Shown here: piece by piece, positions 1-11,873 of the stretch | Position numbering within the stretch: position 1 is the first letter of the stretch | Layout of the letters: each line of letters opens with the position of its first letter | Origin: a virus | Taxonomy: Duplodnaviria > Heunggongvirae > Uroviricota > Caudoviricetes | DNA length: 11,873 nucleotides | IMG/VR virus record: IMGVR_UViG_2695420792_000013 | Location: 1 to 11,873 of that record | Reading direction: 5' to 3' (one strand) | Position numbers and translations under genes: made by a program | Notes under the pieces: model-generated | The model's database searches: none | The model's input: the letters and a program-made list of their open reading frames with translations, nothing else | What the model was told of the DNA's origin: nothing

Positions 1-318
1 ATGAAAAAGATAGCTGCTATATCATTAATTAGTATTTTTATTATGTCTGGTTGTGCTGTGCATAATGATGAGACAAGTATCGGTAAATTTGGTCTTGCAT
101 ATAAAAGTAATATTCAGCGTAAACTCGATAACCAATACTACACCGAAGCCGAAGCTTCTTTAGCCAGGGGTAGAATATCTGGTGCAGAAAATATAGTAAA
201 AAATGATGCAACTCATTTCTGTGTTACTCAGGGCAAAAAAATGCAAATAGTTGAGCTGAAGACAGAAGGTGTAGGATTACATGGTGTCGCTCGTCTGACA
301 TTCAAATGTGGAGAGTGA
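1..318 (+). CDS. Putative lipoprotein, host-side flanking gene
   Basis: 105-aa ORF with an N-terminal hydrophobic signal-like segment ending in a cysteine (IFIMSGC), consistent with a lipobox. Lies outside the prophage, left of the att core. Size and position would fit yegR beside the K-12 P2 remnant, but that is recalled synteny only. Confidence 0.55.
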   Translation: MKKIAAISLISIFIMSGCAVHNDETSIGKFGLAYKSNIQRKLDNQYYTEAEASLARGRISGAENIVKNDATHFCVTQGKKMQIVELKTEGVGLHGVARLTFKCGE

Positions 319-380
319 GAATATTTTTTGGTAAGCGTCAAATATGCGCGTTCTGGCTGTGCGTAGCCGGAACCTGTGGG

Positions 381-413
381 AGCACGATGCCGATAAGTGA
401 AAGGCATCGTGCT
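381..413. repeat. Perfect 11-bp inverted repeat (AGCACGATGCC-N11-GGCATCGTGCT)
   Basis: Seen directly in the sequence. Sits in host-side DNA between the lipoprotein gene and the att core. No U-tract follows on either strand, so it is not a classic intrinsic terminator. Confidence 0.5.
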
Positions 414-477
414 ATGAAGGAGGATTCTATCGATGTGGTCAATGGAAGACGGTTACCAGAGATAGGGCTTATGCATA

Positions 478-504
478 AAAAAATAAGCCCGTGTAAGGGA
501 GATT
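478..504. other. P2-type attachment-site core (attL junction)
   Basis: AAAAAATAAGCCCGTGTAAGGGAGATT matches the 27-bp P2 att core as I recall it. It lies about 80 bp beyond the 3' end of int, as in P2 attP. Confidence 0.5.
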
Positions 505-583
505 TAGGGTGTCACCAGTAGGGGCTTTCAACGGTACAATGCGGGTTTGAGCGGCATAAATTACCACTGAAAGCCCTTAAACG

Positions 584-1597
584 TTACTCTACTGTGGACA
601 CTGTGTGGACACTCTCGGCCTCAGTACCACCTCTTAGCGGATTAAGAGAAATGGCGTCCTGAAGGTACTCTGGCGCAAAATGAGCGTAAACCATAGTTTG
701 CTCAATCCGCGTGTGACCTAGTATCCGTTGTAGCGTGATAATACTTCCTCCATTAATCATGAAATGAGTGGCAAAGCTGTGCCTTAGTGCATGTGTGGCT
801 TGCCCCATTGGCAAATCCGGTTTTATTGCTTTCATTGTTCGTCTGAAGCGAGGGTAATCAGCATCAGGGAATAAAAAACCTCGTTTGTTATCCGCGATCA
901 TTTTGGCAACAGCCTCTGAGATCGGGACGGTGCGTGGTTTGTTTGTTTTCGTTTTAACAAACGTGACGCGGTTATGGATGATATTTTCTGCTTTCAAACG
1001 AGCTGCTTCTCCCCAACGTGCTCCAGTACTCAGGCAAAGAATCGCAATCTTTTTGTTGTCGCCGTCAAGAGCAGCAAGCAGTAAGGCAATTTCTTCCTGC
1101 GTGAGATAGCCTGTGTCTGGTTTTTCCTCCTTAAGCCTTTTTGTCCCTCTGATAGGGTGCTCACCAAAGAATAACTCCGCTTCAATCAGGGCTGTAAACA
1201 TGCCGCTAATACATGTTAAATCACGATTGATACTCGAAGGTTTAATACCCTGACTTCTTCGGGTGGCGCAGTACTGGCTGATAAGCGATTTCGTAATTTG
1301 AAATGCGCATGGGTCATTCGTTATTTTTGTGAAGATTTCAATTTTTCCAAGATTAGATTTCCCATGCTCTTCGTGTTTACCCTTTAAATCCCACCAGATC
1401 TGTGTCAGCTCCGACAGACGTCGCTTGTCTGTTGGTTTTGATAGCCATTCTTTATTGTGGTGGTTGTACAACGTGTATTTCTCGAAAGCGACAGCTTCGC
1501 TTTTCTTATCAAACTTCCTACGGATGCGTTTTCCATTACGTCCAGTAGGGCGGATGTCCACTTCATATCGACCATCATCGAGTTTTTTGATTGCCAT
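584..1597 (-). CDS. int: Tyrosine site-specific integrase, P2 Int-like
   Basis: 337-aa ORF, the same length as P2 Int. Carries a tyrosine-recombinase C-terminal signature (HALRHSFATH ... LGHTRIEQTMVYAH). Sits next to the att core and is co-oriented with the repressor gene. Confidence 0.9.
   Translation of the reverse strand: MAIKKLDDGRYEVDIRPTGRNGKRIRRKFDKKSEAVAFEKYTLYNHHNKEWLSKPTDKRRLSELTQIWWDLKGKHEEHGKSNLGKIEIFTKITNDPCAFQITKSLISQYCATRRSQGIKPSSINRDLTCISGMFTALIEAELFFGEHPIRGTKRLKEEKPDTGYLTQEEIALLLAALDGDNKKIAILCLSTGARWGEAARLKAENIIHNRVTFVKTKTNKPRTVPISEAVAKMIADNKRGFLFPDADYPRFRRTMKAIKPDLPMGQATHALRHSFATHFMINGGSIITLQRILGHTRIEQTMVYAHFAPEYLQDAISLNPLRGGTEAESVHTVSTVE
593..611. promoter_or_regulatory. 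Tandem TGTGGACA direct repeats, candidate Int arm-type binding sites
   Basis: Two exact TGTGGACA copies at 593-600 and 604-611, 11 bp apart, overlapping the 3' end of int next to the att core. Confidence 0.4.
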
Positions 1598-1651
1598 CAG
1601 AAAACCCTCCGAGTGGTGTGTTTTTTTGCGACTACTAATCGCTTTTTTCGT

Positions 1652-1672
1652 GGTGGCTGAAATTTAGCCACC
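1652..1672. repeat. Inverted repeat GGTGGCT-N7-AGCCACC in the C-int intergenic region
   Basis: Seen directly. A 12-bp perfect palindrome TGAATATATTCA follows at 1691-1702. Both lie between C and int and could be an attenuator or a protein-binding site. Confidence 0.35.
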
Positions 1673-1712
1673 AATAGTAGGCACTTGTGATGAATATATT
1701 CACGATGAATTG

Positions 1713-2012
1713 TTAACCAGTCTTTTGACCGGAGTGGGGTGACGTTGTTTCGTTTTGCCCAAAGTGTGCGAGAGCGGGCGCAATTTGCCCGGACTCAGGA
1801 GCGATCTGATTGGTCATGAACCATAAAGTGTATTTGGTGAATTGTGGGGTCTGCAGGATGTTCATCATGACATCTGTTGGAGGTGTTGAACGACCACTTT
1901 CATAGTAACTCAGCGTGCCATACGGAACCCCTGTTAAATCAGCAAGTTGTTGTCTGCTCAAATACTCTGATTTTCGCATTAAGACTATCTTCTCGCTTAT
2001 CGTGTTTGACAT
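1713..2012 (-). CDS. C: Immunity repressor, P2 C-like
   Basis: 99-aa ORF, the length of P2 C. Contains an HTH-like segment (LSRQQLADLTGVPYGTLSYYE). Divergent from cox and upstream of int in the same orientation, which is P2 immunity-region synteny. Confidence 0.75.
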   Translation of the reverse strand: MSNTISEKIVLMRKSEYLSRQQLADLTGVPYGTLSYYESGRSTPPTDVMMNILQTPQFTKYTLWFMTNQIAPESGQIAPALAHFGQNETTSPHSGQKTG

Positions 2013-2126
2013 GGTGTTTAGATCTCAATAGTATTTAGTTTAGATGTAGATTGTTTAGTGCTTGGATGTGGGCACTAAAAGGCATTATAAGACATTAAAC
2101 GCAATTCATGAGGGCTAGAGGACGAC
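2013..2126. promoter_or_regulatory. Divergent promoter/operator region (Pe/Pc-like)
   Basis: Intergenic region between divergent C and cox. Contains repeated TTTAG-containing units (about 2013-2021, 2032-2046, 2052-2060) and an 8-bp inverted repeat TTTAGTGC-N10-GCACTAAA (2054-2079). Exact -10/-35 boxes not assigned. Confidence 0.5.
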
Positions 2127-2402
2127 ATGAGCAAGCAAGTAACACTCATGACTGATGCGATTCCTTATCAGGAGTTCGCAAAACTAATAGGAAAATCGAC
2201 AGGAGCGGTTCGTCGGATGATCGATAAAGGAAAGCTGCCTGTAATTGATATGACCGATCCACAATCAGCTTCAGGTCGTGCAGGTGAATATTGGGTATAC
2301 CTTCCGGCATGGAATAACGGACTAAAACTGGCTTATGAAAGCCGCCCTAAAGAGATTCGTGACGGCTGGTTGATGTGGTTAGGTCTCGGTGAACCACGTT
2401 AA
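2127..2402 (+). CDS. cox: Cox-like excisionase / directionality factor and transcriptional regulator
   Basis: 91-aa ORF, the length of P2 Cox. First gene of the rightward early operon, directly opposite C. Confidence 0.75.
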   Translation: MSKQVTLMTDAIPYQEFAKLIGKSTGAVRRMIDKGKLPVIDMTDPQSASGRAGEYWVYLPAWNNGLKLAYESRPKEIRDGWLMWLGLGEPR

Positions 2403-2412
2403 GGAGAACCGT

Positions 2413-2583
2413 ATGAATGAGCCTCGTTGTATTGCTCAGTTACTGCGTAACGAAAGCCCCAGGGCGATTGACTTCACCATCACCCATGGTAAGGGGCGTA
2501 AGGGAATCATTATCCGCACCAAAAAACAGAGTCCGTTAAAAAAGGCTCTGACCTTTCTGAAAAGCCGGAGGGTATGGAAATGA
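2413..2583 (+). CDS. Small hypothetical protein (P2 orf78 position)
   Basis: Listed ORF is 2389-2583. The start is more likely the ATG at 2413, which follows an AAGGAG Shine-Dalgarno at 2401-2406. Positional equivalent of the small ORF between cox and B. Confidence 0.45.
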   Translation: MNEPRCIAQLLRNESPRAIDFTITHGKGRKGIIIRTKKQSPLKKALTFLKSRRVWK

Positions 2584-3080
2584 CAGTGATGACGCTCAAT
2601 CTCGTTGAAAAACAGCCAGCAGCTATGCGCCGGATAATTGGTAAGCATCTTGCCGTTCCTCGCTGGCAGGATACATGTGATTATTATAATCAGATGATGG
2701 AGCGCGAACGGCTAACAGTTTGCTTTCATGCGCAGTTAAAACAGCGTCACGCAACGATGCGTTTTGAAGAAATGAACGACGTCGAACGTGAACGACTGGT
2801 ATGTGCAATTGATGAATTGCGTGGGGCATTCTCAAAACGTCGTCAGGTCGGTGCAAGTGAGTATGCATATATTAGTTTTTTAACAGTCAGTCAGCGTCGT
2901 ACTTTATTTATGCATGCCGGATTGACTGAAAAAGAATTCAACCAGCCATACTGGCGAATTAATGAAGAGTCATGTTACTGGCGTGATGCTTTATTCCGTG
3001 CATTACGTGAATTATTCAGCCTGTTTGAGTATGCACCGACAATTCTGACATCGGTAAAACCAGAGCAATATCTGCATTAA
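2574..3080 (+). CDS. B: Replication protein B-like
   Basis: 168-aa ORF (P2 B is about 166 aa as I recall) in the expected slot between cox and A. Start could be one of the first three Met codons. Confidence 0.7.
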   Translation: MEMTVMTLNLVEKQPAAMRRIIGKHLAVPRWQDTCDYYNQMMERERLTVCFHAQLKQRHATMRFEEMNDVERERLVCAIDELRGAFSKRRQVGASEYAYISFLTVSQRRTLFMHAGLTEKEFNQPYWRINEESCYWRDALFRALRELFSLFEYAPTILTSVKPEQYLH

Positions 3081-3134
3081 GTAATTAACCAGAGTTTTTA
3101 ACGCACTTAATTGTGCGGGGCTTCTTTTTGCCTG

Positions 3135-3368
3135 GAGAAAGTCATGCATACAGTTTCTGAAAATCAGTGCGGTAAATACGCATTACTGCTGCAACAGGCC
3201 AGAACCGAAGCACAGGCCGACGCAGCGACGCGCTTTTCTTCTCATCTTGACGCCATGATTCGCCACATCACAAAGGCGGAGTTATCCCGCGTGGAGATAG
3301 TCGAGCTGCTCAGTCAGGAGTCGGAAAAATTTCACAACATCGGATTGTCTCGCGGGGAGGTGCTTTGA
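3135..3368 (+). CDS. Hypothetical early protein (P2 orf80 position)
   Basis: Listed ORF starts at 3111. The ATG at 3135 is preceded by GGAGAAAGTC and is the more plausible start. The stop overlaps the next start (ATGA-type coupling). Confidence 0.5.
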
Positions 3369-3670
3369 TGTCCTGTTCTCGTTCAGTTGTTTTACTGAAC
3401 AATGCCTTAAAAATCGCCGTTATGAAAAATGGCGATTTGTCTCTTATTCAACTTGGTCTTGATAAAGAAAAACGCGAAATAACTGAATCTGTTATCGCGA
3501 TTTATCAGAGTGAATTAAACCTCCTGTCTGATGTGGTCAATTTACTTGTTAAACGCGCTGTATTTCACAAGCAAATTTCCTCCGTGGATGAACTGACGAC
3601 ATTAACGACAGAAATCGCCAGCTATTGCGCTGATGAATTTAAAAAACTGAACGACAAAAGGAACTGGTAA
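3365..3670 (+). CDS. Hypothetical early protein (P2 orf81 position)
   Basis: 101-aa ORF, tightly packed with its neighbours in the early operon. Confidence 0.55.
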
Positions 3671-3894
3671 TGCCGGACAACGTAGATTTTATTCAGGAAC
3701 AACAGGCTGAATTACTGGAGCGCCAGATTAACGCGGCAAGGGTAAAACATTGCGGTGCTTCTGCGCTGGTTTGCGAAGAGTGTGACGCGCCAATACCTGC
3801 TGCCCGTCGTGCGGCTTATCCGTCAGCCACGCGTTGTGTTTCCTGTCAGGCAGTCTTTGAAGCAAAAAACAAACATTACCGGAGAACGGCATGA
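3670..3894 (+). CDS. C4-type zinc-finger protein, TraR/DksA family (P2 orf82 position)
   Basis: 74-aa ORF with CxxC-N17-CxxC (CEECDAPIPAARRAAYPSATRCVSCQ), typical of phage TraR-like proteins. Confidence 0.7.
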   Translation: MPDNVDFIQEQQAELLERQINAARVKHCGASALVCEECDAPIPAARRAAYPSATRCVSCQAVFEAKNKHYRRTA

Positions 3895-4166
3895 GTATTC
3901 GTATTGAAATTGGCGAACGTTATGTCGTTACCAGTGACAGCTTTCAGTTTATTCTCCACGAGAAAAAGAGAGCGGAAAGCGGTAAAAACGCCGGTCAGGA
4001 ATGGCTGGCGGTGGTTGGTTATTACCCGAAATTAAGCCAGCTCGTTTCCGGCCTGATGCATCACGATATTCTGACCGGAAGCGCAAAATCTTTTGCCGAT
4101 TTAAACGTGCAGGTTGAGCAACTCAGCAGGCGTTGTTCAGAGGCTTTTGGCTCATATGGACGTTAA
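3891..4166 (+). CDS. Hypothetical early protein (P2 orf83 position)
   Basis: 91-aa ORF with start overlapping the previous stop, directly upstream of A. Confidence 0.5.
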   Translation: MSIRIEIGERYVVTSDSFQFILHEKKRAESGKNAGQEWLAVVGYYPKLSQLVSGLMHHDILTGSAKSFADLNVQVEQLSRRCSEAFGSYGR

Positions 4167-6279
4167 AGCCTCCGGGCGTTTTGTCCCTCCGTCAGCATTT
4201 GCCGCAGACACCGGTAAGACGTTTACCGGTGCTTATGCATGGAACGCGCCACGCGAGGCTGTCGGGCGCGAAAGACCCCTTACACGTGACGAGATGCGTC
4301 AGGTGCAAGGTGTTTTATCCACGATAAATCGCCTGCCTTATTTTTTGCGCTCGCTGTTTACTTCACGCTATGACTACATCCGGCGCAATAAAAGCCCGGT
4401 GCACGGGTTTTATTTCCTCACATCCACTTTTCAGCGTCGTTTATGGCCGCGTATTGAGCGTGTGAATCAGCGCCATGAAATGAACACCGACGCGTCGTTG
4501 CTGTTTTTGGCAGAGCGTGACCACTATGCACGCCTGCCGGGAATGAATGACAAGGAGCTGAAAAAGTTTGCCGCCCGTATCTCATCGCAGCTTTTCATGA
4601 TGTATGAGGAACTCTGCGATGCCTGGGTGGATGCGCATGGCGAAAAAGAATCGCTGTTTACGGATGAGGCGCAGGCTCACCTGTATGGTCATGTTGCTGG
4701 CGCTGCACGTGCTTTCAATATTTCCCCTCTCTACTGGAAAAAATACCGTAAAGGGCAGATGACCACGAGGCAGGCATATTCTGCCATTGCCCGTCTGTTT
4801 AACGATGAGTGGTGGACTCATCAGCTTAAAGGCCAGCGTATGCGTTGGCATGAGGCGTTACTGATTGCTGTCGGGGAGGTAAATAAAGACCGTTCACCTT
4901 ATGCCAGTAAACATGCTATTCGTGATGTGCGTGCGCGCCGCCAGGCAAATCTGGAATTTCTTAAATCGTGTGACCTTGAAAACAGGGAAACCGGCGAACG
5001 CATCGACCTTATCAGTAAGGTGATGGGCAGTATTTCTAATCCAGAAATTCGCCGGATGGAGCTGATGAACACCATCGCCGGAATTGAGCGTTACGCCGCC
5101 GCAGAGGGTGATGTGGGGATGTTTATCACGCTGACCGCGCCGTCAAAGTATCACCCGACACGTCAGGTCGGAAAAGGCGAAAGTAAAACCGTCCAGCTTA
5201 ATCACGGCTGGAACCATGAGGCATTTAATCCAAAGGATGCGCAGCGTTATCTCTGCCGTATCTGGAGCCTGATGCGCACGGCATTCAAGGATAATGATTT
5301 ACAGGCCTACGGTTTGCGTGTCGTTGAGCCACACCACGACGGAACGCCGCACTGGCATATGATGCTTTTTTGTAATCCACGCCAGCGTAACCAGATTATT
5401 GAAATCATGCGTCGCTATGCGCTCAAAGAGGATGGCGACGAAAGAGGAGCCGCGCGAAACCGTTTTCAGGCAAAACACCTTAACCGGGGCGGTGCTGCGG
5501 GGTATATCGCGAAATACATCTCAAAAAACATCGATGGCTATGCACTGGATGGTCAGCTCGATAACGATACCGGCAGACCGCTGAAAGACACTGCTGCGGC
5601 TGTTACCGCATGGGCGTCAACGTGGCGCATCCCACAATTTAAAACGGTTGGTCTGCCGACAATGGGGGCTTACCGTGAACTACGCAAATTGCCTCGCGGC
5701 GTCAGCATTGCTGATGAGTTTGACGAGCGCGTCGAGGCTGCACGCGCCGCCGCAGACAGTGGTGATTTTGCGTTATATATCAGCGCGCAGGGTGGGGCAA
5801 ATGTCCCGCGCGATTGTCAGACTGTCAGGGTCGCCCGTAGTCCGTCGGATGAAGTTAACGAGTACGAGGAAGAAGTCGAGAGAGTGGTCGGCATTTACGC
5901 GCCGCATCTCGGCGCGCGTCATATTCATATCACCAGAACGACGGACTGGCGCATTGTGCCGAAAGTTCCGGTCGTTGAGCCTTTGACTTTAAAAAGCGGC
6001 ATCGCCGCGCCTCGGAGTCCTGTCAATAACTGTGGAAAGCCTGCCAGCAGTGATACTTCGTTACCGGCTCCCACGCCTTCTGAACATGCCGCAGCAGTGC
6101 TTAATCTGGTAGATGACGGTGTTATCGAATGGAGTGACCCGGAGGTTGTGAGGATTCTAATGGTAGTGTTAAAAGGAGGGGAAGCATACAAAATCAACAA
6201 CGAAGACGATTATCACCGCAAAGTGCCGAACAAGTCAGCTCAGTGGCTAAAACAAAGAATAAATAGAGTGGGTAACTAA
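4114..6279 (+). CDS. A: Rolling-circle replication initiation endonuclease, P2 gpA-like
   Basis: 721-aa ORF. HUH motif HWHMML at 5350-5367. Paired catalytic tyrosines in YIAKYISK (Y codons at 5503-5505 and 5515-5517), the phiX174/P2 gpA signature. True start may be the ATG at 4156, which would minimise overlap with the upstream ORF. Confidence 0.9.
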   Translation: MSNSAGVVQRLLAHMDVKASGRFVPPSAFAADTGKTFTGAYAWNAPREAVGRERPLTRDEMRQVQGVLSTINRLPYFLRSLFTSRYDYIRRNKSPVHGFYFLTSTFQRRLWPRIERVNQRHEMNTDASLLFLAERDHYARLPGMNDKELKKFAARISSQLFMMYEELCDAWVDAHGEKESLFTDEAQAHLYGHVAGAARAFNISPLYWKKYRKGQMTTRQAYSAIARLFNDEWWTHQLKGQRMRWHEALLIAVGEVNKDRSPYASKHAIRDVRARRQANLEFLKSCDLENRETGERIDLISKVMGSISNPEIRRMELMNTIAGIERYAAAEGDVGMFITLTAPSKYHPTRQVGKGESKTVQLNHGWNHEAFNPKDAQRYLCRIWSLMRTAFKDNDLQAYGLRVVEPHHDGTPHWHMMLFCNPRQRNQIIEIMRRYALKEDGDERGAARNRFQAKHLNRGGAAGYIAKYISKNIDGYALDGQLDNDTGRPLKDTAAAVTAWASTWRIPQFKTVGLPTMGAYRELRKLPRGVSIADEFDERVEAARAAADSGDFALYISAQGGANVPRDCQTVRVARSPSDEVNEYEEEVERVVGIYAPHLGARHIHITRTTDWRIVPKVPVVEPLTLKSGIAAPRSPVNNCGKPASSDTSLPAPTPSEHAAAVLNLVDDGVIEWSDPEVVRILMVVLKGGEAYKINNEDDYHRKVPNKSAQWLKQRINRVGN

Positions 6280-6443
6280 ACTCGCTTTGTTTTAGTTTGT
6301 GAATATATGAGACTGGACGCTGAAACCTGACGAGTAGGTTTGTGAGAATGATGATCTATTTGCATTGAGATAATATGTTAAGTTATAGGCTTTCTGCGTT
6401 AGTGCACTTCCCCCCCCCAACCGTAGCAGGGGGAGGTAAAGGG

Positions 6444-7298
6444 TTAAGCAAATCTTAATATTTCTTTAGGTATGGGAGTTGCACAAGCTAATCTTCGTCT
6501 TTCTAACATTAAAGGATCCTTAGTAATTTTCAAATTATTATTGACGGATAAATGTGATTTTAAGGATGACAACCAGAGCTTAATGAACTCAAAGACATAT
6601 TTACCCTTAATGGCTCTTTCGTACGGTAATTCATTGAAGAATGAAATCAATGCTTTTACATCCTCTGAGTCTTCATTTACTTCATAATCTATTAACGTAG
6701 CATTATCCTTGATTGAGATATTTTTATACTCAATATTGATAACTGAAGATATTTTATTGTAGAATTTTGTTTTCCCGTTTGCATTATGATTTACAAATAG
6801 AGGTCGGCATAATTCTTTTGCTAACTTTTGAAATAGTTGGAAGTCGGACTCAAAATCTTTTTTGATACGCGCCAATAAATCAGACTGTGTTATATCCATT
6901 TTGAACTCGTCCTTTAAATAGCTTTTTGTAGAGGAAGAGTTAATAATATAGTTTTCAATTGAATAACATGAAAGAGTAACAATGTTATCAGAATTATGCT
7001 CAAATAGGTCAAAGTCATGATCTACAAAAAAGTAGCAATTGCTTAATATTTCTTGATCATTATGTTGAATTGCATGCTCGTATAACTCAATTATCTGTTT
7101 TTTTCCTTTCGCCACAAGGTGGCCTGCATTAGCATACTCTGGATTGTGTTTCATCCATTCATCGTATACAGGGTAATCATCAACACCTTCAAAAACAAAA
7201 ATTTTATCGAAGGATGATGTTTTAAGTAATATCTCTTGCTTTAACGGATTTCTCGAAAAAGCTTCTTTTTTCATAGTATGTAGGAGATTGTTACTCAT
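6444..7298 (-). CDS. TOPRIM-like (DUF4435-like) nuclease, AriB-like effector candidate
   Basis: 284-aa ORF. TOPRIM-style motifs: IFVFEGVDD (Glu codon at 7188-7190) and FFVDHDFD (DxD at about 7014-7022). Start ATG shares one base with the upstream ATPase stop. Strongly AT-rich coding sequence. Confidence 0.7.
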   Translation of the reverse strand: MSNNLLHTMKKEAFSRNPLKQEILLKTSSFDKIFVFEGVDDYPVYDEWMKHNPEYANAGHLVAKGKKQIIELYEHAIQHNDQEILSNCYFFVDHDFDLFEHNSDNIVTLSCYSIENYIINSSSTKSYLKDEFKMDITQSDLLARIKKDFESDFQLFQKLAKELCRPLFVNHNANGKTKFYNKISSVINIEYKNISIKDNATLIDYEVNEDSEDVKALISFFNELPYERAIKGKYVFEFIKLWLSSLKSHLSVNNNLKITKDPLMLERRRLACATPIPKEILRFA

Positions 7299-8764
7299 CA
7301 GACACTACCCTTTCGTACTTTCATAGCAGTTGCATAAGGGTCTAGCTCATTGTCAAATATGAATGGTGAATGCGTTATGGCAATTATTTGCCTAACATTT
7401 TCACCCGCATTCAAATCTGGTAATATCATCCGTTGCCACTCTATCGATAACGAAAGTTCCGGTTCATCTATTAATATTATTTTAGGGGTATTATCATTAA
7501 GATAAATCGTAGCCATTAGCGAAATTACTTGTTTCTCACCTGAAGATAAGTCATTAAGAGAGATGCGATCTCCTGTATATGTATCTTTTACGATAACTTC
7601 TAATCTTTGAGGATCAAATTTTAGAGATTTAGAATCACCTGCTGATGAAAGATATTTATCACAAACAGCAACGAATTTCTCAATTTTTGACTCTTGCTCT
7701 TTTGTTTCTTGTATAACCGAGTTTAATTGAGTTAAAAAATATTTCAAGTAAGTGATGTTTTTTATTTCATCTTTGTTATATAGCAATTTAAGCGAATCAA
7801 TTAAAGATTTCTTTTTTGATTCAGATGCTCTTTTTTCTCGCAAATTTGTACCAGTATCCTCAACTCGATTAAGGAATCTTTCCAAATCCTCTATAGAAGG
7901 TAGTGCATTTTGTTCTTTAGCTATCCGCTCATTGTTACCATATTTAATTAAATCCTCAAGCATTTTGGCACTTAAAGATCTATAGCCAAGGTTTGATGTC
8001 CTTTCAATTTCTAAAGTTAGACCTTTTAAAGCATCTTCGACATCCTTTAACCCATATGAAATGCCATCACGTTGTAGTTTCATCCCTCTTTTTCTACCAA
8101 ACATGCGAGGGTGAAGATTTTCTCTTTCTTCCCTAGGTGTCGTCTCAAAACTTTTTTCTACCCTTCGATATGTTGGTAGAAATATAACGTCTAAATCCCT
8201 AAGCGCTTCAGCAACCACTCTAAAATTATTATTTTTAGAGTAATGCATTTTTAAATTATGCTGTTCCTTATTCTTCATTTTATTAACTATGTTGTCTTTT
8301 AGTTCTCTTAGAAAATGATTTATATAATCCTTTGGGTATTTTACGGTATTATATAGGTCATTGACTAAAGCATCATCATTGAATTCATTTTGCTTCGAGT
8401 CAATTAAAGTCTTCGCAAACTTGGTAATATCACGATCATCCCAAAATGACTCATTAAGAGAAAATCTTTCATTGAGGAATGCTTTTATTTCACCAAAAGG
8501 TATTAAAGATGCTCTTTCATTTTTAATTTCAACCTCCTCATGACCAAGAATCTTTATGAATATTGATTTAAAATCAATTCTCATAAGGTTTGTAAAATCT
8601 TGCTCGAGAAGAAGTCTTATAGCATTAAGTATGGTTGTTTTTCCTGCGCCGTTCTCGGATACGAAAACTGTTGTCTTGCCTTTCATTTTCATAGTTATAT
8701 CTTTATAACCATGAACTCCTGTCATTCTAAAATATTCAATCGGGTAATTATTACGTGTAGTCAT
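7298..8764 (-). CDS. ABC-type ATPase with coiled-coil insertion, AriA-like
   Basis: 488-aa ORF. Walker A ENGAGKTT (codons at about 8633-8650). Signature-like LSSGEKQ. Walker B IILIDEPE (D-E codons at 7463-7468). H-loop ITHSP. A long K/E/L-rich middle segment suggests a coiled coil. AGGAGA Shine-Dalgarno 4 nt upstream of the ATG. AT-rich. Confidence 0.75.
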   Translation of the reverse strand: MTTRNNYPIEYFRMTGVHGYKDITMKMKGKTTVFVSENGAGKTTILNAIRLLLEQDFTNLMRIDFKSIFIKILGHEEVEIKNERASLIPFGEIKAFLNERFSLNESFWDDRDITKFAKTLIDSKQNEFNDDALVNDLYNTVKYPKDYINHFLRELKDNIVNKMKNKEQHNLKMHYSKNNNFRVVAEALRDLDVIFLPTYRRVEKSFETTPREERENLHPRMFGRKRGMKLQRDGISYGLKDVEDALKGLTLEIERTSNLGYRSLSAKMLEDLIKYGNNERIAKEQNALPSIEDLERFLNRVEDTGTNLREKRASESKKKSLIDSLKLLYNKDEIKNITYLKYFLTQLNSVIQETKEQESKIEKFVAVCDKYLSSAGDSKSLKFDPQRLEVIVKDTYTGDRISLNDLSSGEKQVISLMATIYLNDNTPKIILIDEPELSLSIEWQRMILPDLNAGENVRQIIAITHSPFIFDNELDPYATAMKVRKGSV

Positions 8765-9010
8765 TATGTCTCCTTTCGTCTACATTACTAAAATCAGTTA
8801 GTCAATTTTCTTAAAAACTAAAGTAACAGAAGCTTTCGATATATTTGAACAGCTAATTCATACAGCAAAGTCAAACTTAATTCAACTATCCATCAGGCGG
8901 TGCACGATTCGTACAGCGCAACCCACAGTTGATTCAACTCGGATTATAATAATTGCAGATATTTTTTGCGATTTCCAGTGGCTACTAGTCATTTTATTGT
9001 GATCCCTAAA

Positions 9011-9029
9011 CCACCTCCTGGGGAGGTGG
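9011..9029. repeat. Subterminal palindrome of the IS200-like element (left)
   Basis: Perfect 8-bp stem with 3-nt loop, seen directly. Confidence 0.6.
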
Positions 9030-9117
9030 TGATTGATCCTGTAAGGCTATAGCCTGAAGAATGCCCATGTCGGAATATCTCTGCTTACTCACCACAAGTA
9101 AAAGGAGACAAACTGAC

Positions 9118-9552
9118 ATGGGGTTTTACAGAAGTTCATCATATGTATATTGGCGTTGCAAATATCACATAGTCTGGACGGCAAAGTACCGTTTTAGGAT
9201 CCTGAGGGATAAATTGGGCAAGGAGCTGTACAGAACCATCTATATTCTTTGCGGAATAAAAGATTGTGAGGTTCTGGAGTTAAATGTACAGGCAGATCAT
9301 GTGCATCTTGTCGTAATAGTGCCGCCAAAAATCTCAATATCTACTCTGATGGGGCACCTGAAAGGTCGCAGTGCAATCAGACTCTACAATCGATTCCCGC
9401 ATATCAGGAAGAAGTTATGGGGAAACCATTTTTGGTCGTGGGGTTACTTTGTTGATACGGTAGGCGTGAACGAAGAAATTATCAGACGATATGCGAGGTA
9501 TCAGGAAAAGATGGAGCAAACACATGAACAGCAGATGGAGTTGCTAGAGTAG
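9118..9552 (+). CDS. tnpA: IS200/IS605-family Y1 (HUH) transposase TnpA
   Basis: Motifs CKYHIVW, HUH in HVHLVV, and catalytic Tyr context WGYFVDTVG. Listed ORF starts at 9061, but the ATG at 9118 follows an AAGGAGA Shine-Dalgarno and gives a family-typical 144 aa. A GC hairpin at 9572-9589 follows the stop. Confidence 0.8.
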   Translation: MGFYRSSSYVYWRCKYHIVWTAKYRFRILRDKLGKELYRTIYILCGIKDCEVLELNVQADHVHLVVIVPPKISISTLMGHLKGRSAIRLYNRFPHIRKKLWGNHFWSWGYFVDTVGVNEEIIRRYARYQEKMEQTHEQQMELLE

Positions 9553-9600
9553 AAAACGGAATATGACATTCGCCCCCCTTATAGGGGGCATTCTGAAAAG

Positions 9601-9619
9601 CCACCTCCTCAGGAGGTGG
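9601..9619. repeat. Subterminal palindrome of the IS200-like element (right)
   Basis: Perfect 8-bp stem with 3-nt loop, near-identical to the left copy. Confidence 0.6.
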
Positions 9620-9752
9620 TCTTTTACTTCTACTGTGTTTGATGCATGAATTTGCATTCGAGTTTTTCTGAGCGTTGCCTTGTCAGTTGTAGGTCTTGTG
9701 GGGTTGGGGTGGCCTAATGCAACTGCATTATTAGCGCCCTATGAAGCGGGCG

Positions 9753-9771
9753 GGCGAGGCGGGGAAAGCAC
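9753..9771. other. P2-type cos site (19-nt cohesive-end sequence)
   Basis: GGCGAGGCGGGGAAAGCAC matches the P2 cohesive end as I recall it. The flanking sequence resembles the P2 genome termini, and it lies just upstream of the 3' end of portal gene Q, as in P2. Confidence 0.6.
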
Positions 9772-9913
9772 TGCGCGCTGGCGGTGGTGCTGATTTTATT
9801 TTTTCAGCGTCTGAGCGCGTTGTGATGGCGTTTAGATTGTTCGCCGGGGCGTTGGTGTGTATGCGGGCTGTTTTGTGCGGTGGTGAGCGTGTGAGGGCGT
9901 GATGGCGGGGTGT

Positions 9914-9935
9914 AAAAAAGCCGCCCGCAGGCGGC
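9914..9935 (-). terminator. Intrinsic terminator downstream of Q (minus strand)
   Basis: On the minus strand: GCCGCC-TGCG-GGCGGC stem-loop followed by TTTTTT, immediately after the Q stop codon at 9941-9943. Confidence 0.6.
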
Positions 9936-9940
9936 GATGT

Positions 9941-10440
9941 TCAGCCGTTGTCAGTGTCCAGTGAGTAGTTTTTAAAGCGGATGACCTCCTGACCGAGCCA
10001 GCCGTTTATCTCGCGGATCCTGTCCTGTAACGGGATAAGCTCATTGCGGACAAAGACCTTTGCCACTTTCTCAATATCACCCAGCGACCCGACGTTCTCC
10101 GGCTTGCCGCCCATCAACTGAAAGGGGATGCGGTGCGCGTCCAGCAGGTCTGCGGCGCTGGCTTTTTTGATATTAAAAAAATCATCCTTCGTTGCCACTT
10201 CACTGAGCGGGATAATTTTAATGCCGTCGGCTTTCCCTTGTGGGGCATAGAGAAACAGGTTTTTAAAGTTGTTGCGGCCTTTCGACTTCACCATGTTTTC
10301 GCGGAGCATTTCGATATCGTTGCGATCCTGCACGGCATCGGTGACGTACATGATGTATCCGGCATGTGCGCCGTTTTCGTAATACTTGCGGCGGAACAGC
10401 GTGGCCGACTCATTCAGCCAGAGCCAAAGGTCGTATTGGT
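9941..10440 (-). pseudogene. Q: Portal protein Q-like gene, C-terminal fragment only (5'-truncated)
   Basis: Listed ORF 9941-10351 (136 aa). The frame stays open upstream to about 10456 without a plausible start. Position and orientation next to cos match P2 Q, which is about 340 aa, so most of the N-terminus is missing. 5' boundary approximate. Confidence 0.6.
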
Positions 10441-10623
10441 GGCAGACGTCCGAAACTCACCGCGAGTGAGTGGGAGCAGGTCGGACGGTTGCTGGATGCG
10501 GGGGAATCTCGTCAACGCGTGGCGCTGATTTTTGATATTGGCCTGTCCACGCTCTATAAGAAATTCCCCTCATCAGCGACAAAGAATAAATTGTGTCATC
10601 CCTTAGCCAACCGGGACAAATAG
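10414..10623 (+). pseudogene. Serine DNA invertase (Gin/Pin/Hin family), C-terminal HTH fragment
   Basis: KGRIGGRRPKLTASEWEQVGRLLDAGESRQRVALIFDIGLSTLYKKFP resembles the C-terminal DNA-binding domain of Gin/Hin-type invertases. No N-terminal catalytic domain is present. The listed ORF start at 10366 is probably fortuitous. 5' boundary approximate. Confidence 0.65.
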
Positions 10624-10682
10624 CCTGACATCTCCGGCACAACTGAAAATACCACTCACCCATTAACCACGGAGTTAAACGG

Positions 10683-11873
10683 ATGAGTGACTATCATCAC
10701 GGCGTGCAGGTGCTGGAGATTAACGACGGCCCCCGCGTCATTTCCACCGTATCCACTGCCATTGTCGGCATGGTCTGCACGGCCAGCGATGCGGATGCGG
10801 AAACCTTCCCCCTCAATAAACCTGTGCTGATTACCAATGTGCAGAGCGCAATTGCAAAGGCCGGTAAAAAAGGCACGCTGGCGGCATCGTTGCAGGCCAT
10901 CGCTGACCAGTCAAAACCGGTCACCGTTGTCGTGCGCGTGGAAGACGGCACCGGTGATGACGAGGAAACGAAACTCGCGCAGACCGTTTCCAATATCATC
11001 GGCACCACCGACGAAAACGGTCAGTACACCGGACTAAAAGCCCTGCTGGCGGCGGAGTCGGTTACCGGTGTTAAACCGCGTATTCTCGGTGTGCCGGGAC
11101 TGGACACCAAAGAGGTGGCGGTTGCACTGGCATCAGTCTGTCAGAAGCTGCGCGCTTTCGGGTATATCAGCGCATGGGGCTGTAAAACCATTTCCGAGGT
11201 GAAAGCCTACCGCCAGAATTTCAGCCAGCGAGAGCTGATGGTCATCTGGCCGGATTTCCTCGCATGGGATACGGTCGCCAGTACCACCGCCACCGCGTAT
11301 GCCACCGCCCGTGCGCTGGGTCTGCGTGCCAAAATCGACCAGGAGCAGGGCTGGCATAAAACGCTGTCCAACGTCGGGGTAAACGGTGTTACCGGCATCA
11401 GTGCCTCTGTATTCTGGGATTTGCAGGAGTCCGGCACCGATGCTGACCTGTTGAACGAGTCAGGTGTCACAACGCTGATTCGCCGTGACGGTTTCCGCTT
11501 CTGGGGTAACCGTACCTGCTCTGATGACCCGCTGTTCCTCTTTGAAAACTACACCCGCACCGCGCAGGTGCTGGCCGACACGATGGCTGAGGCGCACATG
11601 TGGGCGGTGGACAAGCCCATCACTGCAACGCTGATTCGCGACATCGTTGACGGCATCAATGCCAAATTCCGTGAGCTGAAAACAAACGGCTATATCGTGG
11701 ATGCGACCTGCTGGTTCAGCGAAGAATCCAACGATGCGGAAACCCTCAAGGCCGGAAAACTGTATATCGACTACGACTATACACCGGTGCCTCCTCTCGA
11801 AAACCTGACCCTGCGCCAGCGTATTACCGATAAATACCTGGCAAATCTGGTCACCTCGGTTAACAGCAATTAA
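10683..11873 (+). CDS. FI: Contractile tail sheath protein, P2 FI-like
   Basis: 396-aa ORF, the length of P2 FI. The N-terminus MSDYHHGVQVLEI matches my recollection of P2 FI. GGAG Shine-Dalgarno 8 nt upstream. The TAA stop coincides with the window end. Confidence 0.9.
   Translation: MSDYHHGVQVLEINDGPRVISTVSTAIVGMVCTASDADAETFPLNKPVLITNVQSAIAKAGKKGTLAASLQAIADQSKPVTVVVRVEDGTGDDEETKLAQTVSNIIGTTDENGQYTGLKALLAAESVTGVKPRILGVPGLDTKEVAVALASVCQKLRAFGYISAWGCKTISEVKAYRQNFSQRELMVIWPDFLAWDTVASTTATAYATARALGLRAKIDQEQGWHKTLSNVGVNGVTGISASVFWDLQESGTDADLLNESGVTTLIRRDGFRFWGNRTCSDDPLFLFENYTRTAQVLADTMAEAHMWAVDKPITATLIRDIVDGINAKFRELKTNGYIVDATCWFSEESNDAETLKAGKLYIDYDYTPVPPLENLTLRQRITDKYLANLVTSVNSN

Follow-up and report, generated by a model that had tools for sequence, protein, structure and literature searches.

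The stretch of DNA analysed here (the window; 11,873 nucleotides) is 100% identical to contig CYEH01000001.1 of GCA_001284685.2. Homology to P2 starts exactly at the attL core, at position 478, and the P2-like left arm that follows comprises an integration end, an immunity switch and an early operon:

1–318, + strand: yegR, the chromosomal gene flanking the P2 attachment site (annotation in B7A, GZ2408C and LR-45)
478–504: attL core, the 27-nt P2 att core (27/27, P2 24356–24382)
505–618: Cox-binding sites and Int P'-arm site of attL (0 mismatches to P2)
584–1597, − strand: int, P2 integrase (337/337 aa, 99.7% identical to P2 Int)
1713–2012, − strand: C, immunity repressor (99/99 aa, 100% identical to P2 C)
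2013–2126: Pe/Pc promoters and O1/O2 operators (0 mismatches to P2; features per AF063097)
2127–2402, + strand: cox, excision factor and Pc repressor (91/91 aa, 100% identical to P2 Cox)
2413–4166, + strand: orf78, B (2580–3080), orf80, orf81, orf82 and orf83 (full length, 97–100% identical to P2)

A P2-type att core is present with a tyrosine integrase gene adjoining it. The Cox and Int P'-arm sites were located through the annotation of the P2 region. The window carries attL only; the source contig stops 27 bp past FI, and what follows of the right arm, including attR, lies beyond it. An earlier note held that integration functions were kept, and this is so for the attL core and int, both as in P2, with attR beyond the contig end. 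A tRNA scan of the window found none, ruling out a tRNA-targeting island, and an Rfam scan of the window at gathering thresholds gave no match. The divergent C/cox transcriptional switch is also present, with its operator spacer as in P2, and from the identity of the repressor and its operators to those of P2 we infer P2-type immunity function. The note's further claim that this switch and B were kept is borne out, with C and Cox at 100% and B at 99.4% identity to P2.

Replication gene, defence cargo and cos

The early operon leads into the replication gene, followed by a defence cargo, an insertion sequence and cos:

4156–6279, + strand: A', rolling-circle initiator with a replaced C terminus (707 aa; gpA residues 1–673 matched at 97%)
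5984–6040, + strand: ori, with the gpA nick site at ∼6014 (mapped from P2 29892)
6444–7298, − strand: AriB-like DUF4435 protein, PARIS-like effector (PADLOC AriB 4.5e-18; Pfam DUF4435 53.6 bits)
7298–8764, − strand: AriA-like ATPase (PADLOC AriA 2.8e-31; Pfam AAA_15 64.1 and AAA_21 62.0 bits)
8986–9632, + strand: IS200/IS605-family element (tnpA 9118–9552; Pfam Y1_Tnp 1.6e-37)
9642–9658: TGCATG-N3-TTGCAT motif, candidate packaging-signal element (−110 from cos, as in P2 and P4)
9704–9771, + strand: conserved cos left flank and 19-nt cohesive-end sequence (exact 19-nt match; flank homology)

Gene A, described before as retained, is so only in part. Its Pfam Phage_GPA domain (133–462) is complete, but the last 88 aa of gpA, which are conserved among 83 isolated phage records, are swapped for 34 unrelated aa. 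PGAP labels the identical A' gene of the B7A prophage (NZ_CP035812) a pseudogene. The origin does lie within A, as had been expected: the P2 ori nick position maps to 6014, inside A', and the sequence around it is identical to P2 from about −30 to +25.

The cargo occupies the A-to-cos hotspot and comprises two full-length genes, equal in length to those of intact relatives. The best PADLOC matches of the pair are AriA and AriB. Against PDB sequences, the AriA-like ATPase best matches AriA (8ux9/8v45), distantly, and the AriB-like protein has no match. The PARIS detection rule of Rousset et al. (2022) asks for adjacent AAA_15/AAA_21 ATPase and DUF4435 genes, with thresholds quoted as 32/27/27 (PMC9122126). 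The two genes are adjacent and their AAA_15, AAA_21 and DUF4435 scores are all higher than these values, so the pair falls under the rule.

Between the PARIS-like cargo and cos sits an element that has the features of the IS200/IS605 family, namely a Y1 (HUH) TnpA and subterminal hairpins (visible in the sequence at ∼9010–9036 and ∼9598–9626), without terminal inverted repeats. Its ends were defined by the extent of other E. coli copies, which are known in chromosomes and plasmids, and its right end at 9629–9632 lies ∼121–124 bp ahead of cos. The 19-nt cos sequence, GGCGAGGCGGGGAAAGCAC, is exact at 9753–9771 (0/200 shuffles matched) and adjoins the 3' part of the portal gene Q. Homology of the flank to isolated P2-like phages begins at 9704–9719, ∼35–50 bp upstream of cos. 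The TGCATG-N3-TTGCAT motif stands at an equal distance from cos in P2, P4 and the window despite unrelated intervening sequence, and we regard it as a candidate packaging signal. On the minimal cos defined by Ziermann and Calendar (1990), a 55-bp stretch conserved between P2 and P4 is stated at second hand (PMC9594776). The IS ends upstream of all the cos-flank elements that P2 and P4 have in common with the window, which rules out disruption of cos by the insertion. Checked against P2, the proposal of an intact cos holds up, with the 19 nt exact and the flank elements shared by P2 and P4 all present. As a separate observation, the gpA variant without the conserved C terminus is apparently carried by transmissible phages, and the IS200 insertion ∼120 bp from cos is apparently found in the same phages.

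Loss of the late genes

The remnant was previously taken to span 478–9771, and this extent has to be revised, as P2-derived sequence runs on past cos into a portal fragment, the C-terminal fragment of an invertase and an intact FI:

9947–10421, − strand: Q', portal fragment (codons 186–344; residues 186–343 100% identical to P2 Q)
10417–10421: deletion junction, GCCAG microhomology (both B7A parental sequences carry GCCAG)
10422–10622, + strand: C-terminal fragment of a serine DNA invertase, HTH_7 (Pfam HTH_7 4.5e-14)
10683–11873, + strand: FI, intact tail sheath gene (396/396 aa, 98.2% identical to P2 FI; pF region upstream)

P2 head, terminase, lysis, baseplate and fibre proteins have no match in the window, the only late matches being Q' and FI; P, O, N, M, L, X, Y, K, R, S, V, W, J, I, H and G are all absent from it. 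This agrees with the earlier statement that capsid genes are lacking, Q' being what is left of the portal. Since Q' and FI alone among P2 late proteins find a match, the locus is very probably a defective P2-like (Peduovirus) E. coli prophage at the yegR-side P2 attachment site, and one that has decayed recently.

Window and B7A prophage align collinearly, at 99.7% identity over positions 1–10421 (10.4 kb, with A', the PARIS-like pair, IS200 and cos inside it) and 99.4% from 10417 onward, with 14,346 bp missing between. The invertase fragment corresponds to the C-terminal ∼67 aa of the recombinase in B7A, with one residue different. The parent would thus have been a full-length phage of the B7A type, with a PARIS-like pair in the A-to-cos hotspot, IS200 beside it and a gpA with a replaced C terminus. 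A single illegitimate recombination at the 5-bp GCCAG probably fused codon 186 of the portal gene with the tail-fibre invertase gene at about codon 131. The ∼14.3 kb removed held the 5' portion of Q, the genes P, O, N, M and L, the lysis genes, R and S, the baseplate and fibre genes and most of the invertase. What was left would be a resident immunity-and-defence island, in which C would repress the early operon and exclude phages of P2 immunity, and the PARIS-like pair would be expressed independently. We infer that the deletion is recent; attL, int, cox, B, ori and cos would be intact for this reason, preserved with no selection for a satellite lifestyle. Two other routes to the junction were rejected. 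IS-mediated deletion is ruled out by the position of the IS, ∼790 bp from the junction, and by its unchanged state in intact relatives. Deletion catalysed by the invertase is ruled out by breakpoints that lie within coding sequence and off the crossover sites, with only GCCAG in common.

Distribution and alternative readings

A 35-mer, CATTCAGCCAGAGCCAAAGGTCGTATTGGTGGCAG, can serve as a search tag for the deletion derivative. The deletion junction occurs in 0 of 5,426 complete E. coli genomes, k-mer scans of GTDB representative genomes, IMG/VR and JGI metagenomes gave no match to it, and an exact-protein look-up of the chimeric 85-aa ORF that spans it returned no record; draft genomes were sampled solely by such look-ups, so its absence elsewhere is weak evidence. 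It was found in one draft assembly only, and these searches gave no sign that the element itself has spread. The parental arrangement is more widespread. Exact A' occurs in 33 index blocks, and 24 contigs were read; among the 8 places listed, five have full-length portal and head genes, two stop before the Q region and one, the source contig, carries the deletion. The A'-PARIS-IS-cos module diverges by ≤0.2% among hosts that are 1–2.6% apart in the flanking chromosome, and it is also found inside prophages with other int/immunity modules. Otherwise complete prophages with this module appear to have moved recently between hosts; their carriage of it suggests that A' and the associated cos work in a live phage, and both are probably functional on this ground. 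In B7A, the right end of the homologous prophage lies at pflB, part of another att site. Other P2 remnants exist, and their deletion partners differ. Among them, L011, L015, L016 and L018 keep int-C-cox-B-A, hotspot cargo, cos and Q' and have lost the head genes, and the ogr'-Q' junction of L016 is present in 0/5,426 complete genomes. The differing deletion partners, considered together with the rarity of the L016 junction, point to sporadic decay.

Selection by the host offers a different account of the same gene content, in which the PARIS-like pair and C are kept for their benefit, loss of the lethal late genes is favoured, and left arm, cargo and cos are together what selection has retained. 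Several independent remnants, the four named above, share this retention, each with another deletion partner, and the undiminished length of the cargo genes also fits a domesticated defence island. However, these remnants were retrieved through the Q' ORF itself, so their shared pattern is largely a matter of ascertainment, and each junction tested is rare. Moreover, int, cox, B and A' are intact although they bring the host no benefit, which argues for recency rather than selection. We consider host-driven domestication possible but doubtful. That the Q'-invertase' join is a chimeric contig from a prophage that is really complete is scarcely credible: the assembly is a draft and its contig breaks off just beyond FI, but a shared stretch of 5 bp is much too short for an assembler to be misled by it, the junction contig is listed under two samples in the index, and complete genomes, LR-45 among them, commonly show real deletions of like kind.

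The earlier note proposed a helper-dependent mobilisable element, which would excise by its own Int/Cox, replicate from ori by A'/B, be packaged by the terminase of a helper via cos, and so spread the PARIS-like cargo. Several observations speak for it. The intact attL, int, cox, B, ori and cos are exactly the set of functions needed, a point that counts against decay; the cos flank, with the motifs shared by P2 and P4, is untouched by the IS; and the near-identical A'-PARIS-IS-cos module recurs across diverged hosts and with varied int/immunity modules. Plasmids with only the cos of P2/P4 are packaged and transduced by P2 helpers (PMC9594776, PMC2231350, PMC9942202), and defective O157 prophages are mobilised by co-resident phages (PMC2669165). 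With a right arm as in P2, the element would measure ∼16.9 kb, half the P2 genome, so that two copies in a dimer would fill a P2 head; the contig also breaks where FII starts, a hint of a second P2-like element in the genome and a possible helper, and both points again weigh against decay. On the other side stand the single assembly with the junction and the lack of a P4-kind derepression or capsid-size gene. The repressor and operators are identical to those of P2, so the element should stay repressed and exclude homoimmune helpers. A heteroimmune helper would leave cox, B and A repressed. The gpA protein acts in cis, and here it is without its conserved C terminus. Finally, attR lies past the contig end, and a right end at pflB, as in B7A, would block excision. 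A functional mobilisable element is, on balance, improbable. What survives of the proposal is packaging: with cos and its flanks intact, helper-dependent packaging of an excised circle is plausible, because cos-only plasmids are packaged by P2, whereas the solitary junction, the truncated A and the missing P4-type genes tell against the remainder. As cos alone suffices, a heteroimmune P2-like helper could package such a circle, though this would be incidental and would happen at low frequency. The sequence gives no indication of an evolved satellite.

A bolder form of the same idea sees a nascent P2-derived satellite, a half-genome mini-P2 of ∼17 kb with its own Int/Cox and A'/B that would be cos-packaged by a co-resident or heteroimmune helper, perhaps as a dimer, and would carry the PARIS-like system from strain to strain with no P4-type piracy genes; on a wider view, recurrent remnants made up of left arm, cargo and cos, such as the ∼10.8-kb L016, could form an unrecognised class of P2-derived satellites. 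We think this very improbable. A prophage caught early in decay is a simpler reading than a mobilisable element. As seen, the locus gives a clean and datable instance of how P2 prophage decay begins, with the defence hotspot and the immunity module outlasting the virion genes. If the element were mobilised, one deletion could be enough to make a satellite out of a helper phage, and defence genes could be carried along in it.

Comparison with known systems

The element and P4 have in common the 19-nt cos, the conserved left flank and the motif at −110, and P4 likewise has no capsid genes and a defence hotspot adjoining cos (PMC9122126). In contrast to P4, the element lacks homologues of int, alpha, epsilon, delta, sid, psu and cI, tblastn of all P4 proteins against the window giving nothing better than E=0.16. 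It also carries the rolling-circle replication module of P2, without helper derepression or transactivation and without capsid-size redirection. With the 19-nt cos and its flank as in P4, the element is compatible with P2 terminase in this respect; membership of the P4-like satellites is rejected for want of any P4 gene homologue by tblastn.

P2/P4 cosmids provide a parallel in that a circle with cos is sufficient for P2 terminase, with off-size cosmid DNA packaged less efficiently (PMC9594776, PMC2231350, PMC9942202, PMC6893505). Unlike these multicopy plasmids, the element is a single integrated, repressed copy that would need to be excised first. In O157 Sakai, structurally defective prophages are excised, packaged and transferred via co-resident phages (PMC2669165). 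That work was experimental and concerned mostly lambdoid, SOS-inducible prophages, whereas P2-type immunity is not SOS-inducible.

Other close counterparts are P2 prophages and the yegR/yegQ remnants, such as ogrK of K-12, which share the att core, integrase, C/cox, B/A, cos and FI with the element at 97–100% identity. The chromosomal site is the same, and for K-12-like strains RefSeq records a P2 remnant at it. Relative to P2, the element is without 14.3 kb of late genes, has a replaced gpA C terminus and carries the PARIS-like pair and IS200 in the hotspot instead of orf91/tin/old. The B7A prophage and its relatives in GN4143 and GZ2408C still have Q, P, O, N, M and L, together with genes for lysis, baseplate and fibres, which the element has lost. 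Compared with the K-12 or LR-45 remnants, in turn, the element is far less decayed.

Layout of the locus relative to P2

The locus is a P2 prophage that carries defence genes and has recently decayed. A BLAST comparison with P2 yields four collinear blocks; together with the chromosomal yegR flank, they follow the order of a P2 prophage from attL onwards, interrupted by one large internal gap.

Features of the locus (window coordinates; blocks from BLAST against P2)
1–318: yegR, chromosomal gene, left flank
478–504: att core, 27 nt; no mismatches to P2, nor in the following 114 bp
478–6153: block 1, P2 24356–30031, 98.3%
4156–6279: A ORF (A'), 707 aa; matches gpA residues 1–673, then 34 unrelated residues
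Downstream of A', minus strand: DUF4435 protein, 284 aa; best PADLOC match AriB
Downstream of A', minus strand: AAA_15/AAA_21 ATPase, 488 aa; best PADLOC match AriA
~8986–9632: IS200-family element (Y1_Tnp), extent judged from other E. coli copies
9642–9658: TGCATG-N3-TTGCAT motif, at −110 to the cohesive-end sequence (−111 in P2 and P4)
9724–9771: block 2, final 48 nt before the P2 right end
9753–9771: cos, 19 nt, exact match
9753–10421: block 3, P2 1–667, cos and 3' part of Q
10603–11873: block 4, P2 17572–18842, pF and FI

Int, C, Cox, Orf78, B and Orf80-83 are all full length with 97–100% identity to P2, the Pe/Pc operator spacer has no mismatches, and the 114 bp after the att core are annotated in the P2 record as Cox sites and an Int P'-arm site. 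The ori nick position maps to window 6014, within a P2-identical stretch. The parts that the earlier note listed as retained are therefore largely right: the att core, int, C/cox switch and B stand. Gene A does not stand as an intact part, since its Phage_GPA domain is complete (133–462) but the C-terminal 88 residues, near-identical in P2, Wphi and vB_YpM_50, are replaced. The element also runs on into a portal gene fragment (Q'), an invertase fragment and FI, with attR beyond the contig end.

The cargo lies between A and cos, a known P2 defence hotspot (PMC9122126). The ATPase and DUF4435 pair score high enough in Pfam for the PARIS detection rule given by Rousset et al., and the solved AriA is only a distant relative of the pair. 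To the left of cos, homology to isolated P2-like phages begins 35–50 bp upstream; a secondary account describes a 55-bp cos region as common to P2 and P4 (PMC9594776). The TGCATG-N3-TTGCAT motif, a candidate that may be a terminase recognition element, also occurs at −110/−111 in L011 and L018 (other remnants) and in L012 and L017 (otherwise full-length prophages), and the sequence from motif to cos is non-homologous between carriers. Another TGCA-rich motif lies ~35 bp before cos. The IS ends ~10 bp upstream of the TGCATG-N3-TTGCAT motif, so that the intact cos and packaging signals proposed earlier bear no IS damage.

Origin of the deletion

Closest to the window is a full-length prophage in E. 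coli B7A, with 99.7% identity over window 1–10421 and 99.4% from 10417 on. In B7A, 14,346 bp separate the two breakpoints, each of which has GCCAG; this, together with the collinearity, indicates that the window descends from such a phage via one microhomology-mediated deletion. This event joined Q codon 186 to the fibre invertase gene near its codon 131, leaving an HTH_7 fragment (Pfam) of the latter. As the earlier note had it, the capsid genes are missing: the stretch running from the 5' part of Q into the invertase gene has been lost, and FI is intact. The IS200 element can be ruled out as the cause, because it is ~790 bp from the junction and also present in intact relatives. Just 12 of the 33 differences from B7A fall within the 9.9 kb of prophage, whereas 21 are in the 486-bp chromosomal flank (window 1–486; yegR and attB side). 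Among those few prophage differences, about a dozen in all, is a poly-C tract (window 6404–6413) that exceeds its B7A counterpart by 2 nt; it lies between the stop of A' and the end of the ariB-like gene.

Portal codon W186 is affected repeatedly (window 10417–10421; ~9932 in L013; ~9932–9934 in L012 and L017). The deletion endpoint in L013, an independent pfl-site remnant, is 1 bp from that of the window, and this remnant too is joined to the invertase gene, at another position; in both L012 and L017, the codon is changed from TGG to TAG. Chance, bias in the search or a fragile site could account for these changes.

Gene A and the full-length parent

A total of 83 isolated phage records contain the 88-aa gpA tail (coverage ≥80%); none of the isolated phage records searched contains the A' variant. 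PGAP labels the identical gene A of B7A a pseudogene, and does the same for its homologues in GN4143 and GZ2408C. The A'-PARIS-IS200-cos module is nevertheless found in three otherwise complete prophages; the GN4143 copy sits in a prophage with another integrase and att site (at pflA), and the GZ2408C copy in one with other C/cox alleles and fibre module. Among contigs carrying exact A' (L021–L028), divergence from the window is 0.11–0.2% over the 9.9 kb of prophage, except in L028, which is truncated within the cargo region, while the adjacent chromosome (gat to yegS) diverges by 1–2.6%. A near-identical prophage in diverged chromosomes indicates that the same phage recently entered diverged hosts. 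The most economical explanation is a full-length parent that is still transmissible or was so until recently; homologous recombination may instead have brought about the transfer. Taken as a whole, these sequence comparisons indirectly suggest that A' and this cos are functional and that, despite the pseudogene label, the gpA tail is dispensable for phage spread.

Helper packaging and related remnants

The window is 100% identical to contig CYEH01000001.1 of GCA_001284685.2 (exact-protein look-up), which runs only 27 bp past FI and breaks off at the FII start codon, so that attR and the rest of the right arm, from FII to ogr, fall outside it. A break at a highly conserved gene suggests that the genome contains more than one copy of what follows, which would fit a second P2-like element. 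The B7A prophage (NZ_CP035812, 2975168–3007000) runs from yegR on the left to pflB-focA on the right, where its ogrK end adjoins a site at which a different P2-like phage is integrated in GN4143; this implies a chromosomal inversion between two P2-like prophages. If the right end here is also at pflB, attL and the right junction would be mismatched and excision would fail.

P2 biology poses obstacles to mobilisation by a helper. P2 immunity is not SOS-inducible, C and operators identical to those of P2 would exclude homoimmune helpers and would keep cox, B and A off in a heteroimmune infection, and gpA is cis-acting. Comparison with P4 proteins found no P4-like derepression, transactivation or size-determination genes in the window. 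If the unseen right arm resembles that of P2, a total length of ~16.9 kb would result, half that of the P2 genome and suited to dimer packaging. P2 packages and transduces cosmids carrying only a P2/P4 cos, with size-dependent efficiency (PMC9594776, PMC2231350, PMC9942202), its head can be filled at low efficiency by three P4 genomes (PMC6893505), and co-resident phages can mobilise defective prophages (PMC2669165). Given these precedents, the proposal of a helper-dependent mobilisable element is neither new nor implausible as a capacity; as a lifestyle it is unsupported, the junction being private to one assembly.

That junction occurs in 0 of 5,426 complete E. coli genomes, and its k-mers are unmatched in GTDB representative genomes, IMG/VR and JGI metagenomes. 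Exact A' is present in 33 index blocks; from 24 contigs read, eight places were shown, of which five have a full-length portal with head genes, two end before the Q region, and only the source contig has the deletion. Other remnants, found by look-up of the Q' ORF, retain left arm, cargo and cos without head genes, and their deletion partners vary (upstream of FII, H, W, FI or ogr); since they were ascertained by Q' itself, the common pattern is largely search bias. At the yegR/yegQ site as well, E. coli LR-45 carries a heavily decayed remnant (10233–15201) with another portal-invertase join, an IS3 insertion and tail-sheath and ogr fragments; it is a later stage on the same decay path. L016 (GCA_019840065.1, ~9700–20470) is a ~10.8-kb mini-P2 between yegQ and attL, with int, C, cox, B, full-length A, a three-gene cargo, cos, Q' and ogr, and no structural genes. 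L020 shares its ogr'-Q' join, with other cargo and without early genes; this join, the one further junction tested, is likewise found in 0 of the 5,426 genomes. The pattern fits many private decay events rather than a spreading element. In size, L016 is close to P4.

What the first reader, a model, noticed from the sequence alone, without database searches (positions are those of the whole stretch)
6150..8995. AT-rich cargo island replacing tin/old, with one boundary apparently inside the 3' end of gene A
From 4114 to about 6150 the A gene looks like the rest of the P2 backbone in composition. Its last roughly 40 codons (about 6150-6279), the convergent intergenic region and both ATPase/nuclease genes are markedly AT-rich, with heavy use of AAA/AAT/ATT/TTT codons. 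This suggests the cargo was brought in by recombination that also replaced the extreme 3' end of A. The A ORF is 721 aa, whereas I recall P2 A as about 761 aa; the shorter length is consistent with a replaced tail but could also be a start-site difference.
Basis: partly seen in the sequence, partly recalled or inferred. Interest (0 to 1): 0.55.

Follow-up and report, generated by a model that had tools for sequence, protein, structure and literature searches.

The report
PARIS defence island truncating P2 gene A
A P2-like prophage carries the known PARIS anti-phage gene pair where phage P2 has tin/old, and the swap removed the conserved last 95 residues of the phage's replication protein; this is a well-described defence hotspot whose edge lies unusually deep in gene A.

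Summary
GC falls from 0.53 (gene A body) to 0.39 (A's last 41 codons), 0.44 (intergenic) and 0.31-0.32 (the two cargo genes). Homology to P2, STYP1, pro147 and about 1600 E. coli genomes stops exactly at 6153/6154, inside A.

A starts at ATG 4156, the P2 start, not TTG 4114. It is 707 aa: 666 P2-type residues plus 41 unrelated ones, in place of the conserved 95-residue tail.

The cargo is a PARIS system: ariB 6444-7298(-), ariA 7298-8764(-). It sits in the published gpA-gpQ, cos-adjacent defence hotspot. The variable region runs to 9716, not 8995, and contains an IS200/IS605 insertion (about 8992-9631).

The PARIS module proper is 6444 to about 8790, judged from seven genomic contexts. The 267-nt filler (6154-6420) that supplies A's new tail is found only in this E. 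coli prophage lineage. A Klebsiella counterpart has a canonical A-tail remnant directly next to the same hairpin and ariB, so the tail loss is separable from PARIS itself.

Other A-tail losses exist (E. coli F8, a Citrobacter-like lineage, partly pro483). Whether the 707-aa A still works is unresolved. Known kind, low-to-moderate interest.

The parts
4156..6279 (+). Gene A (replication endonuclease gpA), 707 aa, chimeric. Codons 1-666 are P2-type; codons 667-707 are unrelated read-through.
   Evidence: The start aligns with the P2 A start. Pfam Phage_GPA matches over its full length, residues 133-462, E 2.4e-123. The tyrosine pair YIAKY sits at 450-454. PGAP marks the gene as a pseudogene 'missing C-terminus'.
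6014..6015 (+). Position equivalent to the P2 ori nick site, retained 139 nt upstream of the junction.
   Evidence: The P2 annotation 'nick site at ori' at 29892 maps to window 6014. The surrounding sequence GCGCCTCGGAGTCCTGTCAATAAC is identical in the window, P2, ENT4 and L020.
6153..6154 (.). Left junction of the variable region: ...GGAGGTTGTGAGG | ATTCTAATGG...
   Evidence: The junction is identical in 13 carrier loci.
6154..6420 (+). Filler of unknown origin, found only in this prophage lineage. Positions 6154-6279 supply A's 41 new codons and stop; 6280-6420 are non-coding.
   Evidence: It occurs in only 3 of 5426 complete E. coli genomes. There is no match in the phage or plasmid collections and no protein homologue of the tail. 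No frame other than A's stays open. There is no Rfam match and no unusual RNA folding, z = +0.2 and -0.4.
6413..6437 (.). G/C hairpin (C9...GGGGGAGG) just beyond the ariB stop, probably a transcription stop or stability element. Homology to the Klebsiella island starts at 6421.
   Evidence: The poly-C length varies among carriers.
6444..7298 (-). ariB, the DUF4435/TOPRIM nuclease effector of PARIS (284 aa, 33.3 kDa).
   Evidence: Pfam DUF4435 scores 53.6 bits against a cut-off of 27. PADLOC AriB gives E 4.5e-18. The acidic residues E37, D41, D93, D95, E115 and E131 are invariant in 20 homologues.
7298..8764 (-). ariA, the ABC-type (AAA_15/AAA_21) ATPase sensor of PARIS (488 aa, 56.7 kDa). Its stop overlaps the ariB start (ATGA).
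   Evidence: Pfam AAA_15 scores 64.1 bits and AAA_21 62 bits. PADLOC AriA gives E 2.8e-31. The best solved-structure hits are AriA entries 8ux9 and 8v45, E 9e-12. Motifs seen: Walker A GAGKT (K42), signature LSSGEKQ at 408, Walker B IILIDE at 429.
8765..8998 (-). Region upstream of ariA (presumed promoter), shared only with the Klebsiella island.
   Evidence: The consensus scan found no promoter here above chance.
8992..9631 (+). IS200/IS605-family insertion sequence; tnpA is 9118-9552(+); ends are uncertain by about 8 nt.
   Evidence: Pfam Y1_Tnp gives E 2.3e-37. NCBIfam transpos_IS200 scores 139.9 bits. Other copies at 93-98% identity occur in many E. coli replicons. The empty site in Klebsiella L019 joins 8998 to 9622. 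Matching subterminal hairpins lie at 9010-9029 and 9601-9620.
9622..9716 (.). Right-hand part of the variable region, next to cos. It is homologous to the Klebsiella prophage but not to P2, STYP1 or pro147.
9753..9771 (+). P2-type cohesive end (cos) GGCGAGGCGGGGAAAGCAC. Backbone homology resumes at 9717-9724.
   Evidence: It aligns to the P2 cosR feature.

Best explanation
Window 6154-9716 is the cos-adjacent gpA-gpQ defence hotspot of a P2-like (Peduovirus) prophage. In place of P2's orf91-tin-old it holds a two-gene PARIS abortive-infection system and a later IS200/IS605 insertion.

How PARIS works (from the B185 system, not tested on this homologue): AriA, an ABC ATPase, forms a scaffold that holds the AriB TOPRIM nuclease inactive. 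When AriA detects a phage protein such as the anti-restriction protein Ocr, in an ATP-dependent step, AriB is released. It dimerises, cuts host lysine tRNA and stops translation, which blocks the competing phage.

How the locus arose (inferred): the compact ariAB module (6444 to about 8790) moves between mobile elements. In this E. coli lineage the left junction was made by illegitimate, non-homologous joining at 6153/6154. That removed the last 96 codons of A and fused codon 666 in frame to 41 codons of a 267-nt filler of unknown origin.

What A keeps and loses: it keeps the catalytic core and the internal ori, and loses a C-terminal tail that is conserved across P2-type phages.

What happened next: the whole block, junction included, spread by homologous recombination onto P2-like backbones that differ by about 2.4% and carry different integrase/immunity modules.

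My leaning, at about 55%, is that the 707-aa A is impaired and that these prophages persist mainly as host-retained defence islands. The window's own copy is certainly defective because of a 14.3-kb deletion of late genes.
For: Identity of the cargo:
- meet the published detection rule for PARIS, quoted: AAA_15 at least 32 bits, AAA_21 at least 27, DUF4435 at least 27, in adjacent genes.
- the top solved-structure hits for the ATPase are AriA entries.
- the motifs are present.
- The mechanism is taken from PMC11464382 and PMC9122126.

Hotspot: PMC9122126 and PMC13586616 describe it. The flanks are conserved and the content differs in every relative fetched.

Junction:
- It is exact at 6153.
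- The canonical tail is absent from all six frames of the window.
- The tail is conserved in ENT4 (61% identity, E 9e-42) and in Yersinia YenM31.17 (45% identity, E 1e-23).
- 83 of 86 phage records with a tail hit cover at least 80% of it.
- Alleles 99.4% identical up to 6153 continue into full-length A proteins of 757 and 770 aa.

Module limits.

Separability from PARIS: the Klebsiella locus L019.

Spread:
- The island differs by about 0.2% among carriers while their backbones differ by about 2.4%.
- It sits at different att sites with different int modules.
- Junction and tail are identical in 13 carriers.

Decay:
- The window has a deletion from the portal gene into the invertase gene.
- Further independent late-gene deletions occur in L011, L015 and L016.
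- IS1 interrupts ariB in GZ2408C.
- PGAP flags A as a pseudogene.
Against: - No donor of the filler was found, so the joining mechanism is inferred only from the lack of homology.
- AriB has no detectable sequence match to solved AriB structures, and my AlphaFold model was too poor to use (pLDDT 50). Its assignment rests on the Pfam and PADLOC profiles and on motif spacing.
- No promoter above chance was found upstream of ariA.

Against the 'A is impaired' leaning:
- The same junction occurs in two otherwise complete prophages with different integration modules, in unrelated strains.
- All 13 A ORFs are intact.
- Some family members end soon after the ori (Klebsiella phi5.4, 683 aa).
- pro483, deposited as a phage genome, lacks the last 38 or so tail residues.
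- From my own recollection, P2 gene A acts only in cis, so a dead A could not be rescued by a helper phage to spread.
Confidence: 0.85

Rival explanations
1. The 707-aa A is fully functional. On this reading the conserved 95-residue tail is dispensable, and the hotspot's true left limit is set only by the need to keep the ori (nick at 6014) and a few dozen codons after it. The PARIS-bearing phage would then be a viable temperate phage.
For: - Complete prophages with the identical junction sit at two att sites with different int/C/cox modules, in unrelated strains.
- The ORF is intact in 13 of 13 carriers.
- Tail losses recur at nearby positions: L020 with 673 aa in at least 12 contigs and an intact-looking prophage, F8 with 707 aa, and pro483 with 723 aa.
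- Distant gpA proteins share no alignable tail.
- The catalytic core, Y450/Y454 and the ori are all retained.
Against: - The tail is conserved at 45-61% identity across genera.
- It is present at 80% or more coverage in 83 of the 86 sequenced phage records that have any tail match; the only whole phage genome seen with a partial tail is pro483.
- No isolated phage carries this filler.
- The lineage is rare, 3 of 5426 complete genomes.
- It shows several independent late-gene deletions and IS insertions.
Confidence: 0.42
2. PARIS and the new A tail arrived together in one recombination event. On this reading the filler is the flank of the donor, and the Klebsiella arrangement is a later repair by recombination with a phage that had a full-length A.
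For: - The filler and PARIS are always found together in E. coli.
- The filler's GC (0.39-0.44) lies between backbone and cargo.
- In other P2-like prophages the A tail does change together with the cargo: O157:H7 3-5-1 and 89-3156 have full-length but divergent tails.
- A second PARIS-bearing lineage, L020, also lacks the tail.
Against: - In seven contexts the shared module stops at the ariB stop codon.
- None of those contexts shares the filler.
- The closest PARIS relative (Klebsiella, 87% identity), which has the same right-hand junction, has a canonical A-tail remnant directly next to the hairpin.
- The L020 junction is at a different position and has a different sequence.
Confidence: 0.35
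3. The short A is an artefact: a sequencing or assembly error, a frameshift, or a wrongly chosen start codon.
For: PGAP adds the word 'frameshifted' to its pseudogene note.
Against: The same junction and the same uninterrupted 707-aa ORF occur in 13 independent assemblies, including three complete genomes, and the cargo's AriB protein that accompanies it is listed in 177 blocks of the assembly collection. No remnant of the canonical tail exists in any frame of the window.
Confidence: 0.01

Closest known systems
PARIS (AriA/AriB) of E. coli B185, carried on a P4-like satellite (Rousset 2022, PMC9122126; Burman 2024, PMC11464382)
   Same: It has the same two-gene architecture: an ABC ATPase of about 55 kDa followed by a DUF4435/TOPRIM protein of about 35 kDa, here 56.7 and 33.3 kDa. 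The reading frames overlap. It has Walker A, Walker B and signature motifs and a TOPRIM acidic pattern with the same spacing (E-x3-D ... D-x-[D/E]). It sits in a cos-adjacent hotspot of a P2/P4-type element.
   Different: It is a distant homologue. AriA matches solved AriA only over the C-terminal half of the nucleotide-binding domain (E 9e-12). AriB has no direct sequence hit to solved chains. It is carried by the helper-type phage (P2-like) rather than by a P4 satellite. Its trigger and tRNA target are untested, and Burman et al. report that the trigger-sensing pores are poorly conserved among clades.
P2 tin-old region, also called the gpA-gpQ hotspot of P2-like coliphages (Rousset 2022; Odegrip 2006 as cited there; PMC13586616)
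   Same: The position is the same, between A and cos/Q. The cargo is AT-rich and transcribed convergently with A. It has a defence function, and P2 Old is itself an ATPase-TOPRIM protein of the same broad OLD-like group. The replaced segment is of similar size, about 3.5 kb.
   Different: In P2 and most relatives the variable region begins within the last 100 nt or so of A. Here it begins 288 nt upstream of the canonical stop and removes the conserved tail. It also holds an IS element, which PMC13586616 describes as almost non-existent in these phages.
Other gpA tail losses in P2-like prophages: E. coli F8 (SIR2 + ATPase cargo), the Citrobacter-like L020 (PARIS), and phage pro483 (DUF4238)
   Same: In each, A keeps the catalytic core and ori but ends early: 707, 673 and 723 aa respectively. 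Each sits directly next to a hotspot cargo. The F8 A gene is also flagged as a pseudogene by PGAP.
   Different: The break points and the replacement sequences differ, so these are independent events and not the same allele.

Membership tests
PARIS (AriA-AriB) | An ABC ATPase matching AAA_15 (at least 32 bits) or AAA_21 (at least 27 bits); this is the published MacSyFinder rule. | tested here: met
   AAA_15 scores 64.1 bits and AAA_21 62.0 bits. The rule is quoted.
PARIS (AriA-AriB) | An adjacent DUF4435 protein scoring at least 27 bits. | tested here: met
   DUF4435 scores 53.6 bits. PADLOC AriB gives E 4.5e-18. The genes overlap by ATGA.
PARIS (AriA-AriB) | ATPase catalytic motifs: the Walker A lysine and Walker B glutamate (K39 and E393 in B185). 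| tested here: met
   GAGKT with K42, IILIDE with E434, and signature LSSGEKQ are present.
PARIS (AriA-AriB) | TOPRIM metal-binding acidic residues (E26, D30, D88, E90, E122 in B185). | tested here: inconclusive
   E37, D41, D93, D95 and E115/E131 are invariant in 20 homologues and have matching spacing. The equivalence is by spacing only. There was no direct alignment to B185 AriB, and the AlphaFold model was unusable.
PARIS (AriA-AriB) | An AriA6:AriB3 complex, trigger-dependent release of AriB, cleavage of lysine tRNA, and phage protection. | not testable with these tools
   This needs biochemistry and infection assays.
P2 gpA-gpQ defence hotspot | Located between A and cos/portal Q, with conserved flanks and variable content among relatives. 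| tested here: met
gpA rolling-circle replication endonuclease (P2 type) | A full Phage_GPA domain with the tyrosine pair at 450/454. | tested here: met
   Pfam matches residues 133-462 over model positions 1-321 of 321. YIAKY is at 450-454. The role of these tyrosines is from my own recollection of Odegrip and Haggard-Ljungquist 2001.
gpA rolling-circle replication endonuclease (P2 type) | An ori/nick sequence inside the gene. | tested here: met
   The sequence is identical around the annotated P2 nick site.
gpA rolling-circle replication endonuclease (P2 type) | The conserved C-terminal tail of about 95 residues (...NRQQR...PSARLT..ER...IR.DL...RWELEALARGA...). | tested here: not met
   It is absent in all frames and replaced by 41 unrelated residues.
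IS200/IS605 insertion sequence | A Y1 (HUH) TnpA, subterminal hairpins, no terminal inverted repeats, multiple copies, and an empty site. | tested here: met

The most novel reading that the evidence does not exclude
The conserved C-terminal domain of P2-type gpA may be expendable. If so, cargo swaps at the cos-proximal hotspot could erode gene A down to about 30-45 codons past the internal ori and still leave a phage that replicates and spreads. The ori would then be the real left boundary of the hotspot. Annotation pipelines and hotspot surveys that require an intact 'replication endonuclease' protein would systematically miss this class of defence-carrying P2 phages.
Probability: 0.35. Interest if true: 0.45.

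Novelty: new member of a known kind. Interest (0 to 1): 0.3.

Why it matters
It adds one more concrete example of how defence cassettes are exchanged at the P2 hotspot. The ariAB module travels with boundaries tight to its ORFs. The block then spreads among P2-like backbones by flanking homology.

It also shows that such swaps can damage a core replication gene. That bears on whether defence-carrying prophages stay mobile or become fixed host defence islands. PMC13586616 raises this question, noting that the P2 replication gene is pseudogenised more often than other core genes.

A practical point follows. Because PGAP calls this A a pseudogene, surveys that anchor the hotspot on an annotated gpA protein may miss such loci.

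None of this changes current understanding of PARIS or of P2.

Tried and rejected
1. Origin of the 267-nt filler and 41-aa tail. blastn (distant mode) against phages and plasmids found nothing. In E. coli genomes only the 3 carriers matched. A protein search with the tail found no candidate. Origin remains unknown.
2. The filler as a structured RNA. There was no Rfam hit at gathering threshold anywhere in the window. Folding z-scores were +0.2 and -0.4. Rejected.
3. Flanking direct or inverted repeats that might mark site-specific insertion of the island. Only the IS hairpins and chance-level short repeats were found. Rejected.
4. A hidden or frameshifted canonical A tail. tblastn of P2 A residues 641-761 matched only up to window 6174. 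Rejected.
5. AlphaFold model of AriB from a 20-sequence alignment. Mean pLDDT was 49.7, so it was not used for a fold search.
6. An AriB profile searched against solved-structure sequences gave only chance hits.
7. The search for related loci with the AriB alignment in the species-representative genomes returned nothing. Contexts were obtained through the look-up of encoding contigs instead.
8. The promoter scan upstream of ariA was not above the shuffled expectation.
9. A literature search for evidence that pro483 is viable, or for work on the gpA C-terminus, found nothing usable in the held library.


Full report
**What the window is.** The window is the left part of a P2-like (Peduovirus) prophage next to yegR.
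- Its genes run int (584-1597, -), C, cox, B, orf80-83, A, a cargo region, cos, and a fragment of the portal gene.
- It is 99.7% identical to the prophage of E. coli B7A over positions 1-10421.
- After 10421 the portal gene is joined to the 3' part of the invertase gene just upstream of tail sheath. This skips 14.3 kb of late genes that B7A has. The copy in the window is therefore defective regardless of gene A.

**Checking the observation.**
- GC is 0.532 in the A body (4156-6153), 0.389 in A's last 41 codons plus stop (6154-6279), and 0.439 in the intergenic stretch.
- GC is 0.309 in the 284-aa gene and 0.324 in the 488-aa gene. The island is 0.33 against 0.50 for the backbone.
- No 126-nt window inside the A body is as low as the tail (minimum 0.444), and Fisher p is 0.002. 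The tail is intermediate, not as AT-rich as the cargo.
- blastn homology to P2, STYP1 and pro147 ends at exactly 6153 and resumes at 9717-9724.
- Among 1607 E. coli records that match 6000-6300, only the 3 carriers cover the whole query; in every other row listed the match ends at 6153.
- The P2 A start maps to ATG 4156, so A is 707 aa, not 721. It shares 666 residues with P2 A (761 aa) and then has 41 unrelated residues instead of 95.

**What the cargo is.**
- The 488-aa protein matches Pfam AAA_15 (64 bits) and AAA_21 (62 bits) and PADLOC AriA (E 2.8e-31).
- The 284-aa protein matches Pfam DUF4435 (53.6 bits) and PADLOC AriB (E 4.5e-18).
- These scores satisfy the published detection rule for PARIS.
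- The best solved-structure hits for the ATPase are AriA entries 8ux9 and 8v45 (E 9e-12).
- Walker A (K42), the ABC signature and Walker B (E434) are present, and the two reading frames overlap by ATGA.
- In AriB, E37, D41, D93, D95, E115 and E131 are invariant across 20 homologues. Their spacing matches the TOPRIM residues E26, D30, D88 and E90 of the B185 protein.
- AriB has no direct sequence match to solved chains, and my AlphaFold model was too poor to use. This last point therefore rests on spacing only.
- Protein sizes (56.7 and 33.3 kDa) fit the published 55 and 35 kDa.
- The mechanism I attribute to the system is taken from the B185 system and is untested here. An AriA hexamer sequesters AriB. 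ATP-dependent sensing of a phage protein such as Ocr releases AriB. AriB dimers then cleave lysine tRNA and arrest translation (PMC11464382; PMC9122126).

**Where the cargo sits.**
- The stretch between gpA and the portal gene gpQ, next to cos, is the published P2 defence hotspot. P2 itself carries old and tin there.
- Every relative I fetched has different cargo between the same flanks:
  - tin/old, a Fic-type gene, and a retron-type reverse transcriptase;
  - DUF4238, SIR2 + ATPase, and an ABC-three-component system;
  - an OLD-like nuclease.

**Anatomy of the variable region, from comparison with seven contexts.**
- The mobile ariAB module is 6444 to about 8790. It runs from the ariB stop codon to 15-30 nt upstream of the ariA start.
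- This same module, at 67-87% identity, occurs in the following places:
  - the same hotspot of a Klebsiella prophage remnant and of a Citrobacter-like P2 relative;
  - another mobile element;
  - chromosomal islets of Enterobacter and Serratia;
  - the int-ogr region of a Yersinia 186-like prophage.
- Only the Klebsiella locus shares more: the hairpin from 6421, the ariA upstream region 8765-8998, and the cos-proximal 9622 onwards. It joins 8998 directly to 9622.
- That join defines an IS200/IS605 insertion in the window: tnpA 9118-9552, matching subterminal hairpins, and other copies at 93-98% identity across E. coli.
- The remaining piece, 6154-6420, is a filler found only in this E. coli lineage. 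It has no match in phages or plasmids, and only three of 5426 complete E. coli genomes carry it. The 41-aa tail has no protein relative. The filler has no Rfam family and no unusual fold.

**What happened to gene A.**
- The canonical tail is a conserved feature of P2-type gpA. P2, STYP1 and pro147 stay collinear to within 5-11 codons of the stop.
- ENT4 keeps the tail at 61% identity and Yersinia YenM31.17 at 45% identity, E 1e-23.
- 83 of 86 phage records with a tail match cover at least 80% of it.
- Alleles 99.4% identical to the window up to 6153, including the local KPASSD variant, continue into full-length proteins of 757 and 770 aa in other E. coli.
- No trace of the tail exists in any frame of the window.
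- So a normal A lost its last 96 codons and now reads into foreign DNA until the first stop. The chance of 41 open codons at that composition is about 0.05, which is unremarkable.
- The catalytic domain, the YIAKY tyrosine pair and the ori nick sequence (6014) are retained.
- PGAP annotates the gene as a pseudogene lacking its C-terminus in B7A, GN4143 and GZ2408C. Its extra label 'frameshifted' is not borne out, because the ORF is continuous in 13 of 13 carriers.

**Is the tail loss part of the arrival of PARIS?**
- In the Klebsiella locus a stop-containing remnant of the canonical tail (...RQQRSREPLKPQEIVPSGRLTKSE*...WELEVLARGATVIY...) runs right up to the same hairpin and ariB.
- PARIS can therefore sit at the ordinary boundary, and the filler marks a separable or alternative event.
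- On the other hand, the Citrobacter-like PARIS lineage also has a short A (673 aa, break near window-equivalent 6110-6125), while its relative ENT4 has 762 aa.
- Tail changes travel with cargo elsewhere:
  - O157:H7 3-5-1 and 89-3156 have full-length but divergent tails.
  - E. coli F8 has a different 707-aa truncation next to SIR2 + ATPase.
  - pro483 lacks the last 38 or so residues.
- Across 1684 E. coli records, the end of homology in the rows sampled down the ranking mostly falls within the last 100 nt or so of A, with a minority of deeper breaks.
For this locus it is a non-homologous truncation, not an allele swap, and single-event acquisition is unproven.

**Spread and status.**
- Among carriers the island differs by about 0.2% while the adjoining backbone differs by about 2.4%.
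- The identical junction and tail occur on at least three A-body alleles.
- They occur in complete prophages with different int/C/cox modules at different att sites: yegR|trhP in GZ2408C and pflA|pflB in GN4143. The B7A copy is flanked by yegR and pflB.
- That distribution argues for horizontal spread. Combined with my recollection that P2 A acts only in cis, it gives some support to a working A.
- Against this stand the tail's conservation and its presence, at 80% or more coverage, in nearly all sequenced phage records that match it. Also against it are the rarity of the lineage, the several independent late-gene deletions (the window, L011, L015, L016), and the IS200 and IS1 insertions.
- I lean slightly (about 55:45) toward an impaired A and host-retained defence islands. 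This is an inference and can be tested directly.

**Comparison with what is known, and verdict.**
- This is a PARIS system (a known family; sequence-level criteria met, biochemistry untestable here) in the known P2 gpA-gpQ hotspot, with an IS200-family insertion.
- The only unusual feature is how deep the left boundary lies in gene A, and similar cases exist.
- Novelty: new member of a known kind. Interest: low to moderate.

Noticed in passing
window 10421-10422 (context 9941-10700): The portal gene Q is cut at 10421 and joined to the 3' part of a DNA-invertase ('recombinase family') gene just upstream of tail sheath FI (10683 onwards). About 14.3 kb of head, lysis, baseplate and tail-fibre genes present in E. 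coli B7A are missing, so this prophage copy is defective.
   Followed up: partly
window 8992-9631: An IS200/IS605-family element (tnpA 9118-9552, near-identical hairpins at 9010-9029 and 9601-9620) lies between the ariA upstream region and cos. It is present in all 13 E. coli carriers and absent from the Klebsiella counterpart. IS elements are reported to be almost non-existent in P2-like phages (PMC13586616).
   Followed up: partly
window 6039-6049: A short divergent patch in gene A (KLTGGD changed to KPASSD) begins 25 nt downstream of the ori nick site. Positions 6039-6153 differ from P2, STYP1 and pro147 by about 10%, against 1-3% upstream. The same allele occurs in 14 other E. coli genomes with full-length A. 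This suggests a recombination boundary just 3' of the ori.
   Followed up: partly
window 6413-6421: The poly-C tract (C9) in the hairpin beyond ariB varies in length among carriers; it is 2 nt shorter in B7A and 1 nt shorter in GN4143 and GZ2408C. This could be slippage or homopolymer sequencing error.
   Followed up: no
L004/L042 (B7A), L044 (GN4143), L045 (GZ2408C): The same island and junction sit in prophages with different integrase/repressor/cox modules at two att sites (yegR|trhP and pflA|pflB). The B7A copy is flanked by yegR on one side and pflB on the other, which implies a chromosomal inversion by recombination between two resident P2-like prophages.
   Followed up: partly
L006/L045 (E. 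coli GZ2408C): An IS1 element is inserted at the ariA-ariB boundary and truncates the 5' end of ariB, so PARIS is probably inactivated in that strain.
   Followed up: no
L019 (Klebsiella pneumoniae, GCA_054801955.1): This is a prophage remnant next to yegS. The integrase region is fused directly to a stop-containing remnant of the canonical A tail, followed by the hairpin, ariB-ariA, and terminase and capsid genes; no portal gene product is listed on that side. The early region has been deleted but the defence genes are kept.
   Followed up: partly
L039 (E. coli F8), L043 (phage pro483), L020 (Citrobacter-like metagenome contig): These are independent cases of gpA ending early (707, 723 and 673 aa), next to SIR2 + ATPase, DUF4238 and PARIS cargo respectively. 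Each has a different break point and a different replacement sequence.
   Followed up: partly
literature method (PMC9122126, Methods): The published survey of the P2 hotspot located gpA through proteins annotated 'replication endonuclease'. Loci such as this one, where PGAP marks A as a pseudogene with no protein product, may have been skipped.
   Followed up: no

Follow-up and report, generated by a model that had tools for sequence, protein, structure and literature searches.

What does a P2-like prophage carry between gene A and cos at this locus, and does the AT-rich gene pair found there constitute an anti-phage system? The window analysed here is an 11,873-nt stretch of viral DNA (IMG/VR record IMGVR_UViG_2695420792_000013). 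Within it, BLASTN against phage P2 gives 98.3% identity up to position 6153 (P2 30031), inside gene A, and P2 homology returns at 9724 (P2 33546), at cos (9724-9771). The interval between these breakpoints is that of P2 orf91, tin and old, and the gene pair has the same leftward orientation, in agreement with the placement in the P2 tin/old slot made in a preliminary description of the sequence. The cargo forms a 32% GC island, with a GC content of 0.30-0.34 against 0.51-0.57 in the flanks. Sequenced P2-like phages hold other genes in the gpA-cos interval, for example those for Fic/VbhT, DUF3850 and DUF4209 proteins, and by Megablast the cassette was found in none of 50,697 records of sequenced phages.

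In addition to the gene pair, the interval contains an IS200-family element. Its tnpA product matches the Pfam family Y1_Tnp (2.3e-37), and the element is 97% identical to hundreds of plasmid IS200 copies. It lies between the operon and the cos-proximal region. The element was entered alongside the gene pair in Table S5A of Rousset et al. 2022; it is part of the catalogued arrangement, but lies outside the defence system.

Both genes of the pair, here termed ariA and ariB, are intact open reading frames, and their boundaries are exactly those first described (Table 1). The junction had been reported as a 1-nt ATGA overlap. The overlap is indeed 1 nt, but the sequence is TGATG rather than the classical 4-nt ATGA: the ariA stop TGA (7300-7298) and the ariB start ATG (7298-7296) have one A in common. 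This arrangement is predicted to couple the translation of the two genes. The 1-nt overlap also occurs in a Serratia copy of the pair, and Klebsiella and Yersinia copies overlap by 11 nt.

The signals surrounding the operon are less distinct. The ribosome-binding site of ariA is strong. A promoter would be expected in the AT-rich stretch between ariA and the IS200 end; a scan of this stretch, by crude comparison with the sigma-70 consensus, gave no minus-strand site that agrees at 9 or more of the 12 positions. Across 6200-9700, the numbers of promoter and terminator consensus sites were not above those in shuffled sequence. The hairpin downstream of ariB has a predicted energy of -24.7 kcal/mol, with a z-score of only -1.3, and is not significantly stabler than its shuffles. 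Rfam at gathering thresholds gave no match across the whole window.

Table 1. Positions of the ariA-ariB pair and neighbouring features in the window.
Feature	Position	Strand	Description
ariA	7298..8764	-	488-aa ABC/SMC-type ATPase; proposed PARIS sensor and scaffold
ariB	6444..7298	-	284-aa DUF4435/TOPRIM nuclease; proposed PARIS effector
ariA/ariB stop/start overlap TGATG	7296..7300	-	Read from sequence
Shine-Dalgarno AAGGAG	8770..8775	-	5 nt upstream of the ariA ATG; read from sequence
AT-rich stretch upstream of ariA, up to IS200 end	8765..8988	-	Expected promoter location
GC-rich hairpin	6407..6441	-	Begins 3 nt past the ariB stop; possible operon terminator, without U tract
Variable cargo interval, P2 gpA-cos hotspot	6154..9723	.	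Holds ariB, ariA and the IS200-family element
IS200/IS605-family element	8989..9629	+	tnpA 9118-9552; between ariA and cos

The AriA protein contains each of the motifs of an ABC-type ATPase that were initially noted: Walker A (ENGAGKTT, residues 37-44, with lysine K42), the ABC signature (LSSGEKQ, residues 406-412), Walker B (IILIDEPE, residues 429-436, with D433 and E434) and the H-loop (THS, residues 464-466, with H465). In an alignment of 44 AriA-like homologues, K42, S407-Q412, D433/E434 and H465 are invariant. A coiled-coil-like insert had also been proposed. In the AlphaFold2 (AF2) model, of moderate confidence (pLDDT 77), three long helices (239-275, 308-330 and 338-374) lie between the halves of the ATPase head, consistent with a helical insert spanning ~239-374. 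Residues 200-236 form a variable, disordered and basic loop. The motifs and the model together identify AriA as a predicted ABC/SMC-type ATPase that has a helical insert and in which every catalytic motif is present.

In AriB, the two TOPRIM-like motifs of the preliminary description are likewise present: FVFEGVDD supplies E37 and D41, and VDHDFD supplies D93 and D95. A further motif absent from that description, SIENY, supplies E115. All five acidic residues are invariant in an alignment of 31 AriB-like homologues. Judged from its sequence, AriB is a DUF4435 protein with the complete two-metal TOPRIM acidic set. Its AF2 model (pLDDT 91.4) has a sole significant PDB match in Foldseek, the AriB chain 8ux9_A, which aligns over the full length (E 1e-5); the overlap is only moderate, with a TM score of 0.53, an rmsd of 7.2 Å and 14% identity.

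The published rule for detecting PARIS requires two adjacent genes, one with AAA_15 at ≥32 bits or AAA_21 at ≥27 bits and the other with DUF4435 at ≥27 bits (Rousset et al. 2022). Here, AriA scores 64.1 bits for AAA_15 (2.3e-17) and 62.0 bits for AAA_21 (1.3e-16), AriB scores 53.6 bits for DUF4435 (3.5e-14), and the genes overlap by a single nucleotide; the Pfam cut-offs are 32.1, 27 and 27 bits, respectively, and scores this far above them are not expected by chance. The preliminary description, which took the pair for a PARIS-like ATPase/TOPRIM module, had proposed exactly these profile searches, together with defence-system models and structural comparison, as checks. The latter two give the same answer as Pfam. 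Among PADLOC models, AriA PDLC04164 (2.8e-31) and AriB PDLC02983 (4.5e-18) rank first for the respective proteins, and the solved AriA and AriB structures are the best matches of the two AF2 models. Profiles, fold, homology to PARIS-1 and location between gpA and cos are therefore in agreement. Taken in aggregate, the data indicate that the pair is very probably a two-gene PARIS system (ariA-ariB), sharing its sequence family with PARIS-1 of E. coli O42, carried as swappable gpA-cos cargo and expected to act by the mechanism described for the B185 system.

An alternative is that the proteins belong to a different ATPase-nuclease family, such as a split class 1 OLD, Gabija, Septu/PtuAB, AbiL or MADS3-4, and are only superficially PARIS-like. 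The AAA_15/21 ATPase is common to all of these families, and AriA also matches the PADLOC models for PtuA (best 2.5e-22), mad3 (5.6e-18) and GajA (2e-11). In NCBIfam, no family is above cut-off for either protein, and the best match of AriA is PtuA, although at 63.6 bits this is far below the cut-off of 500. However, the AriA model leads PtuA, the next PADLOC family, by nine orders of magnitude, and the GajA match is confined to the N-terminal P-loop region. Fold searches likewise place AriA and AriB first; with the AriA model, the top 14 PDB matches in Foldseek are all AriA chains (E ~1e-13), and retron PtuA follows at 1e-7. The partner protein is equally discriminating. The only PADLOC match of AriB apart from its own model is the fused AriAB model, and it has no match to TOPRIM-Old, RloB or DUF4276 in Pfam, nor to HNH in Pfam or PADLOC, nor does it match a UvrD helicase.

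Considered family by family, Septu does not fit a DUF4435 partner lacking HNH and an ATPase for which PtuA models score below AriA. Gabija pairs GajA with the UvrD-like helicase GajB, and no helicase is encoded between gpA and cos. Class 1 OLD does not fit two separate ORFs without a TOPRIM-Old match. The preliminary description had also called the pair "split OLD-like", and this part of it does not stand in any close sense: BLASTP of AriA and AriB against P2 Old gives insignificant E values of 0.019 and 0.05. Membership in one of these other families is thus highly improbable.

In homologous loci, the two PARIS genes stay together. The pair is retained with overlapping ORFs in all five loci examined (Serratia, Klebsiella, Yersinia), which have unrelated contexts, and the identities of AriA and AriB run in parallel across the compared copies (86/79, 67/64 and 53/55%), as for a fixed, co-evolving pair. 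Relative to the Serratia copy, dN/dS is 0.04 for AriA and 0.06 for AriB; both genes are under strong purifying selection. DNA homology with the Serratia cassette begins at 8779 and spans the ribosome-binding site and the two ORFs, with nothing further upstream.

If the pair operates as B185 PARIS does (Rousset et al. 2022; Burman et al. 2024; Deep et al. 2024; Belukhina et al. 2025), the response likely involves: sequestration of inactive AriB monomers by a hexamer of AriA; binding of a phage-encoded trigger to AriA, which in known cases is an acidic or DNA-mimic anti-restriction protein; and an ATPase-dependent step that would free AriB. The freed AriB would then dimerise and cleave particular host tRNAs within the anticodon stem-loop, after which translation would halt and the infection abort. 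By analogy, sequestration, triggered release, tRNA cutting and abortive infection are the likely mode of action here. The functionally tested PARIS systems are PARIS-1 and PARIS-2 only, both from P4 satellites (Rousset et al. 2022).

Two further readings accept the protein assignments and differ on the role of the pair. In one, the genes are a true PARIS pair by sequence, but remain in a decaying prophage as cargo that is silent or does not function, leaving the host undefended. The prophage is defective, lacking ~14.4 kb (portal gene to invertase gene) that the B7A prophage has, and gene A lacks its P2-type 3' end and is called a pseudogene by PGAP in B7A and GN4143. Upstream of ariA, at a distance of 224 nt, is the IS200 element with its terminator-like hairpins, and the promoter scan found no sigma-70 consensus match ahead of the gene. 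The related PARIS-1, which has broad anti-phage activity when induced, is silent from its native promoter (Rousset et al. 2022). Against this, both ORFs are intact and encode proteins 100% identical to those of E. coli B7A (AriA, WP_001297422; AriB, WP_001297419), the GN4143 copies differ by one residue in each protein, and ariA retains its strong ribosome-binding site. Prophages integrated at two distinct attachment sites also retain the IS200-ariA-ariB order, and the consensus scan is a crude test. Moreover, prophage defence genes are typically expressed independently of lytic functions. Silent cargo is on balance unlikely, though it is the most serious of the alternatives.

In the other reading, the pair serves mainly to stabilise the prophage as a toxin-antitoxin or addiction module, in which AriB would be the toxin and AriA the antitoxin, and not as a defence system that senses a trigger. 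The overlapping two-gene layout does resemble that of toxin-antitoxin modules. [quoted passage not shown] 2022). Here, the ATPase gene comes first and the nuclease gene second, and a full set of conserved ATPase motifs would be unnecessary for a simple antitoxin. The addiction and defence roles are also not mutually exclusive. As a principal function, addiction is rather improbable, less so than membership in another family, and a trigger-sensing PARIS system remains the preferred reading.

The pair had been suggested to be a divergent or unclassified variant. "Unclassified" does not hold: WP_001297422 and WP_001297419 are listed for the P2 gpA-gpQ hotspot in Table S5A, and the 284-aa sequence carries the label "PARIS" in Table S5B (Rousset et al. 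2022). In row 149 of the latter table, the exact sequence of the window AriB appears as 'protein 2'; 'protein 1' is a 393-aa ATPase unrelated to the window AriA apart from the ABC motifs, and this row was rejected as a record of the same system, the correct pair being that of Table S5A. A full-text search for both accessions retrieved no paper; they are present only in these supplementary tables. PARIS in this slot is already known, and its occurrence in P2 and P4 hotspots is established. Because the same proteins are already tabulated as PARIS in the P2-hotspot tables, the finding is correct but ordinary and carries little weight as a discovery. RefSeq names the proteins only 'AAA family ATPase' and 'DUF4435 domain-containing protein'; given these generic names and the lack of an NCBIfam model that recognises the pair, the annotation can be upgraded. 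Among complete E. coli genomes, the variant is rare (3 of 5,426).

Among known systems, Septu/retron PtuA and Gabija GajA have a related AAA_15/21 ATPase, with PtuA giving the next-best matches by both profile and fold, and the difference lies in the partner: an HNH nuclease in PtuB, a helicase in GajB and a DUF4435 TOPRIM protein here. P2 Old, a class 1 OLD protein, is encoded in the corresponding slot of phage P2, likewise leftward and beside cos. It has the broad superfamily logic of joining an ABC ATPase to a TOPRIM nuclease in common with the window pair, and also kills via tRNA cutting. However, it is a single fused polypeptide of 586 aa, whereas the window encodes two ORFs, and its stimulus is RecBCD inactivation, not a phage protein that a separate sensor binds.

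Of the PARIS systems tested, PARIS-1 of E. coli O42 is the nearest relative. The order of the two genes and their Pfam domains are the same, and the protein sizes are similar. By BLASTP, the window AriA is 34% identical to O42 AriA over the 399 residues available (E 9e-57), and AriB is 27% identical to its counterpart (E 5e-22). Motifs in common include LPTYRR-EKS, SLGYR-LSA, FVFEG-DDY, YFFVD-D and GKYV. O42 AriB matches 199 of the 205 members of the window AriB family, and the two proteins form one continuous AriB sequence family. They nevertheless differ in that overall identity is only ~30% and the C-terminal tail of PARIS-1 AriB is ~25 aa longer. The contexts also differ: PARIS-1 of O42 is on a P4-like satellite, in the P4-satellite hotspot (Rousset et al. 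2022), and the window pair is on a P2-like prophage.

The mechanistic and structural reference is PARIS-2 of E. coli B185 (PDB 8UX9, 8V45-8V49), with which the window pair has its architecture and catalytic residue sets in common. B185 chains are the best PDB matches of both models, at 14-17% structural identity. At the sequence level the relationship is far weaker. For AriA, only the C-terminal ATPase half aligns (E 9e-12), and the window protein is 24 aa longer, with the disordered basic loop described above. For AriB, phmmer against all PDB sequences gave no AriB match, BLASTP against B185 AriB gave nothing, and hhalign of the 31-sequence profile against the single B185 sequence gave a probability of 0.3%; it is therefore through the Pfam and PADLOC profiles and the fold that AriB is linked to B185.

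Placed in motif register, window E37/D41/D93/D95/E115 correspond to B185 E26/D30/D88/E90/E122 (B185 residues from Burman et al. 2024), and the second TOPRIM motif, D-x-E in B185, reads D-x-D in the window protein. The same register places V39 and Y42 at the positions of R28 and R31, the arginines by which B185 AriB docks on AriA, and details of the AriA-AriB interface must therefore differ from those of B185. Nor can it be assumed that the B185 triggers (Ocr, Ptr1, Ptr2) and tRNA targets (Lys-UUU, Thr-UGU, Asn-GUU) carry over. The clade with the 488-aa AriA and 284-aa AriB, found in Enterobacterales, has almost no AriB sequence in common with B185 and could possibly, if tentatively, differ from B185 PARIS in the phage proteins that it senses, in the tRNA or other RNA that it cuts, and in its docking interface. 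Burman et al. 2024 raised the question of whether trigger and tRNA specificities vary from one PARIS system to another. The great distance of the window AriB from the B185 reference makes it a reasonable comparator for such differences; if the clade does differ in sensing, cutting and docking, it would offer a natural variant in specificity with which the recognition of triggers and substrates by PARIS could be mapped.

Profile matches under the published detection rule, PADLOC ranking, predicted folds, catalytic residues and homology to PARIS-1 (E. coli O42) support the interpretation that ariAB, the ATPase and DUF4435 gene pair of this P2-like prophage, is a variant of the PARIS anti-phage system, already catalogued and located within a known hotspot. 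A PARIS-like pairing of ATPase and TOPRIM nuclease had been proposed in the preliminary description. In Pfam, AriA matches AAA_15 (2.3e-17, 64.1 bits) and AAA_21 (1.3e-16, 62.0 bits), and AriB matches DUF4435 (3.5e-14, 53.6 bits), with no TOPRIM-Old, RloB or HNH match found for AriB. The published PARIS rule calls a neighbouring gene pair at 32 bits for AAA_15 or 27 bits for AAA_21, with 27 bits for DUF4435; the bit scores of the adjacent ORFs exceed these thresholds, and the rule therefore identifies the pair as PARIS. Among PADLOC models, AriA ranks first for the ATPase (2.8e-31; next PtuA, 2.5e-22), and AriB (4.5e-18) is essentially the sole match to the 284-aa protein.

The AF2 models, based on 31 (AriB) and 44 (AriA) homologues, have pLDDT values of 91.4 and 77.3, respectively, and both retrieve their PARIS counterparts ahead of other PDB structures in Foldseek. 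The AriB model has one significant match, AriB 8ux9_A (E 1e-5, probability 1.00, TM 0.53, 14% identity). For the AriA model, the first 14 matches are without exception AriA chains (E about 1e-13); retron PtuA comes next (about 1e-7), ahead of Rad50 and SMC heads. All motifs initially quoted for the two proteins are present in the sequence, and AriB carries a third TOPRIM motif, SIENY, which contains E115. Invariant positions are K42, S407-Q412, D433/E434 and H465 in AriA homologues (n=44), and E37, D41, D93, D95 and E115 in AriB homologues (n=31); by motif register, the latter correspond to E26, D30, D88, E90 and E122 of AriB from E. coli B185 (PARIS-2; residues per Burman et al.).

The two ORFs match exactly the lengths and coordinates first assigned to them. 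The single shared base also described there is present (TGATG), whereas the 4-nt ATGA overlap implied by the same wording is not. The ariA ribosome-binding site, AAGGAG, lies 5 nt before the start codon, and the cassette has a GC content of 32% versus 53-57% in flanking phage genes. A GC-rich hairpin (C5...G9 stem) begins 3 nt past the ariB stop codon; it lacks a U tract, its stability relative to shuffled sequence is not significant (z -1.3), and it may be a terminator or a cassette junction scar. Within AriA, residues 200-236 form a basic, variable and poorly conserved extra loop (pLDDT <50), directly after an invariant LPTYRRxE motif.

Features of the prophage and its cargo interval (window coordinates)
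Feature	Position	Strand	Remark
int	584-1597	minus	
C	1713-2012	minus	
cox	2127-2402		
B	2574-3080		
gene A	4156-6279	+	
ori nick site	about 6014		within gene A, kept
GC-rich hairpin	6407-6441	minus	
ariB	7298-6444	minus	284 aa
ariA	8764-7298	minus	488 aa
AriA loop 200-236	about 8057-8167	minus	
IS200/IS605-family element	8989-9629	+	between ariA upstream region and cos
Hairpins at element ends	about 9003-9030, 9600-9620		
tnpA (IS200/IS605)	9118-9552	+	
P2 cos site	9753-9771		19 bp
Portal gene Q remnant	9941-10351	minus	136 aa
Invertase/recombinase gene 3' fragment	10366-10623		HTH_7

The window covers the left portion of this prophage, which is integrated beside yegR. In BLASTN, phage P2 (NC_001895) is matched at 98.3% identity from int to window 6153 (P2 30031), within gene A; the match restarts at the cos site (9724-9771) and runs on into portal gene Q. 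Both cosR and cosL of NC_001895 match and the P2 cos site is retained, so the right end of the cargo interval is at 9723, about 30 nt left of it. In the P2 counterpart of the interval lie orf91, tin and old, whose leftward transcription starts at a cos-adjacent promoter. Because P2 homology flanks the interval, ariAB shares this leftward orientation, and P2-like phages already sequenced carry unrelated genes there, the earlier placement in the tin/old cargo slot is correct. The cassette itself was absent from all 50,697 phage records.

At the 3' end of gene A, P2 homology is lost 288 nt short of the P2 A stop codon, and the ORF continues through 42 unrelated codons into low-GC cargo; in B7A and GN4143, PGAP calls this gene a frameshifted or truncated pseudogene. 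To the right of ariAB lie the IS200-family transposase gene, the Q remnant and, abutting it, the invertase fragment, immediately ahead of gene FI (tail sheath). The window stays colinear with the B7A prophage as far as about position 10380, and P2 homology extends to 10421; about 14.4 kb is absent relative to B7A, comprising terminase, capsid, lysis, baseplate and tail-fibre genes.

Expression of ariAB from this locus is uncertain, since the 224 nt separating ariA from the IS200-family element yielded no consensus promoter, PARIS-1 was silent from its own promoter (Rousset et al.), and the window prophage is defective. The IS200/IS605 element, bounded by hairpins, may insulate ariAB from cos-side transcription; the same insertion occurs in B7A, GN4143 and loci listed by Rousset et al.

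Gene anatomy, conserved catalytic residues and fold are demonstrated for ariAB; the remaining mechanism is drawn by analogy with B185 PARIS. An AriA hexamer would keep up to three AriB monomers inactive; phage protein binding and ATPase activity would set AriB free (B185 triggers are T7 Ocr, T5 Ptr1 or Ptr2); and translation would stop, aborting infection. Burman et al. found the AriA pores facing the trigger to be poorly conserved from clade to clade, a caveat that applies strongly here.

AriB homologues (43-99% identity, all about 284-290 aa) range across Enterobacterales and Aeromonas. In the five loci examined, the ATPase gene always directly precedes the AriB gene, the two ORFs overlap, and the contexts are unrelated: the Serratia copy occupies a small islet of the chromosome, away from any phage genes, and the Klebsiella variicola copy an island beside colicin, microcin and HEPN genes. 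The Yersinia copy (L007 6539-8855, GCA_902170645.1) is flanked by int and ogr in a 186-like prophage; it belongs to the same PARIS clade (64-67% identical) and occupies another cargo position of a P2-family phage. DNA homology between the window and Serratia stops at the two ORFs and ribosome-binding site (8779-6463), so the mobile unit is the gene pair alone. Compared with the Serratia copy, AriA has a dN/dS of 0.04 and AriB one of 0.06; synonymous sites are close to saturated in this comparison.

The system is already known. WP_001297422.1 (AriA) and WP_001297419.1 (AriB) of B7A match the window proteins at 100% identity and appear in Table S5A of Rousset et al. under the P2 gpA-gpQ hotspot; 3 of 5,426 complete E. 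coli genomes carry the cassette (B7A, GN4143, GZ2408C), annotated merely as 'AAA family ATPase' and 'DUF4435 domain-containing protein'. In the curated Table S5B of Rousset et al., row 149 (13 occurrences, labelled 'PARIS') prints a 284-aa sequence, protein 2, identical to window AriB. Protein 1 of that row is an unrelated 393-aa AAA_21-type ATPase (MKLTELTING...) that differs from window AriA; the mispairing probably arose because loci were grouped by Pfam domain architecture, and cloning from this row would combine the wrong genes. The variant lies outside the set cloned and tested by Rousset et al., and the literature searched yielded no mention of WP_001297422 or WP_001297419 in the main text of any paper. 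As the family is known, trigger, RNA target and expression are ordinary follow-up questions.

A split OLD-like module had also been suggested, but P2 Old is matched in BLASTP only at E 0.019 and 0.05, which rules out close kinship. For the PARIS comparison, Table S2A of Rousset et al. supplied the sequences of the two validated systems. PARIS-2, the subject of all structural and mechanistic work, is much more distant from the window pair than PARIS-1. Alignment with B185 AriA is confined to the C-terminal ATPase half (E 9e-12), and loop 200-236 is additional in window AriA. B185 AriB shows no similarity to window AriB by phmmer, BLASTP or hhalign and reaches just 3 of 205 window AriB family members, weakly; its AriA-docking arginines R28 and R31 are V39 and Y42 in window AriB by register. 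The PARIS-1 proteins, in contrast, are clear homologues: AriA is 34% identical across the 399 residues printed in Table S2A (E 9e-57), and AriB 27% identical (E 5e-22). The window AriB family profile matches 1,014 representatives of 50%-identity clusters, and O42 AriB matches 199 of the 205 family members in BLASTP, so the two AriB proteins belong to one continuous family.

Follow-up and report, generated by a model that had tools for sequence, protein, structure and literature searches.

An IS1004-like element of the IS200 group upstream of predicted PARIS-like genes in a P2-like prophage

The locus and its prophage setting

We analysed a stretch of 11,873 nucleotides of viral DNA (IMG/VR record IMGVR_UViG_2695420792_000013), which is called the window throughout. 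Positions 1-10421 of the window match a P2-like prophage of E. coli B7A at 99.7% identity, and the B7A copy adjoins yegR and yegS. From left to right the window carries an integrase gene, a repressor gene, cox, early genes, gene A and two cargo genes on the minus strand; to the right of the cargo genes lie an insertion sequence (IS), the cos sequence and then the 3' part of the portal gene. The features that make up this setting are as follows.

4114-6279: gene A (Pfam Phage_GPA and REP_ORF2-G2P)
6444-7298, minus strand: ariB-like gene for a DUF4435 (TOPRIM) protein (Pfam DUF4435; PADLOC AriB, E 4.5e-18)
7298-8764, minus strand: ariA-like gene for an ABC/AAA_15 ATPase (Pfam AAA_15/AAA_21; PADLOC AriA, E 2.8e-31)
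9753-9771, plus strand: P2-type 19-nt cohesive-end sequence (cos) GGCGAGGCGGGGAAAGCAC, identical to the annotated cosL 1-19 of P2 (NC_001895)

The ariA-like and ariB-like genes are adjacent and have one base in common (position 7298). Because they match the PADLOC models AriA and AriB, we regard these DUF4435 and AAA_15/AAA_21 cargo genes as a predicted PARIS-like defence pair. The ariA-like gene starts with an ATG at 8764 and is transcribed away from the left end of the IS. Both the IS and the cargo are located in the gpA-to-cos defence hotspot of P2-like phages described by Rousset et al. 2022 (PMC9122126), a paper in which the words 'transposase' and 'insertion sequence' are absent.

Other irregularities were observed in this prophage lineage. 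At 10417-10421 the window departs from B7A: midway through the portal gene (Q) it continues with the 3' end of a recombinase/invertase gene, which sits just upstream of the tail sheath gene (10683 onwards), so that ∼14.4 kb of late genes between portal and sheath are missing. None of 5,426 complete E. coli genomes has this junction, which reflects either a deletion specific to the strain, leaving the prophage defective, or an artefact of the assembly or of the window. Gene A is frameshifted in B7A (L001 7164-9259) and was not called in most of ten related prophage loci (L004-L013); L005, L010 and the window have an intact copy. In L013 there is another large deletion, with ogr adjoining a terminase fragment. 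Several members of this prophage lineage are decaying independently.

The transposase gene and its family

The IS carries one gene:

9118-9552, plus strand: tnpA, encoding a 144-aa Y1 HUH transposase with H61, H63 and Y110 (Pfam, NCBIfam, RefSeq)

The open reading frame at 9061-9552 (plus strand) matched Pfam Y1_Tnp (PF01797) with an E-value of 2.3e-37 and 128 bits. RefSeq starts the protein at the in-frame ATG at 9118, which gives 144 aa annotated as 'IS200/IS605 family transposase', and a Shine-Dalgarno sequence (AAGGAG) is present upstream of this ATG at 9103-9108. The tnpA frame is the sole open reading frame of at least 50 aa within the element, which is without tnpB or iscB. Among 86 homologues, the catalytic residues H61, H63 and Y110 are kept in 86, 84 and 75 proteins, respectively, and TnpA could be aligned to the solved structures of the ISDra2, Sulfolobus and IS608 proteins (PDB 2xm3, 2a6m and 2vhg; E 1e-16 to 1e-20). 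The NCBIfam equivalog transpos_IS200 scored 139.9 bits against a cut-off of 55. With this score, and with the HUH histidines and the catalytic tyrosine in place, the IS200/IS605 assignment in the first-pass annotation is well founded. Its remark that the window has a second HUH-endonuclease gene beside the phage A gene is also correct, since the A protein matches Phage_GPA and REP_ORF2-G2P.

Judged by its sequence, the element is a tnpA-only member of the IS200 group (IS200/IS605 family). Of the named elements, IS1004 of Vibrio cholerae comes closest: TnpA relatives listed in their sources as 'IS1004 transposase' share ∼71-86% identity with the protein of the window, and the V. cholerae protein shares ∼74%. 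The features of the IS200 group were all found: a Y1 HUH enzyme, tnpA as the only gene, subterminal hairpins on the same strand, no terminal inverted repeats, no target duplication and a unit that is repeated. The insertion 3' of a short sequence without duplication is approximate for the window copy, as the flanks available for comparison (L023, see below) are only 78-86% identical. The element is already known: it is a standard IS, annotated in public genomes, and is ordinary in this respect. For IS1004-like elements in E. coli, no specific description of the ISfinder type was found in the searchable literature.

The ends of the element and its hairpins

The layout of the element is given below.

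8999-9628 (equally 8998-9627), plus strand: complete IS200-group (IS1004-like) insertion sequence of 630 bp, delimited by copy comparison, the gyrB-yidB site and the L042 junction
9011-9029, plus strand: left-end subterminal hairpin CCACCTCC-TGG-GGAGGTGG, 12-13 nt from the left tip, presumed TnpA binding site
9064-9122, plus strand: stem-loop in the tnpA 5'UTR that pairs the Shine-Dalgarno sequence AAGGAG and the AUG (inverted repeat and RNA fold)
9572-9589, plus strand: G+C-rich hairpin GCCCCC(C)-TTAT-AGGGGGC directly 3' of the tnpA stop codon
9596-9628, plus strand: right end, consisting of an A-tract, the hairpin CCACCTCC-TCA-GGAGGTGG (9601-9619) and then TCTTTTAC(T)

The palindrome CCACCTCC-N3-GGAGGTGG occurs exactly twice in the window and matched none of 200 shuffles. 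The two near-identical 19-nt palindromes between which the first-pass annotation had placed the Y1 gene were both found, at 9011-9029 and 9601-9619, and fold prediction makes hairpins of both in single-stranded DNA. They have the same sequence and both lie on the plus strand; the tips of the element (GTGATCC... and ...TTTTACT) are unrelated, so that it is without terminal inverted repeats. The right end, with its A-tract, hairpin and TCTTTT, has the shape of an intrinsic terminator and was terminator-like in a consensus scan. The putative cleavage site lies 8-9 nt 3' of the right hairpin.

Comparison of copies fixed the ends. In eight unrelated contexts the common sequence runs from ...TTGTKATCCCTAAACC... 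to ...GGTGGTCTTTTACT and the copies diverge outside it. At the gyrB-yidB site an empty allele, in which CCCTTTTTATT is directly followed by TCTGCAATCC, can be compared with the filled allele CCCTTTTTATT-GTTATCCC...TCTTTTACT-TCTGCAATCC; the difference is a 630-bp element without target duplication, and the right flank of the empty allele begins with TCTGC. A Tatumella contig (L042) carries a head-to-tail junction of the IS, TTTTAC joined to TGTCACC, which agrees with the 630-bp ends. The limits remain ambiguous by one T at each end. The first-pass annotation had given 8995-9635; there is indeed an element at this place, but these limits are a few bases too wide on each side. One further option for the left end (option C, with the IS running from TTGT to TTTTA) was ruled out by the gyrB-yidB site and the L042 junction.

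The 5'UTR stem-loop had a predicted folding energy of −34.8 kcal/mol (z = −4.3; RNA fold of 9030-9135). It resembles the translational repression structure of IS200, in which the left-end hairpin is a bidirectional terminator and a second stem-loop sequesters the Shine-Dalgarno sequence (PMC4513863). When the stem was compared between copies by eye, two changes were seen in different base pairs, which does not add covariation support. A scan of 8700-9950 against Rfam (E ≤ 1) returned only a chance-level match to PhotoRC-I (15 bits versus a cut-off of 45), and none of the curated IS200-related RNA families in Rfam matched the IS region.

Copies elsewhere and the insertion at this locus

Of 5,426 complete E. 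coli genomes, 381 had matches to a 641-bp query. These matches amounted to 423 places, at most 9 in any one genome, and 329 of the places were plasmid-borne. Copies of the element with identical ends are found in many contexts, chromosomal as well as plasmid, that are unrelated to each other, and a scan of one genome per species gave 28 further stretches with the element in other species of Enterobacterales. A search of the deposited phage collection with the element (blastn in 'distant' mode) gave no match. The representative of the multi-copy TnpA cluster (P0002) is found on two short contigs and was of little use for the analysis of target sites. Most of the 329 plasmid matches are 5'-truncated copies (query positions 201-634) that abut a gene for a DDE transposase, e.g. 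NZ_CP027438.1 65665-66099; apparently a single truncated IS relic is widely spread with E. coli plasmids.

The sequence to the left of the IS is the putative target at this locus:

8982-8998, plus strand: target site, a weak 5-bp hairpin TGGCT-ACT-AGTCA (one G-T pair) followed by TTTTATT, with the IS inserted 3' of it

The first-pass annotation proposed a comparison with uninterrupted P2-like prophages, and such an empty site exists. It was reached by a protein search for relatives of AriA, followed by a look-up of their contigs. The closest AriA relative (P0121, 92% identical) is encoded on a contig of a P2-like prophage, L023. In L023 the sequence corresponding to the window from 8998 down to 6421, including the ariAB cassette, is 86% identical and directly adjoins the sequence corresponding to 9622-9778 (78% identical), i.e. 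the flanks of the window are contiguous and the 630 bp are absent. Since these flanks are only 78-86% identical, the junction is not placeable to the base at this locus. The uninterrupted homologous site reads CCAGTGGTTACTAGCCATTTTTTTACTCC / TTTTTTTACT, and TTTTTACT in it resembles the last bases of the right end of the IS; loss of an IS by microhomology deletion is therefore a possible secondary origin of the 'empty' site of L023. Searches of the complete E. coli genomes, in near as well as in distant mode, and of the deposited phages gave no uninterrupted site. Only 3 of the 5,426 complete genomes contain the 234-bp left flank and the initial ∼80 bp of the right flank, and all 3 have the IS. 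Taken together, the sequence comparisons support the view that the IS is an insertion in this locus. That it might be native phage DNA is argued against by the recurrence of the whole 630-bp unit in many unrelated contexts and by the uninterrupted site of L023.

History and decay of the window copy

Among the matches listed, all ten contigs with the exact AriA of the window have the IS at the same distance from ariA. Ten prophages share 99.7-100% identity over the IS, the 230-bp spacer and ariAB, while their terminase and portal genes are 97.7-98.5% and gene A and the early genes 97.2-100% identical. As the IS-ariAB block is nearly invariant on backbones that differ by 2-3%, a single insertion, with the block then carried or recombined among backbones, accounts for the pattern. 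These identities indicate that the insertion is old and fixed and happened once.

The protein encoded by the window copy (WP_042815548.1) belongs to an allele that differs from that of the multi-copy form (WP_038989254.1) by 15 nt, of which 12 are in the coding sequence and 7 are non-synonymous (L3F, H9Y, P22A, P59A, R108W, V126A and H128Y). Outgroup copies place at least six of these seven changes on the window lineage. H9, P22, R/K108 and V126 are kept in 76-82 of the 86 homologues and the residue of the window is found in none of them; with H9Y, P22A, R108W and V126A there are therefore four changes at conserved residues of TnpA, which suggests that the copy is decaying. In addition, each of the three complete genomes with the window allele has a single copy, and the derived changes comprise about 7 non-synonymous versus 2-3 synonymous ones, a small count. 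Probably, then, with the counts as small as they are, the window copy is no longer moving and drifts as a decaying passenger.

With high confidence we interpret the element as a 630-bp insertion sequence of the IS200 group that arrived a single time upstream of ariA in the cargo of a P2-like phage and now, most likely, accompanies ariAB as a decaying passenger. By analogy with IS608 and ISDra2, a TnpA dimer would bind the two subterminal hairpins on the top strand and cut single-stranded DNA outside both of them, 12-13 nt from the left hairpin on its 5' side and 8-9 nt from the right hairpin on its 3' side, and the excised single-stranded circle would be inserted, without duplication, on the 3' side of a T-rich target. 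A single event of this kind would have brought the copy to its place 234 bp upstream of ariA, within the gpA-to-cos hotspot cargo, in an ancestor of the module. The IS and ariAB would afterwards have been handed down, and exchanged by recombination among P2-like backbones, as a single block, and with substitutions at about a neutral ratio the copy would most likely be an immobile or weakened passenger. The IS thus provides a convenient lineage marker for the PARIS cargo module, and this marker shows the module exchanged among P2-like backbones as one block.

Neighbouring sequences and alternative explanations

The first-pass annotation gave the distances from the IS as ∼230 bp to the start of the ATPase gene and ∼120 bp to the cohesive end, in good agreement with the measured values of about 234 bp (from 8998/8999 to the ATG at 8764) and about 124 bp (from 9627/9628 to 9753). 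It had also suggested that the insertion could alter expression of the defence operon and interfere with packaging signals close to cos. Neither suggestion is favoured by our comparisons. In the interval on the ariA side we found the following repeats.

8856-8939, minus strand: two ∼30-nt direct repeats AGTTGAAT...GCTGTAyGAAT (AGTTGAATyAA...GCTGTAyGAAT), found by repeat search and conserved in L023

These repeats are of the type TTGAAT-N17/18-TAyGAA, are 51-52 bp apart and lie between the IS and ariA, uninterrupted by the IS, which is about 60 bp beyond them. They are the best candidates for tandem promoters or operators of ariA, which they might form; a consensus promoter scan did not call them. 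The segment from the IS to ariA is 86% conserved with L023. The IS is upstream of the block that is conserved with L023 and holds the candidate promoter repeats, and this position lends no support to an effect on ariAB expression.

An alternative would be that the IS, once fixed, was co-opted as a regulatory part of the PARIS cargo, either, through its terminator-like right and left hairpins, as an insulator of the toxic ariAB genes from late-operon (P-Q) read-through across cos or as a modulator of the ariA promoter through its left end. The strict linkage of the IS to the window allele of ariAB in all contigs among the matches listed, and the maintenance of the module across different backbones, would both be expected if this were so. 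In addition, the right end is terminator-like and the left-end hairpins of IS200 are bidirectional terminators (PMC4513863). A consensus scan placed the tQ terminator, which is annotated in P2, at 9920-9935; because ariAB and Q are on the same strand, read-through past tQ would enter the IS first. However, the IS is missing from L023, although the cassette and the region upstream of it are the same there; the cassette therefore does not depend on the IS, and the insulator role is unsupported. The chromosomal ariAB homologues of Serratia are also without the IS, no outward promoter-like site was found at its left end by the consensus scan, and hitch-hiking of a copy unable to excise explains the linkage equally well. 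We therefore regard co-option as improbable and retain the decaying passenger as our explanation.

We also considered that the IS disrupts the prophage, in its packaging or in the expression of its cargo, and so leads to dead remnants. In favour of this explanation, the window prophage is without ∼14.4 kb between portal and sheath and gene A of B7A is frameshifted, but these defects have no connection with the IS and vary from strain to strain, and the prophages L005 and L010 have an intact gene A. With respect to packaging, conservation among P2-like phages begins at ∼9704-9717, so that the IS, 124 bp from the cohesive end, stays 76-89 bp outside the block conserved around cos; the cos core shared by P2 and P4 is only ∼55 bp (PMC9594776). 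The old-tin transcript of P2 itself begins ∼150 bp away from cos, and cargo regulatory DNA therefore normally fills this interval. Moreover, the module with the IS is present in ten otherwise complete-looking P2-like prophages, on backbones that differ by 2-3%. The location of the IS outside the conserved block and the spread of the module across backbones argue against a packaging defect, and disruption of the prophage is highly improbable.

Finally, it is scarcely credible that the gene is a domesticated RAYT and that the palindromes are not the ends of an IS but REP-like repeats of the host. In favour of this reading, RAYTs too are Y1 proteins related to IS200 with palindromes on either side, solo hairpin stubs do occur in other genomes (see below) and NCBIfam REP_Tyr_transpos gave a weak match. 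This match, however, reached 25 bits versus a cut-off of 80 (and versus 139.9 for transpos_IS200). What is repeated, up to 9 times in a genome and also on plasmids, is the whole 630-bp unit and not just the palindrome; the empty sites (gyrB-yidB and L023) are without the entire unit, and in the window the palindrome is present only at the two IS ends.

The sequence comparisons gave no sign that the IS, as a decaying passenger, affects PARIS expression or packaging. The IS appears to matter little here, as nothing indicates a changed defence system or phage; analyses of the ariAB regulatory region or of the boundaries of the hotspot should be made with the IS masked. Between the IS and cos we observed a palindromic ATGCATGAATTTGCAT motif (9640-9660) and a related AATGCAACTGCAT motif (9716-9728). 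Both are conserved in L023, though they lie outside the block common to most P2-like phages, and they are possible accessory sites.

Target preference and solo stubs in the clade

As a side observation, we compared 34 independent insertion sites of the clade, namely six E. coli or metagenome contexts, the window and the sites from the scan of one genome per species; the left flanks of L002, L003, L015-L019 and L030-L057 and window positions 8982-8998 were scored. Under a strict rule, the IS is inserted directly after the T-tract of an intrinsic-terminator-like hairpin at 25 of the 34 sites (∼30 when judged by eye). In the same loci the strict rule is satisfied by 0.8% of all positions and by 5.4% of T-rich positions. 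Nearly all left flanks at the 34 sites consist of a G+C-rich hairpin and a T-tract; they are T-rich and end with A/T-T, so that the target can be described as a T-tract with AT(T) at its end. The annotated E. coli contexts, six in number (L002, L003 and L016-L019), all have the IS 3' of a gene on the same strand. The target in the window, with its weak 5-bp hairpin and TTTTATT, is atypical for the clade. The right end of the IS itself has the A-tract, hairpin and T-tract shape of the targeted terminators. The orientation of the IS relative to chromosome replication (lagging-strand template) would be consistent with the K-12 map; it was not counted as evidence.

Seven loci carry solo left-end stubs of ∼44 nt (TTGTCAYCCCTAAACCACCTCCTRGGGAGGTGGTGATTGAT) that follow terminators and have no IS body (L030:3727-3770, L036, L038, L040, L041, L045 and L050). 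Every stub ends in ...GGTGGTGATTGAT/T, 8 nt past the hairpin, at the distance that also separates the true right-end cut from its hairpin. The stubs may be footprints of aberrant TnpA cleavage or represent a mini-element. A related structure is found in a chromosomal ariAB island of Enterobacter, where a 48-nt near-perfect palindrome (L024:3518-3565, also in L025 and L026) consists of the left tip of the IS, its hairpin and their reverse complement, ∼450 nt upstream of ariA. The ariAB genes of this island are 77% identical to those of the window at the nucleotide level, and its other upstream DNA is unrelated to the window.

We tentatively propose, as a possibility that we rate below even chances, that the clade recognises a folded intrinsic terminator, inserts a few bases past the foot of its hairpin and leaves or spreads ∼44-nt stubs. 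If true, this would amount to structure-guided targeting of terminators by a Y1 transposase and to a route from an IS to REP-like hairpin repeats. We found neither terminator targeting by IS200-group elements nor solo stubs described in the searchable literature, the scope of which did not include ISfinder and TnPedia, so that their novelty is uncertain. The mildly novel threads are found only in the target preference of the clade and in the solo stubs, not in the locus studied here; the strong preference for terminator T-tracts and the stubs may merit study with respect to single-strand transposition and the origin of REP-like repeats.

Comparison with known systems

IS1004 of Vibrio cholerae, a member of the IS200 group, is ∼628 bp long. 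The window element is similar in being tnpA-only and ∼630 bp long, but it is a distinct element with ∼74% amino acid identity to the V. cholerae protein and is spread through Enterobacterales. [quoted passage not shown] It differs from IS200 in being ∼80 bp shorter and in its hairpin sequences.

The similarity extends to IS608 and ISDra2 of the IS605 group in the TnpA fold family, the subterminal hairpins on one strand and the duplication-free insertion 3' of a short sequence. In contrast to these elements, the window element is without tnpB, and in place of TTAC or TTGAT the target is a T-tract with a final AT(T), in most cases directly 3' of a terminator hairpin. The RAYT/REP systems likewise have an IS200-like Y1 protein between palindromes and solo palindromic stubs in genomes, whereas the window element falls below the cut-off of the RAYT model and is mobile as a whole unit in multiple copies. 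As for the hotspot cargo of P2 (old/tin) and of its relatives (PARIS and others), the cargo of the window is transcribed away from cos in the same way as old-tin in P2; the difference is that here an IS has become a fixed part of one cargo module.

Follow-up and report, generated by a model that had tools for sequence, protein, structure and literature searches.

A P2 remnant in Escherichia coli K-12 was reportedly described by Barreiro and Haggard-Ljungquist in 1992, and spontaneous large deletions in lacI between short direct repeats are said to have been found by Farabaugh et al. in 1978 and by Albertini et al. in 1982. According to a RefSeq note, the K-12 remnant (ogrK / yegZ) lies at the same locus as the prophage studied here. 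Furthermore, Rousset et al. 2022 (PMC9122126) place a P2 defence hotspot between gpA and gpQ, next to cos.

The DNA analysed in the present study, a stretch of 11,873 bp hereafter called the window, is part of a P2-like prophage adjoining yegR in E. coli. An earlier note, made from the letters alone, had proposed that a deletion fused a truncated portal gene Q to a truncated invertase gene in this element. By comparison with the intact prophage at yegR of the ETEC strain B7A (NZ_CP035812.1), whose locus, L002, provides the reference coordinates used throughout, we find that the feature is very probably the scar of a single 14,345-bp deletion inside the prophage.

Results

The prophage and its setting

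All 11,873 bases of the window are 100% identical to the end of contig CYEH01000001.1 of assembly GCA_001284685.2, in which the flanking genes (the gat operon, yegS and yegR) are those of E. coli. The window follows the P2 gene order, int - C - cox - B - A - variable hotspot - cos - Q ... FI, collinear both with the prophage annotated in B7A and with records of phage P2. Pfam matches in the window comprise Int_N/Phage_integrase, Phage_GPA, a partial Phage_portal and sheath domains. The genes and sites outside the junction region are as follows:

584-1597, minus strand: integrase (ORF map and Pfam scan)
After the integrase, in this order: C-type repressor, cox and B (ORF map and Pfam scan)
4156-6279: gpA replication protein, 707 aa
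6444-7298, minus strand: AriB (DUF4435 protein) of the PARIS defence system (Pfam, PADLOC)
7298-8764, minus strand: AriA (ABC-type ATPase) of the PARIS defence system (Pfam, PADLOC)
9061-9552: tnpA (Y1 transposase) of the IS200/IS605 family, inserted between the PARIS cassette and cos (element at ~8900-9640)
9753-9771, plus strand: P2-type cos cohesive-end sequence, GGCGAGGCGGGGAAAGCAC, adjoining the Q fragment
10683-11873, plus strand: intact tail-sheath gene FI, 396 aa (Pfam sheath domains)

The AriA/AriB cassette sits at the position that Rousset et al. (PMC9122126) give for the P2 defence hotspot, and the pair survives the deletion. The linear phage record KF322032 (fiAA91-ss) starts exactly at the cos position of the window, and cosL is annotated there. 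A strong hairpin at 9600-9620 lies just downstream of the IS200 tnpA. On the other side, the region upstream of FI is the same as in intact relatives; the P2 annotation puts the pF activator site and the start of the F operon within 100 bp before FI, and that region is kept in the window.

The earlier note held that integration, immunity, replication and cos remained, together with the tail genes on the FI side. Integrase, repressor and cos are all in place; replication is uncertain, given the state of gpA. Residues 1-675 of this protein match the canonical 761-aa gpA at 97.5%, whereas 32 unrelated residues stand in for the last 86, the divergence starting at window position ~6153, and the boundary of the hotspot cargo therefore lies inside the 3' end of A. 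Since the same 707-aa protein is common to relatives with intact portal and head genes, this change predates the deletion. As for the tail genes, FI is intact, and FII to ogr lie beyond the contig end.

Two observations concern the chromosomal surroundings. In the host yegR region, positions 171-477 hold a cluster of 18 of the 28 differences from the intact relative L015, and window 1-495 is 100% identical to E. coli LR-45, which would place the prophage in another chromosomal background than its closest intact relatives, unless the yegR flank had recombined. In B7A, the prophage (L002 3169-38311) is bordered by yegR on the left and by pflB-focA-ycaO on the right instead of yegQ; the right part of the window is 99.4% identical to B7A and 99.93% identical to yegQ-flanked relatives, and another locus, L011, is a P2-like remnant at the pfl locus. 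These data fit a large chromosomal inversion in B7A by recombination between P2-like prophages at yegR/yegQ and at pflA/pflB.

The junction between Q and the invertase gene

The alignment of the window to the complete B7A prophage splits into two blocks, as the earlier note had anticipated. The left block, window 1-10421, corresponds to L002 3169-13585 (99.7%) and the right block, window 10417-11873, to L002 27926-29382 (99.4%); the two are collinear and in the intact phage are separated by 14,345 bp, a distance close to the roughly 15 kb first estimated for one deletion. A base-by-base three-way alignment shows that the left exact-match run ends at 10421 and that the right one begins at 10417, well inside the interval 10400-10450 in which the end points had been sought, and the microhomology to be inspected at the junction turned out to be the pentamer GCCAG. 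Between the blocks there is no inserted sequence, and there is no IS element at the junction. The features around this point are the following:

9920-9935, minus strand: terminator-like hairpin and T run, immediately after the Q stop
9941-10421, minus strand: 3' fragment of the portal gene Q, codons 186-344 and stop (translation against the 344-aa B7A portal; end of blastn block)
10366-10416, plus strand: antisense-of-portal stretch through which the invertase frame stays open as far back as a GTG (chimeric 85-aa ORF)
10417-10421: deletion junction with the 5-bp microhomology GCCAG, one copy retained
10417-10623, plus strand: 3' fragment of a Gin-type serine invertase gene, codons 130-197 and stop (against the 197-aa B7A protein)
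10422-10459, minus strand: continuation of the portal frame into invertase-derived DNA, 12 sense codons, closed by the stop at 10457-10459

In intact B7A the two copies of GCCAG are located at L002 13581-13585 and 27926-27930. The former comprises, on the opposite strand, the last base of codon 185 of Q, codon 186 and the first base of codon 187; the latter falls in codons 130-131 of the invertase gene, on the plus strand and in the same orientation. Identical break coordinates were obtained from 14 other relatives (draft genomes and read-set assemblies), that is, from 15 independent ones with B7A, and a composite of L014 (left) and the yegQ-flanked L023 (right) also gives 14,345 bp. The blocks are >99% identical over 10.4 kb and 1.46 kb, and a microhomology of at least 5 bp is to be expected at only ~0.5% of random junctions, as estimated both analytically and empirically with the prophage's own sequence; for these two reasons the two-block pattern is not due to chance. 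The scar shows the marks of a short-homology deletion, namely collinear flanks, a direct repeat at both ends of which one copy is kept, and no mobile element or site-specific recombination site.

According to the B7A annotation, the lost interval contains the 5' part of Q together with P, O, N, M, L and X, then the lysis genes Y and K (holin, endolysin), lysA, lysB and lysC, and R, S, V, W, J, I, H and G. The invertible alternative tail-fibre segment and the 5' part of the invertase gene have also gone. Thus the terminase, scaffold, capsid, lysis, baseplate and tail-fibre genes whose absence had been remarked upon all belong to this single interval, and the complete late gene set of a functional, inducible phage was not found in the window.

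The junction is known from one short-read draft assembly, 1.45 kb from the contig end, and an artefact of assembly, scaffolding or gap closing would be one alternative, in which case the strain would really carry one intact prophage or else a pair of P2-like ones. Only 27 bp separate the FI stop from the end of the source contig, which falls in the first codons of FII (L017 17719-17745). This position suggests a repeat, for instance another P2-like element with FII to ogr in common, or a further rearrangement in the source genome; moreover, the chromosome of the relative B7A has several P2-like matches. The two sides of the junction, however, share 5 bp only, far less than any assembler overlap or k-mer, so that a false join is judged unlikely; the sequence contains no Ns, the contigs of draft relatives break at or near the repeat of the invertible segment and not at the junction positions, and real deletions of the same kind exist in complete genomes. 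An artefact is therefore very unlikely, and we infer that the junction is real in the cell, a 5-bp overlap being far too short for an assembler mis-join.

The Q fragment

The stop codon of Q is found at 9941-9943, and the minus-strand frame runs open to 10456, where it meets the in-frame stop at 10457-10459. Similarity to the 344-aa portal of the intact relative begins at W186 and covers only the C-terminal 159 codons; codons 1-185 are absent, and the P gene upstream is deleted as well. The lack of an N-terminal part and the frame open to 10456 had both been recognised from the letters. Pfam Phage_portal (PF04860) is matched at profile positions 144-276 of 321 only, with 28.2 bits against a cut-off of 39.1 bits. 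The 12 sense codons upstream of W186 contain no start codon, and the first possible start in the portal frame is an ATG at 10351, which gives a 136-aa ORF. Neither a full-length portal gene nor a full-length portal domain with a valid start codon occurs in the window; the presence of such a gene would have spoken against the deletion according to the earlier note. In the P2 operon layout the Q fragment would have lost its P-side promoter.

Codon W186 of the portal, the one at the junction (window 10418-10420), is a stop in two otherwise complete prophages, TAG in L004 and TGA in L009, at ~5932-5934 of each locus. It lies in a Dcm site (CCAGG, plus strand) of the intact phage, which the deletion in the window destroys, and the change in L004 from CCAGG to CTAGG (amber) is a classical 5-methylcytosine deamination transition. 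A Dcm-site hotspot was considered and kept as a side note only, given that the other deletions end elsewhere and that the opal mutant L009 changes an unmethylated C.

Age, distribution and other truncations of Q

A 37-mer across the junction had no match in GTDB species representatives and none in JGI metagenome contigs. Of 5,426 complete E. coli genomes, many match each side and none extends across the junction. Among the contigs examined with an identical gpA (33 blocks) or FI (25 blocks), the junction was present in the source contig only; the other contigs reaching these genes have a full-length portal or the 197-aa invertase. The prophage part of the window is ~99.9% identical to intact relatives, with 10 differences from the intact L015, between 2939 and 10109, and one difference from L023 in the right block (10496). 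This near-identity, combined with a single carrier, points to a recent deletion that, within the data covered, is restricted to one strain.

The 136-aa portal ORF is present in 261 blocks of the public collection, and the ten of them that were listed include six other distinct deletion junctions and three prophages with a split portal gene. The partners of these six junctions are FI (twice), the invertase gene, a tail-fibre gene, the baseplate region and ogr, with overlaps of 2-12 bp. With LR-45 added to the six among the matches listed, there are at least seven other independent junctions that truncate Q. In L003, L005, L007, L008, L010, L011 and L012 the junction lies at ~5930-6000 of each locus. 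Projected onto L002, the end points are:

L010: portal 13521, partner 22706
L011: portal 13522, partner 28671
L003: portal 13526, partner 28570
L008 and L012: portal 13530, partner 34593
L005: portal 13584, partner 27752
L007: portal 13623, partner a tail-fibre gene
LR-45 (L001, 6984-6987): portal 13864, partner 27722

The portal end points of four of the seven fall within 10 bp (L002 13521-13530) and that of L005 within 1 bp of the window's, in a sample that is small and biased, an identical 136-aa ORF having been required, which confines the portal end point to ~145 bp. Partner end points lie in L002 27722-28671 in four of seven. Much of the apparent clustering is explained by the look-up itself, because it required the identical ORF. 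Portal truncation is rare among complete-genome records, 1,614 of 1,653 (97.6%) keeping at least 80% of Q, and the truncation points among the matches listed there are scattered (nt 175, 841, 943 and 947). Deletions from mid-Q to the invertase gene or the 5' part of FI might be recurrent in P2-like prophages of E. coli, reflecting either a deletion-prone architecture or a selected remnant, and we consider this proposal unproven and unlikely. If it were true, the selected remnant would keep int, cox, C, B, A, the defence hotspot, cos and the F tail operon, would measure ~17 kb, roughly half of the P2 genome, and could in principle be excised and cos-packaged by a co-resident P2-like helper.

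The junction in L005 bears on a further alternative, in which the window arose in two steps, from an earlier deletion of the L005 kind, joining the same position of Q to about codon 72 of the invertase gene, and then from a small second deletion. The portal end points differ by 1 bp (L002 13584 vs 13585), the invertase end point of L005 is 174 bp upstream, and a second deletion at TGGC would yield the window sequence. L005, however, belongs to another P2-like lineage, ~96-97% identical, with SNPs in the retained portal part and a different hotspot cargo, and no close relative of the window was seen to carry an intermediate structure; a single event is the more parsimonious account, and two steps are very unlikely.

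One end point inside an invertase gene, and three independent portal-invertase fusions (the window, L005 and LR-45), could also be taken to mean that the phage's own Gin-like invertase cut a pseudo-crossover site in Q and a site in its own gene. In B7A the true crossover sites, a pair of 27-bp inverted repeats, occupy L002 25653-25679 and 27457-27483; the nearer of them is ~445 bp away from the invertase-side end point, and the three fusions end at different positions of the invertase gene (L002 27722, 27752 and 27926). Moreover, the end points match the 27-bp sites at 13-14 of 27 positions at best, which is the mode for random positions of the prophage. An invertase-mediated deletion was rejected on this ground, its end points fitting crossover sites no better than random positions do, and it is extremely unlikely. 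An IS-mediated deletion was rejected as well, since the only IS, IS200, is ~870 bp from the junction and occurs in the intact relatives L013-L015 and L018 too.

The invertase fragment

The surviving residues of the invertase, A130-K197, correspond to the last part of helix E, then the linker and the DNA-binding HTH domain. Pfam places HTH_7 on the fragment (E = 8e-14, profile positions 1-44 of 45) and detects no Resolvase catalytic domain (PF00239) there; set against the 197-aa B7A protein, the fragment lacks residues 1-129 and with them Ser9. The claim that only the C-terminal HTH of a Gin/Pin-like invertase stands on the plus strand is thus confirmed. The intact B7A invertase matches, over residues 1-182, the DNA-invertase chains 3uj3 (E = 4e-94) and 4m6f (1e-92), which we take to be phage Mu Gin, and the label Gin/Pin-like is accurate for this reason. 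At 10496, the sole difference of the right block from yegQ-flanked intact relatives, A stands in place of C, so that the HTH remnant has Asp where those relatives have Ala; this change could have been gained after inactivation of the invertase.

The possibility that this segment is an intact small gene had been raised as an objection to a deletion, and in its stronger form the remnant would be a functional, domesticated DNA-binding protein read from the GTG at 10366 or from an internal start. The 85-aa ORF does contain a complete HTH_7 domain. Codons 1-17 of this ORF read portal sequence in antisense, a scan of 9600-10800 revealed no promoter-like site, and no identical product is on record for the 85-aa GTG ORF, for a 44-aa version starting at TTG or for a 131-aa antisense ORF. 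Furthermore, the configuration is unique to one strain, so that there is no conservation arguing for function. The segment is a fragment of the 197-aa gene, nothing in the letters appears to speak for the 85-aa ORF as a gene, and a functional small protein is scarcely credible. The Q and invertase pieces are, by all appearances, dead pseudogene fragments.

Discussion

The comparison with intact relatives points to a single event inside the prophage, in which the two GCCAG copies, one in Q and the other in the invertase gene, would have been joined with one copy kept and the interval between them lost. Microhomology and collinearity are directly visible; the enzymology would be that of RecA-independent illegitimate recombination at short homology, by replication slippage or by microhomology-mediated end joining. 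To judge from the scar, short-homology illegitimate recombination is most likely the mechanism. Five base pairs are at the short end for microhomology-directed joins, and the repeat could be incidental.

As a consequence, three of the four late operons would have been lost, and with them portal, terminase, scaffold, capsid, lysis, baseplate and tail-fibre functions. With the late genes gone, the element should therefore be unable to make virions or to lyse the cell. In agreement with the defect in virion production that the earlier note had proposed, the absence of the late genes from the 5' part of Q through G predicts that it can no longer build heads or baseplates or package DNA. It retains int, C, cox, B, a homologue of A, AriA/AriB (PARIS), a copy of IS200, cos and at least FI. 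The prophage of the source strain would thus be cryptic, yet it carries immunity, an integrase, the PARIS anti-phage cassette and cos.

This is ordinary prophage decay, and features of this kind are already known. With the remainder of the element still ~99.9% identical to intact relatives, the window offers a clean, datable first step of such decay. In an annotation, what is left of Q and of the invertase gene should be labelled as pseudogene fragments, with no gene calls for the 136-aa and 85-aa ORFs; the importance beyond annotation is small.

The closest systems are the intact B7A prophage and its draft relatives (L013-L015, L018 and L023-L028), which are 99.4-99.9% identical to the window. 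They have in common with it the yegR side, int, C, cox, B and the truncated A, as well as AriA/AriB, IS200, cos, the 3' part of Q, the 3' part of the invertase gene and FI. What distinguishes them is the 14,345 bp between codon 185 of Q and codon 130 of the invertase gene, kept in the B7A-type relatives, which thereby have the full set of head, lysis, baseplate and tail-fibre genes, and missing from the window. In the Gin/Cin/Pin/Hin family, to which the comparison extends through the invertase, the intact relative's enzyme adjoins a 1.8-kb segment that lies within the tail-fibre genes between 27-bp inverted repeats; compared with a working Gin system, the window has residues 130-197 only, and nothing remains of the catalytic domain, the invertible segment or the two crossover sites.

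The deletions in lacI resemble that of the window in that they end in a short direct repeat of which one copy is kept, with no IS and no recombinase site. They differ in being laboratory-selected and mostly <1 kb, whereas the deletion in the window removes 14.3 kb in a natural isolate and its mechanism is read from the scar only. A parallel in decay is offered by the cryptic P2 remnants of E. coli LR-45 and K-12, which occupy the same yegR-yegQ locus and have likewise decayed by internal deletion; the one in LR-45 carries a truncated portal-invertase fusion with a 4-bp overlap and is the more degraded compared with the window. In LR-45, a complete genome, there are two further deletions and an IS3 insertion, and the region from int to A is lost; the window, in contrast, shows a single deletion in an otherwise near-pristine prophage.
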